Shown: in pieces, positions 1 through 64,000 of the stretch
Layout: each line of letters begins with the position of its first letter
Position numbering within the stretch: position 1 is the stretch's first letter
Assembly: GCF_965641715.1 (NCBI RefSeq)
Contig: NZ_OZ282453.1
Length of the DNA stretch: 64,000 nucleotides
Reading direction: 5' to 3' (one strand)
From: Escherichia coli
GTDB taxonomy: Bacteria > Pseudomonadota > Gammaproteobacteria > Enterobacterales > Enterobacteriaceae
Position numbers and translations under genes: made by a program
Notes under the pieces: model-generated
Seen by the model: the letters and a program-made list of their open reading frames with translations, nothing else
Told to the model about the DNA's origin: nothing
Database searches by the model: none

Positions 1-1022
1 GCATTATTCTCGGCGGCGATCATCTGGGGCCAAACTGCTGGCAGCAAGAAAATGCGGATGCGGCGATGGAAAAATCCGTCGAGCTGGTAAAGGCATATGT
101 TCGTGCTGGCTTCAGTAAAATTCATCTTGATGCGTCAATGTCCTGCGCGGGGGATCCCATACCGTTAGCACCAGAAACGGTTGCGGAACGAGCTGCTGTG
201 CTTTGCTTTGCTGCGGAAAGTGTGGCGACAGATTGCCAGCGTGAGCAACTGAGCTATGTCATTGGCACCGAAGTTCCGGTTCCGGGCGGTGAGGCCAGCG
301 CCATTCAGTCAGTACACATCACCCATGTTGAAGATGCCGCCAATACTTTACGTACGCATCAAAAGGCCTTTATTGCCCGTGGGCTGACAGAGGCGTTAAC
401 ACGTGTGATTGCCATCGTGGTGCAGCCGGGTGTGGAATTTGATCACAGCAATATTATCCATTATCAGCCGCAGGAAGCGCAGGCGCTGGCGCAATGGATA
501 GAAAACACCCGAATGGTTTATGAAGCACATTCTACCGATTACCAGACCCGGACGGCTTATTGGGAATTAGTCCGCGATCACTTTGCAATATTGAAAGTCG
601 GTCCCGCATTAACCTTTGCTTTACGCGAGGCGATATTTGCACTGGCACAAATTGAGCAGGAACTTATCGCCCCCGAAAATCGCAGCGGTTGCCTGGCGGT
701 AATTGAAGAAGTGATGCTCGACGAACCGCAATACTGGAAAAAATATTATCGCACGGGTTTTAACGATTCATTACTGGATATTCGTTACAGCCTGTCGGAT
801 CGTATTCGTTATTACTGGCCGCATAGTCGGATTAAAAATAGCGTTGAAACGATGATGGTGAATCTGGAAGGCGTGGACATCCCACTGGGCATGATTAGTC
901 AGTATCTTCCTAAACAATTTGAACGCATTCAGTCCGGGGAATTATCAGCAATACCGCATCAGCTGATTATGGATAAAATTTATGATGTTTTGCGCGCTTA
1001 TCGCTACGGCTGTGCGGAATAA
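1..1022 (+). CDS. gatZ: Tagatose-bisphosphate aldolase non-catalytic subunit GatZ, 5' end truncated by window edge (reading frame open from position 3)
   Basis: ORF translation matches remembered GatZ C-terminal region; followed by gatABCD in canonical order. Confidence 0.9.
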
Positions 1023-1031
1023 GGACGGTAT

Positions 1032-1484
1032 ATGACTAACCTGTTTGTTCGTAGCGGAATTTCTTTTGTCGATCGTAGCGAAGTTTTAACCCATATCGGT
1101 AATGAGATGCTCGCCAAAGGTGTGGTTCATGATACCTGGCCACAGGCATTAATTGCCAGAGAAGCAGAATTCCCTACCGGGATAATGCTTGAGCAGCACG
1201 CCATTGCAATACCGCATTGTGAGGCGATTCATGCTAAGTCGTCAGCCATTTATCTGTTAAGGCCAACAAATAAAGTTCATTTTCAGCAAGCGGATGATGA
1301 TAACGACGTGGCGGTATCGTTGGTTATTGCGTTGATTGTGGAAAATCCGCAGCAGCAATTGAAACTTTTACGCTGTTTATTTGGCAAGTTACAACAGCCC
1401 GATATCGTCGAGACACTAATCACTCTTCCTGAAACTCAGTTAAAGGAATACTTCACAAAGTATGTTTTAGATTCAGACGAATAA
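1032..1484 (+). CDS. gatA: Galactitol PTS enzyme IIA
   Basis: 150-aa ORF, size and position in gat operon. Confidence 0.9.
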   Translation: MTNLFVRSGISFVDRSEVLTHIGNEMLAKGVVHDTWPQALIAREAEFPTGIMLEQHAIAIPHCEAIHAKSSAIYLLRPTNKVHFQQADDDNDVAVSLVIALIVENPQQQLKLLRCLFGKLQQPDIVETLITLPETQLKEYFTKYVLDSDE

Positions 1485-1514
1485 ATCCCTCTGTAACAAT
1501 AAAAAGGACTATTT

Positions 1515-1799
1515 ATGAAACGCAAGATTATTGTCGCTTGCGGAGGCGCGGTTGCGACCTCTACGATGGCGGCGGAAGAAATTAAAGAGTTGTGTCAGAG
1601 TCATAATATTCCTGTTGAATTAATCCAGTGTCGGGTTAATGAAATAGAAACCTATATGGATGGCGTGCATTTGATATGCACCACTGCCAGGGTGGATCGT
1701 AGTTTTGGCGATATTCCGTTAGTTCACGGCATGCCTTTTGTTTCTGGTGTCGGTATCGAAGCATTACAAAATAAAATTCTGGCTATCTTACAGGGGTGA
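1515..1799 (+). CDS. gatB: Galactitol PTS enzyme IIB
   Basis: 94-aa ORF, conserved Cys near N-terminus, operon position. Confidence 0.9.
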
Positions 1800-1802
1800 C
1801 CT

Positions 1803-3158
1803 ATGTTTTCAGAAGTCATGCGTTATATTCTCGATCTCGGCCCTACGGTGATGTTGCCGATTGTCATCATTATTTTTTCTAAAATTTTAGGCATGAAGGC
1901 AGGCGATTGCTTTAAAGCGGGTCTGCATATCGGGATTGGCTTTGTTGGCATTGGCCTTGTGATTGGCTTAATGCTGGATTCCATTGGTCCGGCGGCGAAA
2001 GCGATGGCGGAAAATTTCGACCTGAATCTGCATGTGGTCGATGTCGGCTGGCCGGGCTCTTCACCAATGACCTGGGCGTCGCAAATTGCGCTGGTGGCGA
2101 TTCCGATTGCGATTCTGGTTAACGTGGCGATGTTACTGACCCGTATGACGCGGGTGGTAAATGTTGATATCTGGAATATCTGGCATATGACCTTCACCGG
2201 CGCGTTGCTGCATCTGGCAACCGGTTCATGGATGATAGGGATGGCAGGTGTGGTAATTCACGCGGCGTTTGTTTATAAGCTCGGCGACTGGTTTGCCCGC
2301 GATACCCGAAATTTCTTTGAGCTGGAAGGCATTGCAATCCCGCACGGTACGTCGGCGTATATGGGGCCAATTGCGGTGCTGGTCGATGCTATCATCGAGA
2401 AAATCCCAGGCGTTAACCGAATTAAATTTAGCGCCGACGATATTCAGCGCAAATTTGGTCCGTTTGGCGAGCCTGTCACCGTGGGTTTTGTGATGGGGCT
2501 GATTATCGGCATCCTCGCGGATTACGATGTCAAAGGTGTATTGCAGCTGGCGGTAAAAACGGCGGCAGTTATGCTGCTGATGCCACGGGTGATTAAACCC
2601 ATCATGGATGGTTTAACGCCCATCGCTAAGCAGGCCCGTAGTCGTTTACAGGCGAAGTTCGGCGGTCAGGAGTTCCTGATTGGCCTGGATCCCGCATTAC
2701 TGCTGGGGCATACGGCGGTGGTATCGGCAAGCCTGATTTTTATTCCACTCACCATTTTAATTGCTGTTTGTGTGCCGGGTAATCAGGTGCTGCCGTTTGG
2801 CGATCTTGCCACTATCGGCTTCTTTGTGGCGATGGCGGTCGCGGTGCATCGTGGAAATCTGTTCCGCACCTTAATCTCGGGTGTCATCATTATGAGCATC
2901 ACCCTGTGGATCGCGACGCAAACTATTGGTTTGCACACCCAACTGGCGGCTAATGCTGGGGCGTTAAAAGCCGGAGGTATGGTGGCTTCAATGGATCAGG
3001 GCGGTTCTCCCATTACCTGGTTACTGATTCAGGTTTTCTCCCCGCAAAATATTCCCGGTTTCATTATTATCGGCGCAATTTATCTTACCGGTATTTTCAT
3101 GACCTGGCGTAGAGCGCGTGGTTTTATTAAACAAGAGAAAGCCGTTCTCGCAGAATAA
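1803..3158 (+). CDS. gatC: Galactitol PTS enzyme IIC permease
   Basis: 451-aa highly hydrophobic ORF, operon position. Confidence 0.9.
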   Translation: MFSEVMRYILDLGPTVMLPIVIIIFSKILGMKAGDCFKAGLHIGIGFVGIGLVIGLMLDSIGPAAKAMAENFDLNLHVVDVGWPGSSPMTWASQIALVAIPIAILVNVAMLLTRMTRVVNVDIWNIWHMTFTGALLHLATGSWMIGMAGVVIHAAFVYKLGDWFARDTRNFFELEGIAIPHGTSAYMGPIAVLVDAIIEKIPGVNRIKFSADDIQRKFGPFGEPVTVGFVMGLIIGILADYDVKGVLQLAVKTAAVMLLMPRVIKPIMDGLTPIAKQARSRLQAKFGGQEFLIGLDPALLLGHTAVVSASLIFIPLTILIAVCVPGNQVLPFGDLATIGFFVAMAVAVHRGNLFRTLISGVIIMSITLWIATQTIGLHTQLAANAGALKAGGMVASMDQGGSPITWLLIQVFSPQNIPGFIIIGAIYLTGIFMTWRRARGFIKQEKAVLAE

Positions 3159-3205
3159 TTTTTACCTGAGGGGGAGGTTATCCCCCTTAACAATCAGGAG
3201 TTTTT

Positions 3206-4246
3206 ATGAAATCAGTGGTGAATGATACTGATGGTATCGTGCGCGTTGCAGAAAGCGTCATTCCTGAAATTAAACATCAGGATGAGGTGCGGGTAAAAAT
3301 TGCCAGCTCGGGCTTATGTGGTTCCGATTTACCCAGGATATTTAAAAATGGTGCACATTATTATCCAATAACGTTAGGCCATGAATTTAGCGGCTATATT
3401 GATGCGGTAGGATCCGGTGTTGATGATTTACACCCTGGCGATGCGGTTGCCTGTGTGCCGTTATTACCCTGTTTTACTTGTCCAGAGTGTCTGAAAGGGT
3501 TTTATTCCCAGTGCGCAAAATATGATTTTATTGGCTCACGGCGTGATGGTGGATTTGCCGAATATATTGTCGTTAAGCGAAACAATGTCTTTGCACTACC
3601 TGCGGATATGCCTATTGAGGATGGGGCTTTTATTGAACCGATTACCGTTGGCCTGCATGCTTTTCATTTAGCGCAAGGTTGTGAGAATAAAAACGTTATT
3701 ATTATTGGTGCCGGAACCATTGGCCTGCTGGCCATTCAGTGCGCTGTCGCGCTGGGAGCAAAGAGTGTGACGGCGATCGACATTAGCTCAGAAAAACTGG
3801 CACTGGCAAAATCTTTCGGTGCGATGCAAACATTTAACAGTAGCGAAATGAGCGCGCCGCAAATGCAGGGCGTTTTACGCGAGCTGCGCTTTAATCAGCT
3901 TATCCTCGAGACGGCTGGCGTACCGCAAACTGTGGAACTGGCGGTAGAGATTGCCGGTCCTCATGCCCAACTGGCGCTGGTGGGGACGTTGCATCAGGAT
4001 CTGCATTTAACATCGGCAACGTTTGGCAAAATATTGCGTAAAGAGCTGACGGTTATCGGCAGTTGGATGAACTACTCCAGCCCTTGGCCTGGGCAGGAGT
4101 GGGAAACGGCGAGCCGGTTGCTGACAGAACGTAAGTTAAGCCTGGAGCCATTAATCGCTCACCGTGGAAGCTTTGAATGCTTCGCCCAGGCGGTGCGTGA
4201 CATCGCTCGTAATGCTATGCCGGGCAAAGTGTTGCTCATTCCCTGA
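3206..4246 (+). CDS. gatD: Galactitol-1-phosphate 5-dehydrogenase (Zn-dependent MDR family)
   Basis: 346-aa ORF with zinc-ADH Cys/His pattern and GxGxxG Rossmann motif. Confidence 0.9.
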   Translation: MKSVVNDTDGIVRVAESVIPEIKHQDEVRVKIASSGLCGSDLPRIFKNGAHYYPITLGHEFSGYIDAVGSGVDDLHPGDAVACVPLLPCFTCPECLKGFYSQCAKYDFIGSRRDGGFAEYIVVKRNNVFALPADMPIEDGAFIEPITVGLHAFHLAQGCENKNVIIIGAGTIGLLAIQCAVALGAKSVTAIDISSEKLALAKSFGAMQTFNSSEMSAPQMQGVLRELRFNQLILETAGVPQTVELAVEIAGPHAQLALVGTLHQDLHLTSATFGKILRKELTVIGSWMNYSSPWPGQEWETASRLLTERKLSLEPLIAHRGSFECFAQAVRDIARNAMPGKVLLIP

Positions 4247-4251
4247 AACCG

Positions 4252-4274
4252 CGGGCCAGCGTGATGCTGGCCCG
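4252..4274. terminator. Stable hairpin (9-bp stem cgggccagc/gctggcccg) between gatD and gatR; possible terminator or attenuator
   Basis: Inverted repeat read directly; no strong T-tract follows. Confidence 0.3.
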
Positions 4275-4345
4275 GTATTGTGCAAAACAGATCATTCACC
4301 AATGGTCCCCCTTCGTTTACACTAGCCACAATTGAATATGGGTAA

Positions 4346-5125
4346 ATGACGATGAATTCATTCGAGCGAAGGAATAAGATCATCCAATTAGTGAATGAAC
4401 AGGGAACCGTGCTTGTTCAGGATCTGGCGGGAGTATTTGCTGCCTCGGAAGCGACAATCCGTGCCGATTTGCGCTTTCTCGAACAAAAAGGCGTGGTTAC
4501 GCGCTTTCATGGCGGTGCGGCGAAAATAATGTCCGGTAATAGTGAAACCGAGACCCAGGAAGTCGGGTTTAAAGAGCGATTTCAGCTCGCCAGCGCGCCA
4601 AAAAACAGAATAGCGCAGGCGGCAGTCAAAATGATCCACGAAGGGATGACCGTTATTCTCGACAGCGGAAGTACGACAATGCTTATCGCCGAAGGATTAA
4701 TGACCGCCAAAAATATCACGGTGATTACCAACAGTCTCCCGGCAGCGTTTGCCCTTTCCGAAAATAAAGACATTACTCTGGTCGTCTGCGGTGGCACGGT
4801 CCGCCATAAAACGCGCTCGATGCATGGTTCCATTGCCGAGCGTTCATTGCAGGATATTAATGCCGATTTAATGTTTGTCGGTGCTGATGGTATTGATGCG
4901 GTTAATGGTATTACGACCTTTAATGAAGGTTATTCGATTAGCGGGGCGATGGTCACCGCCGCTAATAAAGTGATTGCCGTTCTCGATTCATCGAAATTTA
5001 ACCGTCGCGGTTTTAATCAGGTACTGCCAATCGAAAAAATCGACATTATTATTACCGACGATGCTGTGTCAGAGGTGGATAAACTGGCATTGCAGAAGAC
5101 ACGGGTGAAATTAATTACGGTGTAG
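4346..5125 (+). CDS. gatR: DeoR-family repressor of the gat operon, intact
   Basis: 259-aa uninterrupted ORF with N-terminal HTH and C-terminal sugar-binding region. Confidence 0.85.
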   Translation: MTMNSFERRNKIIQLVNEQGTVLVQDLAGVFAASEATIRADLRFLEQKGVVTRFHGGAAKIMSGNSETETQEVGFKERFQLASAPKNRIAQAAVKMIHEGMTVILDSGSTTMLIAEGLMTAKNITVITNSLPAAFALSENKDITLVVCGGTVRHKTRSMHGSIAERSLQDINADLMFVGADGIDAVNGITTFNEGYSISGAMVTAANKVIAVLDSSKFNRRGFNQVLPIEKIDIIITDDAVSEVDKLALQKTRVKLITV

Positions 5126-5206
5126 TATTGTTCTGTATGCCGGATAAGGTATTTACACCGCATCCGGCATTACGGATTCTCCCTGGTTCAAGAGAGAATA
5201 GTTTGA

Positions 5207-6106
5207 TTAACGCAATAATGGACAATCTGGTGGTAATCGACAACGCAACGCCGCCGGAAGTATTTCAATATGGAAGTTTTGCCCACTCAACGGTTCGCCA
5301 TCAAGATTAAAAGTGATTTCGTGTGGGGCTTGTATATCAAACCACGACGAAGCGCCTTCGATAATATTCGGGTTATCTTCGTCAGATTTTAAGGTTGATA
5401 CGAGAGCCGGAAGAATTTCATCGCCGGTAAAAATGCGCAGTTGCAGCAAGCCATCGTTAATTAACGCGTTCGGACACAATTGCTGACCGCCACCGGCCTG
5501 ACGCCCGTTACCAATACCAATGACCAGGGCGTCACCTTGCCAGTGAAAGTTTTCACCGCGGATTTCACAACGGTCCGGTTGCAGAGTATCCATGCGCATT
5601 AAGCCATGAATGATGTAAGAGACGCCACCCAGCGCGGCTTTTAATTTTTCCGGCGTTTCTGTGGTAATACGTGTCCCAAACCCGCCTGTCGCCATATTAA
5701 TAAAACAGGTTTGTTTGTTGACCTGCGCCATATCTATCGCAATGGCGTTACCGGCAATTGCCAGTTTCAGCGCCTTATCCAGTGCCTCAGGAATCCCTAC
5801 ACTGGTGGCAAAATCATTGGCGGTTCCTAATGGCAAAATTCCCAGCGCGGGTATGTTATCCCCCTCACACTGAATCAACGCCGTAGAAACTTCATTAATG
5901 GTGCCATCGCCACCACCGGCAATCACCGTTGCGACGCCCAACTTCCGGGCCTCCTCTACATATCGTGCGGCATCGCCTTTCTCCCAGGTGACCCGCACAT
6001 GGATCGTCATTCCTTCCTCACGCAACAGCATAATTGCTTCGCGCAATGGTAAATTGTCAGTACTTTTGCCATTAAGAATCAGTAAGCTGGCGGGAAATTC
6101 TGCCAT
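5207..6106 (-). CDS. yegS: Lipid kinase YegS (diacylglycerol kinase-like fold)
   Basis: 299-aa ORF with GGDGT motif; position next to gatR as in K-12. Confidence 0.85.
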
Positions 6107-6519
6107 GATCGTATGTGCCTTTATGATTGGTCTGTAGATAGTGTAGAGCAGAAAAGAAAAGGTGGAGTCAGAACAGGATGAAAGTCGGAGGATAAAAAGT
6201 CAGTTCAAGTATGGGGGATTCAGTGGTTACCACCAGGAGCTTGCAATGGGAACAGCGAATATTAACGGTAGCCACCGATAAATTTCAAAAAAGAGCATAT
6301 GCCTAATATTCAACCAAACAGTGGCATCTTAAATATACTATTCCAAATATATTAAAGCCCCCATGGAGTTACCCGGAAGGGCCTCCATGTCCGTAATTCC
6401 TACTTATGTAGGAAATGTTGTACAGAACATTTATTATAATCCTATTCAAATATAATAATCAGCCATTATTATATTTAAACACTAGAGAGTGTCGTTGGTA
6501 TTTAATGGGGAAAGGTGAG

Positions 6520-6837
6520 ATGAAAAAGATAGCTGCTATATCATTAATTAGTATTTTTATTATGTCTGGTTGTGCTGTGCATAATGATGAGACAAGTATC
6601 GGTAAATTTGGTCTTGCATATAAAAGTAATATTCAGCGTAAACTCGATAACCAATACTACACCGAAGCCGAAGCTTCTTTAGCCAGGGGCAGAATATCTG
6701 GTGCAGAAAATATAGTAAAAAATGATGCAGCCCATTTCTGTGTTACTCAGGGCAAAAAAATGCAGATAGTTGACCTGAAGACAGAAGGTGCAGGATTACA
6801 TGGCGTCGCTCGTCTGACATTCAAATGTGGAGAGTGA
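6520..6837 (+). CDS. yegR: Small lipoprotein YegR (105 aa)
   Basis: Start chosen at MKKIAAISLISIFIMSGC lipobox signal peptide preceded by aaaggtgag RBS; the longer ORF from 6415 is rejected. Confidence 0.7.
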   Translation: MKKIAAISLISIFIMSGCAVHNDETSIGKFGLAYKSNIQRKLDNQYYTEAEASLARGRISGAENIVKNDAAHFCVTQGKKMQIVDLKTEGAGLHGVARLTFKCGE

Positions 6838-6995
6838 GAATATTTTTTGGTAAGCGTCAAACATGCGCGTTCTGGTTGTGCTTAGCCGGAACCTGTGCGA
6901 GCACGATGCCAATAAGTGAAAGGCATCGTGCTATGAAGGGAGATTCTATCGATGTGGTCAATGGAAGACGGTGACCAGGGATAGGGCTTATGCAT

Positions 6996-7017
6996 AAAAA
7001 ATAAGCCCGTGTAAGGG
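6996..7017. repeat. attL core: 22-bp direct repeat aaaaaataagcccgtgtaaggg shared with attR
   Basis: Exact repeat found at 6996..7017 and 38957..38978; matches the P2 att core as I recall it. Confidence 0.7.
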
Positions 7018-7101
7018 CGTTTATATACCCTTACAACAGGGGCTTTCAGCGGTGCAATGCGGGTTTGCGCGGCACGCAAGACCACTGAAAGCCATAATAA
7101 A

Positions 7102-8115
7102 CTACCCTACTGTGGACACTGTGTGGACACTCTGAGAGCCAACACCACCACGTAGAGGATTAAGCGTTATCGCGTCCTGTAGGTACTCAGGGGCGAAGTG
7201 CGCATATGTCATTGTCTGCTCAATTCTTGAATGCCCAAGTATTCTCTGAAGCGTGATAATGTTGCCTCCGTTTATCATAAAGTGCGTGGCGAAGCTGTGC
7301 CGCAATGCGTGCGTAGCCTGACCCGGTGGTAGGTCGGGTTTCAGCTCCTTCATTAGCCGTCTGAACGCGGGATAGTTAGCATCAGTGAACAGATAGCCAC
7401 GCTTACCCGTTGTGATCATTGTTGCCAGTTCCTCGGATATAGGAACGGTTCGCGGCTTGTTGGTTTTTGTCTTAACGAAAGTGACGCGATTTTGAATGAT
7501 ATTTTCCGCTTTCAGTTTTGCTGCCTCACTCCATCTCGCGCCGGTGCTAAGGCAAAGAATCGCAATTTTTTTATTATCACCGTCCACTTTTGACAGCAGA
7601 AGCGCGATCTCCTCTTGCGTCAGGTAGCCGGTTTCTGGCTTATCCTCTTTGAGTCTTTTAAGACCTCGGAAAGGATGCTCCCCGAAAAATAGCTCCGCAT
7701 CTATCAACGCGGTAAACATCCCGCTAAGACACGTTAAATCACGATTTATACTCGATGGCTTGATGCCTTGAGAACGCCGCACAGTGCTGTATTGGCTTAT
7801 CAATGACTTAGTAATCTGAAAGGCACAAGGGTCACTGGTTATCTTTGTGAACAACTCTAACTTGCCCAGGTAATCTCGGCCGTGAGTTTCATACTTGCCT
7901 TTCAGCTCCCACCAGATTTTTGTTAGCTCTGACAGATGCCGCTTATCTGTCGGTTTCGCCAACCATTTTTTGTTGTGATGGTTGTACTGGGTATGCTTCT
8001 CGAAAGCGATAGCTTCGCTTTTCTTGTCAAATTTCCTGCGGATGCGCTTTCCGTTGCGCCCTGCAGGTCTAATGTCCACTTCATAACGACCATCATCGAG
8101 CTTTTTAACAGACAT
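7102..8115 (-). CDS. int: P2-type tyrosine integrase (337 aa)
   Basis: Near-identical to remembered P2 Int; start set at MSVKKLDDGRYEV; catalytic R..HxxR..Y region present. Confidence 0.9.
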   Translation of the reverse strand: MSVKKLDDGRYEVDIRPAGRNGKRIRRKFDKKSEAIAFEKHTQYNHHNKKWLAKPTDKRHLSELTKIWWELKGKYETHGRDYLGKLELFTKITSDPCAFQITKSLISQYSTVRRSQGIKPSSINRDLTCLSGMFTALIDAELFFGEHPFRGLKRLKEDKPETGYLTQEEIALLLSKVDGDNKKIAILCLSTGARWSEAAKLKAENIIQNRVTFVKTKTNKPRTVPISEELATMITTGKRGYLFTDANYPAFRRLMKELKPDLPPGQATHALRHSFATHFMINGGNIITLQRILGHSRIEQTMTYAHFAPEYLQDAITLNPLRGGVGSQSVHTVSTVG

Positions 8116-8211
8116 AAAGCCTCCCGATGATGTTACTGCGTACTTCAATTTCCTGATTTAAATAACAAAAACTCACCGTGCATTTACTGCACAGATAAGC
8201 ACCGTAAATGG

Positions 8212-8508
8212 TTAGCCAGTTTTCTGGTCTGAGTGGGGTGACGTTGTTGTCTGCTGCCCAAAGTGCGCGAGAGCCGGTGCAATCTGCCCAGCTTCTGGTG
8301 ATATCGTCTCAGTCATGAACCACATGGTATATTTTTTGAACTGTGGATGATTCAAAATCTTCATCACTGCTTGTATGCCCATATCTTTTACTCCCTTCTC
8401 ATAACTAGAAAGAGAGCTATACGGAACTCCAGTTAAGTCACTGAATTCTTTTCTATTCATACGTTCCGACTCACGCATGATGGCCAGCTTCTCGTTGACG
8501 GGTATCAT
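8212..8508 (-). CDS. P2 immunity repressor C (99 aa)
   Basis: Matches P2 C C-terminus (TPQFTKYTMWFMTE..SPHS.QKTG); start set at MIPVNEK. Confidence 0.8.
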   Translation of the reverse strand: MIPVNEKLAIMRESERMNRKEFSDLTGVPYSSLSSYEKGVKDMGIQAVMKILNHPQFKKYTMWFMTETISPEAGQIAPALAHFGQQTTTSPHSDQKTG

Positions 8509-8643
8509 CGTAATTAACACTCCACTATTGATAGAAAAACGATAACGGAGTAATCTTCGCTTCGTTACCGCAGATTTATGGCTCCAATATGGCAATTAAA
8601 AGCCATTAGGAGCAATTAAAACACTAACGAGGAATAGTCACAA
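8509..8643. promoter_or_regulatory. Divergent immunity switch region between C and cox (expected Pe/Pc promoters and operators)
   Basis: Position between divergent C and cox genes; inferred from P2 organisation, individual sites not mapped. Confidence 0.45.
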
Positions 8644-8919
8644 ATGAATAGGGTCATTGAGAGCGCGAGCGACGCGGTTCCGTATCAGGAGTTTGCGCGT
8701 CTTATTGGTAAAACCCCTGCTGCTGTCAAAGGGATGATTGAGAAAGGCAAACTACCGATAGTTGAGATGACTGATCCGCAGTCTACAAGTGGGAGAGCAG
8801 GGGAATACCGGGTATATCTGCCAGCATGGAACAAAGGCATGAAGATGGCCTATGACAGTCGCCCTAAAGAAATTCGTGATGGTTGGTTGATGTGGTTGGG
8901 ATTAGGTGAACCAGCATAA
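8644..8919 (+). CDS. cox: Cox excisionase / transcriptional regulator (91 aa)
   Basis: Strong similarity to remembered P2 Cox (PYQEFA.LIGK...GRAGEY.VYLPAWN...PKEIRDGWLMWLGLGEP). Confidence 0.85.
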   Translation: MNRVIESASDAVPYQEFARLIGKTPAAVKGMIEKGKLPIVEMTDPQSTSGRAGEYRVYLPAWNKGMKMAYDSRPKEIRDGWLMWLGLGEPA

Positions 8920-9100
8920 GGAGCCAGAAATGAAAGAGCCACGTTGTATAGCTCAGTTACTGCGTAACGAAAGTCCACGCCCGATGAAGTTCAACATCAC
9001 TCATGGTAAAGGGCGTAAAGGCATCATCATCCGCACTCGCAAGCCTGGATTTATTGCTATGGCTAAACGCTTTATGAAATCCCGAGGGATATCGTTATGA
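8906..9100 (+). CDS. Hypothetical early-operon protein (64 aa)
   Basis: ORF in early operon between cox and B; basic small protein. Confidence 0.4.
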   Translation: MNQHKEPEMKEPRCIAQLLRNESPRPMKFNITHGKGRKGIIIRTRKPGFIAMAKRFMKSRGISL

Positions 9101-9597
9101 CGGTTATGACTCTTGCATTAGTTCAAAAACAACCTGCAGCTCTACGCGTCGTTATAGGAAAGCATCTTGCGGAACCTCGCTGGCACGATACCTGTGATTT
9201 TTATAATCAGATGATGGAGCGTGACCGCTTGACTGTCTGTTTTCATGCTCGGTTAAAACAGCGTCACGCAGTAATGCGCTTTGAAGAAATGAATGATGTC
9301 GACCGCGAACGTCTGGCTTGTGCTATCGATGAGCTGCGCGCTGCTTTTTCAAAACGTCGTCAGGTTGGCGCAAGTGAATCTGCATATATTAGTTTTCTAA
9401 CGGTGGGTCAGCGCCGCTCTTTATTTCTACACGCGGGATTGAGTGAGGTCGAGTTCAATCAGCCTTACTGGCGCATTGACGAAGATGCTTGTTATTGGCG
9501 AGAGAAACTATTCCGCGCTTTGCGTGAGCTTTTTGGGTTATTTGAACACGCGCCAACGATATTAACCTCGGTAAAGCCTGAGCAGTATTTACATTAA
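9097..9597 (+). CDS. P2 gpB-like replication protein (166 aa)
   Basis: Size and position as P2 B, translationally coupled to neighbours. Confidence 0.7.
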   Translation: MTVMTLALVQKQPAALRVVIGKHLAEPRWHDTCDFYNQMMERDRLTVCFHARLKQRHAVMRFEEMNDVDRERLACAIDELRAAFSKRRQVGASESAYISFLTVGQRRSLFLHAGLSEVEFNQPYWRIDEDACYWREKLFRALRELFGLFEHAPTILTSVKPEQYLH

Positions 9598-9645
9598 TTA
9601 ATCTGGATTCGTTTTATTACACGCCTTACTGCGTGGGGATTCCTT

Positions 9646-9882
9646 TTGTCTGGAGATAGGCAAATGCATAAACAAAATAAAGTGCCGACGTGTGTGCTCT
9701 CGGTACATCTGGCGCAAGCGTTGCGCGATGCGCAGCTCGATACCGCGACCCGTTTATCCTCTCATTTTGATCGCCTAATTGCGCACATCAGTAAGTTAGA
9801 ACTCAACCGCACCGAGATCATCGAGCTATTGGGGCAAGAGTCCGAAAAATTGCACAACTCAATTTTTCATTGTGCTTGCTAA
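9646..9882 (+). CDS. Hypothetical early protein (P2 orf80-position)
   Basis: ORF only; position. Confidence 0.4.
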   Translation: MSGDRQMHKQNKVPTCVLSVHLAQALRDAQLDTATRLSSHFDRLIAHISKLELNRTEIIELLGQESEKLHNSIFHCAC

Positions 9883-9904
9883 TCAATTTTAGAAGGAGAC
9901 AAAA

Positions 9905-10180
9905 ATGAGTATCCGTATCGAGATAAATCATCAGTATGTAGTTACAAGCGATCGCTACCAGTTCATTTTGCAGGAAAAGAAAGTGGCGACTGCTGGAAAA
10001 AATAAAGGTAGCGAATGGCTTGATACTGTCGGGTATTACCCGACGATTCAAAAACTGATTTCTGGTCTGGTACTACATGACCTTTTAAATGGCGGTGCTG
10101 ATAGTTTTGCGGCGTTGGGTGAGCAGGTCGAGCAGTTGGGACTGCAATGTCAGACCGCGTTTTGTGCTGATGGCCGTTGA
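9905..10180 (+). CDS. Hypothetical early protein (P2 orf81/82-position)
   Basis: ORF only; position, RBS aaggagac upstream. Confidence 0.4.
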   Translation: MSIRIEINHQYVVTSDRYQFILQEKKVATAGKNKGSEWLDTVGYYPTIQKLISGLVLHDLLNGGADSFAALGEQVEQLGLQCQTAFCADGR

Positions 10181-12461
10181 GACTCGGGGGCGTATTGCCC
10201 CCTCGCTAGCCCTGCCAATATCTAAGCGCACCGGCGATACTTTCGTTGGTGCTTATCCCTGGAATGCTCCCCGCGCTGCCATTGGCCGTGACAGACCCCT
10301 TACACGTGCCGAATTCCGTCAGGTGCAAGGTGTTTTATACCGGATTGACCGCCTGCCTTTCTTTCTTAAGACGTTGTTTACTTCCCGTTATAACTTCATT
10401 CGTCGCACAAAGAGCCCGCCCGGGGCGCTCTATTTCCTGAAAAACACCTTTGAGCGGAAGCTGTTGCCGCGTCTTGAGCGCGTTAACGAGCTGTGCGGGA
10501 TGAATGAATCTGCGTCGATTGGTTTCTTGTCTGAGCGTGACGAATATGCGCGCTTGCCTGATATGAATGACAAAGAGCTGAAAAAATTTGCGGCCAGAAT
10601 TGCCGCGCAGCTCTGGCGTAAATACGAGGAACTCAGCGACGAATGGGCTGAGGCATTCGGCGGTAAAGAGACCCTTTTCACCGATGAGGCGCAGGTGCAC
10701 ATATATGGTCAGGTGGCTGGTGTTGCACGCGCGTTCAACTTAACCCCGCTCTACTGGAAAAAATACCGTAAGGGTCAGATGACGATCCGCATGGCGTTTT
10801 CCGCTATTTCCCGTCTGATAAAAGATGATTGGTGGGTTAACCAGCTCAAGGCGCAGCGTATGCGCTGGCGCGAGGCGCTGCTTATCGCTGCCGGTGAAGT
10901 CAACAAAGACCGTTCACCTTACGCCAGCAAAATGGCGATCCGCGAGGTTCACTCGCGCCGGCTGGCTAATCTCGAATACCTGAAATCCTGTGAGCTGGAA
11001 AACAAAGTTACCGGCGAACGTATCGACCTCATCAGTAAAGTCATGGGGAGTATTTCAAACCCTGAAATACGCCGTATGGAGCTGATGAACACCATTGCCG
11101 GAATTGAACGCTATGCGGCCAGCGTTGGTGATGTGGGAATGTTTATCACGCTGACCACGCCGTCGAAGTATCACCCGACCCGACAGGTCGGCAAAGGTGA
11201 CAGCAAAACGGTGCAGCTCAATCACGGCTGGAACGAAACCGCATTCACCCCTAAAAACGGCCAGCGCTATCTGTGCCGAATCTGGAGCCTGATGCGTACC
11301 GCTTTCAAAGATAACGATTTGGAAGTGTATGGGATGCGCGTTGTCGAGCCGCACCACGACGGCACGCCACACTGGCATATGATGCTTTTTTGCAAACTCA
11401 GTCAGCGTAAAGCTATCAACGAAATTATGCGTCGTTATGCCCTCAAAGAGGACGGACACGAAAAGGGCGCGGCAAAACAGCGCTTTGAGTCGCGTCACCT
11501 TAATCAGGGGGGCGCGGCGGGTTATATCGCCAAATACATTGCCAAAAATATCGACGGCTACGCGCTTGACGGTCAGCTCGATCACGATACCGGCAAATCT
11601 CTGAAAGATACGGCCGCAGCCGTAACCGCATGGGCGTCTACATGGCGTATCCCTCAGTTTAAACCGATTGGCCTCCCGACAATGGGCGCTTACCGCGAAC
11701 TGCGTAAGCTGCCGCGCGGGGTGAGTATCGCCAGCGAGTTTGACGACCGTGTCGAGGCCGTCCGGGCTGCTGCAGATGAGGGGGAATTTGACCTGTACAT
11801 CAGCGCGCAGGGTGGGGCAAACATGCCGCGTGATGCTCAGGCGGTCAGGGTCGCCCGTAAGGTGACGGATGAGGTAAACGAATACGAGGAGGATATCGAG
11901 AAAGTGGTCGGTATTTATGCCCCTCATCTTGGGGTGAGCCGCGTACATGTAACCCGTACAGCGGAATGGCGCATAGTTCCAAAGGTTTTGGCCGTTGAGC
12001 CTTTGACCTTAAAAAGCGGCTCTGCCGCGCCTCGGAGTCCTGTCAATAACTGTGGAAAGCTTGCCGACGGTGGCGATCCAGTTATGACACCTACACCGTC
12101 TGAGCAAGCCGCAGCGGTGTTAAATCTGATTGAGGCCGGGGTTATCGGCTGGAATGAGCCAGACGTCATGAAGGTTCTTAACGGCGCGTTAAAAGCTGGC
12201 GCACCTCGCAATAATCGCCAGCAAAGAAGCAATGCGCCACTCAAAACGAGCGAGCAAGCTCCATCAGCCAGGATGACAACACCAGAAAGGGATCGCGTGG
12301 CGAAAATTCGTTTCGATTTGGCTCAGGAGGGCATTACCCCAGAACGGTGGGCGCTCGAAGCGCTGGCGCGTGGGGCAACGGTGATTTATGGCGATAAAAA
12401 AATCAAATACGCGGCTGCTGATGAGTGGCCGGGATTCTCAATTCAAGAGGAGCAGAATTAA
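10170..12461 (+). CDS. P2 gpA rolling-circle replication initiation endonuclease (~763 aa)
   Basis: Extensive identity to remembered P2 A; start placed at MAVETRG rather than the upstream extension. Confidence 0.9.
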   Translation: MAVETRGRIAPSLALPISKRTGDTFVGAYPWNAPRAAIGRDRPLTRAEFRQVQGVLYRIDRLPFFLKTLFTSRYNFIRRTKSPPGALYFLKNTFERKLLPRLERVNELCGMNESASIGFLSERDEYARLPDMNDKELKKFAARIAAQLWRKYEELSDEWAEAFGGKETLFTDEAQVHIYGQVAGVARAFNLTPLYWKKYRKGQMTIRMAFSAISRLIKDDWWVNQLKAQRMRWREALLIAAGEVNKDRSPYASKMAIREVHSRRLANLEYLKSCELENKVTGERIDLISKVMGSISNPEIRRMELMNTIAGIERYAASVGDVGMFITLTTPSKYHPTRQVGKGDSKTVQLNHGWNETAFTPKNGQRYLCRIWSLMRTAFKDNDLEVYGMRVVEPHHDGTPHWHMMLFCKLSQRKAINEIMRRYALKEDGHEKGAAKQRFESRHLNQGGAAGYIAKYIAKNIDGYALDGQLDHDTGKSLKDTAAAVTAWASTWRIPQFKPIGLPTMGAYRELRKLPRGVSIASEFDDRVEAVRAAADEGEFDLYISAQGGANMPRDAQAVRVARKVTDEVNEYEEDIEKVVGIYAPHLGVSRVHVTRTAEWRIVPKVLAVEPLTLKSGSAAPRSPVNNCGKLADGGDPVMTPTPSEQAAAVLNLIEAGVIGWNEPDVMKVLNGALKAGAPRNNRQQRSNAPLKTSEQAPSARMTTPERDRVAKIRFDLAQEGITPERWALEALARGATVIYGDKKIKYAAADEWPGFSIQEEQN

Positions 12462-12925
12462 TGAGCAAAATCCATGAGTTAAAAATTGCACCTGAGTATT
12501 TTAACTCTGTGATATCTCAGGAAAAACGTGCTGAATTTCGTCTCAATGACCGCGATTATTCTAGCGGTGATATTCTCGGGTTGCATGAATGGGAACCGGT
12601 AAACAGATATACCGGGAAACGTGTATCAGTGAGGGTGACAAACGTTACGGATTTATCTGAATGGGCGGAAAATTATGTGATGCTGAGTTTTCAGTTAATG
12701 ATGCCAGATGTCCAGTGCGGTATGTCCCTAATGAACTGGAAAGAGTTAAGCGAGAAGGGGCTTGTTTTCAGAGTTAATCACGAAATTCTACACCCGTTAG
12801 GGCTGGCTATTAGATATGAAACACTTAACAGCGTTTCTGGTAGGGCTTACATCGCTGATGATGGTGTCTGGCAATATTCCGACAAGTTGGTCGCAGATGC
12901 TAAAAAAAATGGGTGGTTAAAATGA
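12461..12925 (+). CDS. DUF3850-like (ASCH/PUA-like) protein, 154 aa
   Basis: N-terminal HELKIAPEYF...EFRLNDRDY..GDIL motif; ATG overlaps gpA stop (TAATG). Confidence 0.5.
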   Translation: MSKIHELKIAPEYFNSVISQEKRAEFRLNDRDYSSGDILGLHEWEPVNRYTGKRVSVRVTNVTDLSEWAENYVMLSFQLMMPDVQCGMSLMNWKELSEKGLVFRVNHEILHPLGLAIRYETLNSVSGRAYIADDGVWQYSDKLVADAKKNGWLK

Positions 12926-13161
12926 GTCATATGCGAATGATGCCAGTGCCGCCGATACATTCAACGCAAAACATTAAGCTGATGGCCGTCGTACATCGCC
13001 TGCAACAAATTATGATTAACGAGAATCTGACCCCTGACGAACTGGTCGGGTGTGCCGGTGTCGTCCGGGATAATCACCGCAAATACAGCGATATCAGCAA
13101 TCCGAAAATTGAGGCGTTTCGGCCACCAAATATGGCAAAGCCACCACCGCGTCGACCATAG
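12913..13161 (+). CDS. Hypothetical small protein (82 aa)
   Basis: ORF only, proline-rich basic C-terminus. Confidence 0.3.
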   Translation: MVKMSHMRMMPVPPIHSTQNIKLMAVVHRLQQIMINENLTPDELVGCAGVVRDNHRKYSDISNPKIEAFRPPNMAKPPPRRP

Positions 13162-13443
13162 CAAACGCCGCCGGTGCTGAAACTTGTTTTCAGTGCCAGC
13201 GGTGTTGAGCAACGAGCCCCGCGAGACGTTAGCCTGCACCGTAGAGACCACCCCCAACCGGCACGATTAAAGTCGGTTTTATTATGCAATTTTCCCACAA
13301 TTTCCCGGTTTTTTAGCCGTGCATGCAACAGGTGCATTTTTTTGCATACGTTGGGGATGCCTGTTCTGGCCGCGCGCCGCCAGAGCAGGCGCGGATCCAG
13401 AGTGGTCATGCAACTGCATTAAAAACGACCCATAAAGCGGGCA

Positions 13444-13462
13444 GGCGAGGCGGGGTAAGCGT
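13444..13462. other. cos-like 19-mer ggcgaggcggggtaagcgt (first 12 nt match the P2 cohesive-end sequence as recalled)
   Basis: Partial match to remembered P2 cos GGCGAGGCGGGGAAAGCAC; location between A region and Q is as expected. Confidence 0.3.
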
Positions 13463-13533
13463 TGCGCGCGCCTGTCAAAGATATTAAGATTGTCTCAAAA
13501 TCGATTGATTTTATTGAACTAATGGAGCTAGGA

Positions 13534-15090
13534 ATGATTAAGGGTATAGGTCTTCAAAACTTCAGGAGCTTTGTCAACAAAACGTTTATTGATTTAAAAC
13601 CAATTACAGTATTTGTTGGTAAGAACAGCAGTGGTAAAAGTTCCCTATTGCGCACATTTCCTTTACTTCGTCAATCTGTAGAAGAAAATACTACTGGCCC
13701 AATACTATGGTATGGGAGATATGTGGATTTTGGCGATTTTACAGATGTACTTTCCCGAAACTCTGAAAAAAAAGAAATTACGTTTAGTTTTTCACTCTCA
13801 ATTCCGCCAGAGGTTTCACAAAGATATACATATTATCGTTCTACTGATTTAGCAAAGCAACCAACAGATATTGAAGCAGAGTTAACTGTTTACTCTAAAG
13901 ATAAAAAAACAAAAACGAAAACGATTAAGCTTATATTGGCTGATTTAACAATATTTATTTCAATGGATGAGAGTAGTAATGTTAAATTACTCATTGAATC
14001 AGATGATAAAACAATAGAGCGTGATGGGATAATAGCTAAAAATCTTGGGCAGTTCATACCAAATCTAATTTTGAAGGGTAAGGAAGACAGTCCTCCTCCA
14101 AGCACATCATTCTATTTGAGACATTCTAGGCATGACAGGGCGTTAGAATTGTCATTTATTGATTCAGCGGCGAAATATATAAAGAAATATTTCCATACTA
14201 AATCTGATATAAATCAAGTGACAGAGGCATTCAAAAGAATTGGCTTTATACCCAAAGCGTACGCTAGTAAATTAGTTGCTTTTCTATTTAAGGAACAAAA
14301 AGTTTTTAGTAGAAACTTTGAATTTCAACATGATGAAATAATGAATGAGTTATATCCATTTATAATTGGATGGAATATTAATAATCTTATAGATATAATA
14401 AATACATCCTTGTCAGATTCATTCAGAAATGTAAAGTACATAGCTCCACTGCGTGCTACATCAGAAAGATTTTATCGTTTTCAAGATTTACAGGTTAATG
14501 AGATAGATCATACTGGTTCCAATCTTGCAATGCTTTTGAATTCATTAAGACCGGCTGATAAATCAAAATTTGAAGATTGGACAAAGTTAAATTTTGATTT
14601 CATTATCAAGGTTGAACAAAGTGGCTCTCACTTTGCAATTTTAATAAACACCGGTGAAAATAGTGAGAACTATAATGTTAGTGATATGGGGTTTGGTTAT
14701 TCTCAGGTTTTGCCGATAGTTACAGCCATTTGGCTTGAGACAGAACGTCGTGCTACCACGGTTAGAAAACCTATAACATTTATCATTGAGCAGCCAGAAT
14801 TGCATTTACATCCGTCATATCAGCATAATTTAGCAAGTATTTTTGCAAAAGTAGTAACTAAAGCAAAAGAAAATAATGTAGATTTGAAGATAATTTTTGA
14901 GACACATAGCCAGACCATGATTGAAGCACTTGGTGAATATATTGAGGAAAATGAAAGTCTTTCACAGGATGATATTTCAATACTGGTATTTGAAAAAGAT
15001 GATAAGCAGCAGACTATAGTTAAGAAATCTTATTTTGACGAGAATGGTTTCCTAAAAAATTGGCCGGTTGGCTTTTTCTCGGGTAAGTAG
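13534..15090 (+). CDS. OLD/AAA_21-like ABC ATPase (518 aa), first gene of cargo operon
   Basis: Start MIKGIGLQNFRSF with GGAG RBS; Walker A GKNSSGKSS (13618..13644); Walker B-like FIIEQPELHLHP (14779..14814); FETHS H-loop; AT-rich. Confidence 0.8.
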   Translation: MIKGIGLQNFRSFVNKTFIDLKPITVFVGKNSSGKSSLLRTFPLLRQSVEENTTGPILWYGRYVDFGDFTDVLSRNSEKKEITFSFSLSIPPEVSQRYTYYRSTDLAKQPTDIEAELTVYSKDKKTKTKTIKLILADLTIFISMDESSNVKLLIESDDKTIERDGIIAKNLGQFIPNLILKGKEDSPPPSTSFYLRHSRHDRALELSFIDSAAKYIKKYFHTKSDINQVTEAFKRIGFIPKAYASKLVAFLFKEQKVFSRNFEFQHDEIMNELYPFIIGWNINNLIDIINTSLSDSFRNVKYIAPLRATSERFYRFQDLQVNEIDHTGSNLAMLLNSLRPADKSKFEDWTKLNFDFIIKVEQSGSHFAILINTGENSENYNVSDMGFGYSQVLPIVTAIWLETERRATTVRKPITFIIEQPELHLHPSYQHNLASIFAKVVTKAKENNVDLKIIFETHSQTMIEALGEYIEENESLSQDDISILVFEKDDKQQTIVKKSYFDENGFLKNWPVGFFSGK

Positions 15091-15092
15091 TT

Positions 15093-16205
15093 ATGTTGAT
15101 TAATATCGAAAATGCGACACCTGAGAAGGTGCTAAATAACTCATTTGCCATAGCGGTTGAAAATATACTTCGGGCATTCGCTGAACAAAAACACTTGGTT
15201 ATAGGGGCAAGGGTTTTTTTTAAAACTATTATCAATGATCAAAGCGGGCTTTATAGCCTTTCATCAAAAAGTTACGCGCAAGAGGCTTTGTCGGGTCTAA
15301 CAGAGTACTATGCTATCTTGGATCAGGTCTCATTTTATGTATCTGTCGACTTTAATATTAGTGATAAATCATTTAAATGGGTTCAGATCGGTGAATCTTT
15401 TAAATTTGTTTGTGGTCCATTGTATTTTAATGACTCGGCACAATTGCAAAAAACGAAAATAGTATGTGAAAATCCTTTGGATTCTGATTTTTTTAAGGTT
15501 ATAGCGGCTCATTATGCCGAAGGTATTAACTTATCTCGCTGCGAAATGGGTTTTATCGCTCTAAATGGCGGTGGGGGCAGTACTAAGGATATATTCGAGC
15601 GTGCAATTCAAAATAATGAGATAGTTTTTTGTATTGTGGATAATGACAAAAAACATCCTGGAGCCCCATTCGGAGGTACTTGCTCACATTTTTTGGGCTC
15701 ACAAATTACTCGCTCAGGTTTCGTGGAGATTTTAGATGTACATGAAATAGAATCTCTAGTTCCTTTATCGACAATTGAAGATGTATTAAGAAGTCAAAGT
15801 CAATTGCAACAAAAAGAAAAATCTCTCATTTTCTTTAAGCATCTTTGCTCCGTAGATGAATCAGTAAAATTTTATATTGACCATAAAAAAGGTTTTGATT
15901 TTAAAACAGCCCTTGAACTCGATCGAAAACATGGTGCATATTGGCGTCCGATATTAAAGAAGCTTGATATAAAATATGATTGTGAGTATATCGAATCAAA
16001 ACGTTGTAGCTGCAACGCTGCTTGTGTAAGTTATGATGGTTTTGGAGAGAATTTGCTCAGCAATACATTGAAATATATACAAAAGGGAAGTTTAAAAAAA
16101 TATAATCCTCACCTAACACCAGTGCTTTCTGATAAATGGTATAAGTTAGGTAAGAATTTCTTTAGTTGGAGTTGTGGTCCATATAAAAAAGCAAGGGTTG
16201 GTTAA
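15093..16205 (+). CDS. Partner protein (370 aa) with Toprim-like signature, possible nuclease effector
   Basis: ATG 2 nt after ATPase stop; YAEG (15519..15524), GGGG, IVDNDKKHP (DND at 15639..15647); C-terminal Cys cluster; AT-rich. Confidence 0.65.
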   Translation: MLINIENATPEKVLNNSFAIAVENILRAFAEQKHLVIGARVFFKTIINDQSGLYSLSSKSYAQEALSGLTEYYAILDQVSFYVSVDFNISDKSFKWVQIGESFKFVCGPLYFNDSAQLQKTKIVCENPLDSDFFKVIAAHYAEGINLSRCEMGFIALNGGGGSTKDIFERAIQNNEIVFCIVDNDKKHPGAPFGGTCSHFLGSQITRSGFVEILDVHEIESLVPLSTIEDVLRSQSQLQQKEKSLIFFKHLCSVDESVKFYIDHKKGFDFKTALELDRKHGAYWRPILKKLDIKYDCEYIESKRCSCNAACVSYDGFGENLLSNTLKYIQKGSLKKYNPHLTPVLSDKWYKLGKNFFSWSCGPYKKARVG

Positions 16206-16210
16206 ATTAT

Positions 16211-16235
16211 CACAGCCCCGATAAAGTGGGCTGTG
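16211..16235. terminator. Hairpin (cacagccc/gggctgtg) downstream of cargo operon, possible terminator
   Basis: 8-bp inverted repeat followed by T-rich stretch. Confidence 0.35.
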
Positions 16236-16300
16236 ATGTTATTATCTGTGGTTCTTGAGTTACAGGGCTGAATATAATGTTGAGATGTTTATTTTGAAAA

Positions 16301-17308
16301 TCAAAGTGAATATTTTTTAAATCTTATAACTTCCATTTCTAACCAGTTGTTTAGTTCTTTGAACCGTTCCTGTAAAGGAGTTAACTCATTTCGGACAAAC
16401 ACTTGTGCAGCTTTTACAACATCACCAAAACCGCCAACATTGTCAGGCATAATTCCCATCATTTGTGGTGGTACCCTATGAGCACTCAACAAATCTTCTG
16501 CACTAACCTTTTTGATATTGAAAAAATCATCTTTCGTGGCGACTTCACTCAACGGCACAATCTTGATGCCATCCGGTTTCCCGTTGGGCGCGTAGAAAAA
16601 CAGGTTTTTGAAATTCCCGAGTCCTTTTGAGTCGCGCATCGCGTTACGGAGAGATTCAACATCGGTGCTGCTCTGTGCCGCGTCGGTGACATACATGATG
16701 TACCCCGCATGTGCGCCATTCTGATAATACTTGCGGCGAAACAGGGTAGCGGATTCATTCAGCCAGGCGGAATTAAGCGCGCTCAGGTATTCCGGCATCC
16801 CGTACAGCTCCTGATTGATATCGGGCTCAAGCAGGTGACACACAGAACCGGGGGCGAACGGGTGCGGCTGGGTGTAGCTCGACACGTACCAGTAAACGCC
16901 ATCTTCGACACCCCGGCGGGTGTATTTGGCCGGTGAGGTTTCCAGTTTTAAGAGCTGGCCGGTGACGCTCATGCGCTTCTCAAGATAGCCGTTGGCAAAA
17001 ACCAGATAATCAAGCACAAGGCGACTGAAATCCTGACGTGACAGCAACGGGTGCGGGATATAGGTGCTCGTCAGAATGTTACGTTTCACGTAAATCGGCG
17101 AGCTGTGATGGACGGCGGCGCGCAGGCTTTTTGCCAGTCCCGAGAAATTGACCGGCGGCTCGTACCATTTCCCGTTATTGATACACTCTACGTAGTCGAG
17201 GATGTCGCGGCGATCCAGAACGGGAGAAGGCTCACCAAAGGTGAACGCCTCCATTTTTTGCGGTGCGCTGGCGGTCATTGTGGCGGGTTTCTTCTGTCGT
17301 TTTTTCAT
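16301..17308 (-). CDS. Portal protein (P2 gpQ-like)
   Basis: 335-aa ORF, position opposite terminase P, similarity to P2 Q from memory. Confidence 0.85.
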   Translation of the reverse strand: MKKRQKKPATMTASAPQKMEAFTFGEPSPVLDRRDILDYVECINNGKWYEPPVNFSGLAKSLRAAVHHSSPIYVKRNILTSTYIPHPLLSRQDFSRLVLDYLVFANGYLEKRMSVTGQLLKLETSPAKYTRRGVEDGVYWYVSSYTQPHPFAPGSVCHLLEPDINQELYGMPEYLSALNSAWLNESATLFRRKYYQNGAHAGYIMYVTDAAQSSTDVESLRNAMRDSKGLGNFKNLFFYAPNGKPDGIKIVPLSEVATKDDFFNIKKVSAEDLLSAHRVPPQMMGIMPDNVGGFGDVVKAAQVFVRNELTPLQERFKELNNWLEMEVIRFKKYSL

Positions 17309-17309
17309 C

Positions 17310-19079
17310 TTAGTTAATATCCAGAATTGAGGTTGATTGCATGCCGCTACCGGCGGAAAGCGGCTCGTTTAACAGGGCGTGCATGGTCGCCCACGCAATA
17401 TCCGCGTGACTGGCTTCCTCGCTGCGGCTGGCTTCATAGGTGGCACTGCGCCCGCTGCTGGTCATGGTTTTACGGATCGCCATAAATGACTGCGTGATGT
17501 CGGTTGCTCCGGCGTCATATTCCAGACACCCGCGTCGGATGGTGTCTTTCGCTTTCAGCACCATCGCGGTTTTCATTTCCGGCGTGTAGCGAATGGCGCG
17601 CGCTGCCGGGAAGAAGGAGCGCACGAGCTGGTAAACACCCTGGCCGATGCCGGTCGCATCGATGCCGATATACTCGACGCAATATTTCTCTGTCAGCTCG
17701 CGGATGGCCTCGGCCTGCGTCGCAAAACCCATCCCTTTCCACTGGTGACGCTCAAGGATGCGGAACTTGCCACCGGCAACCAGTGGCGGAGCCAGTACCG
17801 CACAGCCTGCGCTGTCGCCGGTGTGCGACGGGTCATAGCCAATCCAGACCGGACGCCAGTTAAACGGACGGTCAGAGAACGGCGCAAAGTCCTCCCATTC
17901 TTCCATCGCATCGACCATGCAGCGCTGCAGCTCCTCGAACGGGAATACCGACGCTTTATCGTCGACGAATTCGCACATGAAGAGGTTGCGGAAATCGTCG
18001 GCGCTGTTTTCCTGTTTCAGTTGATCCAGATTAAACAGGGTGCAGCCACCGGCGAGGGCATCCTCAATGGTGACGATCTGCCGCCACTGCCCGTCCGGGC
18101 ACAGCACGCCACCGGCGAGCGCCTTATGACTGATGTCAATGTCGACACGCTCACTCGCGCTGCTGCGTCCCCTGTTGAACAGCTCACCTGACCAGAACGG
18201 ATACGCGCCGTGCGCCAGCGTCGAAGGGGTTGAAAAATAGGTGGTGCGCAGGTGGGATTGTGACGCCATCCCCGAGGCCACTTTACGCAGCCGCTGAAAG
18301 TTGGGGATCCAGAAGATTTCATCGACATACAGGTCGCCGTTATGGCTCTGCGCGGTGTTGGAGTTTGTCCCGAGGAAAATCAGCTCTGCACCGTTGTTGC
18401 CGATAACAATCGGGTCGCCTGACAGGTCGACGTCGACCATGCGCGCAAAGGCGATGATGTACTTTCGGAACACGTAAGCCAGCGTCTTACTGGCTGACAA
18501 AAATATCTGGTTTTGCCCGGTTTTGAGGGCGCGCAGTAATGACTCACGGGCAAAGTAGAACGTCGCGCCAATCTGGCGTGATTTGAGGATGTGGCGAATA
18601 CGGTGCGCGATACCGGCCTTGTGCCAGTTGAGCTGATACTCAAAGGACTGGTCGAAGAAAATCTCTTCCAGCTTTTCGATGGCCTCATCGCTGAAAAAAT
18701 TGCGTTTCGGCTTGCGGCGATCGCCCTTGTTACGACTGGCAATGTTGGGGTTTAAATCCACTTCATTACCGGTCTGGCCGTAGCGGTTGATGCGTGCGAA
18801 CCGTTCCATCTGGCGTGACAGAAAGTCAGCGACCTTAAAGTCATGCGGCGTCAGGTCAGGCTTTGCATAAAGCTGAATCAGGCGCGCCTCGAGCGTCGTT
18901 TCCACGCGGTTAAGCGGGGCGGTTTCCTCCCACCCGTCACGCTGTTTCCAGCTCTGCACGGTCGGGCGCTTAACCTGCAGTGTGTCGGCGATTTGTGGCA
19001 CGGAAAATCCCTGCCAGAACAACAGCCGCGCCTGTCGTCGCGGGTCATGCAAAAGGGAGAGGTCAGTCGAAATGGTCAT
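17310..19079 (-). CDS. Terminase large subunit (P2 gpP-like, 589 aa)
   Basis: Start at ATG giving MTISTDLSLLHDPRRQARLL as in P2 P; the TTG at 19109 is rejected. Confidence 0.9.
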   Translation of the reverse strand: MTISTDLSLLHDPRRQARLLFWQGFSVPQIADTLQVKRPTVQSWKQRDGWEETAPLNRVETTLEARLIQLYAKPDLTPHDFKVADFLSRQMERFARINRYGQTGNEVDLNPNIASRNKGDRRKPKRNFFSDEAIEKLEEIFFDQSFEYQLNWHKAGIAHRIRHILKSRQIGATFYFARESLLRALKTGQNQIFLSASKTLAYVFRKYIIAFARMVDVDLSGDPIVIGNNGAELIFLGTNSNTAQSHNGDLYVDEIFWIPNFQRLRKVASGMASQSHLRTTYFSTPSTLAHGAYPFWSGELFNRGRSSASERVDIDISHKALAGGVLCPDGQWRQIVTIEDALAGGCTLFNLDQLKQENSADDFRNLFMCEFVDDKASVFPFEELQRCMVDAMEEWEDFAPFSDRPFNWRPVWIGYDPSHTGDSAGCAVLAPPLVAGGKFRILERHQWKGMGFATQAEAIRELTEKYCVEYIGIDATGIGQGVYQLVRSFFPAARAIRYTPEMKTAMVLKAKDTIRRGCLEYDAGATDITQSFMAIRKTMTSSGRSATYEASRSEEASHADIAWATMHALLNEPLSAGSGMQSTSILDIN

Positions 19080-19109
19080 GGTTGCCTCGTACTGGTGAAT
19101 ACGGGGCAA

Positions 19110-19245
19110 GGCTAAGGAAATAGCCGGGTATTATCGCTAACCCCCTGTTGTGTCAGGGGTTGCACTTCCGCAAGCGGTGGCTGATGTGGGGCGGAGTCGG
19201 GAAACTACCCCCGAACCGAAAACCCAACATCAGGACACCTGAACA
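19110..19245. promoter_or_regulatory. Divergent late promoter region between P and O (Ogr-dependent promoters expected); partial TGT..ACA dyad ctgttgtgtcaggggttgcac
   Basis: Position plus partial dyad; by analogy with P2 PP/PO. Confidence 0.35.
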
Positions 19246-20100
19246 ATGGCAAAGAAAGTTTCTAAATGGTTTCGCATTGGCGTCGAGGGTGACACCTGCG
19301 ATGGCCGTGTCATCAGCGGTGATGACATTCAGGAAATGGCGGATTCCTTCGACCCGCGTGTCTATGGCTGTCGCATTAACCTCGAACACCTGCGCGGCAT
19401 TCTGCCCGACAGTGTGCTCAAACGTTATGGCGACGTGACCGAAGTAAAAGCGGAAATCATCAGCGATGACTCTGCCCTGAATGGCAAAAAGGCGCTGTTT
19501 GGCAAAATCGCACCGCTGGACGAACTGGTCAGCATGGTGCGCAGCGGTCAGAAAGTTTACACCTCGATGGAGATCCGCCCTAACTTCGCCAACAGCGGCA
19601 AATGTTATCTCGTTGGCCTGGCGGTGACCGATGACCCGGCAAGCCTCGGCACCGAATACCTCGAATTCTGCAGCCGTGCGACCCAGAACCCGTTGGCCGG
19701 TAAAAAAGCTCACCCTGACGACCTGTTTTCCGTTGCCACGCTGGCTGAGCTGGAATTCGAGGACGTCCCCGACACTGTCCTCAACAGCCTGACCGACAAG
19801 GTCAAAGCCATTTTCAGCCGCAAGCAGGCGAGCGATGACGCGCGTCTGGCAGATGTGCATGAGGCGGTCACTACTGTCACTGAGCAGGTGCAGACCAGCC
19901 TGAGCAATAGCGAAAAACGTGTAACCGAACTCGAAACCGCGTTTGCGCAGTTTAAGCAGGATGTGACCCGCCAGACCGAAGAAAACGCGCAGGCGTTTAC
20001 CACGCTGAAAAGTTCCCTCGATAACACCGAGAGCCATCGCCAGCCGCGCCGCGAGAAGTCGAAAGGCGGAACGGGCGACGAGCTGCTGACCAACTGCTGA
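19246..20100 (+). CDS. Capsid scaffolding protein (P2 gpO-like)
   Basis: 284 aa, identical length to P2 O, position. Confidence 0.85.
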   Translation: MAKKVSKWFRIGVEGDTCDGRVISGDDIQEMADSFDPRVYGCRINLEHLRGILPDSVLKRYGDVTEVKAEIISDDSALNGKKALFGKIAPLDELVSMVRSGQKVYTSMEIRPNFANSGKCYLVGLAVTDDPASLGTEYLEFCSRATQNPLAGKKAHPDDLFSVATLAELEFEDVPDTVLNSLTDKVKAIFSRKQASDDARLADVHEAVTTVTEQVQTSLSNSEKRVTELETAFAQFKQDVTRQTEENAQAFTTLKSSLDNTESHRQPRREKSKGGTGDELLTNC

Positions 20101-20160
20101 TAACCCGCCGGGTGCGCGTCACCCGGCCTGATGCCCCTTTTTAGAAAAACAGGAATAACA

Positions 20161-21228
20161 ATGCGTAAAGATACCCGCTTTAAATTTAATGCTTACCTGT
20201 CCCGCGTGGCGGAGCTGAACGGCGTCGACACCGACGATGTGGCAAAGAAATTCACCGTCGAGCCGTCCGTGACGCAAACCCTGATGACCACCCTGCAGGC
20301 GTCATCTGCGTTTCTGACCAAAGTGAATATCGTGCCGGTCGACGAGCTGAAAGGCGAAAAAGTCGGGGTGGGCGTCAACGGTACGATTGCCAGCACCACT
20401 GACACCGCCGCTGATGATGAGCGTAAGACCGCTGATTTTACCGCGCTCGAATCCAACAAATACGAATGTGCGCAAATCAACTTCGATTTCCATATTCGTT
20501 ACAAACAGCTCGATCTGTGGGCGCGATTCCAGGACTTTCAGACCCGTATCCGTGACGCGATTATCAAGCGCCAGTCGCTCGATTTCATCATGGCCGGTTT
20601 CAACGGTATTACCCGTGCGGCGACCTCCAACCGTAAGCAGAACCCGCTGCTGCAGGATGTCGCGGTGGGCTGGCTGCAAAAGTACCGCAATGAAGCTGCG
20701 GCACGCGTGATGTCAAAAATCACCGACGAAGACGGCAAGGTGATTTCCGATGTGATCCGCGTGGGTAAAAACGGTGACTATGAAAACCTCGATGCGCTGG
20801 TCATGGATGCGACCACCAACCTGATTGATGAGATTTATCAGGATGACCCGGAGCTCGTCGTTATCACTGGCCGTAAGCTGATGGCGGATAAATATTTCCC
20901 GCTGGTCAACAAGGCGCAGGAAAACAGCGAAACGCTGGCCGCTGACATCATCATCAGCCAGAAGCGGATCGGCAACCTGCCCGCCGTGCGCGTGCCGTAC
21001 TTCCCGGCGAATGCCCTGATGGTGACGCGCCTCGATAACCTGTCGATTTACTTCATGGATGATGCGCACCGCCGCGCCATCATTGAAGAGCCGAAAAAAG
21101 ACCGTATCGAAAACTACGAGTCAATGAATATTGACTATGTGATCGAGGCTTACGCGGCCGGTTGCCTGATTGAGAACATCAATTTAGGTGACTTCACTGC
21201 ACCTGCCGCACCGGAAAGCGGGGAGTAA
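20161..21228 (+). CDS. Major capsid protein (P2 gpN-like)
   Basis: Start at MRKDTRFKFNAYLSRVAELNG matching P2 N N-terminus. Confidence 0.9.
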   Translation: MRKDTRFKFNAYLSRVAELNGVDTDDVAKKFTVEPSVTQTLMTTLQASSAFLTKVNIVPVDELKGEKVGVGVNGTIASTTDTAADDERKTADFTALESNKYECAQINFDFHIRYKQLDLWARFQDFQTRIRDAIIKRQSLDFIMAGFNGITRAATSNRKQNPLLQDVAVGWLQKYRNEAAARVMSKITDEDGKVISDVIRVGKNGDYENLDALVMDATTNLIDEIYQDDPELVVITGRKLMADKYFPLVNKAQENSETLAADIIISQKRIGNLPAVRVPYFPANALMVTRLDNLSIYFMDDAHRRAIIEEPKKDRIENYESMNIDYVIEAYAAGCLIENINLGDFTAPAAPESGE

Positions 21229-21231
21229 GCC

Positions 21232-21987
21232 ATGACGAGTCCCGCAGCGCGTCACATGATGCGGGTCTCGGCCTCTGAAACTGCGCGGCGGGCTGCTGCT
21301 CCGCTGCGCAATGCAACTGCCTATGAGCAGATGCTCGTCAAGCTGGCCGCAGACTGTCGCACGTTAAAACAAATCCGCTCCAACGAGCGCAAGGCAGACA
21401 AAAAACGTGAGCTGTTACCGTTTTATCTGCCGTGGGTGGCTGGAGTCATCGCCAGTGGCAAAGGGGCACAGGATGACATCGTCATGACCGTCATGCTCTG
21501 GCGTCTTGATGCTGATGACATTGCCGGTGCGCTGGAAATCGCCCGCTACGCGATGACGTATGGCCTGACCATGCCGACCGGCGGCCACCGCCGCACAACG
21601 CCGTATTTACTGGCCGAAGAGGTCGCCCTGTCAGCGCAGCGCTTGCTTGATGCAAAACAGCCAGTCGTGCTGTCGCTCCTGCTCGACACCATCGCACTGA
21701 CCGAACGTGCAGACATGCCCGATATCGTGCGCGCGAAGTTGTACAAAATCACCGGCTACGTGCTGCGTGATGCTGGCAACCTGACTGACGCGCTGGCGCA
21801 CCTGCAGCGTGCGATCCAGTTAGAACGGACTATCGGTGTGAAAAAGGATATTGAGCAGCTTGAACGCGCGCTGAGACCCAAACCAGAACCTGCACCCAAA
21901 CAGAATAAACCGCGTACGCGCAAACCTGCCGCTAAACCGGCGGCACAGCGCGGGCGTCCCCCGAAAGCGGCAAAAGCCGCAGGTTAA
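21232..21987 (+). CDS. Terminase small subunit (P2 gpM-like)
   Basis: 251 aa, position, basic PKP-rich C-terminus. Confidence 0.8.
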   Translation: MTSPAARHMMRVSASETARRAAAPLRNATAYEQMLVKLAADCRTLKQIRSNERKADKKRELLPFYLPWVAGVIASGKGAQDDIVMTVMLWRLDADDIAGALEIARYAMTYGLTMPTGGHRRTTPYLLAEEVALSAQRLLDAKQPVVLSLLLDTIALTERADMPDIVRAKLYKITGYVLRDAGNLTDALAHLQRAIQLERTIGVKKDIEQLERALRPKPEPAPKQNKPRTRKPAAKPAAQRGRPPKAAKAAG

Positions 21988-22086
21988 CCGAGCGCTCCCC
22001 GAGCCGGGCGGCACGCCGGTCAATGCGGGTATTGATTGCCCTGACTGCGACCGGCGTCCACCGCCCACCCATTACCCGAGGTTGTC

Positions 22087-22593
22087 ATGACGACAGTGAT
22101 TATTGAGCCAAAAAAAGAGCCGCAGGACGTGCCGGGCGTGGTGATACCGCCACCGGGCGTGAGTGAGCCGGCAATAAAAAACACCTTCTTTTTTCCTGAT
22201 GTTGATCCGAAGCGCGTGCGTGAGCTGATGCGTCTGGAGCAGACCGTTTCCCCGCTGCGCCTGAATGATGCGATTAAAGCCGGTATGGCCGAAACCAATG
22301 CGGAGCTTGCCCTGTGGCGGGTTGACCAGATGGCCGCAGGTCATCAGACGCTGGCAGATGTGCCTGCCGATGATATCGACGGTGAAAGCGTGCGCTGTTT
22401 CCACTATTTCCGCGCCGTCTGCGCCATGACCAGCGCCACCCTGTTTGAACGCTATCGCGGCATCGATGCGACGGCGAAAGGTGACCGCAAGGCGGAAAGC
22501 ACCGAGGCGGTTATCGATGAACTGTGGCGGGATATGCGCTGGTCTGTGGCGCGTATTCAGGATAAGCCGCGCTGCATTGTCGGCCAAATCTGA
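22087..22593 (+). CDS. Capsid completion protein (P2 gpL-like)
   Basis: 168 aa, position. Confidence 0.8.
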   Translation: MTTVIIEPKKEPQDVPGVVIPPPGVSEPAIKNTFFFPDVDPKRVRELMRLEQTVSPLRLNDAIKAGMAETNAELALWRVDQMAAGHQTLADVPADDIDGESVRCFHYFRAVCAMTSATLFERYRGIDATAKGDRKAESTEAVIDELWRDMRWSVARIQDKPRCIVGQI

Positions 22594-22796
22594 TGAAGGT
22601 TTACGCGATGCAGGGTGACACCCTTGATGCGATTTGCGCCCGGTATTACGGGCGCACTGAGGGCGTCGTTGAAACGGTGCTGCAGGCGAATCCGGGGCTG
22701 TCAGAGTTGGGCGTTATTCTACCGCACGGCACGGCCATTGAACTGCCCGAAACCGACAGCGCCCCGAAAACCGAAACGGTGATTCTATGGGACTGA
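22593..22796 (+). CDS. Tail protein X-like (67 aa)
   Basis: Size and position as P2 X. Confidence 0.65.
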   Translation: MKVYAMQGDTLDAICARYYGRTEGVVETVLQANPGLSELGVILPHGTAIELPETDSAPKTETVILWD

Positions 22797-23008
22797 GTGT
22801 GGAAAAAATCACGACCTTTATCGCTTACTGGCTGGCCGTGGGGCTGGCGTATTTCGGGGCGATGTCGCCCGAAAAGCTGGCGCTGTATGTGGGGAGTGCC
22901 TGCGCCATTTTTACCGCGCTGACGAATTACTGGTTTAAGCGCAAAACCTTTCGCTATCTGAAATCGCTCGGACTCGATAAGGGGGCGATACGTGAGCTCA
23001 ATCATTAA
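22787..23008 (+). CDS. Putative holin/pinholin (73 aa, two hydrophobic segments)
   Basis: Small membrane protein immediately upstream of SAR endolysin. Confidence 0.5.
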   Translation: MGLSVEKITTFIAYWLAVGLAYFGAMSPEKLALYVGSACAIFTALTNYWFKRKTFRYLKSLGLDKGAIRELNH

Positions 23009-23501
23009 ACGCTGCAGTGTGGCCGCCGTGCTGGCGCTGGCGGCACTGGTGCCTGACTTTCGTCTGCTTAACACCTCGCCCGAGGGGCTGGCGCTGATTG
23101 CTGACCTTGAAGGATGTCGCCTGACGCCTTACCAGTGCAGCGCGGGCGTGTGGACGTCGGGCATTGGCCACACTGCCGGGGTTGTCCCGAAAGGGGATAT
23201 TACCGAACAGCGCGCGGCGGAAAACCTCGTCGCGGATGTGCTCAACACTGAGCAACGGCTCGCGGTCTGTGTGCCGGTGGATATGCCACCGCGCGTCTAT
23301 GACACGCTGGTCAGTTTTGCCTTTAACGTGGGAACGGGGGCCGCCTGCCGGTCGACGCTGGTCTCGTATATCAAACGTCATCAGTGGTGGCAGGCGTGCG
23401 ACCAGCTCACCCGCTGGGTGTATGTGAAGGGTGTCCGAAACCGGGGGCTGGAAAACCGCCGCGATCGGGAGTGGGCTTACTGCGTTAAGGGGATGCAATG
23501 A
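22992..23501 (+). CDS. SAR endolysin (phage lysozyme family) with N-terminal signal-anchor-release segment
   Basis: N-terminal hydrophobic CSVAAVLALAALV; lysozyme-like core (GLALIADLEGCRLTPY...GIGHT). Confidence 0.8.
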   Translation: MSSIIKRCSVAAVLALAALVPDFRLLNTSPEGLALIADLEGCRLTPYQCSAGVWTSGIGHTAGVVPKGDITEQRAAENLVADVLNTEQRLAVCVPVDMPPRVYDTLVSFAFNVGTGAACRSTLVSYIKRHQWWQACDQLTRWVYVKGVRNRGLENRRDREWAYCVKGMQ

Positions 23502-23923
23502 AAGTGCTGATTATTCTGCTGGCCGGGTTGCTCGCCATGGTGCTGTGGCTGCGCCACGATAACGCGAATTTATCCCGCTCCTTTGAAAAGGCGAACCGGG
23601 TCGCCAATGAGCAAAAGACGACGATTGGCATGCTGAAAAATCAGTTTGCCGTATCGCAGCGCATCGCCAGGACGAATGAAGCCGTGCAGGTCAGGCTCAG
23701 TGACGAGCTGAACGCCGCCGGAGAGCTGGCGGCAAGACGTGAACAAACCATAACGAGGCTGCTGAATGAAAACGAGGATTTGCGCCGCTGGTATAGCGCT
23801 GATTTGCCTGATGCTGTGCGCCGGTTGCACATCCGCACCGGCTGCGCCTCCGCTGCCTATTGTTTACAACGCCTGCCCGAAGGTGAGCTTCTGCCCGATG
23901 CCGGGCAGCGATCCCACGACTAA
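23498..23923 (+). CDS. i-spanin (LysB/Rz-like)
   Basis: N-terminal TM segment, coiled-coil rich, position after endolysin. Confidence 0.6.
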   Translation: MKVLIILLAGLLAMVLWLRHDNANLSRSFEKANRVANEQKTTIGMLKNQFAVSQRIARTNEAVQVRLSDELNAAGELAARREQTITRLLNENEDLRRWYSADLPDAVRRLHIRTGCASAAYCLQRLPEGELLPDAGQRSHD

Positions 23924-24056
23924 CGGCGACCTGAGTGCTGATATTCGCAGGCTTGAGCACGCGCTCACCGCCTGCGCGCTAAAGGTCGAAACCATCAAAG
24001 ACTGTCAGGATAAAATCGATGCAGAAAATGAAAAGCCTGCGCCAGGCGCTTACTGA
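23766..24056 (+). CDS. o-spanin (LysC/Rz1-like lipoprotein) embedded out of frame in i-spanin gene
   Basis: Lipobox LCAGC, proline-rich, overlaps end of i-spanin. Confidence 0.55.
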   Translation: MKTRICAAGIALICLMLCAGCTSAPAAPPLPIVYNACPKVSFCPMPGSDPTTNGDLSADIRRLEHALTACALKVETIKDCQDKIDAENEKPAPGAY

Positions 24057-24486
24057 CGCCGTGCCGCAGTTAAAAAACAATCCCGAAATGATGCGCATCT
24101 TTGCCGATGAGGGAAATATCTATGCGCGTCTCGCGGCCTCGCTGTCTCATGAAAAGAATTACACCCTGAATGTGATCGTCTGCGATTTTGTGGGCGACCC
24201 TGACCTGATTTTCGTGCCGGTGGCGGCATGGCTGCGTGAGAACCAGCCGGATATCTGCACGCTGGATGAGGGGCGCAAAAAGGGCTATCGGTTCCAGATG
24301 GATTTAAACGACGGTGATAATGTGGATATCAGTATCAGCCTGCAGCTCACCGAGCGCACTCTCGTCAGGGATGAAAATGGTGCGCTGCACGTCAGCTATG
24401 CGCCTGAACCACCTTTACCCGAGCCGGTGACGCGGCCAACTGAGCTGTATATCAATGGCGAACTGGTGAGCAAATGGGATGAATGA
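24019..24486 (+). CDS. Tail completion protein R-like
   Basis: 155 aa as P2 R, position. Confidence 0.7.
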   Translation: MQKMKSLRQALTDAVPQLKNNPEMMRIFADEGNIYARLAASLSHEKNYTLNVIVCDFVGDPDLIFVPVAAWLRENQPDICTLDEGRKKGYRFQMDLNDGDNVDISISLQLTERTLVRDENGALHVSYAPEPPLPEPVTRPTELYINGELVSKWDE

Positions 24487-24946
24487 ATTTAAACCTTTTG
24501 ATGACAAGCTTGCGGGGTTGATTGCGGCAATATCACCGGCGGGTAGGCGTAAGCTGGCCGCTGAAATAGCAAAGCAACTGCGCAGATCGCAACAGCAACG
24601 CATCAAACAGCAAATTGCGCCTGATGGCACGCCGTATCAGGCTCGTAAGCGCCAGCCGCTCAGGGCAAAATCGGGGCGAATCAAAAGGTCGATGTTCCAG
24701 AAATTGCGAACCAGTCGCTACATGAAAGCCAGTGGCCGCAATGATGCCGCCGTGGTGGAGTTTACCGGCAAAGTGCAACGCATCGCCCAGATTCATCAGC
24801 TCGGACTCAAAGACCGGCCAAACCCTCATGCTCAGGACGTGCAATACCCGGAACGCCAGTTACTCGGATTTAGCATGACTGATAAGGAGTTGATTGAACT
24901 GTTAATTAACATGCATTTCAGAAAAAATACTGTGGCTGAATGCTGA
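24479..24946 (+). CDS. Tail completion protein S-like
   Basis: 155 aa, position. Confidence 0.7.
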   Translation: MNEFKPFDDKLAGLIAAISPAGRRKLAAEIAKQLRRSQQQRIKQQIAPDGTPYQARKRQPLRAKSGRIKRSMFQKLRTSRYMKASGRNDAAVVEFTGKVQRIAQIHQLGLKDRPNPHAQDVQYPERQLLGFSMTDKELIELLINMHFRKNTVAEC

Positions 24947-25038
24947 GAGTCCTAAGAAAATAGAGAAAGCAGATATTATACAAAAAAGATAATATCTGCT
25001 GCTGGGTCGATATTTGAATGTATTTATTTAATCTATTG

Positions 25039-25791
25039 CTAACGTTCGAATATTATTATCACCCCAAGAGTGAGATGTATATGATCTTCTATTTGTTCAT
25101 ATTCTTCTTGGGTGTAAGAAAGTTTAGCTAATTCTTCTGTTGCTGAAAAGACATCAATGGATACTTGGACGCCTGATGGGATTTCATTTTTTATTTCATT
25201 AATGTATTTGTTGTATTTTCTTGTGATTAGTATTATTGCGCGATCTCTGTCGACGGTGGTTGAGCAATATCGATTGGATTTGCTGTTGTTATTGTGGAAT
25301 GATTCGAATGCGCAATTGAGGGCAAGTCTTAGATTTGATGATCCTGTATTTCCAGTGTGATTGAAGTATTCTATGTTTCTTCTTAAGTCTTCAAATAGTT
25401 TTGCCTTATTTGGATTGTCCCCTTTAACTTCAATAGCACATTTTGGATAATCAAACCCATTATTATTGCCTAGTATGGCAATGTCTATCCTACCTTTTCT
25501 GGTTGTGTTTGCTTTGATTCTTAGTATTTGCCTTGAAAATATTTTCCCCGGCGTTAGTCTTTTTGAAAATGGCACCGTTGAAGTTATAAAATCCCCTGTA
25601 TCATATTCAAAAATTATTTTCTCATCATCTATGTGAAAATTTTTACTATCAAGTAGGGCTTTGCCTATTGATACAGTAGCGACGTATTCGGTATTGATTT
25701 TACCACCAGAACTGAAATTCATTAAACGTGTGATTTTAGCTGCATTGGACATGCCATCCTTTACTGCTGTGATTATTTCGTAATTGTCCAT
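25039..25791 (-). CDS. AT-rich cargo protein (250 aa) with PD-(D/E)xK-like nuclease motif
   Basis: Opposite strand to flanking tail genes; motif GRIDIAIL..(17 aa)..AIEVKGDN (D103, E121, K123; 25423..25485); strongly AT-rich. Confidence 0.6.
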   Translation of the reverse strand: MDNYEIITAVKDGMSNAAKITRLMNFSSGGKINTEYVATVSIGKALLDSKNFHIDDEKIIFEYDTGDFITSTVPFSKRLTPGKIFSRQILRIKANTTRKGRIDIAILGNNNGFDYPKCAIEVKGDNPNKAKLFEDLRRNIEYFNHTGNTGSSNLRLALNCAFESFHNNNSKSNRYCSTTVDRDRAIILITRKYNKYINEIKNEIPSGVQVSIDVFSATEELAKLSYTQEEYEQIEDHIHLTLGVIIIFER

Positions 25792-26109
25792 ATTATTTAC
25801 TCAGGTAACTGTTTTATTTTGATTGTTCTTACTGGATGTTTTATAAGTATAATAATTTGGATTATGCTAATCAACTAGTCTTCTTTCGGCTTTTACTAAT
25901 GACTCATTTATGAATGATAATGTTATGATTCCAGCAACCGAAGTGGGTATTTTTTTGCACCCAAGTGATCGTTTTGTGGAACTAATATGAGTCTATAAGT
26001 ATCCCTATTTCACTAGTAGGTTGAGACGTCACACTTGCTGGCTGTTGTTTCATGCCCCACAAAACTCAGCTCAATTGTCGCTGGCCTCACTAGGCGGCAT
26101 CCTTTCCCC

Positions 26110-26751
26110 ATGAATACTTTAAATTCCATTCAGGATATCGCCCGAGCGATCCGAAACCTTATCCGCACCGGCATTGTGACTGCAGTCAATCCCGATGAGG
26201 GGCTTTGTCGTGTCCAGACCGGCGGCATGCAAACCACCTGGCTAAACTGGCTGACCTGCCGCGCCGGTCGCTCGCGTGTCTGGTGGGCTCCCTCGGTTGG
26301 CGAGCAGGTGCTTATTCTTGCCATTGGTGGCGAGCTTGACACCGCCTTTGTGCTGCCTGGTATTTTCTCTGATGACCATCCCGCGCCGTCGACCTCGCCC
26401 GATGCGTTTCACGTCACTTTTCCTGACGGGGCGGTTATCGAGTACGAGCCCGAAAACGGGGCGCTCACCGTGTCCGGTATCAAAACTGCCGACGTTACCG
26501 CATCGGAGTCCATCACCGCCACCGTGCCGGTGGTGCTGGTTAAGGCATCGACCTGCATCACCCTCGATACACCCGAGGTGGTGTGTACCAACAAGCTGAC
26601 AACCGGCACGCTCGAAGTGAAAAAAGGCGGGACGATGTCGGGGAACATCGAGCACACCGGCGGGAAATTTACCTCGAACGGCGTGCAGGTCGATGACCAC
26701 GACCACGGCGGCGTGAAGCGGGGCGATGACAGAACGGTGGGGACACAATGA
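26110..26751 (+). CDS. Baseplate spike protein V-like
   Basis: Start at MNTLNSIQDIARAIRNLIRTG; position. Confidence 0.85.
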   Translation: MNTLNSIQDIARAIRNLIRTGIVTAVNPDEGLCRVQTGGMQTTWLNWLTCRAGRSRVWWAPSVGEQVLILAIGGELDTAFVLPGIFSDDHPAPSTSPDAFHVTFPDGAVIEYEPENGALTVSGIKTADVTASESITATVPVVLVKASTCITLDTPEVVCTNKLTTGTLEVKKGGTMSGNIEHTGGKFTSNGVQVDDHDHGGVKRGDDRTVGTQ

Positions 26752-27098
26752 TGGTGCGTTATCTGGGAATGAACAGCCACACCGGTCTCAGTATTTCTGA
26801 GGTGGAACACATCAGGCAAAGCGTGCGCGACATTCTGGTCACGCCGGTGGGCTCGCGGGTCATGCGTCGGGAATATGGCTCGCTACTGTCTGCACTGATT
26901 GACCAGCCGCAGACCCCGGCGCTGCGCCTGCAGATTATGGCCGCGTGCTACTCGGCTATCCAGAAGTGGGAACCGCGCGTCAGTTTGTCGACCATCGCCT
27001 TTGAACGCGGAGAGGATGACGGAGCGATGTACGTCGATATGACCGGCACGCGTTCGGCATCAGGCCAGCCTTTTTCTATCACCCTTCCACTGAGTTAA
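26748..27098 (+). CDS. Baseplate protein W-like
   Basis: 116 aa, position. Confidence 0.8.
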   Translation: MMVRYLGMNSHTGLSISEVEHIRQSVRDILVTPVGSRVMRREYGSLLSALIDQPQTPALRLQIMAACYSAIQKWEPRVSLSTIAFERGEDDGAMYVDMTGTRSASGQPFSITLPLS

Positions 27099-27103
27099 AC
27101 GTT

Positions 27104-28012
27104 ATGGCTATTGTTGACCTGAGCCAGCTCGCCGCACCTGATGTTGTGGAAGAGCTGGACTATGAAACCATCCTGACAGAGCGAAAGGCGACGCTCGTCT
27201 CGCTGTATCCCGAAGAGCAACAAGACGCGGTCGCGCGCACGCTGACGTTTGAATCAGAGCCGATCGTGAAACTGCTGCAGGAAAATGCTTATCGGGAGGT
27301 TATCTGGCGTCAGCGTGTCAATGAGTCGGCACGGGCGGTGATGCTGGCTTACGCTGCCGGTCATGACCTCGATAACCTTGGCGCAAATTACAACGTTGAA
27401 CGTCTCGTTATTACGCCTGCTGATGAAACCACGCTGCCGCCGACACCTGCTGTGATGGAGTCGGACACCGATTATCGCCTGCGTATTCAACAGGCTTTTG
27501 AGGGAATGAGTGTTGCCGGGTCGACCGGTGCGTATCAGTTTCATGGCCGCAGCGCTGACGGGCGGGTCGCCGATATTTCTGTTATCAGCCCGGAGCCTGC
27601 CTGCGTGACCGTGTCGGTGCTGTCCCGGGAGAATAACGGCGCGGCATCCGGGGAACTGCTCGCCGTGGTGCGTAATGCGCTGAACGATGAGGATGTGAGG
27701 CCGGTTGCTGACCGTGTGACCGTGCAGTCGGCGGTCATTGTCGACTACACCATTGATGCCGCGCTTTATCTTTATCCCGGCCCCGAAAGCGAGCCGGTGC
27801 TCAGTGCGGCAAAAGCGAAGCTGCAGACCTATATCAACGCGCAGCACCGGCTCGGGCGTGACATCCGCAAGTCTGCCATCTATGCAGCACTCCACGTTGA
27901 GGGCGTGCAGCGTGTCGAACTTGTCGCGCCGGTGGCTGACATCGTACTCAATGAGACGCAGGCGTCATATTGCACTGCGTACAGTGTAAATATCGGGGGC
28001 AACGATGAGTGA
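27104..28012 (+). CDS. Baseplate protein J-like
   Basis: 302 aa as P2 J. Confidence 0.85.
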   Translation: MAIVDLSQLAAPDVVEELDYETILTERKATLVSLYPEEQQDAVARTLTFESEPIVKLLQENAYREVIWRQRVNESARAVMLAYAAGHDLDNLGANYNVERLVITPADETTLPPTPAVMESDTDYRLRIQQAFEGMSVAGSTGAYQFHGRSADGRVADISVISPEPACVTVSVLSRENNGAASGELLAVVRNALNDEDVRPVADRVTVQSAVIVDYTIDAALYLYPGPESEPVLSAAKAKLQTYINAQHRLGRDIRKSAIYAALHVEGVQRVELVAPVADIVLNETQASYCTAYSVNIGGNDE

Positions 28013-28535
28013 TACCCGTCTGCTGCCGGTGGGCTCGTCGCCGCTTGAGGTGGCGGCGGCGCGCGCCTGCGCGGATATCGAAAATACCCCTGTCCCGCTG
28101 CGTCGCCTCTGGAACCCTGACAACTGCCCCGCAAACCTGCTGCCGTGGCTGGCCTGGGCGTTTTCGGTTGATCGCTGGGATGAGAGCTGGCCGGAAGAAA
28201 CCAAACGCGAGGTTATCCGCAGCGCGTGGTTTATCCATGCGCACAAAGGGACGATAGGTGCGGTGCGTCGTGTGGTCGAGCCGCTCGGGTATCTGATTAA
28301 CGTGACGGAGTGGTGGGAGACGAACGACCCGCCGGGCACGTTTCGCCTTGATATCGGCGTGCTGGAGACCGGCATCACCGAGGAAATGTATTACGAAATG
28401 GAGAGGCTTATTGCTGATGCAAAGCCAGCCAGCCGCCATCTTATTGGCCTGAATATTATCCAGGACATACCGGGTTATCTCTTCACCGGAGCCCTGACCT
28501 ATGACGGCGACATCATCACGGTTTACCCCGGATAA
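28005..28535 (+). CDS. Baseplate protein I-like
   Basis: 176 aa as P2 I. Confidence 0.8.
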
Positions 28536-28546
28536 GTGAGAACACA

Positions 28547-30229
28547 ATGACAGTGAAATATAAAACCGTTATCACCCGAGCCGGTGCGGAAAAACTGGCG
28601 GCGGCGACGCTCCCGAACGGGAAAAAAGTCAATTTTGCGGTGATGGCCGTCGGGGACGGTGGCGGTAAGCTTCCCGAGCCGGACGCCAGTCAGACAAAAC
28701 TCGTCAATGAGGTCTGGCGTCATGCGCTGAACAAAATCTGCCTGGACAAAAAACATAAAAATTATGTCGTGGCGGAGCTGGTGATCCCCCCGGAGACCGG
28801 CGGTTTCTGGCTGCGTGAAATGGGGCTTTACGATGACACCGGCACGCTGATTGCGGTCGGCAATATGGCCGAAAGTTATAAGCCCGAACTGGCGGAAGGG
28901 TCAGGCCGCGCACAGACGCTGCGCATGGTGATCATGGTGAGCGATATCGACACCGTCGAGCTGTCCATCGATACAACACTGGTGATGGCGACGCAGGATT
29001 ATGTCGACGATAAACTCGCAGAGCATGAGCAGTCCCGTCGCCATCCTGACGCCACGCTGAAAGAAAAAGGGTTCACGCAGTTAAGCAGTGCGACCGACAG
29101 CACGTCTGAGGCGCTCGCCGCGACGCCGAAAGCGGTCAAAGTGGCGTATGACCTTGCGAAAGGTAAATACACGGCTCAGGACGCGACCACGGCGCAGAAA
29201 GGGATTGTCCAGCTCAGTAGCGCCACCGACAGCGTGTCTGAGACCCTCGCCGCGACGCCGAAAGCGGTTAAGGCGGCGAATGATAATGCTAATGGCCGCG
29301 TTCCTTCCTCGCGCAAAATTAACGGACATTCCCTGAATGCTGACATCAGTGTCACCTCGCAGGATATTTTCGACGGTCAGGCTATTGGGCTGGTAATGGA
29401 GGATTTAGATACCCTGAAAACGCCGGGTATTTACTTTCAGCCAGCGAACGCCAATACCTCAGCCGCCAGACATTACCCTGAAAATAACGCCGGGACGCTG
29501 GTCATTTATAAAAATGCCGGAGTGACTCAGGTATACCGGGTTTATAACAGCTCCCGGAGCTACTCGCGCAGCCAGTATTCAACAGGTGCATGGACACCGT
29601 GGACGCCTGATGATGTTTTTCCGGTAGGCGCGCCCGTTGCGTGGCCGTCTGACAGTGTTCCTGCTGGTTATGCCGTCATGCAGGGACAAACTTTTGATAA
29701 AGCCGCTTATCCGCTTCTTGCGGCTGTGTACCCATCGGGTGTTATTCCTGATATGCGGGGCTGGACAATCAAAGGTAAACCGGCCAGCGGTCGTGCAGTG
29801 CTTTCACAGGAACTGGATGGCATCAAGTCACATACTCACAGCGCAAGTGCATCAAATACAGACTTAGGTACTAAATCAAGCAGTGCATTTGATTACGGTA
29901 CTAAAACGGCCAGCACATTTGACTATGGTACTAAAACCACTAACAGCACCGGAGCGCATGCGCACGGTATTTCTGTTGGTAACACAGGCGCAGGTAATGG
30001 TATTTCAGCAGGTTACAACTCAGGGCTGGGCAATGGAACGACGGGGAGTGCAGGTGCGCACGCCCATACGGTCGGTATTGGCGCTCACAACCACACCGTT
30101 GGAATTGGTGCTCACAGTCATACTGTGGCAATAGGGGCTCACGGACATAACATCACTGTTAACGCAGCCGGTAACGCTGAAAACACCGTCAAAAACATCG
30201 CATTCAACTATATCGTGAGGCTTGCCTGA
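28547..30229 (+). CDS. Tail fibre protein H-like (560 aa) with internal repeats and HxH-repeat C-terminal tip
   Basis: Conserved N-terminus ([28 protein letters not shown]), duplicated [17 protein letters not shown] repeats, C-terminal GAH.HT repeats. Confidence 0.85.
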
Positions 30230-30807
30230 TGACTTTCAAAATGACCGGGAAAAGCCGGACAATCACTGTTTATAACTATCGCGCAGATACCTGTGAATTT
30301 ATTGGAAAAGGTGACGCCCTGATCCCACCATTTACCGGACTCCCTGCCTGTTGTACCAGTGAAAAACCGCCAGAAACCAGCGCGGGATGTATTCCCGTTT
30401 ACGACACTGAAAGCGGACGATGGAACATCACTGAAGACCACAGGGGTGAGGTTGTCTATGACACTGAAACAGGTCATCAGATGGAGATAACCGAACCGGG
30501 TAAATATCCGACAGGGACAACAACCGCTGCACCTGAAAACCCGTGGCAAAAATGGAATGGTAAAGCATGGATTGATGATGCTGATGCAGAACGGAATGCA
30601 TTGACTGAGTCTGCGAAAAACAACAAAAGCATGCTTCTTAAGCAGGCCAATACTGCGGTTGCGACATTACAGGACGCTGTTGATCTGGAGATGGCAACCG
30701 AAGATGAAAAAGCACAGCTCGCGGCATGGAGGAAATACCGTGTTTTACTGAGCCGCATCCAGCCAGAGAATGCCCCGGATATTGAATGGCCGCCGCTGCC
30801 AGTCTGA
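30229..30807 (+). CDS. Tail fibre assembly chaperone (G-like)
   Basis: 192 aa, translationally coupled to H. Confidence 0.75.
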   Translation: MTFKMTGKSRTITVYNYRADTCEFIGKGDALIPPFTGLPACCTSEKPPETSAGCIPVYDTESGRWNITEDHRGEVVYDTETGHQMEITEPGKYPTGTTTAAPENPWQKWNGKAWIDDADAERNALTESAKNNKSMLLKQANTAVATLQDAVDLEMATEDEKAQLAAWRKYRVLLSRIQPENAPDIEWPPLPV

Positions 30808-30941
30808 TCCGACATCCGGCGGGCAGTTGCCCGCCTTTTCCTTTCCCGTCGTTGTGCCAGACCTTAGCCAACCCTGACAAATAGCCCCTCATCACCACAC
30901 AACAGAAAATACACTCACCCCTTAACCACGGAGTTAAACGG

Positions 30942-32135
30942 ATGAGTGACTATCATCACGGCGTCGAGGTCATCGAGATTAACGATGGCGTGCGCACCAT
31001 TTCCACCGTTTCAACCGCCATTATCGGCATGGTCTGTACGGCCAGCGATGCTGACGAGAAAACATTTCCCCTCAATGAGCCGGTACTCATTACGAACGTG
31101 CAGAGTGCTATCGGTAAGGCTGGCAAAAAGGGCACGCTGTCGACGTCCCTGCAGGCTATCGCTGACCAGTGCAAACCTGTCATCGTGGCCGTGCGTGTGG
31201 CCGAAGGTATTGAAGATCCGGAGAACCCCGAAGCGGCGCACAAACAGACCATTTCCAATATCATCGGCACCACCGATGAAAACGGCAAATATACCGGGCT
31301 GAAAGCCCTGCTGACGGCGAAAACCGTCACCGGCGTTAAGCCACGGATTCTCGGCGTGCCGGGGCTGGATTCGCAGGAAGTGGCGACCGCGCTCGCGTCC
31401 ACCTGTCAGAGCCTGCGCGCCTTTGGCTATATCAGCGCGTGGGGCTGTAAAACCATTTCCGATGCCATCGACTACCGCGAGAATTTCAGCCAGCGTGAGC
31501 TGATGGTCATCTTCCCTGATTTTCTGGCATGGGACACCACGGCGAACGCGACCGCGACAACCTGGGCGACGGCGCGCGCACTCGGCCTGCGTGCCAAAAT
31601 CGACCAGACGGTCGGCTGGCATAAAACCCTGTCTAACGTTGGCGTTAACGGTGTGACCGGCGTCAGTGCCTCAGTATCGTGGGATTTGCAGGAACCGGCG
31701 ACCGACGCCAACCTGCTGAATCAGGCTGGTGTCACTACGCTTATCCGCAATGATGGTTTCAAATTTTGGGGAAACCGTACCTGCTCAGATGATCCGCTTT
31801 TCCTGTTTGAAAACTACACCCGCACCGCGCAGGTGCTGGCCGACACGATGGCGGAGGCGCACGCGTGGGCGATGGATAAACCCATTACCCCGACCCTCAT
31901 TCGCGATATCGTTTCCGGTATCAATGCCAAATTCCGCGAGCTGAAAACCAACGGTTATATCGTTGACGGCTTCTGCTGGTACGACCCGGAGTCGAACGAC
32001 ACCGCGACCCTGAAAGTGGGGAAACTGTATATCGATTACGACTACACCCCCGTCCCGCCGCTGGAAAATCTGACCCTGCGCCAGCGCATCACCGATACCT
32101 ATCTGGCGAACCTGTCAGACTCGGTCAACAGCTAA
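30942..32135 (+). CDS. Tail sheath protein FI-like
   Basis: 397 aa as P2 FI. Confidence 0.9.
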   Translation: MSDYHHGVEVIEINDGVRTISTVSTAIIGMVCTASDADEKTFPLNEPVLITNVQSAIGKAGKKGTLSTSLQAIADQCKPVIVAVRVAEGIEDPENPEAAHKQTISNIIGTTDENGKYTGLKALLTAKTVTGVKPRILGVPGLDSQEVATALASTCQSLRAFGYISAWGCKTISDAIDYRENFSQRELMVIFPDFLAWDTTANATATTWATARALGLRAKIDQTVGWHKTLSNVGVNGVTGVSASVSWDLQEPATDANLLNQAGVTTLIRNDGFKFWGNRTCSDDPLFLFENYTRTAQVLADTMAEAHAWAMDKPITPTLIRDIVSGINAKFRELKTNGYIVDGFCWYDPESNDTATLKVGKLYIDYDYTPVPPLENLTLRQRITDTYLANLSDSVNS

Positions 32136-32147
32136 GGAGCTCTGAGC

Positions 32148-32666
32148 ATGGCGTTACCCCGCAAACTGAAATACCTGAACATGTTCAACGATGGCCTCAG
32201 CTATATGGGCGTTGTTGAATCCGTCACCCTGCCAAAACTGACCCGCAAGCTGGAGAAATATCGCGGCGGCGGAATGCCGGGGGCGGTGTCGGTTGACCTC
32301 GGCCTCGATGATGATGCGCTGTCGCTTGAGTGGACGCTCGGTGGTCTGCCTGACATTGAATTGTGGGTGCAGTACGCCTCGCCGGGTGCTGACAGTGTGC
32401 CGCTGCGCTTTACCAGCTCTTATCAGCGTGACGACACCGGCGCGATTTCTGCCGTCGAGGTAGTGATGCGTGGCCGTCATAAAGAATACGACGGCGGTGA
32501 AAACAAGCAGGGCGAAAGCGGCACGACCAAAATGGCGACCGAGTGCGCCTATTACCAGCTCACGATTGATGGCAAAGAAGTCATCGAAATTGACGTGATC
32601 AACATGGTGCTGAAAGTCGACGGTGTCGACCGTATGGCAGAGCATCGCAAGGCGATTGGCCTGTAA
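32148..32666 (+). CDS. Tail tube protein FII-like
   Basis: 172 aa as P2 FII. Confidence 0.9.
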   Translation: MALPRKLKYLNMFNDGLSYMGVVESVTLPKLTRKLEKYRGGGMPGAVSVDLGLDDDALSLEWTLGGLPDIELWVQYASPGADSVPLRFTSSYQRDDTGAISAVEVVMRGRHKEYDGGENKQGESGTTKMATECAYYQLTIDGKEVIEIDVINMVLKVDGVDRMAEHRKAIGL

Positions 32667-32720
32667 TCCCTCAACCGGTCAGCGGGGCTGGCCGGTCACT
32701 TACCCTGATGAGAAATTCGC

Positions 32721-33035
32721 ATGAAAAATATCAATGAAACTGCTGTTGCTGGCACTGAAAACGTCAATCCGAATGTCGTTATTTTTGACACGCCGCTGAT
32801 GCGTGGTGAGCAGAAAATTGAACAGGTCACCTTAACCAAACCAAACGCGGGAACCCTGCGCGGGGTGTCGCTGGCCTCGCTGGCAAGTTCCGACGTTGAC
32901 GCGCTGATTAAGGTGCTGCCGCGCATGACGTATCCGGCACTGACCGAGCACGAGCTCGCGCGTCTGGATGCGTCAGACCTGATTTCGCTGGCCGGTAAGG
33001 TGGTCGGTTTTTTGTCACCGGCTTCGGGTCGCTGA
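32721..33035 (+). CDS. Tail assembly chaperone E-like
   Basis: 104 aa, position before tape measure. Confidence 0.75.
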   Translation: MKNINETAVAGTENVNPNVVIFDTPLMRGEQKIEQVTLTKPNAGTLRGVSLASLASSDVDALIKVLPRMTYPALTEHELARLDASDLISLAGKVVGFLSPASGR

Positions 33036-33190
33036 CCTTCCCGGAAAAACTGTCGGTCGATGACCTGATGGCGGATATCGCGGTGATCTTCCACTGGCCG
33101 CCATCAGAGCTAAATTCCCTGAGCGTGACCGAGCTCCTGACATGGCGCGATAAGGCGCTGCAACGAAGCGGAAGCCATCATGAGCAATAA
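32721..33190 (+). CDS. E+E' product by programmed -1 frameshift at slippery T-TTT-TTG (33008..33014)
   Basis: Slippery heptamer near end of E; -1 frame stays open to the TAA at 33188..33190, overlapping the T start. Confidence 0.55.
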
Positions 33191-35621
33191 CGTCAGAATC
33201 GAGGTGCTGCTGAACGCAGTCGACCGGGCAAGCCGCCCGCTTAAAGCGATTCAGAACGCCAGCAAATCCCTGTCCGGTGATATCCGCAATTCACAAAAAA
33301 GCCTGCGCGAACTTAATGCGCAGGCGTCCCGTATTGACGGATTCCGCAAAGCCAGCGCACAGCTTGCCGTGACCGGTCACTCGCTTGAGAAAGCGAAACA
33401 GGAAGCGCAAGCCCTTGTCACGCAATTTAAAAACACCGAGCGCCCGACACGTGCGCAGGCGCAGGTGCTTGAATCGGCAAAGCGTGCCGCCGACGGGCTG
33501 CAGACGAAATACAACAGCCTAACTGAGTCTGTGAAACGCCAGCAACGCGAGCTCGGTGCTGTCGGGATTAATACCCGTAATCTGGCAAATGATGAGCGGG
33601 GGCTCAAATCGCGCATCAGTGAGACGACTGCGCAGCTCAATCGGCAGCGTGAGGCACTGGCGAAAGTCAGCGCACAGCAGGCAAAGTTAAGCCGGGTGAA
33701 AGCGCGGTATCAGGCCGGTAAATCGCTTGCCGGTAGCATGGCGGCGGCTGGCGCGGCCGGTGTCGGTATTGCGACAACAGGAACCATGGCCGGGGTCAAG
33801 CTGCTGACGCCGGGTTATGAATTTGCACAGAAAAACTCAAAGCTGCAGGCAGTGCTCGGTGTCGACAAACAGTCGCCTGAAATGCAGGCGCTGCGTAAAC
33901 AAGCGCGCCAGCTCGGTGACAATACCGCTGCCTCTGCCGATGATGCGGCGGGTGCGCAGATTATCATCGCGAAAAGCGGCGGTGATGCGGCGGCCATTCA
34001 GGCGGCGACGCCGGTCACACTGAATATGGCGCTGTCCAACAAGCGCACGATGGAAGAGAACGCCGCGCTGCTGACGGGCATGAAATCCGCTTTCCAGCTC
34101 TCTAACGATAAAGTCGCGCATATTGGCGATGTTCTCTCGATGACGATGAACAAAACCGCCGCTGACTTTGACGGGATGAGCGATGCGCTGACCTATACCG
34201 CGCCGGTGGCGAAAAATGCCGGGGTGAGTATCGAAGAAACCGCCGCGATGGTGGGGGCGCTGCACGATTCTAAAATCACCGGCTCGATGGCGGGTACAGG
34301 GAGCCGTGCCGTTCTGAGTCGCCTGCAGGCGCCGACCGGTAAAGCCTACGACGCCATCAAAGAGCTCGGCATTAAAACGAGCGACAGCAAAGGCAATACG
34401 CGCCCGATATTTTCCATCCTGAAGGAAATGCAGCGCAGTTTTGAGAAAAACAATCTCGGAACGGGTCAGAAAGCCGAATACATGAAAACCATTTTCGGTG
34501 AAGAAGCCAGCTCAGCGGCCGCTGTGCTGATGGCCGCCGCATCAAACGGCAAGCTCGACCAGCTCACCGCCGCGTTTAAAGCCTCGGACGGCAAGACTGA
34601 GGAGCTGGTTAAGGTTATGCAGGATAACCTCGGCGGCGACTTTAAAGAGTTTCAGTCAGCCTATGAGGCGGTTGGCACTGACCTGTTTGATCAGCAGGAG
34701 GGCTCACTGCGTAAGCTGACGCAGACGGCCACGCAATATGTGCTCAGGCTCGACGGCTGGATCCAGAAAAATAAAGGGCTGGCGACCACCATCGGCGTGG
34801 TGGTCGGGGGTGCGCTGGCGCTGATTGGTGTAATGGGCGGGATTGGCCTTGTCGCATGGCCGGTGGTAATGGGGATTAATGCCATCATTGCGGCGGCTGG
34901 CGTGCTCGGTGTGGTTTTCAGTACGGTTGGAGGCGCGATTGTCACGGCCATTGGCGCAATCAGCCTGCCGGTGCTGGCGGTTGCCGGTGCCGTGGTGGCC
35001 GGTGCGTTGCTGATCCGTAAATACTGGGAGCCGCTCGGTGCATTTTTCTCGGGCGTGGTGGAGGGACTGAAAGCCGCCTTTGCACCGGTGGGGGACATGT
35101 TTACCCCGCTCGCGCCGGTGTTTGACGCCATCGCTGAAAAGCTGGGTGTCGTCTGCCAGTGGTTTAAAGACCTGCTTGCGCCGGTGAAAGCCACGCAGGA
35201 CACGCTCTCCAGTTGCAAAAATGTCGGCGTTACTTTTGGTCAGGCGCTGGCTGATGCGCTGATGATGCCGCTCAAGATGTTTAACAGCCTGAGCGGCAAG
35301 GTCGGCTGGCTGCTGGAGAAACTCGGCGTTATCAAAAAAGAATCCAGCGACCTCGACCAGACCGCAGCGAAAGCGAATAAGGCGTCCCCGAATGGCGGGT
35401 ATATCCCTGCGACCGCAGGTTATGGCGGGTATCAGGCGTATCAGCCGGTCACAGCGCCCGCAGGCCTGTCTTATATCGACCAGAGCAAAAGCGAATACAA
35501 CATCAACCTGCAGGGCGGAGTCGCACCGGGCAGTGACCTTGACCGCCAGCTCCGTGACGCGGTCGACAAACTTGACCGCGAGAAACGTGCGCGTCAGCGA
35601 TCCAGTATGAGACTCGACTGA
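33180..35621 (+). CDS. Tail tape measure protein T-like
   Basis: 813 aa, coiled-coil N-terminus, glycine/alanine-rich TM-like core. Confidence 0.85.
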   Translation: MSNNVRIEVLLNAVDRASRPLKAIQNASKSLSGDIRNSQKSLRELNAQASRIDGFRKASAQLAVTGHSLEKAKQEAQALVTQFKNTERPTRAQAQVLESAKRAADGLQTKYNSLTESVKRQQRELGAVGINTRNLANDERGLKSRISETTAQLNRQREALAKVSAQQAKLSRVKARYQAGKSLAGSMAAAGAAGVGIATTGTMAGVKLLTPGYEFAQKNSKLQAVLGVDKQSPEMQALRKQARQLGDNTAASADDAAGAQIIIAKSGGDAAAIQAATPVTLNMALSNKRTMEENAALLTGMKSAFQLSNDKVAHIGDVLSMTMNKTAADFDGMSDALTYTAPVAKNAGVSIEETAAMVGALHDSKITGSMAGTGSRAVLSRLQAPTGKAYDAIKELGIKTSDSKGNTRPIFSILKEMQRSFEKNNLGTGQKAEYMKTIFGEEASSAAAVLMAAASNGKLDQLTAAFKASDGKTEELVKVMQDNLGGDFKEFQSAYEAVGTDLFDQQEGSLRKLTQTATQYVLRLDGWIQKNKGLATTIGVVVGGALALIGVMGGIGLVAWPVVMGINAIIAAAGVLGVVFSTVGGAIVTAIGAISLPVLAVAGAVVAGALLIRKYWEPLGAFFSGVVEGLKAAFAPVGDMFTPLAPVFDAIAEKLGVVCQWFKDLLAPVKATQDTLSSCKNVGVTFGQALADALMMPLKMFNSLSGKVGWLLEKLGVIKKESSDLDQTAAKANKASPNGGYIPATAGYGGYQAYQPVTAPAGLSYIDQSKSEYNINLQGGVAPGSDLDRQLRDAVDKLDREKRARQRSSMRLD

Positions 35622-35634
35622 GGGAGGGATAAAA

Positions 35635-36099
35635 ATGTTAATGGGGCTGGGCTTTTTCGTGTTTGAACGGCGCACCCTGCCGCATCAGTCAATGCAGTAT
35701 TCGAAGGACTACCGCTGGGTGTCAAATGACCGTATCGGAAAACCCCCGGCTTATCAGTATCTCGGGGAGGGGGAAACCTCGCGTACCCTGTCGGGCACGC
35801 TTTACCCTGAAATCACCGGCGGGCGTCTGTCACTGATGGCCATCGAACTGATGGCCGATGAGGGGCGCGCATGGCCGCTGATTGACGGAACCGGCATGAT
35901 CCACGGGATGTATGTCATCGATAAAGTGACTCACAACCACACCGAGTTATTCAGCGACGGCGCGGCTAAAAAAATCGAGTTTAGCCTGTCGCTTAAGCGG
36001 GTGGATGAATCCCTCGCGGCCATCTACGGCGACCTGAAAACGCAGGCTGATAATCTGGTCACGTCTGCCGGTAACTGGCTCGGGGGGCTGGCGGGATGA
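35635..36099 (+). CDS. Tail protein U-like
   Basis: 154 aa, position. Confidence 0.8.
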   Translation: MLMGLGFFVFERRTLPHQSMQYSKDYRWVSNDRIGKPPAYQYLGEGETSRTLSGTLYPEITGGRLSLMAIELMADEGRAWPLIDGTGMIHGMYVIDKVTHNHTELFSDGAAKKIEFSLSLKRVDESLAAIYGDLKTQADNLVTSAGNWLGGLAG

Positions 36100-37259
36100 T
36101 AACGGGAATGACTATTCAGGCCGGGGCGCGCATTGCTCCTGATTTTATGCTCACGCTCGGTGGCGCAGATATCACACAGAATTTCAGCGACCGGCTTATC
36201 GGGCTGACCATGACCGACAATCGCGGATTCGAGGCTGACCAGCTTGATATCGAGCTCGATGATACCGATGGACTGGTCGAGCTGCCGCCGCGCGGGGCAT
36301 CGCTGACCCTGTGGCTGGGCTGGCAGGGCTCGGCGCTGATTAACAAAGGGAGTTTTACGGTTGACGAAATCGAGCACCGGGGCGCGCCTGACAGGCTGAC
36401 TATCCGGGGACGCAGTGCGGATTTTCGCGGGACGCTGAACTCGCGCCGCGAGCAGTCATGGCACGACACCACGCTCGGGGTGATTGTCGAGACTATCGCG
36501 CAGCGTAACAAACTGACGGCCAGCGTGGCTGATACCCTGAAAGCTGTTGCTGTGCCGCATATTGACCAGTCTCAGGAATCCGACGCGGCGTTTTTGTCCC
36601 GACTGGCGGATCGCAACGGGGCAACGGTTTCGGTCAAGGCCGGGAAATTGTTATTCCTGAAAGCCGGTAGCGCGATGACGGCCAGTGGTAAGGCCATCCC
36701 GCAAATGACCGTCGAACGCGGCGACGGCGACCGGCATCAGTTTGCCATAGCCGACCGCGAGGCATACTCCGGCGTAACCGCTAAATGGCTGCACACCAGA
36801 GACCCGAAACCGCAAAAGCAAAAGGTGAAGCTCAAGCGCAAACCCAAAGAGCAGCACCTGCGTGCGCTGCAGCACCCGAAGGTTGCTAAAACATCGGCAA
36901 AGGCTAAAAAGAAGAAGGTGCAGGAAGCGCGGGAAGGTGAGTATATGGCCGGTGAGTCCGACAATGTTCTGGAACTCACGACCATCTACGCGACAAAGGC
37001 GCAGGCCATGCGCGCAGCTCAGGCAAAGTGGGACAGGATACAGCGTGGGGTGGCGGAGTTTTCGATCACGCTCGCCACTGGCCGCGCTGATTTATTTCCT
37101 GAAACGCCGGTGGCAGTGAAAGGCTTTAAGCGCGTTATAGACGAGCAGGCGTGGATAATCAGTCGTGTGGTACACAGCCTCAACGGGAGCGGCTTCACGA
37201 CGGGCTTAGAGCTTGAGGTTAAGGTTTCTGATGTGGAGTATGAAAGCGAGGAAGTTTAA
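36096..37259 (+). CDS. Tail/late control protein D-like
   Basis: 387 aa as P2 D. Confidence 0.85.
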   Translation: MITGMTIQAGARIAPDFMLTLGGADITQNFSDRLIGLTMTDNRGFEADQLDIELDDTDGLVELPPRGASLTLWLGWQGSALINKGSFTVDEIEHRGAPDRLTIRGRSADFRGTLNSRREQSWHDTTLGVIVETIAQRNKLTASVADTLKAVAVPHIDQSQESDAAFLSRLADRNGATVSVKAGKLLFLKAGSAMTASGKAIPQMTVERGDGDRHQFAIADREAYSGVTAKWLHTRDPKPQKQKVKLKRKPKEQHLRALQHPKVAKTSAKAKKKKVQEAREGEYMAGESDNVLELTTIYATKAQAMRAAQAKWDRIQRGVAEFSITLATGRADLFPETPVAVKGFKRVIDEQAWIISRVVHSLNGSGFTTGLELEVKVSDVEYESEEV

Positions 37260-37339
37260 CGGTGTGTGTTGTTTATGTGTTTGTTTTATAAATAAAAATT
37301 AGTAAAATTAACACATTGAATACGCCGGAGACCCTCATC

Positions 37340-37561
37340 ATGTTTCATTGTCCGAAATGCCATCATGCCGCCCACGCCCGCACGAGTCGCTATTTTACTG
37401 ATACCACAAAAGAGCGGTATCACCAGTGCACAAACATTAACTGCAGCTGCACGTTTGTGACCACTGAAACAGTCGAGCGTTTTATCGTGTCGCCGGGGGA
37501 AGTAGTACCCGCGCCGCCGCATCCGACATCATCAGGTCAGCAACAAATTCACTGGATGTGA
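37340..37561 (+). CDS. ogr: Ogr zinc-finger late transcription activator
   Basis: MFHCPKCHHAAHARTSRYFTDTTKERYHQC matches remembered P2 Ogr; Cys4 zinc finger. Confidence 0.85.
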   Translation: MFHCPKCHHAAHARTSRYFTDTTKERYHQCTNINCSCTFVTTETVERFIVSPGEVVPAPPHPTSSGQQQIHWM

Positions 37562-37572
37562 CAAACGAGAAA

Positions 37573-37595
37573 GCCCCGCGAATGCGGGGCTTTTT
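37573..37595 (+). terminator. Rho-independent terminator after ogr (gccccgc-gaat-gcggggc + TTTTT)
   Basis: Perfect 7-bp GC stem followed by T5. Confidence 0.65.
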
Positions 37596-37866
37596 GCAAC
37601 TTTTAGATCAGTTATGTTAAGTACATTTCCGTCGGCAAAGTGCCAGGAGCGGGTTCTAGAGAGTGACTAACGTTAGTTATATGTGTAAAATTCCTTAAAA
37701 ATAAGAAGGATATATATCCATGACAGCAATTGCATATTGGATTAACTGAGAATCAATTGAGAAATTTTTGGGGGGCAAAAAATAAACTAGCTAATTAAAT
37801 TTTTATAAATAACGAATATAAGACTGCAAGCCATTTAACAAAAGTTTATAAATAAAGGAGTCAGTT

Positions 37867-38718
37867 TTGAACAATATCCCCATATCTACTCAATGGACTT
37901 TAGACGCTACGGGTGAAGTTGGACGCTCATCAGTAAATTCTGTTTATATGATTATATGTCCTGCGACAGGCTCGAAAGGATCTGGTTTTTTAATAGATAA
38001 TGGGTTAATAGTAACGAACGAGCATGTTATCACTGGATGCTCTACAAATCAGATTTTCGCAATTTCAGCTTATGGACAGAAGATTCCAATTTCTCAAAAA
38101 TGGATAGATTCTGATCGCGATTTAGCTGTGCTGAGACCTGCCATTACCCAGACTGGTGGGCTAAGTATTGTTAAGGATAATGATCTTAAAGTTGGTGAAT
38201 CAGTAACAACTTGGGGATACCCATTAGGATACAACGGTCCTGCACCGTTACTATCCGTTGGTTATCTAGCAGGATTTAACTCATACCAAACCGCCAAGGG
38301 ACAAAAAAAACATCTAGTGGTAAATGGGGCATTTAACTCAGGAAATTCTGGTGGAGCTCTTTTAAAAGCTTCAGATAATAAAGTAATAGGTATTGTAGTG
38401 AGTAAGCATGCTCCTATCAGTCAATACCATCAATCAGCTATTGAAGCTTTGTCTGAAAATATGAGTGGCGTCACCTATACCGCTACTAATGACGCTGGAG
38501 AAACTAAAAGTTTTGTAGAATCTCAAATTGTAGCAGAATTATTGATTCATATGAGAAGTCTAACTCAAGTTATGATTGGAGAAGCAATTGCAGCAGAGGA
38601 ATTACTTTCGATGCTTAGCGAAATTGACTTGAGTCCACCACAATCTATGTCAAGAAATGCCTTATGTCATTGCGGGAGTGGAAAACGCTTCAAAGAATGT
38701 CATGGAAAGATATCCTAG
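37867..38718 (+). CDS. AT-rich cargo: trypsin-like (S1/chymotrypsin fold) serine protease with C-terminal SEC-C zinc-binding motif
   Basis: TTG start with strong aaaggag RBS 7 nt upstream; catalytic-triad-like TNEHV / DLAVL / GNSGGAL; C-terminal CHCGSGKRFKECHG (38662..38703). Confidence 0.65.
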   Translation: MNNIPISTQWTLDATGEVGRSSVNSVYMIICPATGSKGSGFLIDNGLIVTNEHVITGCSTNQIFAISAYGQKIPISQKWIDSDRDLAVLRPAITQTGGLSIVKDNDLKVGESVTTWGYPLGYNGPAPLLSVGYLAGFNSYQTAKGQKKHLVVNGAFNSGNSGGALLKASDNKVIGIVVSKHAPISQYHQSAIEALSENMSGVTYTATNDAGETKSFVESQIVAELLIHMRSLTQVMIGEAIAAEELLSMLSEIDLSPPQSMSRNALCHCGSGKRFKECHGKIS

Positions 38719-38888
38719 TAAGTACTTATATCAGTCTGATAATGGCTCTTCAAATACAAAAGACTTCACTTACTCTGCCGTCATCTCTGCTCCTCGCTTA
38801 TTGCAGACGGTCAAAAGCTTACAAGCTGTTGACTAGATGTGTTCTTACATTGTCAGTTAAAACAAAAGCCCCGCAAATGCGGGGCTTT

Positions 38889-38911
38889 TTGTATCGATGT
38901 GGTCAATGTGT
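38889..38911 (+). terminator. Rho-independent terminator after protease cargo (gccccgc-aaat-gcggggc + TTTTT), near-duplicate of the ogr terminator
   Basis: Same stem sequence as 37573..37595. Confidence 0.65.
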
Positions 38912-38956
38912 GGACATTGATAGAAATAAATCCATTTATTTCAGTAAGTTACATGC

Positions 38957-38983
38957 AAAAAATAAGCCCGTGTAAGGGAGATT
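38957..38983. repeat. attR core aaaaaataagcccgtgtaagggagatt (matches the 27-bp P2 att core as recalled), overlapping cyaR 3' end
   Basis: Direct repeat with attL; identity to remembered P2 attP core. Confidence 0.75.
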
Positions 38984-39043
38984 ACACAGGCTAAGGAGGT
39001 GGTTCCTGGTACAGCTAGCATTTTATGGGTTATGTTTTTCAGC
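38957..39043 (-). ncRNA. cyaR: CyaR (RyeE) Hfq-dependent sRNA
   Basis: Reverse complement reads GCTGAAAAACATAACCCATAAAATGCTAGCTGTACCAGGAACCACCTCCTTAGCCTGTGTAATCTCCCTTACACGGGCTTATTTTTT, matching remembered CyaR. Confidence 0.75.
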
Positions 39044-39077
39044 GAAGCGGATGATAACCTTAATAAATGCAGCTGTA

Positions 39078-39093
39078 TGTGATCGGTTTCTAA
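39078..39093 (-). promoter_or_regulatory. Putative CRP site (TCACA half-site perfect) centred about 42 bp upstream of cyaR 5' end (class II)
   Basis: tgtgatcggtttctaa on + strand; spacing to inferred TSS; CyaR is known to be CRP-activated. Confidence 0.5.
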
Positions 39094-39127
39094 GAATTTT
39101 CCATCCGGGAAAAATAATCGAAATTAA

Positions 39128-40489
39128 TCACTTACCGTGGGGGTTACGCGTGGTTTCCCCGGAGAAATTACGCATCAGCAGCGCGTAATTTAGCTCAAGA
39201 TCCTGCGGCACCGGGAGCCACACAGTATAACCATCGCCTGGTGCTATCGGCATAGCTTCGCCTTTGGCGTTTTCCATGTGCTCAAGGGTAAAGTTAATGT
39301 TGCCTTGCGGCGTCATCAGCTCAAGGCTGTCGCCAACGGAGAATTTATTTTTCACCGCTACCGCCGCGAGGTCCCCCTTGCGCTCACCGGTAAACTCACC
39401 AACAAACTGCTGGCGGTCAGAAACCGAATAACCGTATTCGTAGTTCTGATAATCGTCGTGAGTATGACGACGCAGGAAACCTTCGGTATAGCCACGATGC
39501 GCCAGACCTTCCAGAGTTTCTAGCAGGCTGGTATCGAACGGTTTGCCCGCAGCGGCATCATCGATAGCTTTGCGGTAAACCTGTGCGGTGCGTGCGCAAT
39601 AGTAGAAAGATTTAGTACGGCCTTCGATTTTCAGCGAATGCACGCCCATTTTGGTCAGGCGTTCTACATGGGCGATGGCGCGCAGATCTTTCGAGTTCAT
39701 GATGTAAGTGCCGTGCTCATCTTCAAACGCGGTCATATACTCGCCCGGACGCTGGGCTTCTTCGATCATAAACACTTTGTCGGTTGGCGCGCCGATACCC
39801 AGCGTCGGCTCAACATTTTGCACCGGAATCGGCTCGTACTTGTGTACGATGTTGCCAACATCATCTTCTTTCCCTTCCTGGACGTTGTACTCCCAGCGGC
39901 AGGCGTTGGTGCAGGTACCCTGGTTCGGATCGCGCTTGTTGATATAGCCAGAGAGCAGGCAGCGACCGGAGTAGGCCATGCACAGTGCGCCGTGAACGAA
40001 GATCTCGATCTCCATATCCGGCACCTGATTGCGGATCTCTTCAATCTCTTCCAGCGACAGCTCGCGAGAGAGGATCACGCGGGTCAGGCCCATTTGCTGC
40101 CAGAATTTCACCGTTGCCCAGTTTACGGCGTTAGCCTGCACCGAGAGGTGGATCGGCATTTCAGGGAAGTGCTCACGCACCAGCATAATCAGCCCTGGAT
40201 CGGACATAATCAGCGCATCCGGCCCCATTTCCACCACCGGTTTCAGGTCACGGATAAAGGTTTTCAGCTTGGCGTTGTGCGGTGCAATGTTGACCACGAC
40301 ATAAAACTTTTTCCCCAGCGCGTGGGCTTCATTGATGCCGAGCTGAAGATTTTCGTGGTTGAATTCGTTGTTGCGCACACGCAGGGAGTAACGCGGCTGG
40401 CCCGCATAAACAGCATCTGCGCCATAAGCGAAAGCGTAACGCATATTTTTCAGCGTTCCCGCCGGGGAAAGGAGTTCCGGTTTAAACAT
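39128..40489 (-). CDS. yegQ: Peptidase U32-family protein YegQ (TrhP)
   Basis: 453-aa ORF matching remembered YegQ; synteny. Confidence 0.85.
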   Translation of the reverse strand: MFKPELLSPAGTLKNMRYAFAYGADAVYAGQPRYSLRVRNNEFNHENLQLGINEAHALGKKFYVVVNIAPHNAKLKTFIRDLKPVVEMGPDALIMSDPGLIMLVREHFPEMPIHLSVQANAVNWATVKFWQQMGLTRVILSRELSLEEIEEIRNQVPDMEIEIFVHGALCMAYSGRCLLSGYINKRDPNQGTCTNACRWEYNVQEGKEDDVGNIVHKYEPIPVQNVEPTLGIGAPTDKVFMIEEAQRPGEYMTAFEDEHGTYIMNSKDLRAIAHVERLTKMGVHSLKIEGRTKSFYYCARTAQVYRKAIDDAAAGKPFDTSLLETLEGLAHRGYTEGFLRRHTHDDYQNYEYGYSVSDRQQFVGEFTGERKGDLAAVAVKNKFSVGDSLELMTPQGNINFTLEHMENAKGEAMPIAPGDGYTVWLPVPQDLELNYALLMRNFSGETTRNPHGK

Positions 40490-40591
40490 AATTCTCTCGT
40501 TCTGATGACAGGTCAGATCCGCTTCACCTGATGAAGCGGTTAGGGGAGTGCCCCCACTTTAAGGGCGGGCATTGTAGCGCAATCGGCGGGT

Positions 40592-40888
40592 TTAGCTCCA
40601 GTGTAAATGTCTGGTGGCGTCCTGGTTTTGGTTAAGGATACGAATGACGATAATTTCCCCTGGTGATTGCAGGAAATAAATTACGTGGCGTTCAAAAGGA
40701 AGAACAAAAATACCTTCGCCTAATTCAGGTCTGGGCGTACCTATATTATTGTTACTCAGAATCTGGAGAACGTCTGAAAGATGTTCCACATATCTGTCGG
40801 CTTGTGGTTCGCCGAAATGGTGATAACTGTAATACCAGATGCCTTCTAAATCTTCATTGGCTTTTGGCATGAGTTTAATAATACGCAC
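40592..40888 (-). CDS. ParE/RelE-superfamily toxin (98 aa)
   Basis: ParE-like pattern (EDLEGIWYY..., GTPRPELGEGIFVLPFERHVIYF..IIVIRILNQNQD); immediately downstream of antitoxin. Confidence 0.7.
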   Translation of the reverse strand: MRIIKLMPKANEDLEGIWYYSYHHFGEPQADRYVEHLSDVLQILSNNNIGTPRPELGEGIFVLPFERHVIYFLQSPGEIIVIRILNQNQDATRHLHWS

Positions 40889-40889
40889 A

Positions 40890-41141
40890 TTATTTCCTTA
40901 TCCCTGCTTTCACCTTCCGTAAAAACGCGTCCTTTTCCCACGGCTGAGCTTCACCACTACTCAACCCTTCTGCAAGCATGTCACGTAACGCTTGCAGGCG
41001 AGACTCTGCTTGCTTTTCTCGAAGTAAGCGCAGTGACTCACGGATCACTTCGCTTTGGGTGCGATAGTCGCCGGATTCAATTAAGGACTCGATAAATTCA
41101 CGCAACTCATCGCCGAGATCAACCGTCATCGTTCTGGCCAT
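40890..41141 (-). CDS. ParD-like (RHH/CopG-type) antitoxin (83 aa)
   Basis: N-terminal ribbon-helix-helix-like MARTMTVDLGDELREFIESLIESGDYRTQSEVIRESLRLLRE; upstream of toxin with 1-nt gap. Confidence 0.7.
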   Translation of the reverse strand: MARTMTVDLGDELREFIESLIESGDYRTQSEVIRESLRLLREKQAESRLQALRDMLAEGLSSGEAQPWEKDAFLRKVKAGIRK

Positions 41142-41384
41142 GTTTATGCTCTCCTGTAAGTAAAAATCTTACATCAGTGTATGTCATAAACCGGATAGCG
41201 TCACGAAAAGTATTAGAAGATATTTTGGCAGATGAACATGTTCAGGAGGATAAGCATGGAGATGTTAAACAAAGAAAGCACAATGAGTATTCATCAGTGT
41301 CCACTATTTTAATGGCGCAGGTAAATAAATAAGCGTTATTTGGAAATAAAGCCGGACGCCAACAATCCACGCCCGGCATCGTAA

Positions 41385-41717
41385 TTACGTATTGTCTTTC
41401 ACCGTCTGGCTTGTGCCATTGGCTTTAACGGAGGCAATTCCGGTTTCACGAGATTGCGCGGTGGCATACATCTGGCTGGAGCCGATAATTTGATGATTGG
41501 CGGCTTTCAGATTGAAATAGAATTTGCCGTTGCTTGCCGTTTTTTTCTCATAGCGTTCTTCTTGCGGGCTGTTGCTACGCACCGACGCGATGCCCTTTTC
41601 CGCAGAGGCTTTTGAAGTATACAGCTCGCTGGTGAGGATAGTCTCACCATTGCCCGCTTTTAGCACAAACCGGAACTGATTATCACTGCTCTTAGTGAGT
41701 TCAAACCAACCAGCCAT
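41385..41717 (-). CDS. yegP: YegP (UPF0339/DUF1508 tandem-repeat protein, 110 aa)
   Basis: Start at MAGWFELTKSS; two DUF1508-like repeats; synteny. Confidence 0.75.
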   Translation of the reverse strand: MAGWFELTKSSDNQFRFVLKAGNGETILTSELYTSKASAEKGIASVRSNSPQEERYEKKTASNGKFYFNLKAANHQIIGSSQMYATAQSRETGIASVKANGTSQTVKDNT

Positions 41718-41907
41718 AATGACTCCTTGATTGAAATTGCGTATCGAAAACAGCATCTAAAGGTGCTGTTTACCGATTAAAGTATGAGCGATTTTCTGGT
41801 GCCTGCTAGGGCGGAGAGATAATGTCAGTTTGCTGACCATGCGTGGGATAATGTTGCCGGATCGGGTCTGAACGCCATCTCCGGCTAACAAAGTCATGTC
41901 GCTAAAA

Positions 41908-42630
41908 CTAAACGATGCGGCAGGCGTCGGCTTCCCAGCGGTAACCAACGCCGTAAACGGCGCGGATAAATGACTGTTCGGCGTCGAGAGATTCCAGCTT
42001 GCGGCGCAGGTTTTTAATGTGGCTGTCGATGGTGCGGTCGGTTACTACGCGGTAGTCGTCATAAAGATGATTGAGCAATTGCTCGCGGGAGAACACTTTT
42101 CCTGGTTCATGAGAGAGCGTTTTCAGCAGACGAAATTCCGCAGGCGTCAGGTCAAGCATTTTACCGCGCCATGAAGCCTGAAAACGACCTTCGTCGATAA
42201 TCAACGGGCTTTCAGCATCCTGTTGCTGCAACTCACGCTGCGGTTTGCAACGGCGCAAAATGGTTTTGACACGCGCTACCACTTCCCGTGGGCTGTACGG
42301 CTTGCAGATGTAGTCATCTGCGCCAATCTCCAGCCCCAGCAGGCGGTCGATCTCTTCGATTTTTGCTGTCACCATCACGATAGGAATGTCAGAAAAACGA
42401 CGAATTTCCCGGCACAGCGTCAAGCCATCGGTGCCAGGGAGCATCAGATCCAACAGGATCAGATCCGGTGGTGTCTGGCGCACATACGGCAGTACCTGAT
42501 CGCCGTGGCTGATAAGCGTCGGCGCATAGCTCGCAGCACGCAGATAATCAATGAGCAACTGCCCCAGCTTCGGTTCATCTTCCACGATCAAAATACGCGG
42601 TGTGTTTTCGTCGATTGGTAACTCGGTCAT
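41908..42630 (-). CDS. baeR: Envelope-stress response regulator BaeR (OmpR family)
   Basis: 240-aa receiver + winged-helix protein, coupled to baeS. Confidence 0.9.
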
Positions 42631-44030
42631 ACTTCTCTCTGTAAATCCCGTTCCAGCGGTAACTCTACTGTAATGCTTACCCCGCCAAAAGGCGAATGGG
42701 CAGCAATAATGCGGCCATTATGTGCTTCAACAATGTTCAGGCAAATCGCCAACCCCAGCCCGGAACCGCCGCTGGCACGGTTGCGGGAACCTTCGGTGCG
42801 ATAAAAACGTTCAAACAATTTTTGTAGCTGATCGTCACTGACACCTGGCGCACTGTCGGCAAAGGTCAGGCGCACCGTTTTGTCGTGCTGCTCGGCAGAG
42901 ATTTTCAGGCTGCCGCCGCTGTCAGTGTAGCGCAGGCTGTTTTCCAGTAAATTATTGAACAACTGCATTAAACGGTCGCGATCGCCAAATACGGTAATAC
43001 TGTCTGGCAGGGAAAATTGCAGTTTCAGGCCACGGCTGGCGAATCGTTCGCGAAATGCGCCGCCCGCCACTTCCAGCAGTGGGATCAAATCTACCGGTGC
43101 TTTTTGATAGGCGAGAGCGCCTTCATCAGACATCGACAACTGATGAAGATCGTCAACCAGTTTGGTCAGTGTACCGACCTCCGCCTGTAAAGACGCCACC
43201 GTCTCCGGCGTGAATTTGCGCACGCCATCCTGAATGGCTTCCAGTTCACCGCGCAGCACCGCTAATGGCGTACGCAGTTCGTGAGAAATATCGGCCATAA
43301 AATCGCGCCGCATTTGCTGGTTTTTCTCCAGCGTGCTGGCGAGCTGGTTGAAGTCTTGCGCCAGTTTGCCCAGTTCATCTTCACTGGTGGGCGTTACGCG
43401 GGTAGTGAAATCGCCCGCCGCCAGTTTGTGCGTGCCGTCCACCAGCCGTTTGACCGGGGCCAAAAGACCACGCGCCAGCAGAAAGGTGGCGAGCGCCGCG
43501 AGTAACGTTGCCAGGGCGACAATCAGCCAGCTGGTTTGCCGCTGTTGTTTATCGAAATTGATATCAGTATTGCGCGTTAACCGCTCAACGGGGGAGGCGA
43601 TCACCGCGCCAACTTCCGCACCGTTGACCAGAATGGGTCGCCGTGTACCGTCAGGTGGAATCGGCGCTCGCGGACCAACCAGCACTTTGTTGTTTTGATC
43701 AACCACCCAGAACTGGGTACGCCAGCCGTGCGGTGGCATACCCGGGCCGGGTTTATCTTCCGAATTATCGTGTTCAAATGAACGCAGGATCTGAAAGACA
43801 AAGCGATCATTGTTGCGCAGGAAGCGCCAGTTACCATGCTGCGCATACTGCTCGCCAAGCGCATCACTTAACAGTTGTAATCGCTGTTCATTACCATGCT
43901 TGATGTAATCAATAAAGCCACGCTCAAAACTGATACGCACCGCCCAGTGCATACTGATCAGCAAGACAATGCAGGTGGCGAAAATCGCCAGAAACAGTTT
44001 GCCGGTAATACCGGGTCGCCAGAACTTCAT
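42627..44030 (-). CDS. baeS: Sensor histidine kinase BaeS
   Basis: 467 aa with TM segments, HAMP, H-box (SHELRTP) and ATPase domain. Confidence 0.9.
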
Positions 44031-45442
44031 TGCGCGCTCCTTTTTCGCCGCGAAATAGCTACATTTTGATGCGTATCGTTCGGCACTCTGGCAAAGATGA
44101 ACGCCGGAAGGGCGATGATAAACGCCATGCTAAGCCAGGTGTACATAAAGACGGTTTGTGTGGTGCCGCTGTCGACGCTGACATGCTGCGAACCAAAAAG
44201 TCCCAGCAACAGCCCGGCGATGGTGACGCCGATACTCATCGACAATTGCATAATCATCGACAGCAGACTGTTGCCGCTGCTCGCCAGATTGTCCGGGAGA
44301 TCTTTCAGCGTCAGGGTGTTCATGGAGGAGAAACGGGTCGAGTTGACCATCCCTTGTAAAAACAGGACGAACGGCAAAACGTAGTACCAGCCCAACAGAG
44401 CGGTAGTCATAAACAACAGGGTGACCAGCGACAGACCCAGCGTGGTCGCTACCAGTACCCGACGATAACCAAAGCGATTCACCACCTGTACAACAATCCG
44501 CTTCATCCCCATGCTGCCAAGCACCATCGGGATCATCATCAGTCCGGCATGAAACGGTGAGAAGCCAAGGCCAATTTGCAGGAAAACCGGCGTCATAAAG
44601 GGCAACATGCCGCTACCGATACGTCCGGCAAAGCTCCCCGCCAGGCCCAGCGAAAAGGTACGAGTGCGGAACAGTTTCAGACTGAAAAGAGCGCGGTTGT
44701 TATTTCTGGCGTGCAGCAGATAAAGCACCAGTGCCACCACACCAACTGCGACCAGGCCAGTAATCGCCAGCGGCGATAAACCTGTACCTTTACTGCCGTC
44801 CAGCGCCAGGGTTAATACCGCCATGCCAACCGCCAGCAATAAAAAGCCGGAAAGATCAAAGCGCCGCGTCTGCATGGTGTAGTTCGGCATTAACATCAAT
44901 GTGGCGATCGCACCGATAATCCCCACCGGAATGTTGATCAAAAAGATCCAGTGCCACGACGCGTACTCCACCAGCAGACCGCCGAGCGCCGGACCGAGCA
45001 GCGGACCGACCTGACCGGGTAACGTGACAAAGGTCATCGCCGCCATATATTGCTCGCGCGGTACGATTTTCATCACCGTCAATCTGCCGACCGGCACCAT
45101 CATCGCGCCGCCAACGCCCTGTAACGCGCGTGCCAGCAACAGTTCGTTCAGCGTGCCGGAAAGCGCGCAAAACAATGAACCGAGAGTAAACAGCACGATG
45201 GCGGTAAAGAAAATATTGCGCACGCCGACTTTGTCCGCCAGCCAGCCGCTGGCGGGCAGCATCACCGCCACGGTCAGTACATAAGAGACAATGACCATGT
45301 GCATATGCAACGGACTTTCCCCGAGGCTTTGCGCCATTGAGGGAAGGGCGGTGTTTACGATGGTGGTGTCCAGCGACTGCATAAAGAAGCCGAAAGCCAC
45401 AATCCACAATTGCCAGCGGGTGCTGTCGGGAAGATCTGTCAT
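44027..45442 (-). CDS. mdtD: MFS transporter MdtD
   Basis: 471-aa polytopic membrane protein; operon position. Confidence 0.9.
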
Positions 45443-48400
45443 TTACTCGGTTACCGTTTGTTTAGGTTTACGCGAAAAACGCAGCCGCAGACGGTCGAAA
45501 AAGAGATATACCACCGGCGTGGTATACAGCGTCAGGAGCTGACTCATCACCAGACCGCCGACAATGGTGATCCCCAAGGGTTGCCGCAGCTCCGAGCCGT
45601 CACCGCCCGACAACACCAGCGGCAGCGCGCCAAACAGCGCCGCCAGGGTAGTCATCATAATCGGGCGAAAACGCAGCAGACAGGCCTGGAAAATAGCTTC
45701 CTGCGGCGTCAGGTTACCGTGCCGTTGGGCTTCAAGCGCAAAATCGACCATCATAATGGCGTTTTTCTTCACAATGCCGATTAATAGCATGATCCCTATC
45801 ATGGCGATTAGGCTGAACGGGGCATTGAACAGCTCCAGCGCCAGCAGCGCTCCAACGCCCGCCGAGGGCAGGGTGGAGAGAATCGTCAGCGGATGTACGT
45901 AACTCTCGTAAAGGATACCCAGCACGATATACACCGTGGCGATGGCGGCGATAATCAGGATCACCTGTGAGTTCATCGTCTCCTGGAACACCTGCGCCGT
46001 GCCGGCAAAACTGCCGCGCACCGTCGAAGGCACACCAAGCTGGGTCATTGCGCGGTCGATTGCCGCACTGGCGTCCGAGAGCGATTTTCCGGTCGGCAGG
46101 TTGAACGAGATGGTCGAGGCTGCCGATAATCCCTGATGATTCACCGATAGTGGGGCATTCGCCGGTTGCCATTTAGCGAAATACGACAGCGGGATCGCTT
46201 TTCCTTCGTTATTGATTACGAACATTTTTTCCAGCGCACTGATGTCCTGGGTATAGCGCGGATCCACTTCCATCACCACTTTGTACTGGTTCATCGGCTG
46301 GTAAATGGTCGAGATTTGCCGCTGACCGAAGGCGTTATTTAACAGGCTGTTGGCGGCCTGTACGTCGATTCCCAGCCGTGCCATGGTGTCGCGATCGTAA
46401 ACCAGATTCATCTCCGCGCCGTTATCCTGCTGATCGGAGTTCACGTCCGCCAGTTCCGGTAACGTTGCCAGTTTTTTGCGGATTTTCGGCTCCCATTCGC
46501 GCAGTGCCGCCAGGTCGTCGGATAACAACGTGTACTGGTAACTGGCGTTCGACTGACGTCCGCCAACGCGAATATCCTGTACCGCCATCAGGAACAGATT
46601 CGCCCCCGGTTCTTTCGCCAGTTTCACCCGCAGACGGTCGATAATTTGCTGCGCCGTTTCGCTGCGTTCGCCGCGTGGCTTGAGGGTGATAAACATCATC
46701 CCGCTGTTCACCCGCGAACCGCCGGTAAAGCCGGTGACATTATCCACTGCCGGATCGTCACGGATAATTTTCATGAAATCCTGCAATTTTCCGCGCATCG
46801 CCTGAAACGAAATACTCTGATCCGCCTGTATCCCGCCCATCAACACGCCGGTGTCCTGCTCCGGGAAGAAGGTTTTCGGGATCGAGATATAGAGCCAGAT
46901 ATTCAAAGCAATGGTGCCAAGCAGCACCACGCCCACCAGACGGGTATGATTGAGCACCCATTTCAGTGACTTACCATAGCCTTGTTGCAGGGCTACCAAC
47001 ATGCGACCAAAACCACGCAGTCGCTTTTGCTCGCGCGGCTTGCTGGCTTTCAGCATCCAGCCACACATCATTGGCGTTAATGTCAGAGAAACCAGCAACG
47101 AAATACCAATGGCGACAGAAAGCGTCACGGCAAACTCGCGTAACAGTCGGCCCGGCAATCCGCCCATCAACAGCAGCGGCAGGAACACCGCCACCAGTGA
47201 CAGACTCATCGACAGCACCGTAAAGCCGACTTCGCGAGTACCTTGTAGCGCGGCCTGTAGTGGTTTCATCCCCGCTTCCAGATGACGGGCAATGTTTTCC
47301 AGCACCACGATGGCGTCATCCACCACGAAACCAGTAGCGATGGTGAGCGCCATTAACGACAGGTTATTGAGACTGAATCCGCACAGGTACATCGCCGCAA
47401 ACGTACCAATCAGCGAAACCGGCACCGCAACGGCGGGAATAATAGTGGCGCGACCCGAGCGCAGGAATAAAAAGACCACCAGAATCACCAGCGCCACCGA
47501 GATAATCAGCGTTTGCTCGACTTCTTCCAGCGAGGCGCGAATGGTGGGGGAGCGATCCTGAGCAATTTGCAGATCAATCGCCGCCGGAATGGTCTCCTGC
47601 AACTCCGGTAATTTTGCCCGGATGCTGTCTACCGTCTGGATAATATTGGCTTCCGGCAGTTTGCGGATCATCAGCAAAATAGCCGGTTTGGCGTTGGTCA
47701 TCCCGGCGTTGCGCACATCCTGCACTGAGTCGGTTACCGTTGCCACATCGCCCAGACGAACCGCACCACCATTGTTGTAGTGAATAATCAGCGGCTGATA
47801 TTCAGCGGCGGTTTTCAGTTCATCGTTGGTCTGGATCTGCCAGCGGTGAGTGCCATCTTCCAGCGCCCCCTGCGGTTTACGCACGTTGGCATTGCTGATG
47901 GCAGTGCGTACGTCGTCCAGCGACACGCCCTGATTAAACAGCGCCTGCGGGTTCAGCCCGACGCGCACGGCGGGCAGCGAGCTGCCGCCGACATCGACAT
48001 CACCGACGCCGTCGATTTGCGAAATCGTCGGAGCCAGCTGCGTCGAGGCGAAATCGTACAATTCACCCTGCGAATAAGTATCGGAGGTTAGCGTCAGGAT
48101 CATAATTGGCGCATCCGACGGGTTCGCTTTGCGATAAGTCGGGCGGCTGGGCATCCCACTGGGCAGCAGACTTTGTGCGGCGTTGATCGCCGCCTGCACA
48201 TCACGCGCCGCACCGTTGATATCCCGGTCAAAATCAAACTGCAAAATAATACGCGTGCTGCCGAGCGAACTGCTGGAGGTCATTTCACTGACCCCGGCAA
48301 TGCGCCCAAGTGAACGCTCCAGCGGCGTGGCAACGGAAGACGCCATTGTCTCCGGCGACGCACCGGGCAGCGAGGCGCTGACCATAATCACCGGAAAATC

Positions 48401-48520
48401 GACCTGCGGCAGCGGGGCGACCGGCAGCATACGGAAACCCAGTATGCCGCACAGGGTAATGGCGACCGACAGTAAAATCGTCGCCACCGGGCGGTAAATG
48501 AAGAGGGCAAAAAACTTCAC
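45443..48520 (-). CDS. mdtC: RND multidrug efflux transporter MdtC
   Basis: 1025 aa RND permease, position. Confidence 0.9.
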
Positions 48521-51500
48521 TTACGCCTCCTCTTCATGGCGAGCAAAGCGACTTTTGGTCCACAATGCCAGGCGGTCGAATAGCAGATAAATCACCGGCG
48601 TGGTAAACAGAGTCAGCACCTGGCTGACAACCAGACCACCGACCATACCAATGCCTAACGGACGACGCAGTTCTGCGCCGACCCCGGTACTTAACATCAG
48701 CGGTAGCGCGCCGAGCAGTGCCGCCAGAGTGGTCATCAGGATCGGACGAAAACGCAGCAGACAAGCCTGATAGATGGCATCGCGCGGCGACATGCCTTGC
48801 TCGCGTTCGGCAGCCAGCGCGAAGTCGATCATCATGATGGCGTTCTTCTTCACAATACCGATCAACAAAATAATGCCGATAATCGCGATCACATCCAGTT
48901 CGCTACCGGCAATCAGTAACGCCAGTAGTGCGCCGACCCCTGCCGTGGGCAACGTCGAGAGAATGGTGATCGGATGAATAAAGCTTTCGTACAGAATACC
49001 CAGCACGATATACATCGCCACTACTGCCGCGACAATCAGCCAGACAGTACTGCCCAGCGCCGACTGGAAGGCGAGGGTGCTGCCCTGGAATTGTGTGGTG
49101 ATATCCACTGGCAGATTCAGCGTTTTTTCGGTATCCATAATCGCCTGCACCGCATCGCCCAGCGAATAGTTATCCGGCACGTTAAAGGAGATGGTCGTTA
49201 CCGGGAACTGATCCAGATGGTTGATGGAAAGCGGCGCAAAACGCTGCTCAACTTTGGCAATTGAGCTTAACGGCACCACGCCGCCATCGCTGCTGGTAAG
49301 GCGAATGGTATCCAGCGCCGCAAGCCCTGGGGTATTTTCGGTGTTGTGCTCCAGCACCACGCGATACTGGTTGGCCTGAGTATAAATGGTGGAAATCAGC
49401 CGCTGACCAAACGCGTTGTACAGGGCGTTATCGACGTCCGCCATGCTGATCCCCAGACGGCTGGCGCTGTCGCGATCAACATTGACATACGCCACCAGCC
49501 CTTTGTCCTGCCAGTCGCTGGAGACATCAGATAGCTGTGGCAGCTGCTGGAGTTTTTCCATCAACTGTGGCACCCAGGTACTGAGCGCATCCAGTGACGT
49601 GGCCTGCAAGGTAAACTGGTACTGGGTGCGGCTGACCTGAGTATCGATGGTCAGGTCCTGCGTTGGTTGCAGGAAGAGATCGACGCCCGGCACTTTATCC
49701 ACCGCCGTTTGCAGACGGGCGATGACTTTTTGCACCCGATCATCACGTTCATCCAGCGGTTTGAGGTTGATCTGTAAACGCGCACTGTTCAGCGACGGGT
49801 TAGTGCCATCAACGCCAACAAATGAGGTCAGACTTTGCACTGCCGGATCCTGCAAAATCACGTCCGCGACCTGGCGTTGCCGCTGGGCCATATTGGTAAA
49901 GGAGCTGGATTGCGGTGCCTGCAAAGTGCCCTGAATAATGCCGTTGTCCTGTACCGGGAAGAAACCTTTCGGAATGAACACCCACAATAGAACGCTAAGC
50001 AGCAGCGTGCTGAGCGCCACGCTTAAGGTCAGCCACGGATGATTCAGCACTTTCGCCAGTCCACGTCCATAGGCGGCGATTATCCTGTCGAACATTTTCT
50101 CCGAGGCACGGGAGAAGCGGTTCTGTTTACGCAGCGACTCCTGGCTGAGCATCCGCGCGCACATCATCGGTGTCAGGGTCAGCGACACCACCGCTGAGAT
50201 CAAAATCGCTACCGCCAGGGTAATAGCAAATTCGCGGAACAGTCGCCCGACGATATCGCCCATAAACAGCAGTGGGATCAACACCGCAATCAGTGAGAAG
50301 GTCAGCGAGATAATGGTAAAGCCGATTTCACCTGCGCCCTTGAGCGCCGCCGCCAACGGTTTTTCGCCTTTTTCGATATAGCGGGAAATATTTTCGATCA
50401 CCACGATGGCGTCATCGACCACGAACCCGGTGGCGATAGTTAACGCCATCAGCGTCAGGTTATTGATTGAAAAATCGAGAAACACCATAACCGCAAAAGT
50501 GCCGATTAACGACAGCGGCACGGCAACACCGGGAATGATGGTCGCCGGAATATTGCGCAAAAACAGGTAGATAATCATGACTACCAGCGCGATAGCCATC
50601 ATCAGCTCAAACTGGGTATCGTCGACGGATGCGCGGATATTGGTGGTACGGTCAGAAAGTACCGTCACCTTCACCGATTTCGGCAGACTCTCGGTGAGCT
50701 GCGGCAGCATCTGCCGGATGCTGTCGGCGGTGGAGATAATGTTAGCACCGGGCTGGCGCTGAACATTCATCACAATGGCCTGTTCTTTATTCGCCCATGC
50801 GCCGAGCCAGCTGTTTTCTGCACCTTGCTCTACGGTTGCGACATCGCCCAGACGAATCGGCGCGCCGTTCTGGTAGGCGATAATCAACTGGCGATATTCT
50901 TCCGCAGATTGCATTTGGTCATTCGCGGAAAGCGTAACCGCGCGGGAAGGGCCGTCGAGGCTACCTTTTGCAGAGTTAACGTTAGCGCCGGTAATGGCGG
51001 TGCGCACGGTTTCGCTGGTCAGGCCGAGGGCGGCAATCGCCTGAGCGTTAAGTTTGACGCGAACAGCCGGACGCTGCCCGCCGGAAAGCGTCACCAGGCC
51101 GACGCCGGAAATCTGCGAGATTTTCTGCGCGACGCGGGTTTCCACCATATCTTCCACTTGCGTCATCGGCATGGCTGTTGAGGTGACGGCGAGCGTCATG
51201 ATCGGCGGATCTGCCGGGTTCACTTTGCTGTAAACCGGCGGGTTAGGCAGATCGCTCGGCAACAAGTTGGTCGCAGCGTTAATCGCGGCCTGCACTTCCT
51301 GCTCGGCGACATCGAGCGGTAATGTTAGCTGGAACTGCAAAGTGATAACTGACGCACCGCCGGAACTTTGCGACGACATCTGTTTCAGGCCAGACATCTG
51401 CCCGAACTGGCGTTCGAGCGGCGCGGTAACGGCAGAGGTTATGACATCCGGGCTCGCACCTGGGTAGAGCGTGACCACCTGAATGGTCGGATAGTCCACT

Positions 51501-51643
51501 TCCGGCAGCGCCGAAACGGGCAGGGCGCGATAACCGATAATCCCGGCGAGTAAGATCGCCACCATCAACAGCGTGGTGGCGACAGGACGCATAATAAACA
51601 GGCGCGACGGGCCGCCTGTGCTGCTCGGGGGTAACACCTGCAT
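48521..51643 (-). CDS. mdtB: RND multidrug efflux transporter MdtB
   Basis: 1040 aa RND permease, position. Confidence 0.9.
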
Positions 51644-52890
51644 CAGGAGCGAGCTCCTTTTTTCGCGTATTCGCGGCTGGTGGCTTTCTCTTCCGGAGTG
51701 GTGGCGCTCTGGGCTTCCACCACTTCCACTTTCGCCCCTTCGGTCAGGCGATCAATGCCGTCTGTCACCACGCGATCGCCCGCAGAAATACCTGCGCGGA
51801 TCACCACTTTCTGACTGTCCTGAATGCCCGGCGTCACCAGATGTTTGCTGACCTTGTTTTCGCTATTCAGCACCCAGACAAAATGGCCTTCATTGCCCAT
51901 TTGCAGGGCGGCGGTGGGGATCACTACGGCGTTTTGTTCGGTGTCGACTAACATGCGCGCGTTAACAAACTGATTGGGAAACAGCGCATCATCCTGATTA
52001 TTAAAGCGTGCTTTCACTTTAATCGTACCGGTAGTGGCATCGATTTGGTTATCGAGACTTAACAGCGTGCCTTCACTTAATTTCTTCGAGTTGGTGCGAT
52101 CCCAGGCTTCTACCACCAGCGGTTTTCCGGCTTTTTGCGCCTGCACAACGGTAGCGATATCGCTTTCCGGCAGGGTAAAGAGCAAATCGATAGGATGCGT
52201 CTGGGTGATCACCACAATTCCGGTGGTATCACCACTGGAGATTTGGTTACCAACATCAACCTGCTTGAGACCAACGCGACCATCGACTGGTGCGGTGATG
52301 CGGCTCCAGTCGAGTTGCAGCTGTGCGCTGGCGACGCTTGCTTCATCAGCCTTAATGGTGCCTTCGGTTTCACTGACCAGCGCTTGTTGGGCATCCAGTT
52401 CCTGACGAGATACGAGATTGGTTTTTACCAGTTGTTGATAACGCGCCAGGTCACGGCGGGCGTTGGCAAGCGTGGCTTTATCTTTTGCCAGTTGGCCCTG
52501 GGCTTGTGCTAATGCAACTTTGAACTGGCTGGGGTCAATTTCTGCCAGTAAATCGCCTGCTTTGACCTGCTGGCCTTCCTGGAAATGTAACGCCATCAAC
52601 TGACCATCTACGCGGCTGCGCACCGTAACGGTGTTAGCAGCGGTAATGGTGCCAAGCCCGGTGAGGTAACGCGGAACTGCCTGTTCTACGGCGGTCGCCG
52701 CCTGAACCGGGGCTAATGGGCCGGAACGCATACCACGGCGACCACCCGCTGGCGATTGCTGCGCTTGTTTCGTCGCCCCTGGGGCTGCACTCTGGGAGTC
52801 ATTGCGGCCTTGCCAGAACCAGAATGCGGCGATGGCGGCGATAACCACCACGATTACGATTACCCAACGGGATTTATAACTACCTTTCAT
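51643..52890 (-). CDS. mdtA: Membrane fusion protein MdtA (415 aa)
   Basis: Start at MKGSYKSRW with TM anchor; upstream extension of the listed ORF rejected. Confidence 0.85.
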
Positions 52891-53120
52891 CGTTAAGAGT
52901 TTCTCTTCCTGAAACGTTTCGCGGAATGATACTAGTGTAGCCAGCCAATAAGGGAGAAAAATGGAGGAATTATGAAACACTATCGGGAATCGTCTGAATG
53001 GCGGGCACATTTGCGAGCACGCATCCAGTAATAACACAGGAAACTATTTTATCTACGCGTTAGCGATAGACTGCTTGCATGGCGAAAGGAGGTAAGCCGA
53101 CGATTTCAGCGGGACGCTGA

Positions 53121-53265
53121 AACGGGAAAGCCCCTCCCGAGGAAGGGGCCATAAATAAGGAAAGGGTCATGATGAAGATACTCATCATCGTGGTGCTCTT
53201 AGTGATTAGCTACCCAGCATACTAAGACTACCAGGGCGGGGGAACCCCCGCTCTACCCTCACTCC
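53121..53265 (-). ncRNA. Sib-family antisense sRNA antitoxin (copy 1), approximate ends
   Basis: Antisense to ibs copy 1; minus-strand hairpin ggcccctt..gaggggc + U-tract to the left of ibs start; ends estimated. Confidence 0.4.
53169..53225 (+). CDS. Ibs-family type I toxin peptide, variant MMKILIIVVLLVISYPAY
   Basis: 18-codon hydrophobic ORF with Ibs pattern. Confidence 0.6.
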   Translation: MMKILIIVVLLVISYPAY

Positions 53266-53448
53266 TGAAAGTATGCCTTCACGTTCAGAATGTCAATCCG
53301 CAGGCTTTGCAGTCTGCGATCCTGCCAGCAAATATTCTTTGCGAGACGTTACGCAATAATCACACTTGAAACTATTTTATCCGCAAGTCAGCGATAGACT
53401 GCATACAGGGCGAAAGGAGGTAAGCCGAAGATTTCAGCGGGACGCTGA

Positions 53449-53593
53449 AACGGGAAAGCCCCTCCCGAGGAAGGGGCCTTAAATAAGGAAAGGGTCATGA
53501 TGAAGTGGATCATCATCGTGGTGCTCTTAGTTATTAGCTTGCCGGCTTACTAAGTCATCAAAGCGGGGGAAACCCCGCTCTACCCTCACTCCT
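53449..53593 (-). ncRNA. Sib-family antisense sRNA antitoxin (copy 2), approximate ends
   Basis: As copy 1, by repeat register. Confidence 0.4.
53497..53553 (+). CDS. Ibs-family type I toxin peptide, variant MMKWIIIVVLLVISLPAY
   Basis: 18-codon hydrophobic ORF with Ibs pattern. Confidence 0.6.
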   Translation: MMKWIIIVVLLVISLPAY

Positions 53594-53775
53594 GAAAGTA
53601 TGCCTTCACGGTCAGATTGTCAATCCGCAGGCTTTGCAGTCTGCGATCCTGCCAGCAAATATTCTTTGCGAGGCGTTACGCAATAATCACACTTGAAACT
53701 ATTTTATCCGCAAGTCAGCGATAGACTGCATACAGGGCGAAAGGAGGTAAGCCGAAGATTTCAGCGGGACGCTGA

Positions 53776-53920
53776 AACGGGAAAGCCCCTCCCGAGGAAG
53801 GGGCCTTAAATAAGGAAAGGGTCATGATGAAGCTACTCATCATCGTGGTGCTCTTAGTCATAAGCTTCCCCGCTTACTAAGACTACCAGGGCGGGGGAAC
53901 CCCCGCTCTACCCTCATTCC
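53776..53920 (-). ncRNA. sibB: SibB-like antisense sRNA, approximate ends
   Basis: Antisense to ibsB; by repeat register. Confidence 0.4.
53824..53880 (+). CDS. ibsB: IbsB toxin peptide MMKLLIIVVLLVISFPAY
   Basis: Matches remembered IbsB. Confidence 0.7.
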   Translation: MMKLLIIVVLLVISFPAY

Positions 53921-54103
53921 TGAAAGTATGCCTTCACGGTCAGATTGTCAATCTGCAGGCTTTGCAGTCTGCGATCCTGCCAGCAAATATTCTTTGCGAG
54001 ACGTTACGCAATAATCACACTGGAAACTATTTTATCCGCAAGTCAGCGATAGACTGCATGCATGGCGAAAGGAGGTAAGCCGACGATTTCAGCGGGATGC
54101 TGA

Positions 54104-54251
54104 AACGGGAAAGCCCCTCCCGAGGAAGGGGCCTTAAATAAGGAAAGGGTTATGATGAAGCACGTCATCATACTGGTGATACTCTTAGTGATTAGCTTCC
54201 AGGCTTACTAAGAACACCAGGGGGAGGGGGAAACCTCTCCTAACCCTCACT
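54104..54251 (-). ncRNA. sibA: SibA-like antisense sRNA, approximate ends
   Basis: Antisense to ibsA; by repeat register. Confidence 0.4.
54152..54211 (+). CDS. ibsA: IbsA toxin peptide MMKHVIILVILLVISFQAY
   Basis: Matches remembered IbsA. Confidence 0.7.
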   Translation: MMKHVIILVILLVISFQAY

Positions 54252-54430
54252 TCTGAAATTATGTCACTCCGCCCTTAGTGTCAATCGACGGCTCTCCGTT
54301 CTTGCGAGGCGAATAGCAAAATTTTCTGCGCCGCCGGGCCTAATTCTGAAAGTTTCTTCGTTTGCTCTTATTTCATTATTGCAATCGGTATGATACCGGA
54401 CCTCAATAATTCTCTAAGAAAGGATTTCTT

Positions 54431-55090
54431 ATGAGCGAACAAATCACGTTTGCCACCAGCGATTTTGCCAGTAACCCGGAACCACGTTGCCCCTGCATTC
54501 TGCTGCTGGATGTATCTGGCTCGATGAGCGGCAGACCTATTAATGAACTTAACGCCGGATTGGTTACCTTTCGTGATGAACTGCTTGCTGATCCGCTGGC
54601 TTTAAAAAGAGTGGAACTCGGCATTGTGACGTTCGGCCCGGTGCATGTGGAACAACCCTTTACCAGCGCCGCTAACTTTTTCCCGCCCATCCTGTTTGCC
54701 CAGGGGGATACGCCTATGGGGGCCGCCATTACCAAAGCCCTGGATATGGTTGAAGAGAGGAAACGTGAGTACCGCGCAAATGGTATTTCGTATTATCGCC
54801 CGTGGATTTTCCTGATCACCGATGGCGCTCCAACCGATGAGTGGCAGGCTGCCGCCAACAAAGTGTTTCAGGGGGAAGAAGATAAGAAGTTTGCCTTCTT
54901 TTCCATCGGTGTTCAGGGGGCGGATATGAAGACTCTGGCACAAATCAGCGTTCGTCAGCCTTTGCCACTGCAGGGATTACAATTCCGTGAACTGTTTAGC
55001 TGGTTATCCAGTTCGCTGCGTTCGGTTTCCCGCTCCACGCCGGGAACGGAAGTTGTGCTGGAAGCGCCAAAAGGCTGGACGTCAGTGTGA
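54431..55090 (+). CDS. yegL: vWA-domain protein YegL
   Basis: 219 aa with MIDAS-like DVSGSMSG motif. Confidence 0.85.
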
Positions 55091-55848
55091 GCTGGCGTCT
55101 GGTTTATGCATCCGCTGTTGGAACGTTGCACATTAGCGCTGATTTACCTTGTCAGGATGCCTGCCAGATGCAGGTTGCTTGGCTAAATGACCAGCAGCCA
55201 TTACTGGTGATGTTCCTTGCTGATGGCGCAGGTAGCGTTTCGCAGGGAGGAGAAGGCGCGAAGCTCGCCGTCAATGAAGCGATGGCGTTTATGGTGCAAA
55301 AAGTACAGGACGGTGAATTGGGGCTTAATGATGTTCTCGCCACAAATATGGTACTGACCATTCGTCAACGACTTTTTGCCGAGGCAGAAGCCAAAGCATT
55401 AGCAGTTCGCGATTTTGCCTGCACGTTTCTGGGATTGATTTCATCGGATAACGGCACATTGATTATGCAAATTGGCGACGGCGGTGTAGTGGTGGATTTG
55501 GGTCGTGGTCTGGAACTGCCGCTCACGCCGATGGTGGGTGAATATGCCAATATGACGCATTTCATTAGCGATGAAGATGCTGTTTCCAGACTGGAAACTT
55601 TCACCAGCACTGAGCGTGCGCATAAAGTTGCAGCATTTACGGATGGTATTCAGCGACTGGCGTTAAATATGCTGGATAATTCTCCTCATGTGCCTTTCTT
55701 TACCCCGTTTTTCAATGGACTGGCGTCAGCAACGCAGGAACAACTCGATTTATTACCTGAATTGTTAAAGCAGTTTTTGTCCAGCCCGGCGGTAAACGAG
55801 CGTACCGATGATGATAAAACGTTGGCACTGGCGCTGTGGTTACCATGA
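55087..55848 (+). CDS. yegK: PP2C-like Ser/Thr phosphatase YegK
   Basis: 253 aa, acidic metal-binding motifs ([12 protein letters not shown]), coupled to yegL and yegI. Confidence 0.8.
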
Positions 55849-57785
55849 AACCCACTTTATATACTGCTACTGGTGAGTGCGTTACGCCAGGCCGTGAACT
55901 GGGCAAAGGCGGTGAAGGTGCGGTTTATGATATCGAGGAGTTTGCCGATAGCGTCGCCAAGATTTATCACACGCCGCCACCCGCCTTAAAACAGGACAAA
56001 CTTGCCTTTATGGCTGCGACAGCTGACGCGCAGTTGTTGAATTATGTCGCCTGGCCGCAGGCAACGCTTCACGGTGGACGAGGCGGAAAAGTTATCGGTT
56101 TTATGATGCCAAAAGTTTCTGGTAAAGAACCGATTCATATGATCTATAGCCCGGCACATCGTCGCCAGAGTTACCCTCATTGTGCGTGGGATTTTCTACT
56201 CTATGTTGCGCGCAATATTGCTTCATCTTTTGCTACGGTTCACGAGCACGGGCACGTCGTGGGTGACGTAAACCAGAACAGCTTTATGGTAGGTCGCGAC
56301 AGCAAAGTGGTGTTGATCGATAGTGACTCCTTTCAGATTAACGCCAATGGCACACTGCATTTATGCGAAGTCGGCGTGTCGCATTTTACGCCGCCAGAGC
56401 TACAAACCTTGCCATCATTTGTCGGTTTTGAACGTACCGCGAATCACGATAATTTTGGCCTTGCGTTGCTGATTTTTCACGTCTTGTTTGGTGGGCGGCA
56501 TCCTTATTCTGGTGTGCCGCTTATCTCTGATGCGGGTAATGCGCTGGAGACGGATATTGCCCATTTCCGTTATGCCTACGCGTCAGATAATCAGCGACGT
56601 GGTTTAAAACCGCCGCCACGATCTATTCCGCTGTCGATGTTACCGGGAGATGTTGAAGCCATGTTTCAGCAGGCATTCACGGAAAGTGGCGTGGCAACGG
56701 GGCGTCCGACGGCAAAAGCGTGGGTAGCGGCACTTGATTTACTACGCCAACAGTTAAAGAAATGTACCGTTTCGGCAATGCATGTTTACCCCGGTCATTT
56801 GACTGACTGCCCGTGGTGTGCGCTGGATAATCAAGGCGTTATCTATTTTATTGATCTCGGCGAAGAGGTCATTACCACCAGCGGTGATTTTGTGCTGACG
56901 AAAGTCTGGGCGATGGTGATGGCGTCAGTAGCACCGCCAGCATTGCAATTGCCATTACCCGATCATTTCCAACCGACTGGCAGGCCGCTTCCTTTAGGCC
57001 TGTTACGGCGCGAATACATCATTCTGATTGAGATCGCACTGTCAGCGTTATCGCTGTTGCTTTGCGGCCTTCAGGCAGAACCGCGTTATATTATTTTGGT
57101 TCCTGTGCTGGCGGCTATCTGGATTATTGGCAGTCTGACAAGCAAAGCTTATAAAGCAGAAATCCAGCAACGCCGTGAGGCATTTAATCGCGCGAAAATG
57201 GACTATGACCATTTAGTCAGCCAGATCCAACAGTTGGGCGGGCTGGAAGGTTTTATCGCCAAACGGACGATGCTCGAAAAAATGAAGGAAGAAATTCTCG
57301 GGTTACCGGAAGAAGAAAAACGTGCTCTGGCAGCACTTCACGACACTGCAAGGGAACGGCAGAAGCAGAAGTTTCTGGAGGGATTTTTTATTGATGCTGC
57401 CTCTATTCCCGGCGTTGGTCCTGCGCGTAAAGCGGCGTTACGGTCTTTTGGTATTGAAACAGCAGCGGATGTTACCCGTCGTGGCGTTAAGCAAGTTAAA
57501 GGGTTTGGCGACCATCTGACCCAGGCGGTTATCGACTGGAAAGCGAGCTGTGAACGCCGTTTTGTGTTCAGGCCGAACGAAGCGGTAACGCCAGCAGACA
57601 GACAGGCGGTAATGGCGAAAATGGCCGCCAAACGACATCGGCTGGAATCGGCGTTGACTGTCGGCGCGACAGAGTTGCAGCGATTCCGCCTTCATGCTCC
57701 AGCACGGACCATGCCGTTGATGGAACCGTTACGTCAGGCGGCAGAAAAACTGGCTCAGGCGCAGGCAGATTTAAGCCGCTGCTGA
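55845..57785 (+). CDS. yegI: Eukaryote-like Ser/Thr protein kinase YegI with C-terminal TM and coiled-coil/HhH-like region
   Basis: Kinase motifs GKGGEGAVY, HVVGDVNQNS, DSDSF; ATG overlaps yegK stop (ATGA). Confidence 0.85.
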   Translation: MKPTLYTATGECVTPGRELGKGGEGAVYDIEEFADSVAKIYHTPPPALKQDKLAFMAATADAQLLNYVAWPQATLHGGRGGKVIGFMMPKVSGKEPIHMIYSPAHRRQSYPHCAWDFLLYVARNIASSFATVHEHGHVVGDVNQNSFMVGRDSKVVLIDSDSFQINANGTLHLCEVGVSHFTPPELQTLPSFVGFERTANHDNFGLALLIFHVLFGGRHPYSGVPLISDAGNALETDIAHFRYAYASDNQRRGLKPPPRSIPLSMLPGDVEAMFQQAFTESGVATGRPTAKAWVAALDLLRQQLKKCTVSAMHVYPGHLTDCPWCALDNQGVIYFIDLGEEVITTSGDFVLTKVWAMVMASVAPPALQLPLPDHFQPTGRPLPLGLLRREYIILIEIALSALSLLLCGLQAEPRYIILVPVLAAIWIIGSLTSKAYKAEIQQRREAFNRAKMDYDHLVSQIQQLGGLEGFIAKRTMLEKMKEEILGLPEEEKRALAALHDTARERQKQKFLEGFFIDAASIPGVGPARKAALRSFGIETAADVTRRGVKQVKGFGDHLTQAVIDWKASCERRFVFRPNEAVTPADRQAVMAKMAAKRHRLESALTVGATELQRFRLHAPARTMPLMEPLRQAAEKLAQAQADLSRC

Positions 57786-57796
57786 GCCATTTTCTT

Positions 57797-59149
57797 TTAA
57801 CGAAATACCACTTCCGCCCAGCGTGCCAGCCCGGCGGTGACGGAGCCAAAGTCATCGCCGCCTGCAATCGGAATGCCCGGCAACTGTTCTGCCAGCGCTT
57901 TTTTAATCAGCGGCGAACGGGCGCTACCGCCGGTCAGGTATATAACGTCCGGTTTTTCCTGGGCGTTATCCAGCGCCAGTTGCACCTGTTCCAGAATCCG
58001 CGCCAGTGGCTGGCTGAGGGCGCTTTCCAGCCCTTGCTGGCTAATCAGCGTAGCCAGTTCATCGCTGATAAACGGCAGTGAGGCGCGGGTTTCCGCTACG
58101 CTTGAAAGAGCGATTTTGCTCTCTTCTGCGCTGCGTACCAGGCGATAGCTTAAACGCTGACGCCAGACTTTCTGTAGCAGGGCCACTTTTTCCGGTTCGC
58201 GGGCATCGCGTACCAGATCGTTAAGCAGACGACCGTTGGCACTACTGTAGAAATCACTCTGCGCAGGTACGTCGTTGATGGCAACCGCATTCCACCACGG
58301 CAGAATCGGCAGGGCGATGCCTTTTTCGGTTTCGCCACCCATGCCCAGTAACGGCATCAGGTTTTTAAACGCCAGCGCGATATCCAGATCGTTACCGCCA
58401 ATACGGCAACCACTGTGACCCAGCAGGCTGGCTTCACGATCGAGACGCGAACGCCACTGCGGCCCCATCAGCAGCAATGAACAGTCAGTCGTACCACCGC
58501 CGATATCCACCACCAGCACCCGTTTTTCTTCCTGCAAGGTGGCTTCGTAATCCAGCCCAGCCGCGACCGGCTCGTACTGGAATACCACGTCCCTGAATCC
58601 GGCACGCTTCGCCGCGCGTTCCAGAATCCCTTGCGCCTGGGCGTTTGCTTCATCGCCGCCCAGCCCCTGGAAGTTGATCGGGCGACCAATCACCGCCTGA
58701 GTAATCGTTTCTGGCAGCTGTGCCTGCGCCTGCTGGCGAATGTGCAACATCATTGCGCAGACCAGATCCTCAAACAGCGCTACCTGCTGCGGTTTTAAGC
58801 CGCTGGCACCGAGGAACGATTTTGGTGATTTCACAAACCACACTTCTTCCGGATCATCAATGTACTGTGCCAGTGAGGAAAGACCGAACTGCACGCTTTT
58901 CGCCGTAACATCGATATCTTCTTCGCGGTTATAACGAATCGCCCGACGCAACAGCGCCTGCGTTTCATCGTCGTCTGCCGGAACATCATGATGGCGGTAC
59001 AGCCATTCGCTTACCGCTTCACGCGTTGGCGCGCAAAGCATTGAAGGCAGCAGCGTGCTGTCGTTTTCCATTTTTAGCAAGTGCGGTTTACCGTCACGCA
59101 TGACCGCCACTGAACAGTTTGCTGTACCGTAATCAAAACCAATAAACAC
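57797..59149 (-). CDS. yegD: Hsp70/actin-fold ATPase YegD (450 aa, GTG start)
   Basis: Start set to GTG giving (M)FIGFDYGTANCSVAV; Hsp70-like phosphate-binding motifs. Confidence 0.8.
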   Translation of the reverse strand: MFIGFDYGTANCSVAVMRDGKPHLLKMENDSTLLPSMLCAPTREAVSEWLYRHHDVPADDDETQALLRRAIRYNREEDIDVTAKSVQFGLSSLAQYIDDPEEVWFVKSPKSFLGASGLKPQQVALFEDLVCAMMLHIRQQAQAQLPETITQAVIGRPINFQGLGGDEANAQAQGILERAAKRAGFRDVVFQYEPVAAGLDYEATLQEEKRVLVVDIGGGTTDCSLLLMGPQWRSRLDREASLLGHSGCRIGGNDLDIALAFKNLMPLLGMGGETEKGIALPILPWWNAVAINDVPAQSDFYSSANGRLLNDLVRDAREPEKVALLQKVWRQRLSYRLVRSAEESKIALSSVAETRASLPFISDELATLISQQGLESALSQPLARILEQVQLALDNAQEKPDVIYLTGGSARSPLIKKALAEQLPGIPIAGGDDFGSVTAGLARWAEVVFR

Positions 59150-59282
59150 GAAATAATCCCCATGCCGGTGAAGAAGGGGCGTGACTTTAGCGAAATGTTG
59201 CCGTCGCGACAACCGGAATATGAAAGCAAAGCGCAGCGTCTGAATAACGTTTATGCTGAAAGCGGATGAATAAGGAGATGCG

Positions 59283-60131
59283 ATGTATACCCTGAACTGG
59301 CAGCCGCCGTATGACTGGTCGTGGATGTTGGGATTTCTCGCCGCCCGTGCAGTGAGCGGTGTGGAAACGGTCGCGGACAGTTATTATGCCCGTAGTCTGG
59401 CGGTGGGCGAATATCGCGGCGTGGTGACTGCTATTCCGGATATAGCCCGCCATACTCTGCACATAAATTTAAGTGCAGGTTTAGAACCTGTTGCCGCAGA
59501 GTGTCTGGCGAAAATGAGCCGCCTGTTTGATCTGCAATGTAACCCGCAGATTGTTAACGGTGCGTTGGGCAGGTTAGGCGCGGCGCGGCCCGGATTGCGT
59601 TTACCCGGCTGTGTTGATGCTTTTGAGCAGGGCGTGCGGGCGATTTTAGGCCAACTGGTGAGCGTGGCGATGGCGGCAAAATTGACTGCCAAAGTGGTAC
59701 AACTTTATGGCGAACGGCTGGATGATTTTCCGGAGTATATCTGCTTCCCCACGCCTCAGCGGCTGGCAGCAGCCGACCCGCAGGCATTAAAAGCGTTAGG
59801 CATGCCGTTGAAACGGGCAGAGGCGCTGATTCATCTGGCAAATGCGGCGCTGGAGGGCACCTTACCAATGACAATACCGGGCGACGTAGAACAAGCGATG
59901 AAAACGCTGCAAACTTTTCCGGGTATCGGGCGCTGGACGGCGAATTATTTCGCTTTACGTGGCTGGCAGGCGAAAGATGTTTTCCTGCCGGATGATTATC
60001 TGATTAAACAGCGATTTCCGGGAATGACACCGGCGCAAATCCGCCGTTATGCCGAGCGCTGGAAGCCCTGGCGTTCTTATGCGCTGTTGCATATCTGGTA
60101 TACGGAAGGCTGGCAGCCAGACGAAGCATGA
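59283..60131 (+). CDS. alkA: 3-methyladenine DNA glycosylase II
   Basis: 282-aa ORF with HhH-GPD region (FPGIGRWTANYFALRG); synteny. Confidence 0.9.
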   Translation: MYTLNWQPPYDWSWMLGFLAARAVSGVETVADSYYARSLAVGEYRGVVTAIPDIARHTLHINLSAGLEPVAAECLAKMSRLFDLQCNPQIVNGALGRLGAARPGLRLPGCVDAFEQGVRAILGQLVSVAMAAKLTAKVVQLYGERLDDFPEYICFPTPQRLAAADPQALKALGMPLKRAEALIHLANAALEGTLPMTIPGDVEQAMKTLQTFPGIGRWTANYFALRGWQAKDVFLPDDYLIKQRFPGMTPAQIRRYAERWKPWRSYALLHIWYTEGWQPDEA

Positions 60132-60231
60132 CGTTGGTCGCCGGAAGCGGTGCGAGCGCCTTGCGGAATGAGCGATTTGTAGGCCTGATAAGACGCGTTA
60201 GCGTCGCATCAGGCAATGGGCAAACGCTCCC

Positions 60232-63200
60232 TCAGTTAATCGCGAAATAACTACTATTCACCAGCAAATCCAGCGGTTGGGCATCGGCAATCACATTACC
60301 ATAAATCAGATCGACGCCGATGCCAGAAAGCGTATCCATCACTAAGGGTAAAACGACTGGCCCGGCGATGGTTTTCATCCCGAGTCGCTGAGCGTGCCCC
60401 TGAATAATCGTAATCAGCATCTCATCCATCAAATTACCCTGCACGTTGGCGCATAACTCATCATCGAGTAGCAGGTAATCTGCCATATTCGCTTTCAGCG
60501 AGTTGAAGATTTGCAGATCGCGGCCCACCTGACTGAATATGATCCGACATCCCCCCAGCCGCAGTTTTTGCACGCTTTCTGCGTGATCTAAAATCGCTTC
60601 AGCCGGAATAATCAGATGTAATAACCGTGGTGGTAGAGGGCTATTTTCCAGCTGCTCAAGCAGGTCATTCACCAGCATGGCGCTACTCAAACCGGCAACG
60701 GAAAGGGGGAGGGCGATGCTTATGCCTTTACTGGCAACCGCTTTTGCGGCCTGCTGGAAAAATTCGTGGAATACCCGGCGGTCAAGAGCATGGCTAAGCG
60801 CCGGATCGCTGAAGCTACGACGAAATGTTTGTTCATCAATAATCTCGCCTTCGCAACTCCAGAGCTTAAGTGAAATCAGCCACAAATTACGCGCTTCCGG
60901 GATCCGTGGCGAAGCGACACCGTGGGCGAGCATCATCAACTGATTCTCTTTAATCATACGCCACTGTTCATCAAGCGACATCGCCGCCCGTTCGCTATGT
61001 GCGGCAGCTTGCTGCGGTTCGTAAACCGTCACCCGGCCCCGGCCACCATTTTTGGAGGCATAACAGGCGATATCAGCCTGCGACATCACTTCTGCCGCCT
61101 GATGATTGTTGTCATCGATCAAGGTAATCCCGGCGCTGGCACCTACCCGATGTACCCGGCCTTCCCATATAAAGTGATAGTCATTCACAGCACTGATAAT
61201 ACGTGTAGCGATAAAACGAGCGCTTTCAACATTGCAGTCTGGCAGCAGCAGACCAAATTCATCACCGCCGAGCCGCGCCAGCACGTCACTGGAGCGCAGC
61301 ATACTCAGCATCAACGACGCCAGTTCGCGCAGCAAAGCGTCGCCCGCCGCATGCCCGGCGCTGTCATTCACCGCTTTAAAGCGATCAAGATCGATAAACA
61401 CCAGTGCATGTCGCTGATGCGTACTGTTTACCGTTTGCAGCAGGATACGCAGTTGTTTCTCAAAACTGGCGCGGTTGGCGAGATGCGTCAGTGCATCATG
61501 GGAGGCGCTGTAGCTCAGCTGGCGCAGCATTTTGCGTGATTCGGTGACGTCCTGAATCACCAGAACCGAGCCTATATTGCTGCCGTCCAGAGTACTTAAC
61601 GGCGTAATACTGTAATGCACGTCGTAGCTGCCGCCGCTCCGGCAGTGCAATACCACATCTTGTTCAATCGCGGAACGTGAGGTGTCGGCACTGTAAATGT
61701 TCTCCATTAATGGTCCGTTGTCGCCAAAAGTAATATGCAACACCGTCAGGAGCGGAACACCTAATGCTTCTTCCTGCGTCCAGCCGCTCATCTTCTCCGC
61801 CACTGGATTCATAAAGGTAATTTTCATCGCCATATCAATACAGACCACGGCTTCACCGATGGAATCAAGCGTAATGTGCAGGCGCTCTTTTTCCTGAAAC
61901 AATGCCTCGTTAAGCTGTTTAACCTCGGTCATATCCATATTAATGCCGAGCAGACGTTCGACTTCGCCTTCTTTATTCAGTACCCGGTTGGCGAGGGCGC
62001 GGATATGGCGGATGCCATCTTTCACGGCAATGCGAAATTCCAGCTTAAAGGGCGAGCGCGATTGCAATGAATCGCGAATCACTTTTTCGGCGTGTTGCCG
62101 ATCTTCCGGCAGCACGCACTCGTACCACACCTGCCAGTTCGGTTTGATATGCGGAGGAATTTCATACAGCTCGAACATCCGCTTATCCCAGCTAAAAATA
62201 TTCGGCTTCAGCTCCCACTCCCAGATGCCAATCCCGCCCGCTTCGTTAGCCAGCGTGATGCGCTCCATCAGTTGCTGATTGACCTGTTCGGTGCGTTTTA
62301 GCTCGTTAATGTCTTCAATCTGAGCGATAAAATAGAGCGGCGTGCCATCCGTGTGGCGCACCAGAGAGACGGCAAGCAACGCCCAGACAACATCGCCATT
62401 GCGGTTGTAGTAACGTTTTTCCATTGAATAGGTGTTTATTTCACCGCTTATCAGCTTTTCAACCTGTTGGAGATCTTTATTGAGATCCTCCGGCCAGGTC
62501 AGTTGCTGAAAGGTGAGTCCGCGCAGCTCTTCCTGACTGTAACCGAGAAACTGGCAGAGTGCTTTGTTGGATTGCAGCCATTGTCCCTCGGTGCCCACTA
62601 ACGCCATACCGATAGCGGAATATTCCATCGCGTTTCGAAAGCGGGTTTCGCTTTCGGAAATGTGTTTGCGTTCCGCACGAAAGGCATACATCACCATGGT
62701 CATGATGTTGGCGGGCAGCAGGATCAGCAAAAACGGTAGCCACGGCATATGGCTCATCAGGTATGTACGCGGCGTAGCAAGCAGGGAGGGATCCGCGGCC
62801 ATCATCAGCGACACCATCATCACCGTGGTAAGGAAGATCAAAAAGGCTTCCATTCGTGGCAGGCGCACGGCGCTCCACATCAACAGCACAATAATGAAAG
62901 TAAAAGGCCACGGCAGATACAGCATCGAAAGCCAGCTTAACGTCAGTGTGATGGCTAACGTGAGCAGCGACTCAAAAAGCAACCTTGGGTTGCGATGGCG
63001 CAGCAGATAGTGTGGTTTAAATAACAATCCCAGCGGCACCAATGCCAGGGCGCCGATGGATTCTGACAGTACCCATATCAAAAATGCCTTGAGAGGATCG
63101 TCTCCGGGCGTCAGCAGGACAACCAGAACACCCCCTAACAGAGGTGGAACAATGGCGCTGCCGAATGCCAGACGCAGCCAGTCAGCCAGATTTTGCAAGG

Positions 63201-63549
63201 GGTTATACCACGGCAGCAATTTACGTAGCAGCACTGCCCCGACCACGGCTTCAACAATATTGATGGTCGTCCAGGTCATGTTCAGCGAGCTGGTGGAAAA
63301 AAGCAGGATGGATGCGGCGATATTTCCCAGCGAACAGCTCAGCGCAATTCCCGGCCACATGCGCCCGGCATGGCGATAAAACGCCACCATCATGATGGAC
63401 GTCGGGAACCACAGTGGGGCGAGTTGGGTGCCAAACTGCGAAAGCTCAAGCGAGAAAAGGGTAAAGATAAACGAGACTAAACCTAAACTGACCAGGTGAA
63501 GCAGCGGGTGGGGCAGGGCAATTAATACATGCTGTGATTGTTTGCTCAT
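60232..63549 (-). CDS. dgcE: Diguanylate cyclase DgcE (YegE): MASE1 membrane domain, PAS domains, GGDEF, degenerate EAL
   Basis: 1105 aa; GGDEFG motif present; synteny udk-yegE-alkA. Confidence 0.9.
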   Translation of the reverse strand: MSKQSQHVLIALPHPLLHLVSLGLVSFIFTLFSLELSQFGTQLAPLWFPTSIMMVAFYRHAGRMWPGIALSCSLGNIAASILLFSTSSLNMTWTTINIVEAVVGAVLLRKLLPWYNPLQNLADWLRLAFGSAIVPPLLGGVLVVLLTPGDDPLKAFLIWVLSESIGALALVPLGLLFKPHYLLRHRNPRLLFESLLTLAITLTLSWLSMLYLPWPFTFIIVLLMWSAVRLPRMEAFLIFLTTVMMVSLMMAADPSLLATPRTYLMSHMPWLPFLLILLPANIMTMVMYAFRAERKHISESETRFRNAMEYSAIGMALVGTEGQWLQSNKALCQFLGYSQEELRGLTFQQLTWPEDLNKDLQQVEKLISGEINTYSMEKRYYNRNGDVVWALLAVSLVRHTDGTPLYFIAQIEDINELKRTEQVNQQLMERITLANEAGGIGIWEWELKPNIFSWDKRMFELYEIPPHIKPNWQVWYECVLPEDRQHAEKVIRDSLQSRSPFKLEFRIAVKDGIRHIRALANRVLNKEGEVERLLGINMDMTEVKQLNEALFQEKERLHITLDSIGEAVVCIDMAMKITFMNPVAEKMSGWTQEEALGVPLLTVLHITFGDNGPLMENIYSADTSRSAIEQDVVLHCRSGGSYDVHYSITPLSTLDGSNIGSVLVIQDVTESRKMLRQLSYSASHDALTHLANRASFEKQLRILLQTVNSTHQRHALVFIDLDRFKAVNDSAGHAAGDALLRELASLMLSMLRSSDVLARLGGDEFGLLLPDCNVESARFIATRIISAVNDYHFIWEGRVHRVGASAGITLIDDNNHQAAEVMSQADIACYASKNGGRGRVTVYEPQQAAAHSERAAMSLDEQWRMIKENQLMMLAHGVASPRIPEARNLWLISLKLWSCEGEIIDEQTFRRSFSDPALSHALDRRVFHEFFQQAAKAVASKGISIALPLSVAGLSSAMLVNDLLEQLENSPLPPRLLHLIIPAEAILDHAESVQKLRLGGCRIIFSQVGRDLQIFNSLKANMADYLLLDDELCANVQGNLMDEMLITIIQGHAQRLGMKTIAGPVVLPLVMDTLSGIGVDLIYGNVIADAQPLDLLVNSSYFAIN

Positions 63550-63866
63550 TACCGCTTTATCCGCAAGGCCAGGTCGCCAGTATTCGTTTCTGTGTTTATG
63601 CTAGTACAAAAGTTTTACATTTTATATGCGAATTGCTCATAAAGTGACGTAAAGGCGGATAATTTGCGCAACTGCGTATAACATTTTTTACCTTACATAA
63701 AACTAATCAACGTAATTTGCCACCGGGAATTCTTTGTCAACAATTAACTCTGAGCGCGCGGCAACGCTATTCGACTGGTATCAGGCGGATGAAATCCCTA
63801 TAATTGCCGCGTTTGGCGCTTCGTCGCCCCCTTCCTAACATCCAGGTTAATCAGGTCGCTAAATAT

Positions 63867-64000
63867 ATGACTGATCAGTCTCATCAGTGCGTCATTATCG
63901 GTATCGCTGGCGCATCGGCTTCCGGCAAGAGTCTTATTGCCAGTACCCTTTATCGTGAATTACGTGAGCAAGTCGGTGATGAACACATCGGCGTAATTCC
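63867..64000 (+). CDS. udk: Uridine kinase, 5' part only (truncated by window end)
   Basis: [44 protein letters not shown] with P-loop GASASGKS. Confidence 0.8.

Follow-up and report, generated by a model that had tools for sequence, protein, structure and literature searches.

A P2-type prophage tail fibre of Escherichia coli with a predicted T4 gp37-like needle and a hypervariable tip

Receptor-binding tips of the T4 gp37 and lambda Stf type

Mosaic tail fibre genes were reportedly described in P2 and in other phages by Haggard-Ljungquist et al. in 1992 and by Sandmeier in 1994. Montag et al. are said to have found in 1989 that stf and tfa of lambda can replace the tip of T4 gp37 and gp38, and the GxHxH "His boxes" of T-even adhesins were reportedly recognized as recombination points by Tetart et al. 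(1996 and 1998).

Magaziner & Salmond 2022 (PMC9659904) have described a closely related system, their "T4- and lambda-based RBP family", whose members number over 200 and are homologous to T4 gp37 and lambda Stf. Within the family, homology is found only in the last ~215 aa, and divergence is centred on the region equivalent to T4 932-965. A gp38/Tfa-like gene encoding 184-207 aa is always located directly downstream, and a P2-like phage, Salmonella phage SEN5, is already included in the family.

For the tip of T4 gp37, a crystal structure is available (PDB 2XGF, Bartual et al. 2010). In the domain map of T4 (PMC6957217), a stem has the HxH motifs along its core, the distal tip is a loop between the second and the third HxH motifs, and the last 17 residues are back in the collar. 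Seven iron atoms are aligned along the core of the needle (PMC6957217). Each metal site is made of one HxH motif from each of three chains, and octahedral His6-Fe sites built in this manner have been documented in gp37, in pyocin fibres and in the P2 gpV spike (PMC6116203). Mutagenesis and binding assays in T4 indicate that residues of the tip contact LPS and OmpC (PMC6957217).

The fibre described below is a further member of this published and widespread family, and does not change the current understanding of phage fibres. Every published feature of the family was seen in the fibre and in its neighbour: C-terminal homology over ~215 aa, divergence at the tip, and a downstream gene, here of 192 aa.

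Domain architecture of the gene H product

The ORF under study belongs to a prophage that extends from about nt 7,100 to nt 37,900 of the window, the whole 64,000-nt stretch of E. coli DNA that was analysed (contig NZ_OZ282453.1). It is flanked by P2-type tail genes in the order W-J-I-H-G-FI-FII, as judged by PHROGs and by comparison with the P2 annotation: W, J and I come before it, and the 192-aa gene, the sheath gene FI and the tube gene FII come after it. P2 itself has the same order, V-W-J-I-H-G-FI-FII. The product also shares two attributes of P2 gpH, a Phage_tail_fib domain and a position in the V-W-J-I-H-G operon. Given the P2 tail-gene order around it, the ORF takes the place of gene H in a P2-like prophage. 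Its features are listed in Table 1, where the anatomy was assigned using the domain map of T4 gp37 (Islam et al. 2019, PMC6957217) and alignments.

Table 1. Features of gene H and of the downstream gene, in nucleotide positions of the window
Feature	Residues	Position	Strand	Basis
Gene H, a P2-type tail fibre of mosaic build	560 aa and stop codon	28547..30229	+	ORF listing; P2 gene H position
N-terminal baseplate-attachment domain, P2 H-like	1-151	28547..28999	+	Pfam PF12571 Phage_tail_fib, E=2.2e-55; inside the stretch shared with P2 H
Two Phage_fiber_2 repeats	170-253	29054..29305	+	PF03406, two stretches, E=1.8e-37; P2 H homology stops here
Knob domain, similar to R2 pyocin fibre Knob2	276-352	29372..29602	+	phmmer against PDB: 6CT8, E=3.3e-4; 6CL6, E=1.7e-3
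Collar, N-terminal part (T4 gp37 D10, 811-881)	356-427	29612..29827	+	Pfam PF07484 Collar, E=3e-10; 2XGF alignment; PMC6957217 map
Needle stem, outbound strand (T4 882-931)	428-473	29828..29965	+	2XGF alignment; PF03335; HxH 1 and HxH 2
Distal tip subdomain (T4 932-959), predicted receptor-binding loop	474-498	29966..30040	+	Alignment to T4 tip
Needle stem, return strand (T4 960-1009)	499-543	30041..30175	+	2XGF alignment; HxH 3-6
Collar, C-terminal part (T4 1010-1026)	544-560 (17 aa)	30176..30226	+	Domain map; near-identity to T4 gp37, lambda Stf and JL22 Stf
HxH 1	429-431	29831-29839	+	Outbound strand
HxH 2	471	29957-29965	+	Outbound strand
HxH 3	505	30059-30067	+	Return strand
HxH 4	514	30086-30094	+	Return strand
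HxH 5	523	30113-30121	+	Return strand
HxH 6	532	30140-30148	+	Return strand
Tail fibre assembly chaperone (predicted), lambda Tfa / T4 gp38 type, P2 G position	192 aa	30229..30807	+	PF02413 Caudo_TAP, E=1.6e-36; phrog_105

When the protein was compared with P2 H by BLASTP, alignment was obtained over aa 1-253 only (76% identity), a stretch that holds the baseplate-binding domain and the two Phage_fiber_2 repeats. Beyond aa 253, BLASTP gave no significant alignment to P2 H, whose C-terminal part spans residues 254-669. Matches to P2, 186, PSP3 and P2-like phages of Yersinia are likewise limited to aa 1-251/256, an observation which makes this a mosaic fibre with a swapped C-terminal module, as the initial annotation had suggested. 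A second junction is indicated by Enterobacter phage ENT4, which matches aa 1-352 and nothing beyond. Altogether, these comparisons show that the fibre is a mosaic of at least three parts: a P2 H-type N-terminus (aa 1-253), a knob (aa 276-352) and a gp37-type module (aa 356-560, nt 29612-30226).

The knob, as defined in PMC6116203, is homologous to Knob2 of the R2 pyocin fibre (6CL6/6CT8). An HxH-Fe site is found in the pyocin shaft too; however, it is a single site, and the C-terminal domain of the pyocin fibre has a lectin fold in place of the gp37 needle.

Phages that share the full-length architecture are also known. Peduovirus STYP1 of Salmonella and the unclassified Escherichia phage Chuche match the fibre over 100% of the query (69% and 68% identity, respectively), and both possess six HxH motifs and a downstream tfa gene. 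In Salmonella phages SEN1 and SEN4/5, the match covers 99-100% of the query, with 57.5% and 45.7% identity; like STYP1, they are sequenced Peduoviridae with the same architecture. In STYP1 and Chuche, the tip cassettes differ from that of the prophage, and Chuche harbours an additional macro-domain ORF between the fibre gene and tfa. Both also carry three Phage_fiber_2 repeats instead of two. In the prophage fibre, the two repeats correspond to a duplicated segment which had been noticed upstream of the HxH region. The duplication is real, with PF03406 copies near aa 174-204 and 218-248, but it is nothing particular to this fibre, as both copies are found in P2 H at identical positions. The Phage_fiber_2 repeat also matches the Mu fibre S protein in structure 5YVQ.

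The module that follows the knob resembles the tip of T4 gp37. A phmmer search against PDB matched aa 357-560 to chain positions 28-242 of 2XGF (T4 gp37 785-1026) with E=1.3e-72, and the C-terminal module shares about 64% identity with T4 gp37, 75% with lambda Stf and 80% with Stf from the P1-like phage JL22. The resemblance to the metal-coordinating needle of gp37 that had been proposed from the bare sequence is thus borne out, and reflects true homology of collar, needle and tip. The C-terminal 17 aa are almost identical in the two proteins, and a gene of the gp38/Tfa type comes next in both cases.

Six HxH motifs are found in the fibre, which employ 12 of its 18 histidines. When the protein was shuffled, the mean number of HxH motifs was 0.54 and the maximum was 5; none of 100,000 shuffles reached 6. 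The motif run reported in the initial annotation was read exactly as quoted from nt 29951-30154, with the first HxH lying upstream of the interval. A motif universal in P2 H would have spoken against the interpretation given there, but P2 H lacks any HxH motif. One element of that early description needs to be changed: the fibre does not end in an HxH tip. Alignment with T4 places the HxH motifs in the core of the stem, while the distal tip corresponds to an internal loop (aa 474-498) and the last 17 residues belong to the collar again.

The last four motifs are part of a 9-aa repeat, (G/A)IGAHxHTV. At the DNA level, the 27-nt units of this repeat share just 55-74% identity with one another, and Tandem Repeats Finder did not call a 27-nt HxH repeat; hence, the repeat is maintained at the protein level. 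In the outbound strand, a duplicated FDYGTKTxST decapeptide is encoded by a 30-nt tandem repeat of 2.4 copies (nt 29867-29937).

The six motifs align one-to-one with six of T4. The C-terminal region of T4 gp37 has, however, seven HxH motifs, a number equal to that of its iron sites: the pair H915/H917 has no equivalent in the prophage fibre, and the second FDYGTK decapeptide is found in its place. The absence of this pair leads to the prediction of six metal sites. The stem is also shorter than that of T4 by about 4-5 residues per strand. As the same reduction is seen in both strands, the shortening is internally consistent, and the geometry of the stem probably differs somewhat from that of T4. 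Further differences from T4 concern the tip, which has 25 aa instead of 28 and an unrelated sequence, and the proximal part of the fibre: the module is mounted on 355 aa of P2 type, in contrast with the roughly 800-aa distal half-fibre of T4. No gp57A-like gene was found in the H-G region examined.

Comparison with lambda Stf (the side tail fibre of Ur-lambda) reveals differences of a similar kind. Lambda Stf has eight HxH motifs against six in the prophage fibre, its tip is much longer (45 aa), and the fibre described here belongs to a contractile, P2-type tail.

Structure prediction was attempted with AlphaFold2. The monomer (aa 357-560, 42-sequence alignment) gave a mean pLDDT of 55 and a pTM of 0.21. 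A trimer made of three copies joined by 25-aa GS linkers gave a mean pLDDT of 32, with a 15-row alignment and a non-multimer, metal-free method. Low pLDDT values come as no surprise when a trimer that is obligately intertwined and contains metal is modelled in such a way, and the models are neither support nor contrary evidence. In view of their low confidence, the fold assignment rests on the identity of roughly 64% to a crystal structure.

Tip variability and the downstream gene

To describe variability along the module, column entropy was averaged per segment over 75 unique homologues. Values were low in the collar's N-terminal part (0.41 bits), the outbound stem (0.56 bits) and the return stem (0.70 bits), and lowest of all in the last 17 residues (0.37 bits). 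The tip (aa 474-498) reached 2.45 bits. The divergence focus that is typical of the family (the equivalent of T4 932-965) is therefore present in this module. Among 136 homologues, 65 distinct cassettes of 30-45 aa were found between the two flanking HxH motifs. Exactly six HxH motifs were counted in 128 of these homologues, and the six-HxH form is thus the common one. Members of the 90% identity cluster to which the fibre belongs are near-identical except for their tips, which are wholly different.

The same contrast is seen in DNA. The tail genes share 95-100% nucleotide identity with those of a sister prophage from E. coli, but the value drops to 43% at nt 29987-30046, with recovery close to nt 30650. 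Variation of the tip, combined with the contacts that the equivalent tip residues of T4 establish with LPS and OmpC, suggests that aa 474-498 is the probable host-range determinant and that the histidines are structural.

One source of tip diversity might be a diversity-generating retroelement or an invertible segment of the Mu gin / P1 cin type. When nt 29828-30226 were compared with the whole window by blastn, only the self-match was found; this lack of a second needle copy in the window argues against such mechanisms.

The start codon of the downstream gene overlaps the stop codon of H by 1 nt (TGATG), an arrangement identical to that of lambda stf-tfa. Its product is 48% identical to lambda Tfa over the full length and 25% identical to T4 gp38 over 177 aa. 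Similarity to P2 G is limited to the C-terminal 65 aa (41.5% identity); the N-domain, unlike that of P2 gpG, is of the lambda/T4 type. By analogy with its relatives, the protein would be expected to initiate folding of the trimer at the conserved C-terminal end of H.

In the comparison with the sister prophage, the dip in sliding identity (nt ~29750-30650) extends into the downstream gene, and raised the possibility that the tip and the N-domain of Tfa move as one cassette. This idea was rejected upon pairwise comparison of seven loci, in which the two identities were found to be uncorrelated. The prophage shares only 34% tip identity with the locus L007, and 95% identity in the Tfa N-domain; with JL22, the figures are 71% and 50%. 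JL22 and lambda, in turn, have tips with 16% identity and Tfa N-domains with 94% identity. Hence, in the seven loci compared, the Tfa N-domain follows the phage lineage and the scaffold, not the tip. A pattern of this kind fits a chaperone that would recognize the invariant parts of the module.

These data also bear on a different interpretation, namely that the needle is a scaffold only and that the downstream protein is the actual adhesin, staying on the tip like gp38 of the T2/T6 type or like Mu Tfa, known to form a stable complex with its fibre. Translational coupling of the downstream gene to H through the 1-nt overlap is compatible with this view, and so is the solved structure of the Mu fibre-Tfa complex (5YVQ), which matches the repeat region of H. 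The protein belongs, however, to Caudo_TAP and to phrog_105 ("tail fiber assembly") and is related to T4 gp38, described as a folding chaperone of gp37, as well as to lambda Tfa. Furthermore, variation with specificity would be expected of an adhesin, yet the variable element here is the fibre tip: the Tfa N-domain remains 84-95% conserved in sister prophages that share just 18-34% identity in their tips. With such family matches and such conservation despite differing tips, an adhesin of the T2/T6 gp38 type capping the fibre was discarded, and we regard the entire interpretation as improbable. A chaperone role for the downstream protein is preferred.

If the tip is exchanged independently of the chaperone, aa 474-498 may act as a natural plug-in specificity cassette that recombination at conserved sequences beside the HxH motifs moves between P2-like, P1-like and lambdoid fibres, and the Gly/Asn/Ser-rich tip of this prophage might then recognize a receptor new to the family. 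We offer this proposal as a speculation that is less likely to be right than wrong. Should it be true, the short needle with six HxH motifs would be a minimal scaffold whose tips could be swapped with no change in Tfa.

Functional interpretation and significance

A question that arises with any prophage gene is whether it is functional. Gene H might be regarded as the decaying relic of a cryptic prophage, devoid of current function, a view suggested by the fact that many database homologues are short (200-360 aa) or labelled as partial. In this prophage, however, the ORF is intact and of full length, and lies within an apparently complete P2-type tail operon. Database entries for E. coli already contain an identical protein, named "phage tail protein" and found on 36 contigs, and its 90% identity cluster contains 122 members, one of which is present on at least 1000 contigs. 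Residues of the scaffold are, in addition, strongly conserved. Decay of gene H seems, therefore, very unlikely.

A further view would place the histidine run not in a buried core but on an exposed surface able to bind metal or a receptor, with "Trojan horse" iron engaging siderophore receptors. A hypothesis of this kind has been discussed for marine phage fibres that bear HxH motifs (PMC11705849), and the iron content of gp37 is real (PMC6957217). In the homologous T4 structure, however, the irons are found along the core of the needle (PMC6957217), and the receptors known for members of the family are OmpC or LPS (PMC6957217, PMC9659904). Moreover, not one of the 12 HxH histidines, including the eight of the return strand, changes in an alignment of 42 sequences, T4 gp37 and lambda Stf among them; absolute invariance beside a hypervariable tip fits a role in the scaffold rather than in specificity. 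We give this view even less credit than decay of the gene.

Hardly any credit at all is left for the idea that the module is a short-fibre tip of the T4 gp12 type, with a collar and one metal site, instead of a needle of the gp37 type. The two have the Pfam Collar domain in common and the short tail fibre structure 9CUY is matched with E=6e-6, but the PDB search refutes this reading in practice, as that match is restricted to the collar (aa 357-448) while the match to gp37 covers the entire module (aa 357-560) and exceeds it by 66 orders of magnitude, with the six HxH motifs aligned one-to-one with those of gp37.

We thus consider it highly probable that gene H encodes a modular trimeric fibre in which a P2-type N-terminus, two Phage_fiber_2 repeats and a knob are followed by a receptor-binding module of the T4 gp37 D10-D11 / lambda Stf type. 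By homology with T4, each chain would leave the collar and run outwards along a six-stranded beta needle, turn in the small distal tip formed by aa 474-498, run back, and end in the collar. One HxH motif from each of the three chains would place six histidines around a single metal ion buried along the three-fold axis. In T4 the ion is Fe(II), and six sites are predicted in the prophage fibre compared with seven in T4. The histidines would then be part of the structural scaffold and would not contact the receptor. Host specificity would reside in the hypervariable tip loop, which may be exchanged among related fibres as the scaffold remains constant. Trimer folding would be started by the chaperone of the lambda Tfa / T4 gp38 type presumably encoded by the overlapping downstream gene.

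The practical value of these observations lies in engineering. Fibres of P2 and of R-pyocins have already been retargeted artificially, and P2:S16 gp37 chimeras are one example (PMC9594776). The natural fibre offers working junctions at aa ~253 and at aa ~352-356, and among its homologues a library of no fewer than 65 tip cassettes is at hand, mounted on a single conserved six-HxH scaffold. As biology, the finding is of modest significance: the fibre is a clean natural case of tail-fibre modularity, in which a P2 chassis is combined with a receptor needle of the T4/lambda type, and the probable host-range determinant of the prophage is placed in one loop of 75 nt.

Fibre loci of Escherichia phages JL22 and Chuche

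The closest relative found for the fibre tip of the P2-like prophage is the stf tip of the P1-like phage JL22 (71% identity). JL22 carries two fibre gene pairs, a gp37/lambda-type stf-tfa pair and a Mu-type S/U pair, the latter adjoining a cin invertase. In phage Chuche, the C-terminal sequence of an additional ORF (...GAHIHQ...IGAHSHGRNITIGAHSHTTNKQ) looks like a leftover return strand of an HxH needle, joined to an unrelated N-terminal part. At the matching position of the Salmonella phages SEN4/5, in the interval between the fibre gene and tfa, a macro-domain protein is annotated.

Features of the prophage, its flank and the comparison phages
Feature	Position	Strand	Remarks
Cargo, two genes	window 13462..16205	+	P2 old/tin hotspot, adjoining portal gene Q
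249-aa ORF, Tin match	window 25039..25791	-	between tail genes S and V
283-aa ORF	window 37867..38718	+	just beyond prophage D gene
ORF run	window 41908..53037	-	240, 467, 471, 1025, 1040 and 464 aa
Additional ORF, Chuche (PP925824.1)	L010:3315-4184		between fibre gene and tfa
Two fibre gene pairs, JL22 (ON018986.2)	L002 1607-8624

Accessory genes of the prophage

The S-V interval, which in P2 is occupied by the non-essential orf30, harbors an ORF that strongly matches PADLOC model PDLC02359, for the anti-phage protein Tin (E=5.5e-93). In P2, the interval before the sheath gene FI contains the lysogenic-conversion gene fun(Z). In the prophage the chaperone gene and FI lie just 134 bp apart (window 30808..30941), and fun(Z) is not present in this gap.

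The cargo pair is a candidate defence system: its first gene encodes a 542-aa AAA ATPase that matches NsnB (4.9e-55), PDC-M55A (7.5e-46) and AriA (7e-31), and the second, of 370 aa, shows a weak match to PDC-M55B (2e-4). For the ORF at the prophage edge, which may be a defence-related gene, the matches were partial: one to RT-Protease_XI, in its C-terminal region (7e-21), the others to LmuA/HamA DUF1837-like models.

Chromosomal flank

Judged by ORF size and order only, the ORF run on the minus strand resembles the baeR-baeS-mdtD-mdtC-mdtB-mdtA operon of E. coli. If this resemblance holds, the prophage sits in an E. coli-type chromosome.

What the first reader, a model, noticed from the sequence alone, without database searches (positions are those of the whole stretch)
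33008..33190. Programmed -1 frameshift site for the E/E' tail chaperone pair
The slippery heptamer T-TTT-TTG lies 20 nt before the E stop codon, and the -1 frame remains open to a TAA that overlaps the tape-measure start. This matches the conserved frameshifted chaperone arrangement of P2-like tails.
Basis: partly seen in the sequence, partly recalled or inferred. Interest (0 to 1): 0.3.

Follow-up and report, generated by a model that had tools for sequence, protein, structure and literature searches.

The report
P2-type tail chaperone frameshift site
This is the well-known programmed -1 ribosomal frameshift that lets a P2-like prophage of E. coli make two tail-assembly chaperones (E and the longer E+E') from one start codon; it is real but ordinary, and standard genome annotation usually misses it.

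Summary
T TTT TTG lies at 33008-33014 in the zero frame of gene E (32721-33035). The -1 frame is open from 32999 to a TAA at 33188-33190, which overlaps the tape-measure start (ATG 33180). The heptamer ends 18 nt before the E stop, not 20.

The window is an E. coli chromosome carrying a P2-like prophage with the gene order FI-FII-E-T-U-D-ogr. The simulated fusion protein (156 aa) has Pfam Phage_TAC_7 in frame 0 and Phage_P2_GpE in frame -1. Phage P2, whose record annotates this -1 frameshift, has the identical heptamer and 29 identical bases around it.

In 181 related loci E' is in the -1 frame in all but two damaged contigs. The site is T TTT TTG/A in 176, T TTT TTT in one, G GGA AAG in one and A AAT TTT in one; one contig was truncated and one was not separately scored.

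Novelty: already known.

Two side observations may be new but are unproven:
- A strong Shine-Dalgarno-like element (AAGGTGGTC, 32997-33005) sits just 5' of the heptamer and recurs in distant relatives.
- A perfect 10-bp hairpin (33065-33107) encloses the internal ATG that NCBI's PGAP pipeline annotates as the E' start.

The parts
32148..32666 (+). Tail tube gene FII (context: upstream neighbour of the chaperone pair)
   Evidence: Pfam Phage_tube, E 2.8e-58
32721..33035 (+). Gene E, zero frame, 104 aa, tail assembly chaperone; stop TGA 33033-33035
   Evidence: ORF; Pfam Phage_TAC_7, E 1.4e-10; phrog_103 tail protein, E 1e-41; 72% identity to P2 gpE
32996..32998 (+). TAA, the last stop in the -1 frame upstream of the shift site; it sets the 5' edge of the stretch where both frames are open
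   Evidence: Frame scan
32997..33005 (+). Shine-Dalgarno-like AAGGTGGTC, candidate 5' stimulator (inferred, not shown)
   Evidence: Eight contiguous pairs with the 16S rRNA 3' end, -12.8 kcal/mol; rank 2 of 6,308 10-mers in the tail operon, equal to the best real ribosome-binding site; third positions of AAG and GTG are 1.00 and 0.98 identical in 83 distinct relatives against a mean of 0.72
33008..33014 (+). Slippery heptamer T TTT TTG
   Evidence: identical to P2; conserved in relatives
33014..33190 (+). E' coding segment in the -1 frame (58 codons plus TAA 33188-33190); base 33014 is read twice
   Evidence: Translation; Pfam Phage_P2_GpE, E 9.1e-19 on the fusion; phrog_1756 covers E' residues 1-57, including the 18 residues before the internal Met; variation at 33037-33052 falls on third positions of the -1 frame
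33068..33070 (+). Internal ATG in the -1 frame, used by PGAP as the start of a separate 40-aa 'GpE family' CDS; it lies inside the 5' arm of the hairpin
   Evidence: several relatives have no start codon here (Ala, Glu, Ile, Tyr)
33065..33107 (+). Hairpin: perfect 10-bp stem CUGAUGGCGG/CCGCCAUCAG plus an inner stem; role unknown
   Evidence: -23.5 kcal/mol, z -3.46, 0 of 200 shuffles fold as well; arms invariant in 74 enteric-clade sequences with no compensatory change
33180..35621 (+). Tape-measure gene T; its ATG lies 11 nt inside the end of E'
   Evidence: Pfam PhageMin_Tail, E 1.3e-43; TIGR01760, E 1.1e-98

Best explanation

Most ribosomes read E to TGA 33033 and release the 104-aa gpE. 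A minority slip. With tRNA-Phe on UUU (33009-33011) in the P site and tRNA-Leu on UUG (33012-33014) in the A site, they move back one base onto UUU UUU (33008-33013). They then read GUC from 33014 and continue for 58 codons to TAA 33188-33190, giving the 156-aa E+E' protein.

Both proteins share the N-terminal chaperone part. By analogy with lambda G/GT, that part coats the tape-measure protein T and the E' extension recruits the tube protein FII. The efficiency of the slip fixes the ratio of the two products.

Shown here: the anatomy, the homology and the conservation. Inferred: that slippage happens in this prophage, its efficiency, and the binding partners.
For: 1. Anatomy: the heptamer is in the correct register and is the only one in the 34-nt stretch where both frames are open.
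2. The simulated fusion carries Phage_TAC_7 (residues 23-98) and Phage_P2_GpE (117-152, E 9.1e-19). The flanking genes are FI, FII, T, U, D and ogr.
3. The P2 record annotates E+E' as a joined CDS, '-1 frameshift; essential tail protein'. P2 has the identical heptamer and the identical context ctggccggtaaggtggtcggttttttgtc. Records for phages 186, EtG, Midge, Menos and FLC5 annotate the same shift. Lynch 2010 (PMC3091744) states that the P2 shift occurs at TTTTTTG.
4. Conservation: 87 of 87 close loci (33 distinct overlap sequences) have TTTTTTG or TTTTTTA. In 15 distant Peduoviridae, E' is always in the -1 frame; 12 have TTTTTTG and 3 have other slippery heptamers (TTTTTTT, GGGAAAG, AAATTTT). 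In a betaproteobacterial clade, 77 of 79 evaluable loci have TTTTTTG or TTTTTTA with E' in the -1 frame. The other 2 also carry the heptamer but are damaged contigs.
5. Synonymous sites of GGT, TTT and TTG are 1.00, 1.00 and 0.93 identical, against a mean of 0.72.
6. Between the E stop and the internal ATG, variation falls on third positions of the -1 frame, and the PHROG profile covers that stretch. It is therefore translated in the -1 frame.
7. Replacement of the T run by non-homopolymeric G GGA AAG and A AAT TTT in relatives points to tandem tRNA slippage rather than polymerase slippage.
Against: - There are no expression data for this prophage.
- No significant RNA structure lies immediately 3' of the heptamer (33015-33064: z -0.58). 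This agrees with the literature on P2 but leaves the stimulator unidentified.
- An in-frame ATG at 33068 could in principle give a free 40-aa E'. Its weak Shine-Dalgarno score (-5.3) is not decisive, because the starts of E and T score even lower.
- A run of six T preceded by a weak hairpin leaves a small opening for transcriptional slippage.
- The primary experimental paper (Christie et al. 2002) could not be read here. Its roughly 10% efficiency is quoted from my memory of the abstract.
Confidence: 0.88

Rival explanations
1. E' is made on its own as a 40-aa protein from the internal ATG at 33068, by independent initiation or by re-initiation after termination at the E stop 33 nt upstream. 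This is how PGAP annotates it. No frameshift is needed.
For: ATG 33068 is in the E' frame. RefSeq genomes annotate a separate 'GpE family phage tail protein' CDS from that ATG. The Pfam GpE model starts exactly at that Met. A weak Shine-Dalgarno score is not disqualifying, since the starts of E and T score lower.
Against: The 18 codons between the heptamer and the ATG show -1-frame coding conservation and are covered by phrog_1756. Relatives have Ala, Glu, Ile or Tyr instead of Met at this position yet keep the heptamer. The ATG sits inside a -23.5 kcal/mol stem. The P2 record describes E+E' as a frameshift fusion that shares the amino terminus of gpE.
Confidence: 0.04
2. The fusion arises from transcriptional slippage. 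RNA polymerase adds one extra U in the run of six U, possibly helped by the weak hairpin just upstream. Normal translation of that minority mRNA then gives E+E' with Phe instead of Leu at residue 98.
For: A terminator-like weak hairpin (8 pairs, 4 of them G-U) at 32987-33008 directly precedes the T run. The T run is invariant in most relatives.
Against: The Atkins 2016 review describes transcriptional slippage in bacteria on runs of 9 A or T, and this run has six. The hairpin count does not exceed shuffles (2 found against a mean of 1.6), and its 5' arm is not conserved in the majority group (alignment). Relatives with G GGA AAG or A AAT TTT cannot use homopolymer slippage.
Confidence: 0.06
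3. The site is an inherited relic in a silent or decaying prophage and makes no product in this host.
For: No expression data exist. Prophages often decay.
Against: All tail-operon ORFs are full length and match their families. Integrase, repressor-like HTH, gpA and the head genes are present as intact ORFs. The same prophage region at 96.6% identity occurs in other E. coli genomes with every gene called.
Confidence: 0.02

Closest known systems
Bacteriophage P2 genes E and E+E' (NC_001895, P2p26/P2p25)
   Same: Same heptamer T TTT TTG in the same register. Twenty-nine identical bases span it. Same gene order FII-E/E'-T-U-D-ogr. Same two Pfam domains. The E' stop overlaps the T start. The last six residues before the shift are the same (KVVGFL).
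   Different: E is 104 aa against 91, and the fusion is 156 aa against 142. E is 72% identical. The overlap with T is 11 nt against 8 nt. Over this segment the window is closer to Enterobacter phage ENT4 (82.6%) than to phages 186 or PSP3 (about 73%).
Phage 186 gene H (orf51/orf52) and other Eganvirus/Peduovirus chaperone pairs
   Same: Same heptamer and frames. The 186 record notes 'probably produced by a translational frameshift'. EtG and Midge annotate joined CDSs.
   Different: About 72% DNA identity. The residues between the shift site and the stop differ.
Phage lambda G/GT tail assembly chaperones (Levin 1993; Xu, Hendrix, Duda 2004, 2013, 2014, as summarised in PMC5009743)
   Same: Works the same way: two overlapping ORFs between the major tail (tube) gene and the tape-measure gene, a low-level -1 shift near the end of the first ORF, and a fixed ratio of short to long product.
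   Different: There is no detectable sequence relationship. Pfam places E in Phage_TAC_7, not in lambda's family. Lambda uses G GGA AAG. P2-type tails are contractile.
E. coli dnaX -1 frameshift signal
   Same: An X XXX XXG heptamer preceded by a Shine-Dalgarno-like element. In dnaX this is AGGGAG, 10 nt before A AAA AAG. Here it is AAGGTGGTC, 2 nt before T TTT TTG. In the best-scoring pairing register this puts an aligned spacing of about 8 nt to the P-site codon, against about 10 nt in dnaX.
   Different: dnaX also needs a strong 3' stem-loop about 6 nt downstream and shifts about 50% of ribosomes. Here no significant structure follows directly. The role of the Shine-Dalgarno-like element is untested.

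Membership tests
P2-type E/E+E' frameshifted tail assembly chaperone (Peduoviridae) | First ORF is a gpE homologue (Phage_TAC_7) | tested here: met
   Pfam E 1.4e-10, above the curated cut-off; 72% identity to P2 gpE; phrog_103, E 1e-41
P2-type E/E+E' frameshifted tail assembly chaperone (Peduoviridae) | The second segment, in the -1 frame, is an E' homologue (Phage_P2_GpE) | tested here: met
   Pfam E 9.1e-19 on the simulated fusion; phrog_1756, E 1.8e-25
P2-type E/E+E' frameshifted tail assembly chaperone (Peduoviridae) | Located between the tail tube gene FII and the tape-measure gene T in an FETUD-type operon | tested here: met
   Pfam assignments for FI, FII, T, U, D and ogr
P2-type E/E+E' frameshifted tail assembly chaperone (Peduoviridae) | Slippery heptamer X XXY YYZ in the zero-frame register, inside the stretch where both frames are open | tested here: met
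   T TTT TTG at 33008-33014; both frames open over 32999-33032; identical to P2
P2-type E/E+E' frameshifted tail assembly chaperone (Peduoviridae) | E' has no translation start of its own and is expressed only as an extension of E | tested here: inconclusive
   An ATG exists at 33068. The 18 codons before it are conserved as -1-frame coding sequence, and relatives lack a start codon there. Initiation itself cannot be tested in silico.
P2-type E/E+E' frameshifted tail assembly chaperone (Peduoviridae) | The fusion protein is actually produced at a low percentage and is essential for tail assembly | not testable with these tools
   Needs protein or genetic experiments. For P2 the record says 'essential tail protein'.
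Lambda G/GT family (sequence family) | Sequence homology to lambda gpG/gpGT | tested here: not met
   Pfam returns only Phage_TAC_7 and Phage_P2_GpE for the fusion. The resemblance is in function and gene position, not in sequence.
dnaX-type stimulated -1 frameshift | Shine-Dalgarno-like element 5' of the shift site that pairs with 16S rRNA | tested here: inconclusive
   A strong element is present (-12.8 kcal/mol, rank 2 of 6,308) and recurs in most lineages. The synonymous-codon control is only weakly significant (0.028 for the window, typically 0.02-0.15). Function is untested.
dnaX-type stimulated -1 frameshift | Stable stem-loop or pseudoknot 5-9 nt 3' of the heptamer | tested here: not met
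   33015-33064 folds no better than shuffles (z -0.58). RNAalifold finds no conserved helix there. Lynch 2010 reports none for P2 or the Burkholderia phages.

The most novel reading that the evidence does not exclude
P2-type E/E' frameshifting is stimulated from the 5' side by pairing of an internal Shine-Dalgarno-like sequence with the 16S rRNA of the translating ribosome, as in dnaX. Here the sequence is AAGGTGGTC at 32997-33005. Related phages have GAGGTG, AGGTGATC or GGAGGT, and Burkholderia-type phages have GGRGG 12 nt upstream. This would be the missing stimulator for a site that has no 3' structure. I found no mention of it in the papers I could search, and the primary P2 paper was not readable here. 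A second element might add to it: the conserved hairpin at 33065-33107, which buries the internal ATG and could block synthesis of free E'.
Probability: 0.35. Interest if true: 0.4.

Novelty: already known. Interest (0 to 1): 0.15.

Why it matters
The biology is textbook. The frameshift sets the ratio of two chaperones needed to build a contractile tail of the right length.

The practical point is annotation. PGAP calls E' as a separate 40-aa 'GpE family' gene starting at an internal ATG. Segments matching this region occur in 1,631 of 5,426 complete E. coli genomes. The true 156-aa product is therefore probably missing from many protein sets, although I inspected only one of those records.

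If the Shine-Dalgarno-like element proves functional, it would explain how a site without a 3' structure reaches useful efficiency. It would also extend the dnaX/IS-element type of 5' stimulation to a large phage family.

Tried and rejected
1. A stimulatory stem-loop or pseudoknot directly 3' of the heptamer. The 103-nt fold looked structured (z -2.65), but the signal comes from the distal hairpin. The proximal 50 nt are at background (z -0.58) and their pairs are not conserved.

2. The distal hairpin as a universal element. It is significant in the window and its arms are invariant in the enteric clade. However, there is no compensatory change, and E' as a whole has high third-position conservation. 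Distant relatives fold differently. In the betaproteobacterial clade a different hairpin pairs in 78% of cells, against 31-46% in slid controls, with 12 compensatory cells at one pair. Many cells are broken, and RNAalifold does not recover it. The result is inconclusive.

3. A helix joining GGUGGUCGG to UUGUCACC across the heptamer. It shows only one-sided changes, is absent in distant relatives, and cannot form with a ribosome on the site.

4. An intrinsic terminator or slippage hairpin at 32987-33008. It does not exceed shuffles and is not conserved.

5. Rfam: no match at E <= 1. PDB by sequence: nothing meaningful. NCBIfam: no model for E or the fusion.

6. The primary paper (Christie et al. 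2002) and the 2016 P2 review were not retrievable.

7. The other heptamer with a long -1 continuation (A AAA AAT at 12904) is an ordinary ATGA stop/start overlap with the next gene.

8. The two loci that seemed to break the -1 rule, L113 and L138, are a 1-nt deletion in a G run and an N-containing duplication. Both keep TTTTTTG.

Full report
**1. What is in the sequence**

Gene E occupies 32721-33035 (104 aa, stop TGA 33033-33035). Its last codons read GGT TTT TTG TCA CCG GCT TCG GGT CGC TGA. TTTTTTG at 33008-33014 is therefore in the X XXY YYZ register.

The -1 frame has a stop at 32996-32998. It is then open from 32999 to TAA 33188-33190. The next gene starts at ATG 33180, so the E' stop lies 11 nt inside it.

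**2. Is it more than chance?**

In 54 long ORFs of the window there are 62 in-frame X XXY YYZ heptamers in 18,647 codons. Only two lead to a -1 product that passes the zero-frame stop. One (12904) is simply the next gene, joined by an ATGA overlap. The other adds 28 codons. A heptamer in the last ten codons followed by 58 open codons is roughly a 1-in-1000 event per gene.

The decisive evidence is homology. A fusion simulated by re-reading base 33014 (156 aa) matches Pfam Phage_TAC_7 (residues 23-98) and Phage_P2_GpE (residues 117-152, E 9.1e-19). Both scores are above the curated cut-offs.

**3. Context**

The neighbouring genes are:
- sheath FI (30942-32135)
- tube FII (32148-32666)
- tape measure T (33180-35621)
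- U (35635-36099)
- D (36096-37259)
- ogr (37316-37561)

Integrase, a repressor-like HTH protein and gpA lie to the left. The right flank is E. coli yegQ/trhP. The window is therefore an E. coli chromosome with a P2-like prophage. The E region is 96.6% identical to prophages in other E. coli genomes. It is 82.6% identical to Enterobacter phage ENT4 and about 73% identical to phages 186 and PSP3.

**4. Comparison with the characterised system**

The P2 record annotates E+E' as a joined CDS ('shares amino terminus with gpE; -1 frameshift; essential tail protein') and marks the site of the -1 translational frameshift. P2 reads ctggccggtaaggtggtcggttttttgtc, identical to the window over 29 bases that include the heptamer. 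E is 72% identical to P2 gpE.

Lynch et al. 2010 (PMC3091744) summarise the primary work of Christie et al. 2002 and Xu et al. 2004. In P2 the -1 shift occurs at TTTTTTG and gives the 91-aa E and the 142-aa E+E' from one start. No downstream RNA structure is present. I could not retrieve the primary paper. The roughly 10% efficiency I quote comes from my memory of its abstract.

The functional model comes from lambda G/GT as reviewed in PMC5009743. The shared part binds the tape measure, and the extension binds the tube protein. Its transfer to this prophage is inference.

**5. Conservation**

- Close relatives: all 87 loci (33 distinct overlap sequences) have TTTTTTG or TTTTTTA at the same place, while neighbouring wobble positions vary.
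- Distant Peduoviridae: in 15 phages of Yersinia, Burkholderia, Ralstonia, Acidovorax, Pseudomonas, Shewanella, Vibrio, Arsenophonus, Klebsiella, Salmonella, Mannheimia and E. coli, E' is always in the -1 frame. Twelve have TTTTTTG. Vibrio has T TTT TTT, Mannheimia has G GGA AAG, and E. coli phage 520873 has A AAT TTT.
- Betaproteobacterial clade: 77 of 79 evaluable loci have TTTTTTG or TTTTTTA with E' in the -1 frame. The two exceptions are a 1-nt deletion and an assembly artefact, and both keep the heptamer.

Replacement by other canonical, non-homopolymeric slippery heptamers argues for tandem tRNA slippage rather than polymerase slippage.

In 83 distinct enteric-clade sequences the third positions of GGT, TTT and TTG are 1.00, 1.00 and 0.93 identical, against a mean of 0.72.

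**6. Is E' made only by frameshifting?**

The first start codon in the -1 frame is ATG 33068. PGAP uses it to call a separate 40-aa 'GpE family' protein. Four observations argue against this being the real start:
- The 11 codons between the E stop and that ATG vary mainly at third positions of the -1 frame (33037-33052: identity 0.34-0.65), while the encoded residues are kept.
- phrog_1756 aligns to E' residues 1-57, which include the 18 residues before the Met.
- Relatives have Ala, Glu, Ile or Tyr at that position.
- The ATG is buried in a stable stem.

The weak Shine-Dalgarno score before the ATG is not an argument, because the starts of E and T score lower.

**7. Stimulators**

Directly 3' of the heptamer nothing stands out (z -0.58). 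RNAalifold finds no conserved helix there. This agrees with the literature.

On the 5' side, AAGGTGGTC (32997-33005) can form eight contiguous pairs with the 16S rRNA 3' end (-12.8 kcal/mol). It ranks second among 6,308 10-mers of the tail operon, equal to the strongest genuine ribosome-binding site, that of U.

A comparable element lies within 24 nt upstream of the heptamer in 38 of 46 distinct contexts. Local background fractions are mostly 0.004-0.05. It is built from different codons in different lineages: AAG GTG, GAG GTG, CAG GTG ATC, GTG GAG GTC.

In the betaproteobacterial clade a Gly-Gly pair sits 12 nt upstream. Its first codon is GGG (30 contexts) or GGA (14), and never GGC or GGT. 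GGC makes up 57% of Gly codons in those loci. The result is GGRGG, at a spacing like the 10 nt between AGGGAG and A AAA AAG in dnaX.

Five-prime Shine-Dalgarno stimulators are established for dnaX and for about 56% of IS elements (PMC5009743).

Caveats:
- The synonymous-resampling control is weak (0.028 for the window, typically 0.02-0.15).
- The sequences are related, so they are not independent observations.
- The spacing in the enteric clade is shorter than in dnaX. There are 2 nt from the end of the element to the heptamer, and about 8 nt of aligned spacing to the P-site codon.
- Five lineages lack the element. Three of them have altered heptamers.

I rate this a plausible but unproven stimulator.

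**8. The distal hairpin**

CUGAUGGCGG (33065-33074) and CCGCCAUCAG (33098-33107) form a perfect 10-bp stem with an inner helix (-23.5 kcal/mol, z -3.46, 0 of 200 shuffles). The arms are invariant in 74 enteric-clade sequences. Loop third positions vary, and the few arm changes keep pairing (U-A to U-G in 13 sequences).

There is no compensatory double change. The rest of E' is also highly conserved at third positions. Distant relatives have other local hairpins or none, and the test in the betaproteobacterial clade is inconclusive.

At 50 nt from the heptamer the hairpin is too far away to act as a classical stimulator. A possible role is to hide the internal AUG from ribosomes released at the E stop. 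That is speculation.

**9. Rival explanations**

- Independent initiation at ATG 33068: 0.04.
- Transcriptional slippage on the run of six T: 0.06. The weak upstream hairpin found by the terminator scan does not exceed shuffles and is not conserved.
- A silent relic: 0.02.

**10. Verdict**

This is a further copy of the already known P2 E/E+E' programmed -1 frameshift, so interest is low. The practical value is for annotation. The possible novelty lies in the 5' Shine-Dalgarno-like element and the ATG-sequestering hairpin, both of which need experiments.

Noticed in passing
window 32997-33005; also L088-L181 about 12 nt 5' of their heptamers: A strong anti-Shine-Dalgarno-complementary sequence lies just upstream of the slippery heptamer. 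It recurs in most Peduoviridae lineages but is built from different codons. In Burkholderia-type phages the first Gly codon of a Gly-Gly pair is always GGG or GGA, although GGC dominates locally.
   Followed up: partly
window 33065-33107: A perfect 10-bp inverted repeat forms a -23.5 kcal/mol hairpin inside E' (z -3.46). Its 5' arm contains the internal ATG 33068. The arms are invariant in 74 relatives, but there is no covariation and distant clades fold differently.
   Followed up: partly
L006 6469-6591 (equivalent to window 33068-33190): In the one RefSeq E. coli genome inspected (NZ_AP021944), PGAP annotates E' as a separate 40-aa 'GpE family phage tail protein' from the internal ATG, not as a frameshift fusion. 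Segments matching this region occur in 1,631 of 5,426 complete E. coli genomes.
   Followed up: partly
L097 664-670; L098 619-625; L099 613-619: Three distant relatives have replaced T TTT TTG with other slippery heptamers: G GGA AAG (Mannheimia phage, the same as lambda), A AAT TTT (E. coli phage 520873) and T TTT TTT (Vibrio phage). All three also lack the upstream Shine-Dalgarno-like element.
   Followed up: partly
window 25039-25791 (- strand): A 250-aa ORF between the tail genes S and V matches the PADLOC model for Tin, the P2 exclusion protein against T-even phages (E 5.6e-93). It has no Pfam match.
   Followed up: no
window 13462-16205: A two-gene cassette lies between the replication gene A and the portal gene Q. 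It consists of a 542-aa AAA_15-type ATPase (PADLOC NsnB, PDC-M55A and AriA-like, E down to 5e-55) and a 370-aa partner with no Pfam hit and a weak PDC-M55B match. This looks like an anti-phage defence cargo.
   Followed up: no
window 37867-38718: A trypsin-like peptidase with a C-terminal SEC-C motif lies between ogr and the host gene yegQ/trhP. The same gene sits next to the related prophage in other E. coli genomes. It resembles the protease domain of PADLOC RT-Protease_XI (E 7e-21).
   Followed up: no
window 12902-12925: A run of eight A lies 12 nt before the stop of a DUF3850/ASCH-domain gene, and 83 codons are open in the -1 frame. This is an ordinary ATGA stop/start overlap with the next 80-aa gene, with GGGTGG as its ribosome-binding site. 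It is not a frameshift signal.
   Followed up: yes
window 32675-32696: A GC-rich 9-bp hairpin (CCGGTCAGC gggg GCTGGCCGG) sits in the FII-E intergenic gap. This is the position where the phage 186 record annotates the partial terminator tI. It has no clear T tail here.
   Followed up: no
window 33158-33190: The tape-measure start ATG 33180 has a very weak Shine-Dalgarno sequence (-3.5 kcal/mol) and lies 11 nt inside the end of E'. It is 145 nt beyond the E stop, where most ribosomes leave the mRNA. How T is translated efficiently is not obvious.
   Followed up: no
L113 about 880-893; L138 825-990: Two viral contigs seem to break the -1 rule. One has a 1-nt deletion in the G run upstream of the heptamer. 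The other has an N-containing tandem duplication of the end of E. These are likely sequencing or assembly errors.
   Followed up: yes

Follow-up and report, generated by a model that had tools for sequence, protein, structure and literature searches.

Two predicted terminator hairpins bracket a variable accessory-gene slot between ogr and the attachment site of a P2-like Escherichia coli prophage

Why does the same hairpin stand on both sides of a protease gene, next to the attachment site of a P2-like prophage? We analyzed a 64-kb (64,000-nucleotide) stretch of Escherichia coli DNA (the window), in which the pattern GCCCCGC-N4-GCGGGGC occurs exactly twice, while none is expected by chance. 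A preliminary description of the window had correctly reported the two copies with their loops, GAAT and AAAT, and had suggested that the cargo was inserted just downstream of ogr, with the original terminator duplicated or reused and the cargo insulated as its own transcription unit. Its position for the first hairpin (37573..37595) agrees with ours (stem-loop 37573-37590, T5 to 37595); the second had been placed at 38889..38911, which is 21 nt too far to the right, and is found at 38868-38890 (stem-loop 38868-38885, T5 to 38890). Nor does this second hairpin directly follow the protease gene, as had been thought: it begins 146 nt past the protease stop codon (38716-38718) and directly abuts the Int P-arm binding region, and the first copy begins 8 nt downstream of the ogr stop codon (37559-37561). 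Both hairpins are parts of a 27-nt direct repeat, AAAGCCCCGC[G/A]AATGCGGGGCTTTTTG, the copies of which (Table 1) are identical at 26 of 27 positions, A-tract and TTTTTG tail included. They are 1295 nt apart from start to start, with 1268 nt of scaffold and cargo between them.

On the plus strand, the predicted folding energy is -21.5 kcal/mol for hairpin 1 (z = -4.75) and -20.8 kcal/mol for hairpin 2 (z = -5.49), with 0 of 200 shuffled sequences as stable, and UUUUUG is directly 3' of both stems. The minus-strand values are -19.1 and -20.4 kcal/mol, respectively (z-scores of all four folds, -4.1 to -5.6); here, hairpin 2 is followed by the U-tract UUUUGUUUU, and hairpin 1 by a weak one, UUUCUCGUUUG, only. 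Having a stable GC-rich stem-loop and a U-tract immediately 3', both hairpins are predicted intrinsic terminators. Rfam contains no family for these hairpins or for the inner motifs described below; there were sub-threshold matches only, to the terminator portions of unrelated RNA families.

Phage P2 has a terminator of the same design (A-tract, GC-rich stem of 7-10 bp, 4-nt loop, T-tract) in the same place, approximately 10 nt past the ogr stop codon and 4 nt before the annotated Int P-arm, with homologous flanks; it is annotated as "rho-independent terminator for ogr transcript and F operon" (AF063097, 24265-24288). However, the stem of P2 is GCCCCTC/GAGGGGC and occurs once, whereas the GCCCCGC variant is present twice in the window. 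Alignments with about 100 P2-like phages stop at hairpin 1, and the 3' flank of hairpin 2, TATCGATGTGG, forms the same junction as in cargo-free relatives. The closest phage record for the clade of the window is Enterobacter phage ENT4. At the other end of the prophage, an integrase-sized open reading frame (7102-8148, minus strand) adjoins the attL core. In the identical locus of E. coli WP2-S18, gpD carries the annotation "phage late control D family protein", and the attR core doubles as the terminator of the host sRNA CyaR.

Table 1. Features of the prophage and of its ogr-attR region (positions in the window)
Feature	Position	Strand	Basis or description
attL core of the P2-like prophage, AAAAAATAAGCCCGTGTAAGGGCGTTT	6996..7022	.	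Pattern scan: the 27-nt P2 att core recurs here with 23/27 identity
gpD, late control / tail protein D	36096..37259	+	387-aa ORF
ogr, late transcription activator, 73 aa	37340..37561	+	Pfam Ogr_Delta, E = 1.7e-20; same CDS annotated in NZ_AP021944
Hairpin 1, left terminator copy (predicted)	37570..37596	+	Stem 37573-37579/37584-37590, loop GAAT, tail TTTTTG
Left inner scaffold	37597..37653	+	Ends in hairpin motif IR-L, 37627-37653, rc(X)-type, TTCCGTCGGCAAAGTGCCAGGAGCGGG
Mobile protease module	37645..38757	+	222-nt upstream region, ORF and 39 nt downstream; low GC
Protease cargo gene, 283-aa trypsin-like serine protease with C-terminal SEC-C motif	37867..38718	+	Pfam Trypsin_2 (1e-19), SEC-C (3.6e-7)
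Right inner scaffold	38786..38864	-	Begins with hairpin motif IR-R, 38786-38812, minus strand, rc(Y)-type
Hairpin 2, right terminator copy (predicted)	38865..38891	.	Stem 38868-38874/38879-38885, loop AAAT
Int P-arm binding region of attP/attR, TCGATGTGGTCAATGTGTGGACATTGAT	38894..38921	+	Aligned to the P2 feature "protein_bind Int, P arm"
IHF site of attP/attR, putative	38925..38958	+	Inferred from positional alignment with the annotated P2 IHF site
attR core, AAAAAATAAGCCCGTGTAAGGGAGATT	38957..38983	.	Same sequence as the P2 attP core; shares positions with the CyaR terminator stem
CyaR (RyeE) sRNA gene	38960..39045	-	Rfam RF00112, 100.7 bits, full length; convergent with the cargo

We surveyed the corresponding loci of related phages and prophages, the IMG/VR part being restricted to the best 80 of 387 relatives. 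With this restriction, 39 loci are complete from ogr to the P-arm; 28 of them are occupied, with a gap of 432-4946 nt, and 11 are empty, with a gap of 28-43 nt. This presence/absence polymorphism in related phages is a property of morons. The cargo-free set consists of P2, ENT4, four E. coli prophages and five IMG/VR contigs. The preliminary description had pointed to cargo-free phages with both hairpins as evidence against its suggestion; all 11 loci carry a single hairpin, the left side of which joins ogr and the right side the Int P-arm. The K-12 ogrK remnant and phage TP have one hairpin each, as well. When one repeat copy and the insert are removed from the window, the result is colinear with an empty site and 85-88% identical to real empty sites over 196 nt. 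The ancestral flanks are retained to the left of hairpin 1 and to the right of hairpin 2. Furthermore, hairpin 1 is identical to the single hairpin of one cargo-free relative (L028), and hairpin 2 to that of ENT4 and two others (L030 and L040). Among occupied loci, a hairpin directly after ogr was considered strong at -15 kcal/mol or below, which 9% of background windows reach; a looser cut-off of -10.9 kcal/mol was dropped, with 32% of background windows passing it. A strong hairpin was found in 10 of 20 complete cargo types, and three occupied types (A15/L006, L054 and L077) have no hairpin directly after ogr; therefore, the double terminator is common, though some loci do without it. Classical P2-type prophages at fieF have, as their second hairpin, an unrelated sequence with no T-tract.

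The slot holds highly diverse cargo. Approximately 58 occupied loci (again with the best 80 of 387 IMG/VR relatives) fall into 37 cargo types or clusters, and PADLOC identified Septu PtuA/PtuB, PDC-S58/ApeA, ThsB-like TIR/PDC-S66 and AbiTii among them. Many unrelated gene sets, enriched in defence genes, thus occupy one conserved position, as in a defence hotspot, the anti-phage role being predicted. No cargo contains a recombinase or transposase domain. Thirteen cargos are in the plus and seven in the minus orientation, and hairpins are present on both sides either way; consequently, hairpin 2 is not simply the terminator of the cargo itself.

The protease of the window has 912 homologs and PADLOC matches to defence-associated protease domains, those of RT-Protease_XI (7e-21) and PDC-M35A (6e-13). 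Its module is 86.3% identical over 1116 nt to a chromosomal copy in K. michiganensis, with no homology beyond 37645 and 38757; these edges fall short of the repeat copies by 49 and 108 nt. The 222-nt upstream region moves together with the gene and contains a predicted promoter-like site (37663-37691, 9/12 sigma-70-like). GC content is 0.29-0.44 in the cargo versus 0.55-0.63 in the late genes, the deviant composition of a moron. No such hairpin accompanies protease homologs in three other contexts (Klebsiella, Yersinia and Vibrio), of which the V. parahaemolyticus homolog is located in an integron-like array. The terminator of the protease gene thus appears to come from the slot and not from the module. 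Compared with phage morons as presented in bioRxiv 10.1101/2024.10.15.618418 (after Juhala et al. 2000 and Cumby et al. 2012), the module is likewise an optional low-GC accessory gene between conserved phage features, with a promoter-like upstream region and a predicted downstream terminator; however, the terminators in the window would be the phage's own, part of a slot reusable by many morons, not moron-borne.

Between hairpins and cargo are scaffolds of about 60-90 nt, each ending in an inverted hairpin motif of about 27 nt; the motifs are separated from the repeat copies by 30 and 52 nt. Loci with unrelated cargos have retained both the left scaffold (alignment of nine loci) and the right one (MAFFT alignment of right flanks). 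The inverted similarity between the two scaffolds scores 37, compared to a shuffle mean of 18.7. We accepted the motif only after it recurred across loci and passed this focused-flank test (0 of 500 shuffles reached 37). Motif scans gave two matches in the window versus about 0.15 in shuffles, and a profile scan gave no further ones. The motifs represent two related small hairpins, X (GTCCGCT-TCTGGCACAGA-GCGGAC) and Y (GTCCGCT-ATGAGCGAGA-AGCGGAC). Long terminal inverted repeats were not significant in the 164-nt flanks of the window (score 22; shuffle mean 17, maximum 31). The left scaffold also contains a conserved (T/G)TTAGAT, and the O1/O2 operators of P2 are GTTTAGAT; an operator of the immunity repressor was rejected, this element being absent from the prophage's own C/cox region and occurring 15 times in the window versus 13.6 expected. 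The Ogr-dependent late-promoter element TGT-N12-ACA, the LexA box, Xer/dif arms and the ERIC consensus were compared by eye only and set aside.

The double-hairpin bracket apparently predates the protease, because hairpins and scaffolds are common to unrelated cargos, the module is well inside the scaffold, and hairpin pairs are no more alike within loci than between them (similarity 16.4 versus 15.3). The latter result also speaks against a fresh duplication with every cargo insertion. The suggestion that the terminator was duplicated or reused is thus borne out in part: both copies correspond to the single P2-like ogr terminator, and the cargo reuses hairpin 2, but the duplication does not stem from the protease insertion. 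We consider it probable (approximately 0.7, judging from sequence comparisons) that two copies of one ogr terminator fence a swappable accessory slot and insulate its cargo, the protease being a later entrant. The single terminator would have been duplicated around an accessory-gene slot in the ENT4-related clade, and the protease module, which brought an upstream region along but lacks a terminator of this kind, would then have replaced an earlier cargo within the existing bracket. The arrangement is layered, with hairpins outermost, then conserved scaffolds with inverted motifs, and swappable cargo in the middle. Insulation of the cargo as its own transcription unit, suggested earlier, is plausible. 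Hairpin 1 would halt transcripts of ogr and the late F operon ahead of the cargo, and therefore, we propose, the cargo would run from its own promoter. Hairpin 2 would end the cargo transcript short of the convergent CyaR gene and the attR sites for Int and IHF; in the opposite direction, it may block transcription that enters from CyaR/yegQ in a lysogen or, when the phage is circular, from int/C.

A broader interpretation concerns the inner motifs. It assumes an undescribed, integrase-free cassette system, in which cassettes of 1-3 genes, many of them anti-phage, are bounded by X and Y; the ogr-attP slot would be a dedicated, terminator-insulated docking site that exchanges, inside the motifs, with tandem X-spacer-Y arrays in chromosomes and metagenomic contigs, the duplicated terminator forming the outer insulation. 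We regard this as unlikely. The inner motif borders cassettes in metagenomic and chromosomal arrays, the gene families of which recur elsewhere, and three contigs (L181, L108 and L112) contain cassettes of 1-3 genes split by imperfect palindromic X-spacer-Y junctions of about 65 bp that fold as hairpins. Exact-pattern scans of IMG/VR found the motifs in ogr-adjacent contigs only; among E. coli genomes, the left scaffold was found only in the same 34 genomes; a scan of genome contigs with a strict left-type pattern gave no match; and a literature search found no match to the motif sequence. Integron cassettes carry attC sites with R'', L'', L' and R' boxes (RYYYAAC ... GTTRRRY), and IntI and attI lie beside the array. 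The hairpin-folding palindromic junctions resemble those of integron, attC and CALIN arrays; however, they lack the RYYYAAC/GTTRRRY core boxes, the cassettes are in both orientations, and exchange breakpoints lie midway within a half-site rather than at the R' box. No IntI or attI was found in the slot of the window or in the array contigs, which are short, and membership in integron cassettes or attC sites is not supported. REP sequences and REPINs are present in tens to hundreds of copies per genome and are associated with a RAYT gene. Similar to REP, BIME and REPIN elements, the motifs are paired extragenic hairpins with the same stem (GTCCGCT/AGCGGAC), inverted across a short spacer and located just downstream of genes. 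In contrast, they bound variable cassettes and, in the sequences scanned, are not scattered genome-wide: there are no further copies in the 64-kb window, three enterobacterial reference genomes gave single exact-core matches, and no RAYT gene was seen. The end of an insertion sequence or MITE was rejected, as well: in IMG/VR and E. coli genomes there are no dispersed copies, the scaffold being at this slot only.

Quite unlikely, in our view, is that the duplication was a by-product of hairpin-targeted insertion, with an ancestral scaffold and its cargo entering the palindromic terminator and selection for insulation being secondary or absent. A copy on each side might have been left by a single Campbell-type crossover of circular DNA carrying a similar hairpin, or by break repair at the palindrome. 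Insertions at this hairpin are known from relatives, IS150 and IS4 being inside it in two P2-type prophages and a group II intron directly after it in E. coli A15. Class C group II introns home after intrinsic terminators, as Robart, Seo and Zimmerly reportedly described in 2007. The A15 intron (Rfam RF02001, RF01998 and RF00029) opens with GTGCG directly after the hairpin and TTTTTGTAT; this placement in a relative, not in the window, is an indirect indication that the hairpin may be recognized as a terminator-type structure. Clusters 1 and 2 and loci L066 and L090 have no X/Y scaffold, yet are flanked by GCCCCGC-family hairpins; their left junctions differ, a hint that such events may have recurred. 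However, no cargo encodes a recombinase or transposase, and the hairpins persist on both sides despite cargo turnover and orientation, which suggests that they are retained for a function. It should be noted that this account is compatible with the fenced slot, since it concerns origin and not present function.

Very improbable is an insertion of the protease that itself duplicated the terminator, leaving the footprint of one event in the manner of a target-site duplication. The window does have the most similar hairpin pair observed (26/27), and removal of one copy with the insert gives back the empty site; nevertheless, each copy is identical to single-hairpin alleles of cargo-free relatives, and thus the similarity reflects closeness to the family consensus. 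The bracket and inner scaffolds occur with unrelated cargos, and the module ends well short of the repeats. Known transposase footprints are far shorter than the 27-nt repeat (typical length, 2-14 bp); a transposon target-site duplication was rejected on this ground, and because the repeat does not abut the inverted motifs and there is neither a transposase nor a dispersed family. Finally, two independent, convergent terminators, hairpin 2 being the protease gene's own, are hardly credible and are ruled out by the comparative data: a GC-rich stem with a 4-nt loop is a common terminator design, and the sub-threshold Rfam matches at both sites are terminator parts of unrelated families, but the near-identity extends to the A-tract and tail, hairpin 2 runs into the P-arm just as the single hairpin of empty sites does, homologs in the three other contexts lack it, and the same side bears a hairpin when the cargo is on the minus strand.

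The best-described hotspots of P2-like phages are gpA-portal (tin/old) and Z/fun (Rousset et al. 2022, PMC9122126; iLund4u, 10.1101/2024.10.15.618418; 10.64898/2026.02.27.708500), where defence genes likewise turn over rapidly between conserved landmarks. For this site, none of the three sources refers to ogr, to conserved inner motifs or to a duplicated terminator. The hotspots already known in P2-like prophages, which are major carriers of anti-phage genes, have proved productive for new defence systems. The ogr-attP region is a further slot, resolved to the base pair, in which the terminator copies would act as fences and the inner motifs as exchange points. The order ogr stop codon, hairpin, cargo, hairpin, P-arm provides a signature for harvesting cargo genes. 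The arrangement suggests a way to carry foreign genes near att without upsetting late-gene control, the integration and excision sites or CyaR, and it raises the hypothesis that short hairpin motifs may mediate cassette exchange between chromosomes and phages.

The sequence GCCCCGC-N4-GCGGGGC has two matches in the window (64 kb), namely 37573-37590 and 38868-38885, each followed directly by T5, and none in 100 dinucleotide-preserving shuffles. The matches are part of a 27-nt direct repeat, AAAGCCCCGC[G/A]AATGCGGGGCTTTTTG (26/27 identical, 1295 nt apart), that begins 8 nt past the ogr stop codon (hairpin 1) and 146 nt past the protease stop at 38718 (hairpin 2). Thus, the preliminary description was right about the existence of two copies, the position of the first one and its location after ogr; it put the second copy (38889-38911) 21 nt too far to the right and immediately after the protease gene, and its hairpin plus T5 is only part of the true repeat. 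Predicted folding energies are -19 to -21.5 kcal/mol for both hairpins on either strand (z -4.1 to -5.6). On the plus strand UUUUUG follows both hairpins, whereas on the minus strand the U-tract is good at hairpin 2 (UUUUGUUUU) and poor at hairpin 1. The stem is a perfect palindrome; therefore, the two copies can be read as direct repeats and equally as inverted ones. In the hairpin next to the P-arm, the loop (38875-38878) is AAAT in the window and in loci L083 and L046, and the complement ATTT in L013, L108 and E. coli A15, which looks as if the palindrome had been flipped.

Features of the prophage right end and its surroundings (window positions)
Feature	Coordinates	Remarks
P2-like prophage	~6996-38983	hairpin region is its right end
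attL, second att core copy	6996-7022	
gpD	36096-37259	
ogr	37340-37561	Pfam Ogr_Delta
Hairpin 1	37570-37596	between ogr and low-GC island
Low-GC island with single ORF	hairpin 1 to hairpin 2	GC 0.29-0.44 vs 0.55-0.63 in late genes
Left inner motif	37627-37653	plus strand
Mobile module	37645-38757	222-nt upstream region, ORF and 39 nt downstream
19-nt inverted repeat	37707-37725 / 38698-38716	AGGATATATATCCATGACA / TGTCATGGAAAGATATCCT, 89% complementary
Protease ORF	37867-38718	283-aa trypsin-like protease with SEC-C motif
Right inner motif	38786-38812	minus strand
Hairpin 2	38865-38891	between low-GC island and Int P-arm
Int P-arm, then IHF site, then att core	core 38957-38983	3' of hairpin 2
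CyaR sRNA, full length	38960-39045	minus strand; Rfam, 100.7 bits; yegQ next
ParD/ParE-type toxin-antitoxin pair	40592-41141	between yegQ and yegP

In the GenBank record of P2, a single "rho-independent terminator for ogr transcript and F operon" is annotated 10 nt past the ogr gene; 4 nt further on the Int P-arm begins, and then come the IHF site and core. One hairpin, with ogr on the left and the P-arm on the right, is also found in the K-12 ogrK remnant, in phage TP, in Enterobacter phage ENT4 (83% identity; no phage record is closer), and in E. coli prophages of UTAK-6, HYM1, S42 and OkiPb01676. Alignments of the D-ogr region of the window to ~100 P2-like phages end at the end of hairpin 1. 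We fetched the best 80 of 387 IMG/VR relatives (Ogr 89-100% identical to that of the window); together with the phage and E. coli loci, they yielded 39 loci with both the ogr stop and the P-arm. The ogr-to-P-arm gap is 28-43 nt with one hairpin in 11 of these, and 432-4946 nt in the other 28, with a GC content mostly of 0.31-0.43 (maximum 0.54). Removal of one repeat copy and the insert from the window yields a 196-nt sequence that is colinear with real empty sites (85-88% identity, junction unbroken), and each of the two hairpins is identical to a single-hairpin allele of cargo-free relatives. The single hairpin in cargo-free loci and the colinear reconstructed site show that the two hairpins are copies of the ancestral terminator. 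The suggestion that the original terminator context was duplicated is consistent with these comparisons to P2 and its relatives; cargo-free P2-like phages with both hairpins would have spoken against it, and all 11 cargo-free loci have one. Two P-arm-like motifs were seen downstream of ogr in three IMG/VR loci (L030, L050 and L053, at +39/+1599 and +533/+1443), which points to an att region that is duplicated or in tandem, or to a remnant next to it.

The ogr-to-P-arm slot is a genuine hotspot. Among the best 80 of 387 IMG/VR relatives and the other loci, ~58 occupied loci form 37 cargo clusters, 19-20 of them complete from ogr to the P-arm; 13 cargos have plus and 7 have minus orientation. 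Defence-type cargos include Septu PtuA/PtuB, PDC-S58/ApeA, a ThsB-like TIR protein and AbiTii; others are a DUF4238 protein, an NB-ARC-like NTPase, an EAL-domain protein and a sulfatase-like protein. Three papers on P2-like hotspots (PMC9122126; 10.1101/2024.10.15.618418; 10.64898/2026.02.27.708500) mention neither ogr, nor the duplicated terminator, nor the inner motifs. The prophage lineage of the window is rare (34 of 5,426 complete E. coli genomes) and carries the protease in 34/34 cases; of 2,092 genomes with classical P2-type prophages, 1,857 have an uninterrupted stretch from ogr to the P-arm. Some P2-type prophages at the fieF att site have cargo past the ogr terminator, with an unrelated second hairpin without a T-tract, and two fieF-site prophages have IS150 (L106, E. 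coli ESY001, ~3745) and IS4 (L107, E. coli SMS-3-5, ~3745) inside the ogr hairpin. The closest relative at the cyaR site, E. coli A15 (L006, NZ_CP028759, 4664-7030), has a different small cargo directly 3' of ogr with no hairpin there, then one hairpin and then a group II intron (Rfam RF02001, RF01998, RF00029) that begins with GTGCG right after the T-tract and has an ltrA pseudogene. Therefore, the terminator-to-P-arm interval tolerates and attracts insertions. At the fieF site of strain S13 (L105), the unrelated second hairpin overlaps the stop codon of a 213-aa low-GC cargo.

A GC-rich hairpin lies 5' of the P-arm in essentially all occupied loci, and in most of them a hairpin lies 8-12 nt past the ogr stop. 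The post-ogr hairpin is strong (<= -15 kcal/mol, a cut-off reached by 9% of background windows) in 10 of the 20 complete cargo types and has a weaker recognisable derivative in ~6 more; it is absent in three (A15, L054 and L077) and thus is not obligatory. Hairpin pairs from the same locus are no more alike than those from different loci (mean local similarity 16.4 vs 15.3). Loci with unrelated cargos have in common a left scaffold of ~60 nt 3' of hairpin 1, with the consensus TTTTTGTATCTGTTAGATTTGTGCTGTTAATTACAT-GACCGTCTGCAAAGTGCCAGGAGCGGA-AGTTA (alignment A1), and, in the alignment, a right scaffold of ~85 nt 5' of hairpin 2, beyond which the sequences diverge completely. Homologs of the protease reside in a chromosomal island beside SRAP, umuDC and a TIR gene (Klebsiella michiganensis, 90% aa identity), in an unrelated prophage near lysis genes (Yersinia, 82%), and in an integron-like cassette array (Vibrio parahaemolyticus, 72%), and the GCCCCGC hairpin was not found in any of these three contexts. 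In the Vibrio loci (L102-L104, 3200-4600), the homolog belongs to a series of small ORFs, all on one strand, with long attC-like repeats (TAACAAAC...GTTATAC) between them, and the array looks like a chromosomal integron cassette.

The hairpins across cargos, the pair similarity, the shared scaffolds and the protease homologs elsewhere show that the duplication of the terminator predates the protease. The assumption that insertion of the protease cargo duplicated the terminator is not supported: the bracket and scaffolds are kept with unrelated cargos and the homologs lack the hairpin, and the module limits and the pair similarity also speak against it. The other assumption, that cargo was placed downstream of ogr and reused the original terminator, is supported: DNA homology to the Klebsiella copy is limited to the mobile module (86.3% over 1116 nt), the homologs lack the hairpin, and the module thus entered a pre-existing bracket, with hairpin 2 as the likely terminator. 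The scaffold with two terminators is characteristic of the clade of the window; the first duplication may have come from a Campbell-type crossover at the hairpin, from repair at a palindrome, or by another route. The 19-nt inverted repeat inside the module joins the 5' leader region of the protease to the last ORF codons and could pair within the mRNA.

The cargo-side end of each scaffold is a ~27-nt motif, the two copies being inverted; these are its only matches in the window, compared to ~0.15 in shuffled windows, and in the fetched loci ~450 kb of sequence 5' of the ogr stop contain none. The inverted similarity of the left and right scaffolds is significant in the window, L041 and L039 (0/500 shuffles reach the observed score). 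The motif also marks internal boundaries in the multi-cassette loci L039 and L108. Perfect identity of the cargo shared by L031 and L108 starts mid-motif, which places the exchange breakpoint inside the motif. The 3.9-kb metagenomic contig L181 (Ga0308160_10036921) contains three cassettes separated by X-spacer-Y doublets (170-3740), where X is GTCCGCT-TCTGGCACAGA-GCGGAC and Y is GTCCGCT-ATGAGCGAGA-AGCGGAC; the two have the same 7-bp stem and different loops, Y approximates the reverse complement of X, and the predicted folding energy of the doublets is -23 to -31 kcal/mol. Unlike integrons, the junctions have no core boxes. In the window, the two motifs are arms of the rc(X) and rc(Y) types, the stem being slightly bulged. 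Of the L181 cassettes, one has 67% protein identity to the slot cargo of L080, and another matches PDC-S35/TIR. No slot cargo encodes a recombinase or transposase. Arrays or pairs of X/Y modules (stem GTCCGCT/AGCGGAC) in L181, L112 (10193-11681) and L133 (38-5592) bound cassettes of 1-3 genes outside recognisable P2 context; the cassettes carry, among others, a PDC-S35/TIR-like gene and a DUF4238 gene whose relative is a cargo of the ogr slot. In Symbiopectobacterium, genes 3' of icd have comparable motif pairs on either side; Phytobacter has one copy 3' of an SRAP gene, and 65 nt past the Klebsiella protease copy there is a hairpin that shares the X/Y stem. Huaxiibacter chinensis (L120, ~3720-3860) has, beside yegS, the decayed 3' end of ogr together with a degraded hairpin and an intact left-type motif; this is what is left of the slot in another genus, at a K-12-like yegS-yegQ locus.

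Integration of the prophage took place in the terminator of cyaR (ryeE), a host sRNA gene. The att core, which does not differ from that of P2 attP, is the CyaR terminator and regenerates it; thus, full-length CyaR persists, convergent with the phage cargo. The neighbouring ParD/ParE-type pair is present in UTAK-6 and WP2-S18 and absent from HB101 and HYM1; it is therefore an insertion beside the att site that varies among strains.

Direct observations are the anatomy, the number of copies (one or two) across relatives, the cargo limits, the scaffold in common and the diversity of the slot; the working proposed here is read from sequence. Like the P2 orthologue according to its annotation, hairpin 1 would stop transcripts of ogr and of the late F operon and would thereby uncouple the cargo from late control, leaving it to run from the promoter region that it brought. 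Hairpin 2 would end the cargo transcript before it reaches the Int/IHF sites and the CyaR gene, which is convergent; in the opposite direction, it may keep out minus-strand transcription that comes from CyaR/yegQ in the lysogen or, in the circular phage, from the C-int operon. That hairpins persist on either side of the cargo regardless of its orientation supports a putative insulating role. The slot is a variant of known phage morons, P2 hotspots and intrinsic terminators, and not a new kind of system; it would have greater weight only if hairpin-motif cassette exchange is an active mechanism.

Follow-up and report, generated by a model that had tools for sequence, protein, structure and literature searches.

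The window (the whole stretch of 64,000 nucleotides that was analysed) contained a P2-like Escherichia coli prophage of approximately 32 kb, integrated in the terminator of cyaR, the host gene for the sRNA CyaR. The CyaR terminator hairpin is itself the att core, and the right chromosomal flank carries yegQ/trhP. The Ogr protein, encoded directly after the last structural gene, showed 95.9% identity with Ogr of Enterobacter phage ENT4 and 72.6% identity with P2 Ogr. Between ogr and attR, at the extreme right end of the prophage, lies foreign DNA carrying a single gene, referred to here as the cargo gene. The features of the locus are shown in Table 1.

Table 1. Features of the prophage ends, the cargo DNA and the host flank (window coordinates)
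Feature	Position	Strand	Evidence or remark
attL	6996..7022	+	P2 att core in diverged form (AAAAAATAAGCCCGTGTAAGGGCGTTT); marks the prophage's left end
Integrase ORF	7102-8148	-	Adjoins attL
gpD tail / late control protein	36096..37259	+	Last structural gene; PHROG 52, 2.8e-174; RefSeq "phage late control D family protein"
ogr, zinc-finger late-gene activator, 73 aa	37340..37561	+	NCBIfam PRK09678, 1.4e-40; Pfam Ogr_Delta in identical loci
ogr terminator copy 1	37570..37596	+	AAAGCCCCGCGAATGCGGGGCTTTTTG; left border of the cargo; terminator-like on scan; equals the annotated P2 terminator
Upstream non-coding part of the cassette	37640..37866	+	Conserved alongside the gene in other hosts
Cargo gene, predicted 283-aa PDZ-less HtrA-like S1 serine protease with SecA-like C-terminal tail	37867..38718	+	Same CDS in RefSeq, WP_001059829.1
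Trypsin_2 protease domain, residues 38-176	37978..38394	+	Pfam, 1.5e-19
Helix / beta-hairpin / helix insert, residues ~181-240, family-specific	38407..38586	+	Seen in the model's secondary structure
SEC-C / SecA-like metal-binding domain, residues 263-281	38653..38709	+	Pfam SEC-C, 6.2e-7
Downstream non-coding part of the cargo	38719..38864	+	Shared with the Serratia and Klebsiella copies up to ~38757-38798
ogr terminator copy 2	38865..38891	+	AAAGCCCCGCAAATGCGGGGCTTTTTG; canonical copy, adjoins the att arm; scan
att left arm (corresponds to the Int P-arm and IHF sites in P2)	38892..38956	+	82% identity with the P2 terminator-to-core segment; P2 annotation
attR core, 27 bp	38957..38983	+	Exact match to the P2 attP core
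Host sRNA CyaR (RyeE)	38960..39045	-	Rfam RF00112, 100.7 bits, E 2.5e-20
Host gene yegQ/trhP, right chromosomal flank	39128..40489	-	RefSeq annotation in identical loci

The original prediction held that P2 has little between ogr and the attachment site, and the reference P2 genome agrees: its ogr terminator is followed by the att arm and core and nothing else, with the Int P-arm site 4 bp and the attP core approximately 68 bp past the terminator and no gene between. The inserted DNA proper in the present prophage spans 37597-38864 (1268 bp) and has a GC content of 37%, against 52% for the prophage, which bears out the AT-rich insert of about 1.3 kb that had been predicted. The span first proposed, 37597-38912, was right at its start, while its end overshot the second terminator copy by about 20 bp and is corrected here to 38864. 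The insert is bordered by two copies of the ogr terminator, which form a 27-nt direct repeat with 96% identity to each other. Copy 2 is identical to the single terminator copy of phage ENT4 and one base off copy 2 of EC11, another E. coli prophage (AAAACCCCGC...), and it also serves as the terminator of the cargo gene. Because the cargo sits between the two terminator copies, the Int/IHF arm of the att site is intact.

The cargo gene starts with TTG, 6 nt past AAGGAG, and this start is kept in six genera. Since the TTG is the first start codon past the preceding stop, an N-terminal extension of the protein is impossible; its N-terminus is not hydrophobic, and no signal peptide or membrane anchor was found in it. 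The three protease signatures named in the original prediction are all present in the 283-aa product, with TNEHV giving His53 (38023-25), DLAVL giving Asp85 (38119-21) and GNSGGAL giving Ser161 (38347-49). The triad is intact, invariant in 47 homologs and aligned with the catalytic residues of DegQ. Both domains suggested for the protein, Trypsin_2 and SEC-C, were recovered in the Pfam search. The AlphaFold model (pLDDT 83) showed a chymotrypsin-like double beta-barrel, and Foldseek matched it to the protease domains of DegS, DegP, Deg1 and Rv3671c (E ~1e-11, probability 1.00). The insert that follows the protease domain varies more among close orthologs than any other segment (pN 0.12-0.13, against 0.02-0.07 elsewhere) and gave no informative match in structure comparison besides family members; after it comes an invariant LTQVMIGEA strand, in which Q234, V235, I237, G238 and E239 are invariant in the homologs. 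Pfam found no PDZ domain in the protein, and its C-terminal 100 residues are made up of the helix/hairpin insert and SEC-C. Sequence and model together point to an active-looking, cytoplasmic, PDZ-less serine protease of the HtrA type. A chance ORF does not explain the gene, because it is long for AT-rich DNA, its domain E-values are strong, its triad is invariant and dN/dS values across four genera are 0.12-0.18. The cargo gene is under purifying selection.

Apart from the protease, the only other module of the protein is the 22-residue SEC-C tail. Its motif, CHCGSGKRFKECHG, has the predicted ligands Cys267, Cys269, Cys278 and His279 in the pattern C267-H-C269-GSGKRFKE-C278-H279 (CxCx8CH), and Ser271 and Phe275 are conserved. 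This agrees with the published definition of the motif, in which CxCx(n)C[H/C] ligands are accompanied by a conserved Ser and aromatic residue (10.1101/613315). The original prediction of a C-terminal motif of the SecA zinc-finger type was confirmed by the match between the tail and the metal-binding domain of SecA. With phmmer, three structures of the SecA C-terminal domain were recovered, 1TM6, 1SX0 and 1OZB (E 5e-6 to 3e-5), the last of them a SecB-bound peptide. Metal-binding domains of this SecA-like type bind SecB and ribosomes (PMC6620043; bioRxiv 10.1101/613315), and to judge from the identity of the motif, the tail would most probably dock the cargo protein on SecB or at the exit region of the ribosome.

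The non-coding flanks travel with the gene. Positions 37640-38798 have 90% identity with a Serratia chromosomal islet and 86% identity with the end of a Klebsiella lambdoid prophage, and in both the DNA homology begins at approximately 37640. A promoter-like site at 37663-37691 (GTGACT-17-TAAAAT) is a weak consensus match within the upstream stretch common to the three hosts; promoter-like sites are not enriched relative to shuffled sequences. The upstream non-coding part had no match in Rfam, the fold of the 5' leader was no better than shuffles (z +0.82), and no LexA-type operator was seen by eye upstream of the gene, a search prompted by the umuD/umuC neighbours of the homologs in Klebsiella and IMG/VR. 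No credible partner or antitoxin-like ORF was found on either strand between the two terminators. A 103-aa ORF at 38664-38975 was rejected as a partner gene, as it crosses the terminator and the att arm and outruns the end of homology, and a 9-codon upstream ORF was rejected as a conserved gene, being deleted in Klebsiella. A 19-nt inverted repeat (37707/38698) was discarded as well, its upstream arm not being kept in Serratia or Klebsiella. No integron attC, terminal inverted repeats or matching hairpin were seen around the E. coli cargo, and its identification as an integron gene cassette was rejected for want of an attC-like repeat, a feature that does fit the Vibrio homolog described below. 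The region is best explained as a moron, that is, a self-contained, horizontally acquired cassette of approximately 1.2-1.3 kb consisting of an upstream region, one gene and a terminator.

The site itself receives different cargo in different P2-like phages, a point that the original prediction had proposed to check. EC11 carries an unrelated AT-rich cargo of 742 bp between the same two terminator copies, while after ogr the Klebsiella P2-like phage Kp4847-2 has a retron-type RT (PADLOC RT_VI, 1.1e-17) and the Klebsiella P2-like phage 3LV2017 has two other ORFs. The cargo is thus placed as morons are, between conserved phage features and with other cargo at the same place in relatives. In E. 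coli the slot is usually empty, with an uninterrupted ogr-terminator-attR junction in 1123 genomes, mostly as an ogrK remnant. A third P2-like hotspot, which has a tail protein on one side and CI on the other, was found with iLund4u (10.1101/2024.10.15.618418), and the E. coli cargo region falls inside it. The exact slot, from the duplicated ogr terminator to the att P arm, is absent from the accessible papers on P2 hotspots, which mention neither ogr nor a protease (the word "ogr" does not occur in PMC9122126). Whatever the function of the cargo, a terminator-duplication slot beside att is a way in which P2-like phages can gain cargo with the Int/IHF arm undamaged, and the interval from the ogr terminator to the att core provides a precise anchor for mining more cargo.

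The gene is not a housekeeping protease, the outcome that the original prediction had set against itself. Among 5426 complete E. coli genomes, 34 (0.6%) carry it, each time in this prophage and with the gene intact; elsewhere it occurs on mobile elements. Many clinical isolates associated with carbapenemases and ESBLs are among the E. coli carriers. The exact protein occurs in thousands of public assemblies (3785 index blocks), and a few database entries of the gene are frameshifted or split. Homologs are present as a single gene in every context, with neighbours that differ among the contexts examined. In Vibrio parahaemolyticus the homolog is an integron cassette flanked by attC-type repeats (positions 7855-7986 and 8849-8978 of locus L005, from the 23 copies in the array); Abi_alpha, KAP NTPase, zeta toxin, T5orf172 and GIY-YIG proteins are among the neighbours in the Vibrio cassette arrays. 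A second Vibrio homolog occupies the int-cI site of a P2-related prophage, described as a defence hotspot (Rousset et al., PMC9122126). The Klebsiella homolog lies at a prophage end, where umuDC separates it from a TIR-domain protein, the Yersinia homolog lies in a lambdoid prophage, and IMG/VR gave 7 loci, with homologs at the ends of myovirus contigs among them. The Serratia copy sits in a chromosomal islet among ordinary chromosomal genes. One further homolog was found in a casposon-like neighbourhood with Cas1 and PolB, and another near DUF4145 in an integrated element whose marker genes are of archaeal type. Identity with distant relatives, one of which sits on a contig that also holds archaeal-type genes, is 53-58%. 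Megablast and tblastn searches of 50,697 phage and 72,556 plasmid records found no relative of the cargo. Non-defence cargo is also found in integron cassettes and at prophage ends, an observation that runs counter to a defensive reading of such locations.

In the wider family, a signal-peptide-like N-terminus was present in 44 of the 77 cluster representatives with a complete N-terminus, and 22 of the closest 120 homologs bear a signal peptide. The C-terminal tail also varies, being SEC-C here and TPR or none in relatives. From these sequence features, the SEC-C clade appears as a cytoplasmic branch on mobile elements within a mostly signal-peptide-bearing family. The ancestral role may accordingly have been extracytoplasmic proteolysis unrelated to phages, which counts against defence for the family at large. 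Since most of the wider family carries a signal-peptide-like N-terminus, a defence role would apply at most to the cytoplasmic SEC-C branch.

Searches of defence and phage protein collections gave domain-level matches. PADLOC returned no full-length match to any model; its best domain-level matches were RT-Protease_XI of retron type XI (7e-21), LmuA (5e-7), HamA (8e-7) and the Avs1b protease domain, and its models showed that SEC-C tails occur on CBASS E2 too. NCBIfam and PHROGs gave only generic or domain-level protease matches. In the accessible literature, no paper brought a trypsin-like protease together with SEC-C in connection with defence, none mentioned the accession WP_001059829.1, and an integron-screen preprint made no mention of a protease.

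The cargo gene is a plausible new single-gene anti-phage factor. The preferred reading, drawn from genomic context and held tentatively, is that its product is a lysogen-expressed anti-phage protease; a homolog in a documented defence hotspot and the defence-associated proteases among the best PADLOC domain matches are consistent with it. Shielded by terminator copy 1 from ogr and from late transcription, the gene would be transcribed in the lysogen without dependence on the late genes of the phage, and the protease would be kept at a low level, as the conserved TTG start suggests. By cleaving phage or host proteins it would defend the lysogen, and equally any other host of the cassette, from other phages or mobile elements. 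Where the protease acts, or on what, would depend on its variable C-terminal end (SEC-C, TPR or none), the SEC-C form docking on SecB or at the exit region of the ribosome.

A bolder proposal, quite unlikely as a whole, is that the SEC-C clade represents a novel type of immune or exclusion factor made up of a single protein. Its SecA-mimicking tail would park the protease on SecB or on the ribosome exit and Sec-targeting route, where it might intercept phage proteins being made or exported, or stop host translation or secretion once infection is sensed. The ends found in the family (signal peptide, SEC-C, TPR) would then be address labels that send one proteolytic core to different compartments or targets.

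Protection against phages is not the only benefit that a host could draw from such a gene. The protease may be a lysogenic-conversion or fitness factor that remodels host physiology (degradation of regulators, clearance of misfolded or Sec-stalled proteins, stress tolerance or colonisation) and is mobile because the host benefits, which is possible but on the whole unlikely. The HtrA-like core belongs to a protein quality-control family, the wider family is mostly secreted, the SecA-like tail suits a role in the Sec pathway or at the ribosome, and both the Serratia copy among chromosomal genes and the many clinical E. coli carriers fit such a factor. However, the distribution is sporadic, always on or beside mobile DNA and confined to a small fraction of complete E. 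coli genomes; the gene recurs in documented defence hotspots, and it lacks PDZ, the substrate-sensing domain of the HtrA quality-control proteases.

That the protease serves the P2-like phage itself, by anti-defence, processing of phage proteins or modulation of lysis and lysogeny, is decidedly unlikely. The gene does lie in a prophage beside the late activator ogr, and its homologs are found in several unrelated prophages, but a terminator separates it from late transcription, reference P2 has nothing in the corresponding interval, tblastn found no homolog among the phage records, and the integron array and the Serratia islet are phage-free occurrences. A selfish toxin or addiction element, in which low-level expression of a toxic protease stabilises its carrier, is very unlikely: no antitoxin-like partner is encoded on either strand of the cassette and the gene is intact in every complete carrier genome, although the weak TTG start is conserved and single-gene mobile cassettes are at home in integron arrays, which are rich in toxin genes. 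Decaying passenger DNA without current function would fit the rarity in E. coli and the few broken database entries but is highly improbable, given the low dN/dS, the invariant triad and the identity retained with distant relatives, one of them beside archaeal-type genes.

If the anti-phage protease is indeed protective, it would be a compact one-gene system of approximately 0.85 kb of coding sequence, and the first function for a SecA-like metal-binding tail outside SecA. With the protein present in thousands of assemblies, including those of clinical E. coli with carbapenemases or ESBLs, it could matter for the host range of phages used in therapy.

Among solved proteins, the HtrA/MarP group gave the best sequence and structure matches (E ~1e-10 to 1e-11). 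HtrA, DegP, DegS, DegQ and MarP (Rv3671c) share the fold, the His-Asp-Ser order and the GNSGG motif with the cargo protease. In contrast to them, the cargo protein lacks a PDZ domain, a signal peptide and a membrane anchor, adds a family-specific N-terminal helix, a C-terminal helix/hairpin insert and a SecA-like tail, and is encoded on mobile elements rather than by a core gene. Assignment to the HtrA (S1C) family proper was rejected on the missing PDZ and signal peptide and on NCBIfam scores far under the cut-offs, which covered the protease domain only (60.4 bits against 250 for MarP and 54.9 against 470 for HtrA). In the alignment, judged by eye, 12 of 19 residues of the tail are identical to the E. 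coli SecA metal-binding domain. SecA-like domains also occur in YecA, YchJ and some methionine aminopeptidases; a YchJ C-terminal peptide was matched, and in NCBIfam the tail matched the SEC-C ends of YchJ-type proteins and MetAP. Unlike in SecA, YecA, YchJ and MetAP, SEC-C is fused to a protease in the cargo protein. Lit, an e14-encoded zinc metalloprotease that cleaves EF-Tu in T4 infection, offers a parallel in concept, as one prophage-encoded protease that serves as an abortive-infection factor; it differs in catalytic class and showed no sequence relationship to the cargo protease in any search.

In known defence systems, trypsin-like proteases are joined to a sensor and switch on a proenzyme effector encoded next to them (PMC12799240; 10.1101/2025.11.14.688446); the cargo protein has neither, which tells against a defensive role, and a protective function would set it apart from those systems. 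The retron XI RT-protease and the trypsin-MBL ("Canu"-type) modules of Hachiman, AVAST and Lamassu share with it the protease domain and the setting in mobile defence hotspots, whereas the cargo protein is stand-alone, with no sensor (RT, HamA, Avs or LmuA) and no effector neighbour (MBL nuclease, Pepco and others). At the level of the site, the pattern matches that of the P2-like hotspots (tin/old at A-Q, Z/fun and the third): variable, AT-rich cargo in what would be a single transcription unit, with content that differs among relatives.

Analysis of the prophage right end confirmed and sharpened the original prediction of a trypsin-like protease with a SEC-C tail, carried as cargo between ogr and attR. 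The cargo DNA measured 1268 bp at 37% GC (52% for the prophage) and was bracketed by two copies of the ogr terminator with 96% identity over 27 nt, which supports foreign DNA at this place. Reference P2 has no extra DNA at this place; its ogr terminator is 4 bp away from the Int P-arm site, beyond which come the IHF site and the core. The P-arm/IHF segment adjoining terminator copy 2 was intact and 82% identical to P2; thus, the insertion leaves all the needs of integration and excision untouched. Terminator copy 1 would therefore keep transcription of ogr and the late genes out of the cargo. The coordinates of the features are shown in the table.

Features of the prophage right end, the cargo protein and the EC11 comparison locus (L016)
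Feature	Position	Strand	Remarks
gpD	36096-37259		identified by PHROGs / NCBIfam
ogr	37340-37561		identified by PHROGs / NCBIfam
ogr terminator copy 1	37570-37596		27 nt
Cargo gene ORF	37867-38718	+	283 aa; TTG start 6 nt after AAGGAG
Trypsin_2 domain	protein residues 38-176		Pfam 1.5e-19
SEC-C domain	protein residues 263-281		Pfam 6.2e-7
ogr terminator copy 2	38865-38891		27 nt
att core (attR)	38957-38983		exact P2 27-bp match
CyaR host sRNA	38960-39045	-	Rfam 100.7 bits; yegQ/trhP comes next
att core, diverged copy	6996-7022		adjoins integrase
EC11 ogr terminator copies	L016 1987-2011 and 2754-2778		upstream copy more degenerate

The two att core copies set the prophage extent at about 32 kb. 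The CyaR terminator hairpin was itself the P2 att core (window 38957-39045), so prophage integration restores the 3' end of the sRNA. A RelE/ParE-ParD toxin-antitoxin pair lay on the host side between yegQ and yegP (40592-41141, minus strand); it was missing in some hosts with an identical prophage end (locus L032), so the prophage occupies at least two chromosomal backgrounds. In E. coli WCHEC005784 (L001 2584-3953), IS150 was found between ogr and the protease gene, terminator copy 1 was undetectable, and the insertion may alter cargo expression.

Two further observations were made elsewhere in the prophage. The canonical P2 hotspot A-Q (tin/old; 13462-16205, plus strand) carried a two-gene candidate defence system, consisting of a 542-aa ABC/OLD-type ATPase (PADLOC NsnB 4.9e-55, PDC-M55A 7.5e-46, AriA 7e-31) and a 370-aa partner that matched PDC-M55B only weakly (2e-4) and nothing in NCBIfam. 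A 250-aa ORF, also without NCBIfam match, lay on the opposite strand within the tail gene block (25039-25791, minus strand), at what we take to be the orf30 position of the P2 map, another variable spot.

The cargo ORF was identical to the RefSeq CDS WP_001059829.1, annotated as “trypsin-like peptidase domain-containing protein”. Its TTG is the first start codon beyond the preceding stop, so the ORF cannot have a longer N-terminus. Every motif quoted in the original prediction was found at the claimed position, and Pfam recovered both Trypsin_2 and SEC-C. The catalytic residues of DegQ aligned with His53, Asp85, and Ser161, none of which varied across 47 aligned homologs. An AlphaFold model built from the alignment of these homologs (pLDDT 83) matched the protease domains of DegS, DegP, Deg1, and Rv3671c with E values of about 1e-11. 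The last 22 residues (RNALCHCGSGKRFKECHGKIS) matched the solved SecA C-terminal metal-binding domain (E 5e-6 to 3e-5; 1TM6, 1SX0, and 1OZB, the last a peptide bound to SecB), with 12 of 19 residues identical to E. coli SecA as counted by eye from the alignment, and the C-terminal peptide of YchJ matched likewise. SecA-like metal-binding domains share the conserved Ser and aromatic residue of this tail and bind SecB and ribosomes (PMC6620043; 10.1101/613315). On the identity of the motif, the protease may dock on SecB or the ribosome. PADLOC models of CBASS E2 also carry SEC-C ends.

The cargo DNA was present in 34 of 5426 complete E. coli genomes, always chromosomal, single-copy and at least 99.8% identical; in wider assemblies its context was constant (D-ogr-protease-yegQ) in hosts with or without the neighbouring ParDE module. 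Homology to other genera reached past the ORF ends. Window 37640-38798 shared 90% identity with a solitary islet in the Serratia marcescens chromosome and 86% with a copy at a lambdoid prophage end in Klebsiella michiganensis, which gives a moving unit of about 1.16 kb comprising some 230 bp upstream, the gene, and 40-80 bp downstream. The dN/dS of the gene was 0.12-0.18 against the Serratia, Klebsiella, IMG/VR, and Yersinia copies, and residues from about 181 to 240 formed the most variable segment. The weak TTG start was kept in six genera (window 37867; orthologous starts in comparison loci L036, L002, L010, L012, and L005), even though synonymous sites were saturated in the most distant ortholog pairs, which suggests that selection favours weak translation initiation.

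An empty-site query (a composite of the D 3' end, ogr, terminator, attR, cyaR, and yegQ) was uninterrupted in 1123 of the 5426 complete genomes; most matches were the ogrK remnant at 86% identity and a few were true prophages at 92%. Roughly 1100 E. coli genomes had the K-12-type ogrK remnant at this att site. Other cargo was found at this position, as had been proposed for checking. EC11 carried a different 742-bp insert (37% GC) in the same place, coding for an 86-aa protein without Pfam or PADLOC match. Cargos unrelated to each other are thus bracketed by a duplicated ogr terminator in both E. coli prophages, suggesting a recurrent mechanism of insertion or exchange that uses the terminator hairpin. 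After ogr, the Klebsiella P2-like phage Kp4847-2 (L020 1526-2456) had a 62-aa ORF, of membrane-protein appearance by eye, and a 257-aa reverse transcriptase with an FMDD motif, whose best PADLOC match was retron RT_VI (1.1e-17); this pair is a candidate for a compact retron-like system at the equivalent phage position. Klebsiella phage 3LV2017 had two other ORFs downstream of ogr, and a P2-like element at ssrA a frameshifted gene. The ogr-attR slot is a variable site that was previously flagged in general terms and went unmentioned in the two classic P2 hotspot papers; no description of the terminator duplication or the protease cargo was found in the accessible literature.

Relatives with 65-90% identity and a SEC-C tail were all from Gammaproteobacteria where the source was named. 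In Vibrio parahaemolyticus, the homolog was a one-gene integron cassette between attC-type repeats, of which the locus had 23, and it occurred in several neighbourhoods with Abi_alpha, KAP NTPase, zeta-toxin, GIY-YIG, and T5orf172 proteins; in another genome of this species, a P2-related prophage carried it as the gene next to int, ahead of a cI-type repressor, a locus described as a Vibrionaceae defence hotspot (Rousset et al., PMC9122126). The Klebsiella homolog adjoined umuDC at a prophage end, with a TIR-domain protein beyond, and in a lambdoid prophage of Yersinia the homolog had the lysis module on one side and the replication module on the other. Among IMG/VR sequences, a relative at 89% was the terminal gene of myovirus-type contigs of about 39 kb, and a 40% relative lay between terminase and antiterminator. 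A distant member adjoined IS91 and a group II intron. One family member was flanked by a Cas1 gene on one side and a family-B DNA polymerase (PolB) on the other, a casposon-like arrangement (L013 5196-12453). A homolog with 57% identity to the E. coli protein (L039 7001-7783, JGI metagenome contig Ga0133939_1000382) was located in an integrated element near DUF4145; the contig also carried genes of archaeal type (PriX, ATP-dependent DNA ligase, and SSV-type integrase). The gene content points to a probable transfer of the family between domains on mobile elements. No conserved neighbour was found across the contexts examined.

When 1.84 billion cluster representatives were searched with a profile, only 217 matched at E<=1e-30, so the family is small and tight. 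SEC-C was present in 26 of the 120 closest homologs and a signal peptide in 22, with no overlap; 67 had neither, and the remaining 5 lacked SEC-C and had an N-terminus that was not assessable. Among 77 representatives with the N-terminus covered, 44 were extended by a signal-peptide or TM-like segment and 22 were not. Two members had an extended C-terminal tail instead of SEC-C, and the one scanned (P0105) gave weak Pfam TPR matches (TPR_12, 2e-4). The core (N-terminal helix, protease, helix/hairpin insert, and LTQVMIGEA strand) was constant while the ends differed, so the end modules are interchangeable.

The original prediction had suggested defence or host manipulation. Based on genomic context and domain relatives, an anti-phage or anti-MGE protease expressed in the lysogen is the leading, still tentative, reading. 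The ancestral family was probably extracytoplasmic, which tempers the defence reading and limits it to the cytoplasmic, mobile-element branch that includes the window protein. A fitness role other than defence ranks second and is rather unlikely; that the gene serves the phage, acts in addiction, or is junk is less likely still.

Regarding known systems, a bona fide HtrA was rejected because the protein had no PDZ domain or signal peptide and its NCBIfam scores were far under the cut-offs. PADLOC gave matches to the protease domain only, namely the retron type XI RT-protease (7e-21), PDC-M35A, LmuA, HamA, and Avs1b. Membership in these systems was rejected because the window protein is unfused and lacks a partner gene, whereas in the known systems a sensor-fused protease activates an adjacent proenzyme effector (PMC12799240; 10.1101/2025.11.14.688446; PMC7736814).
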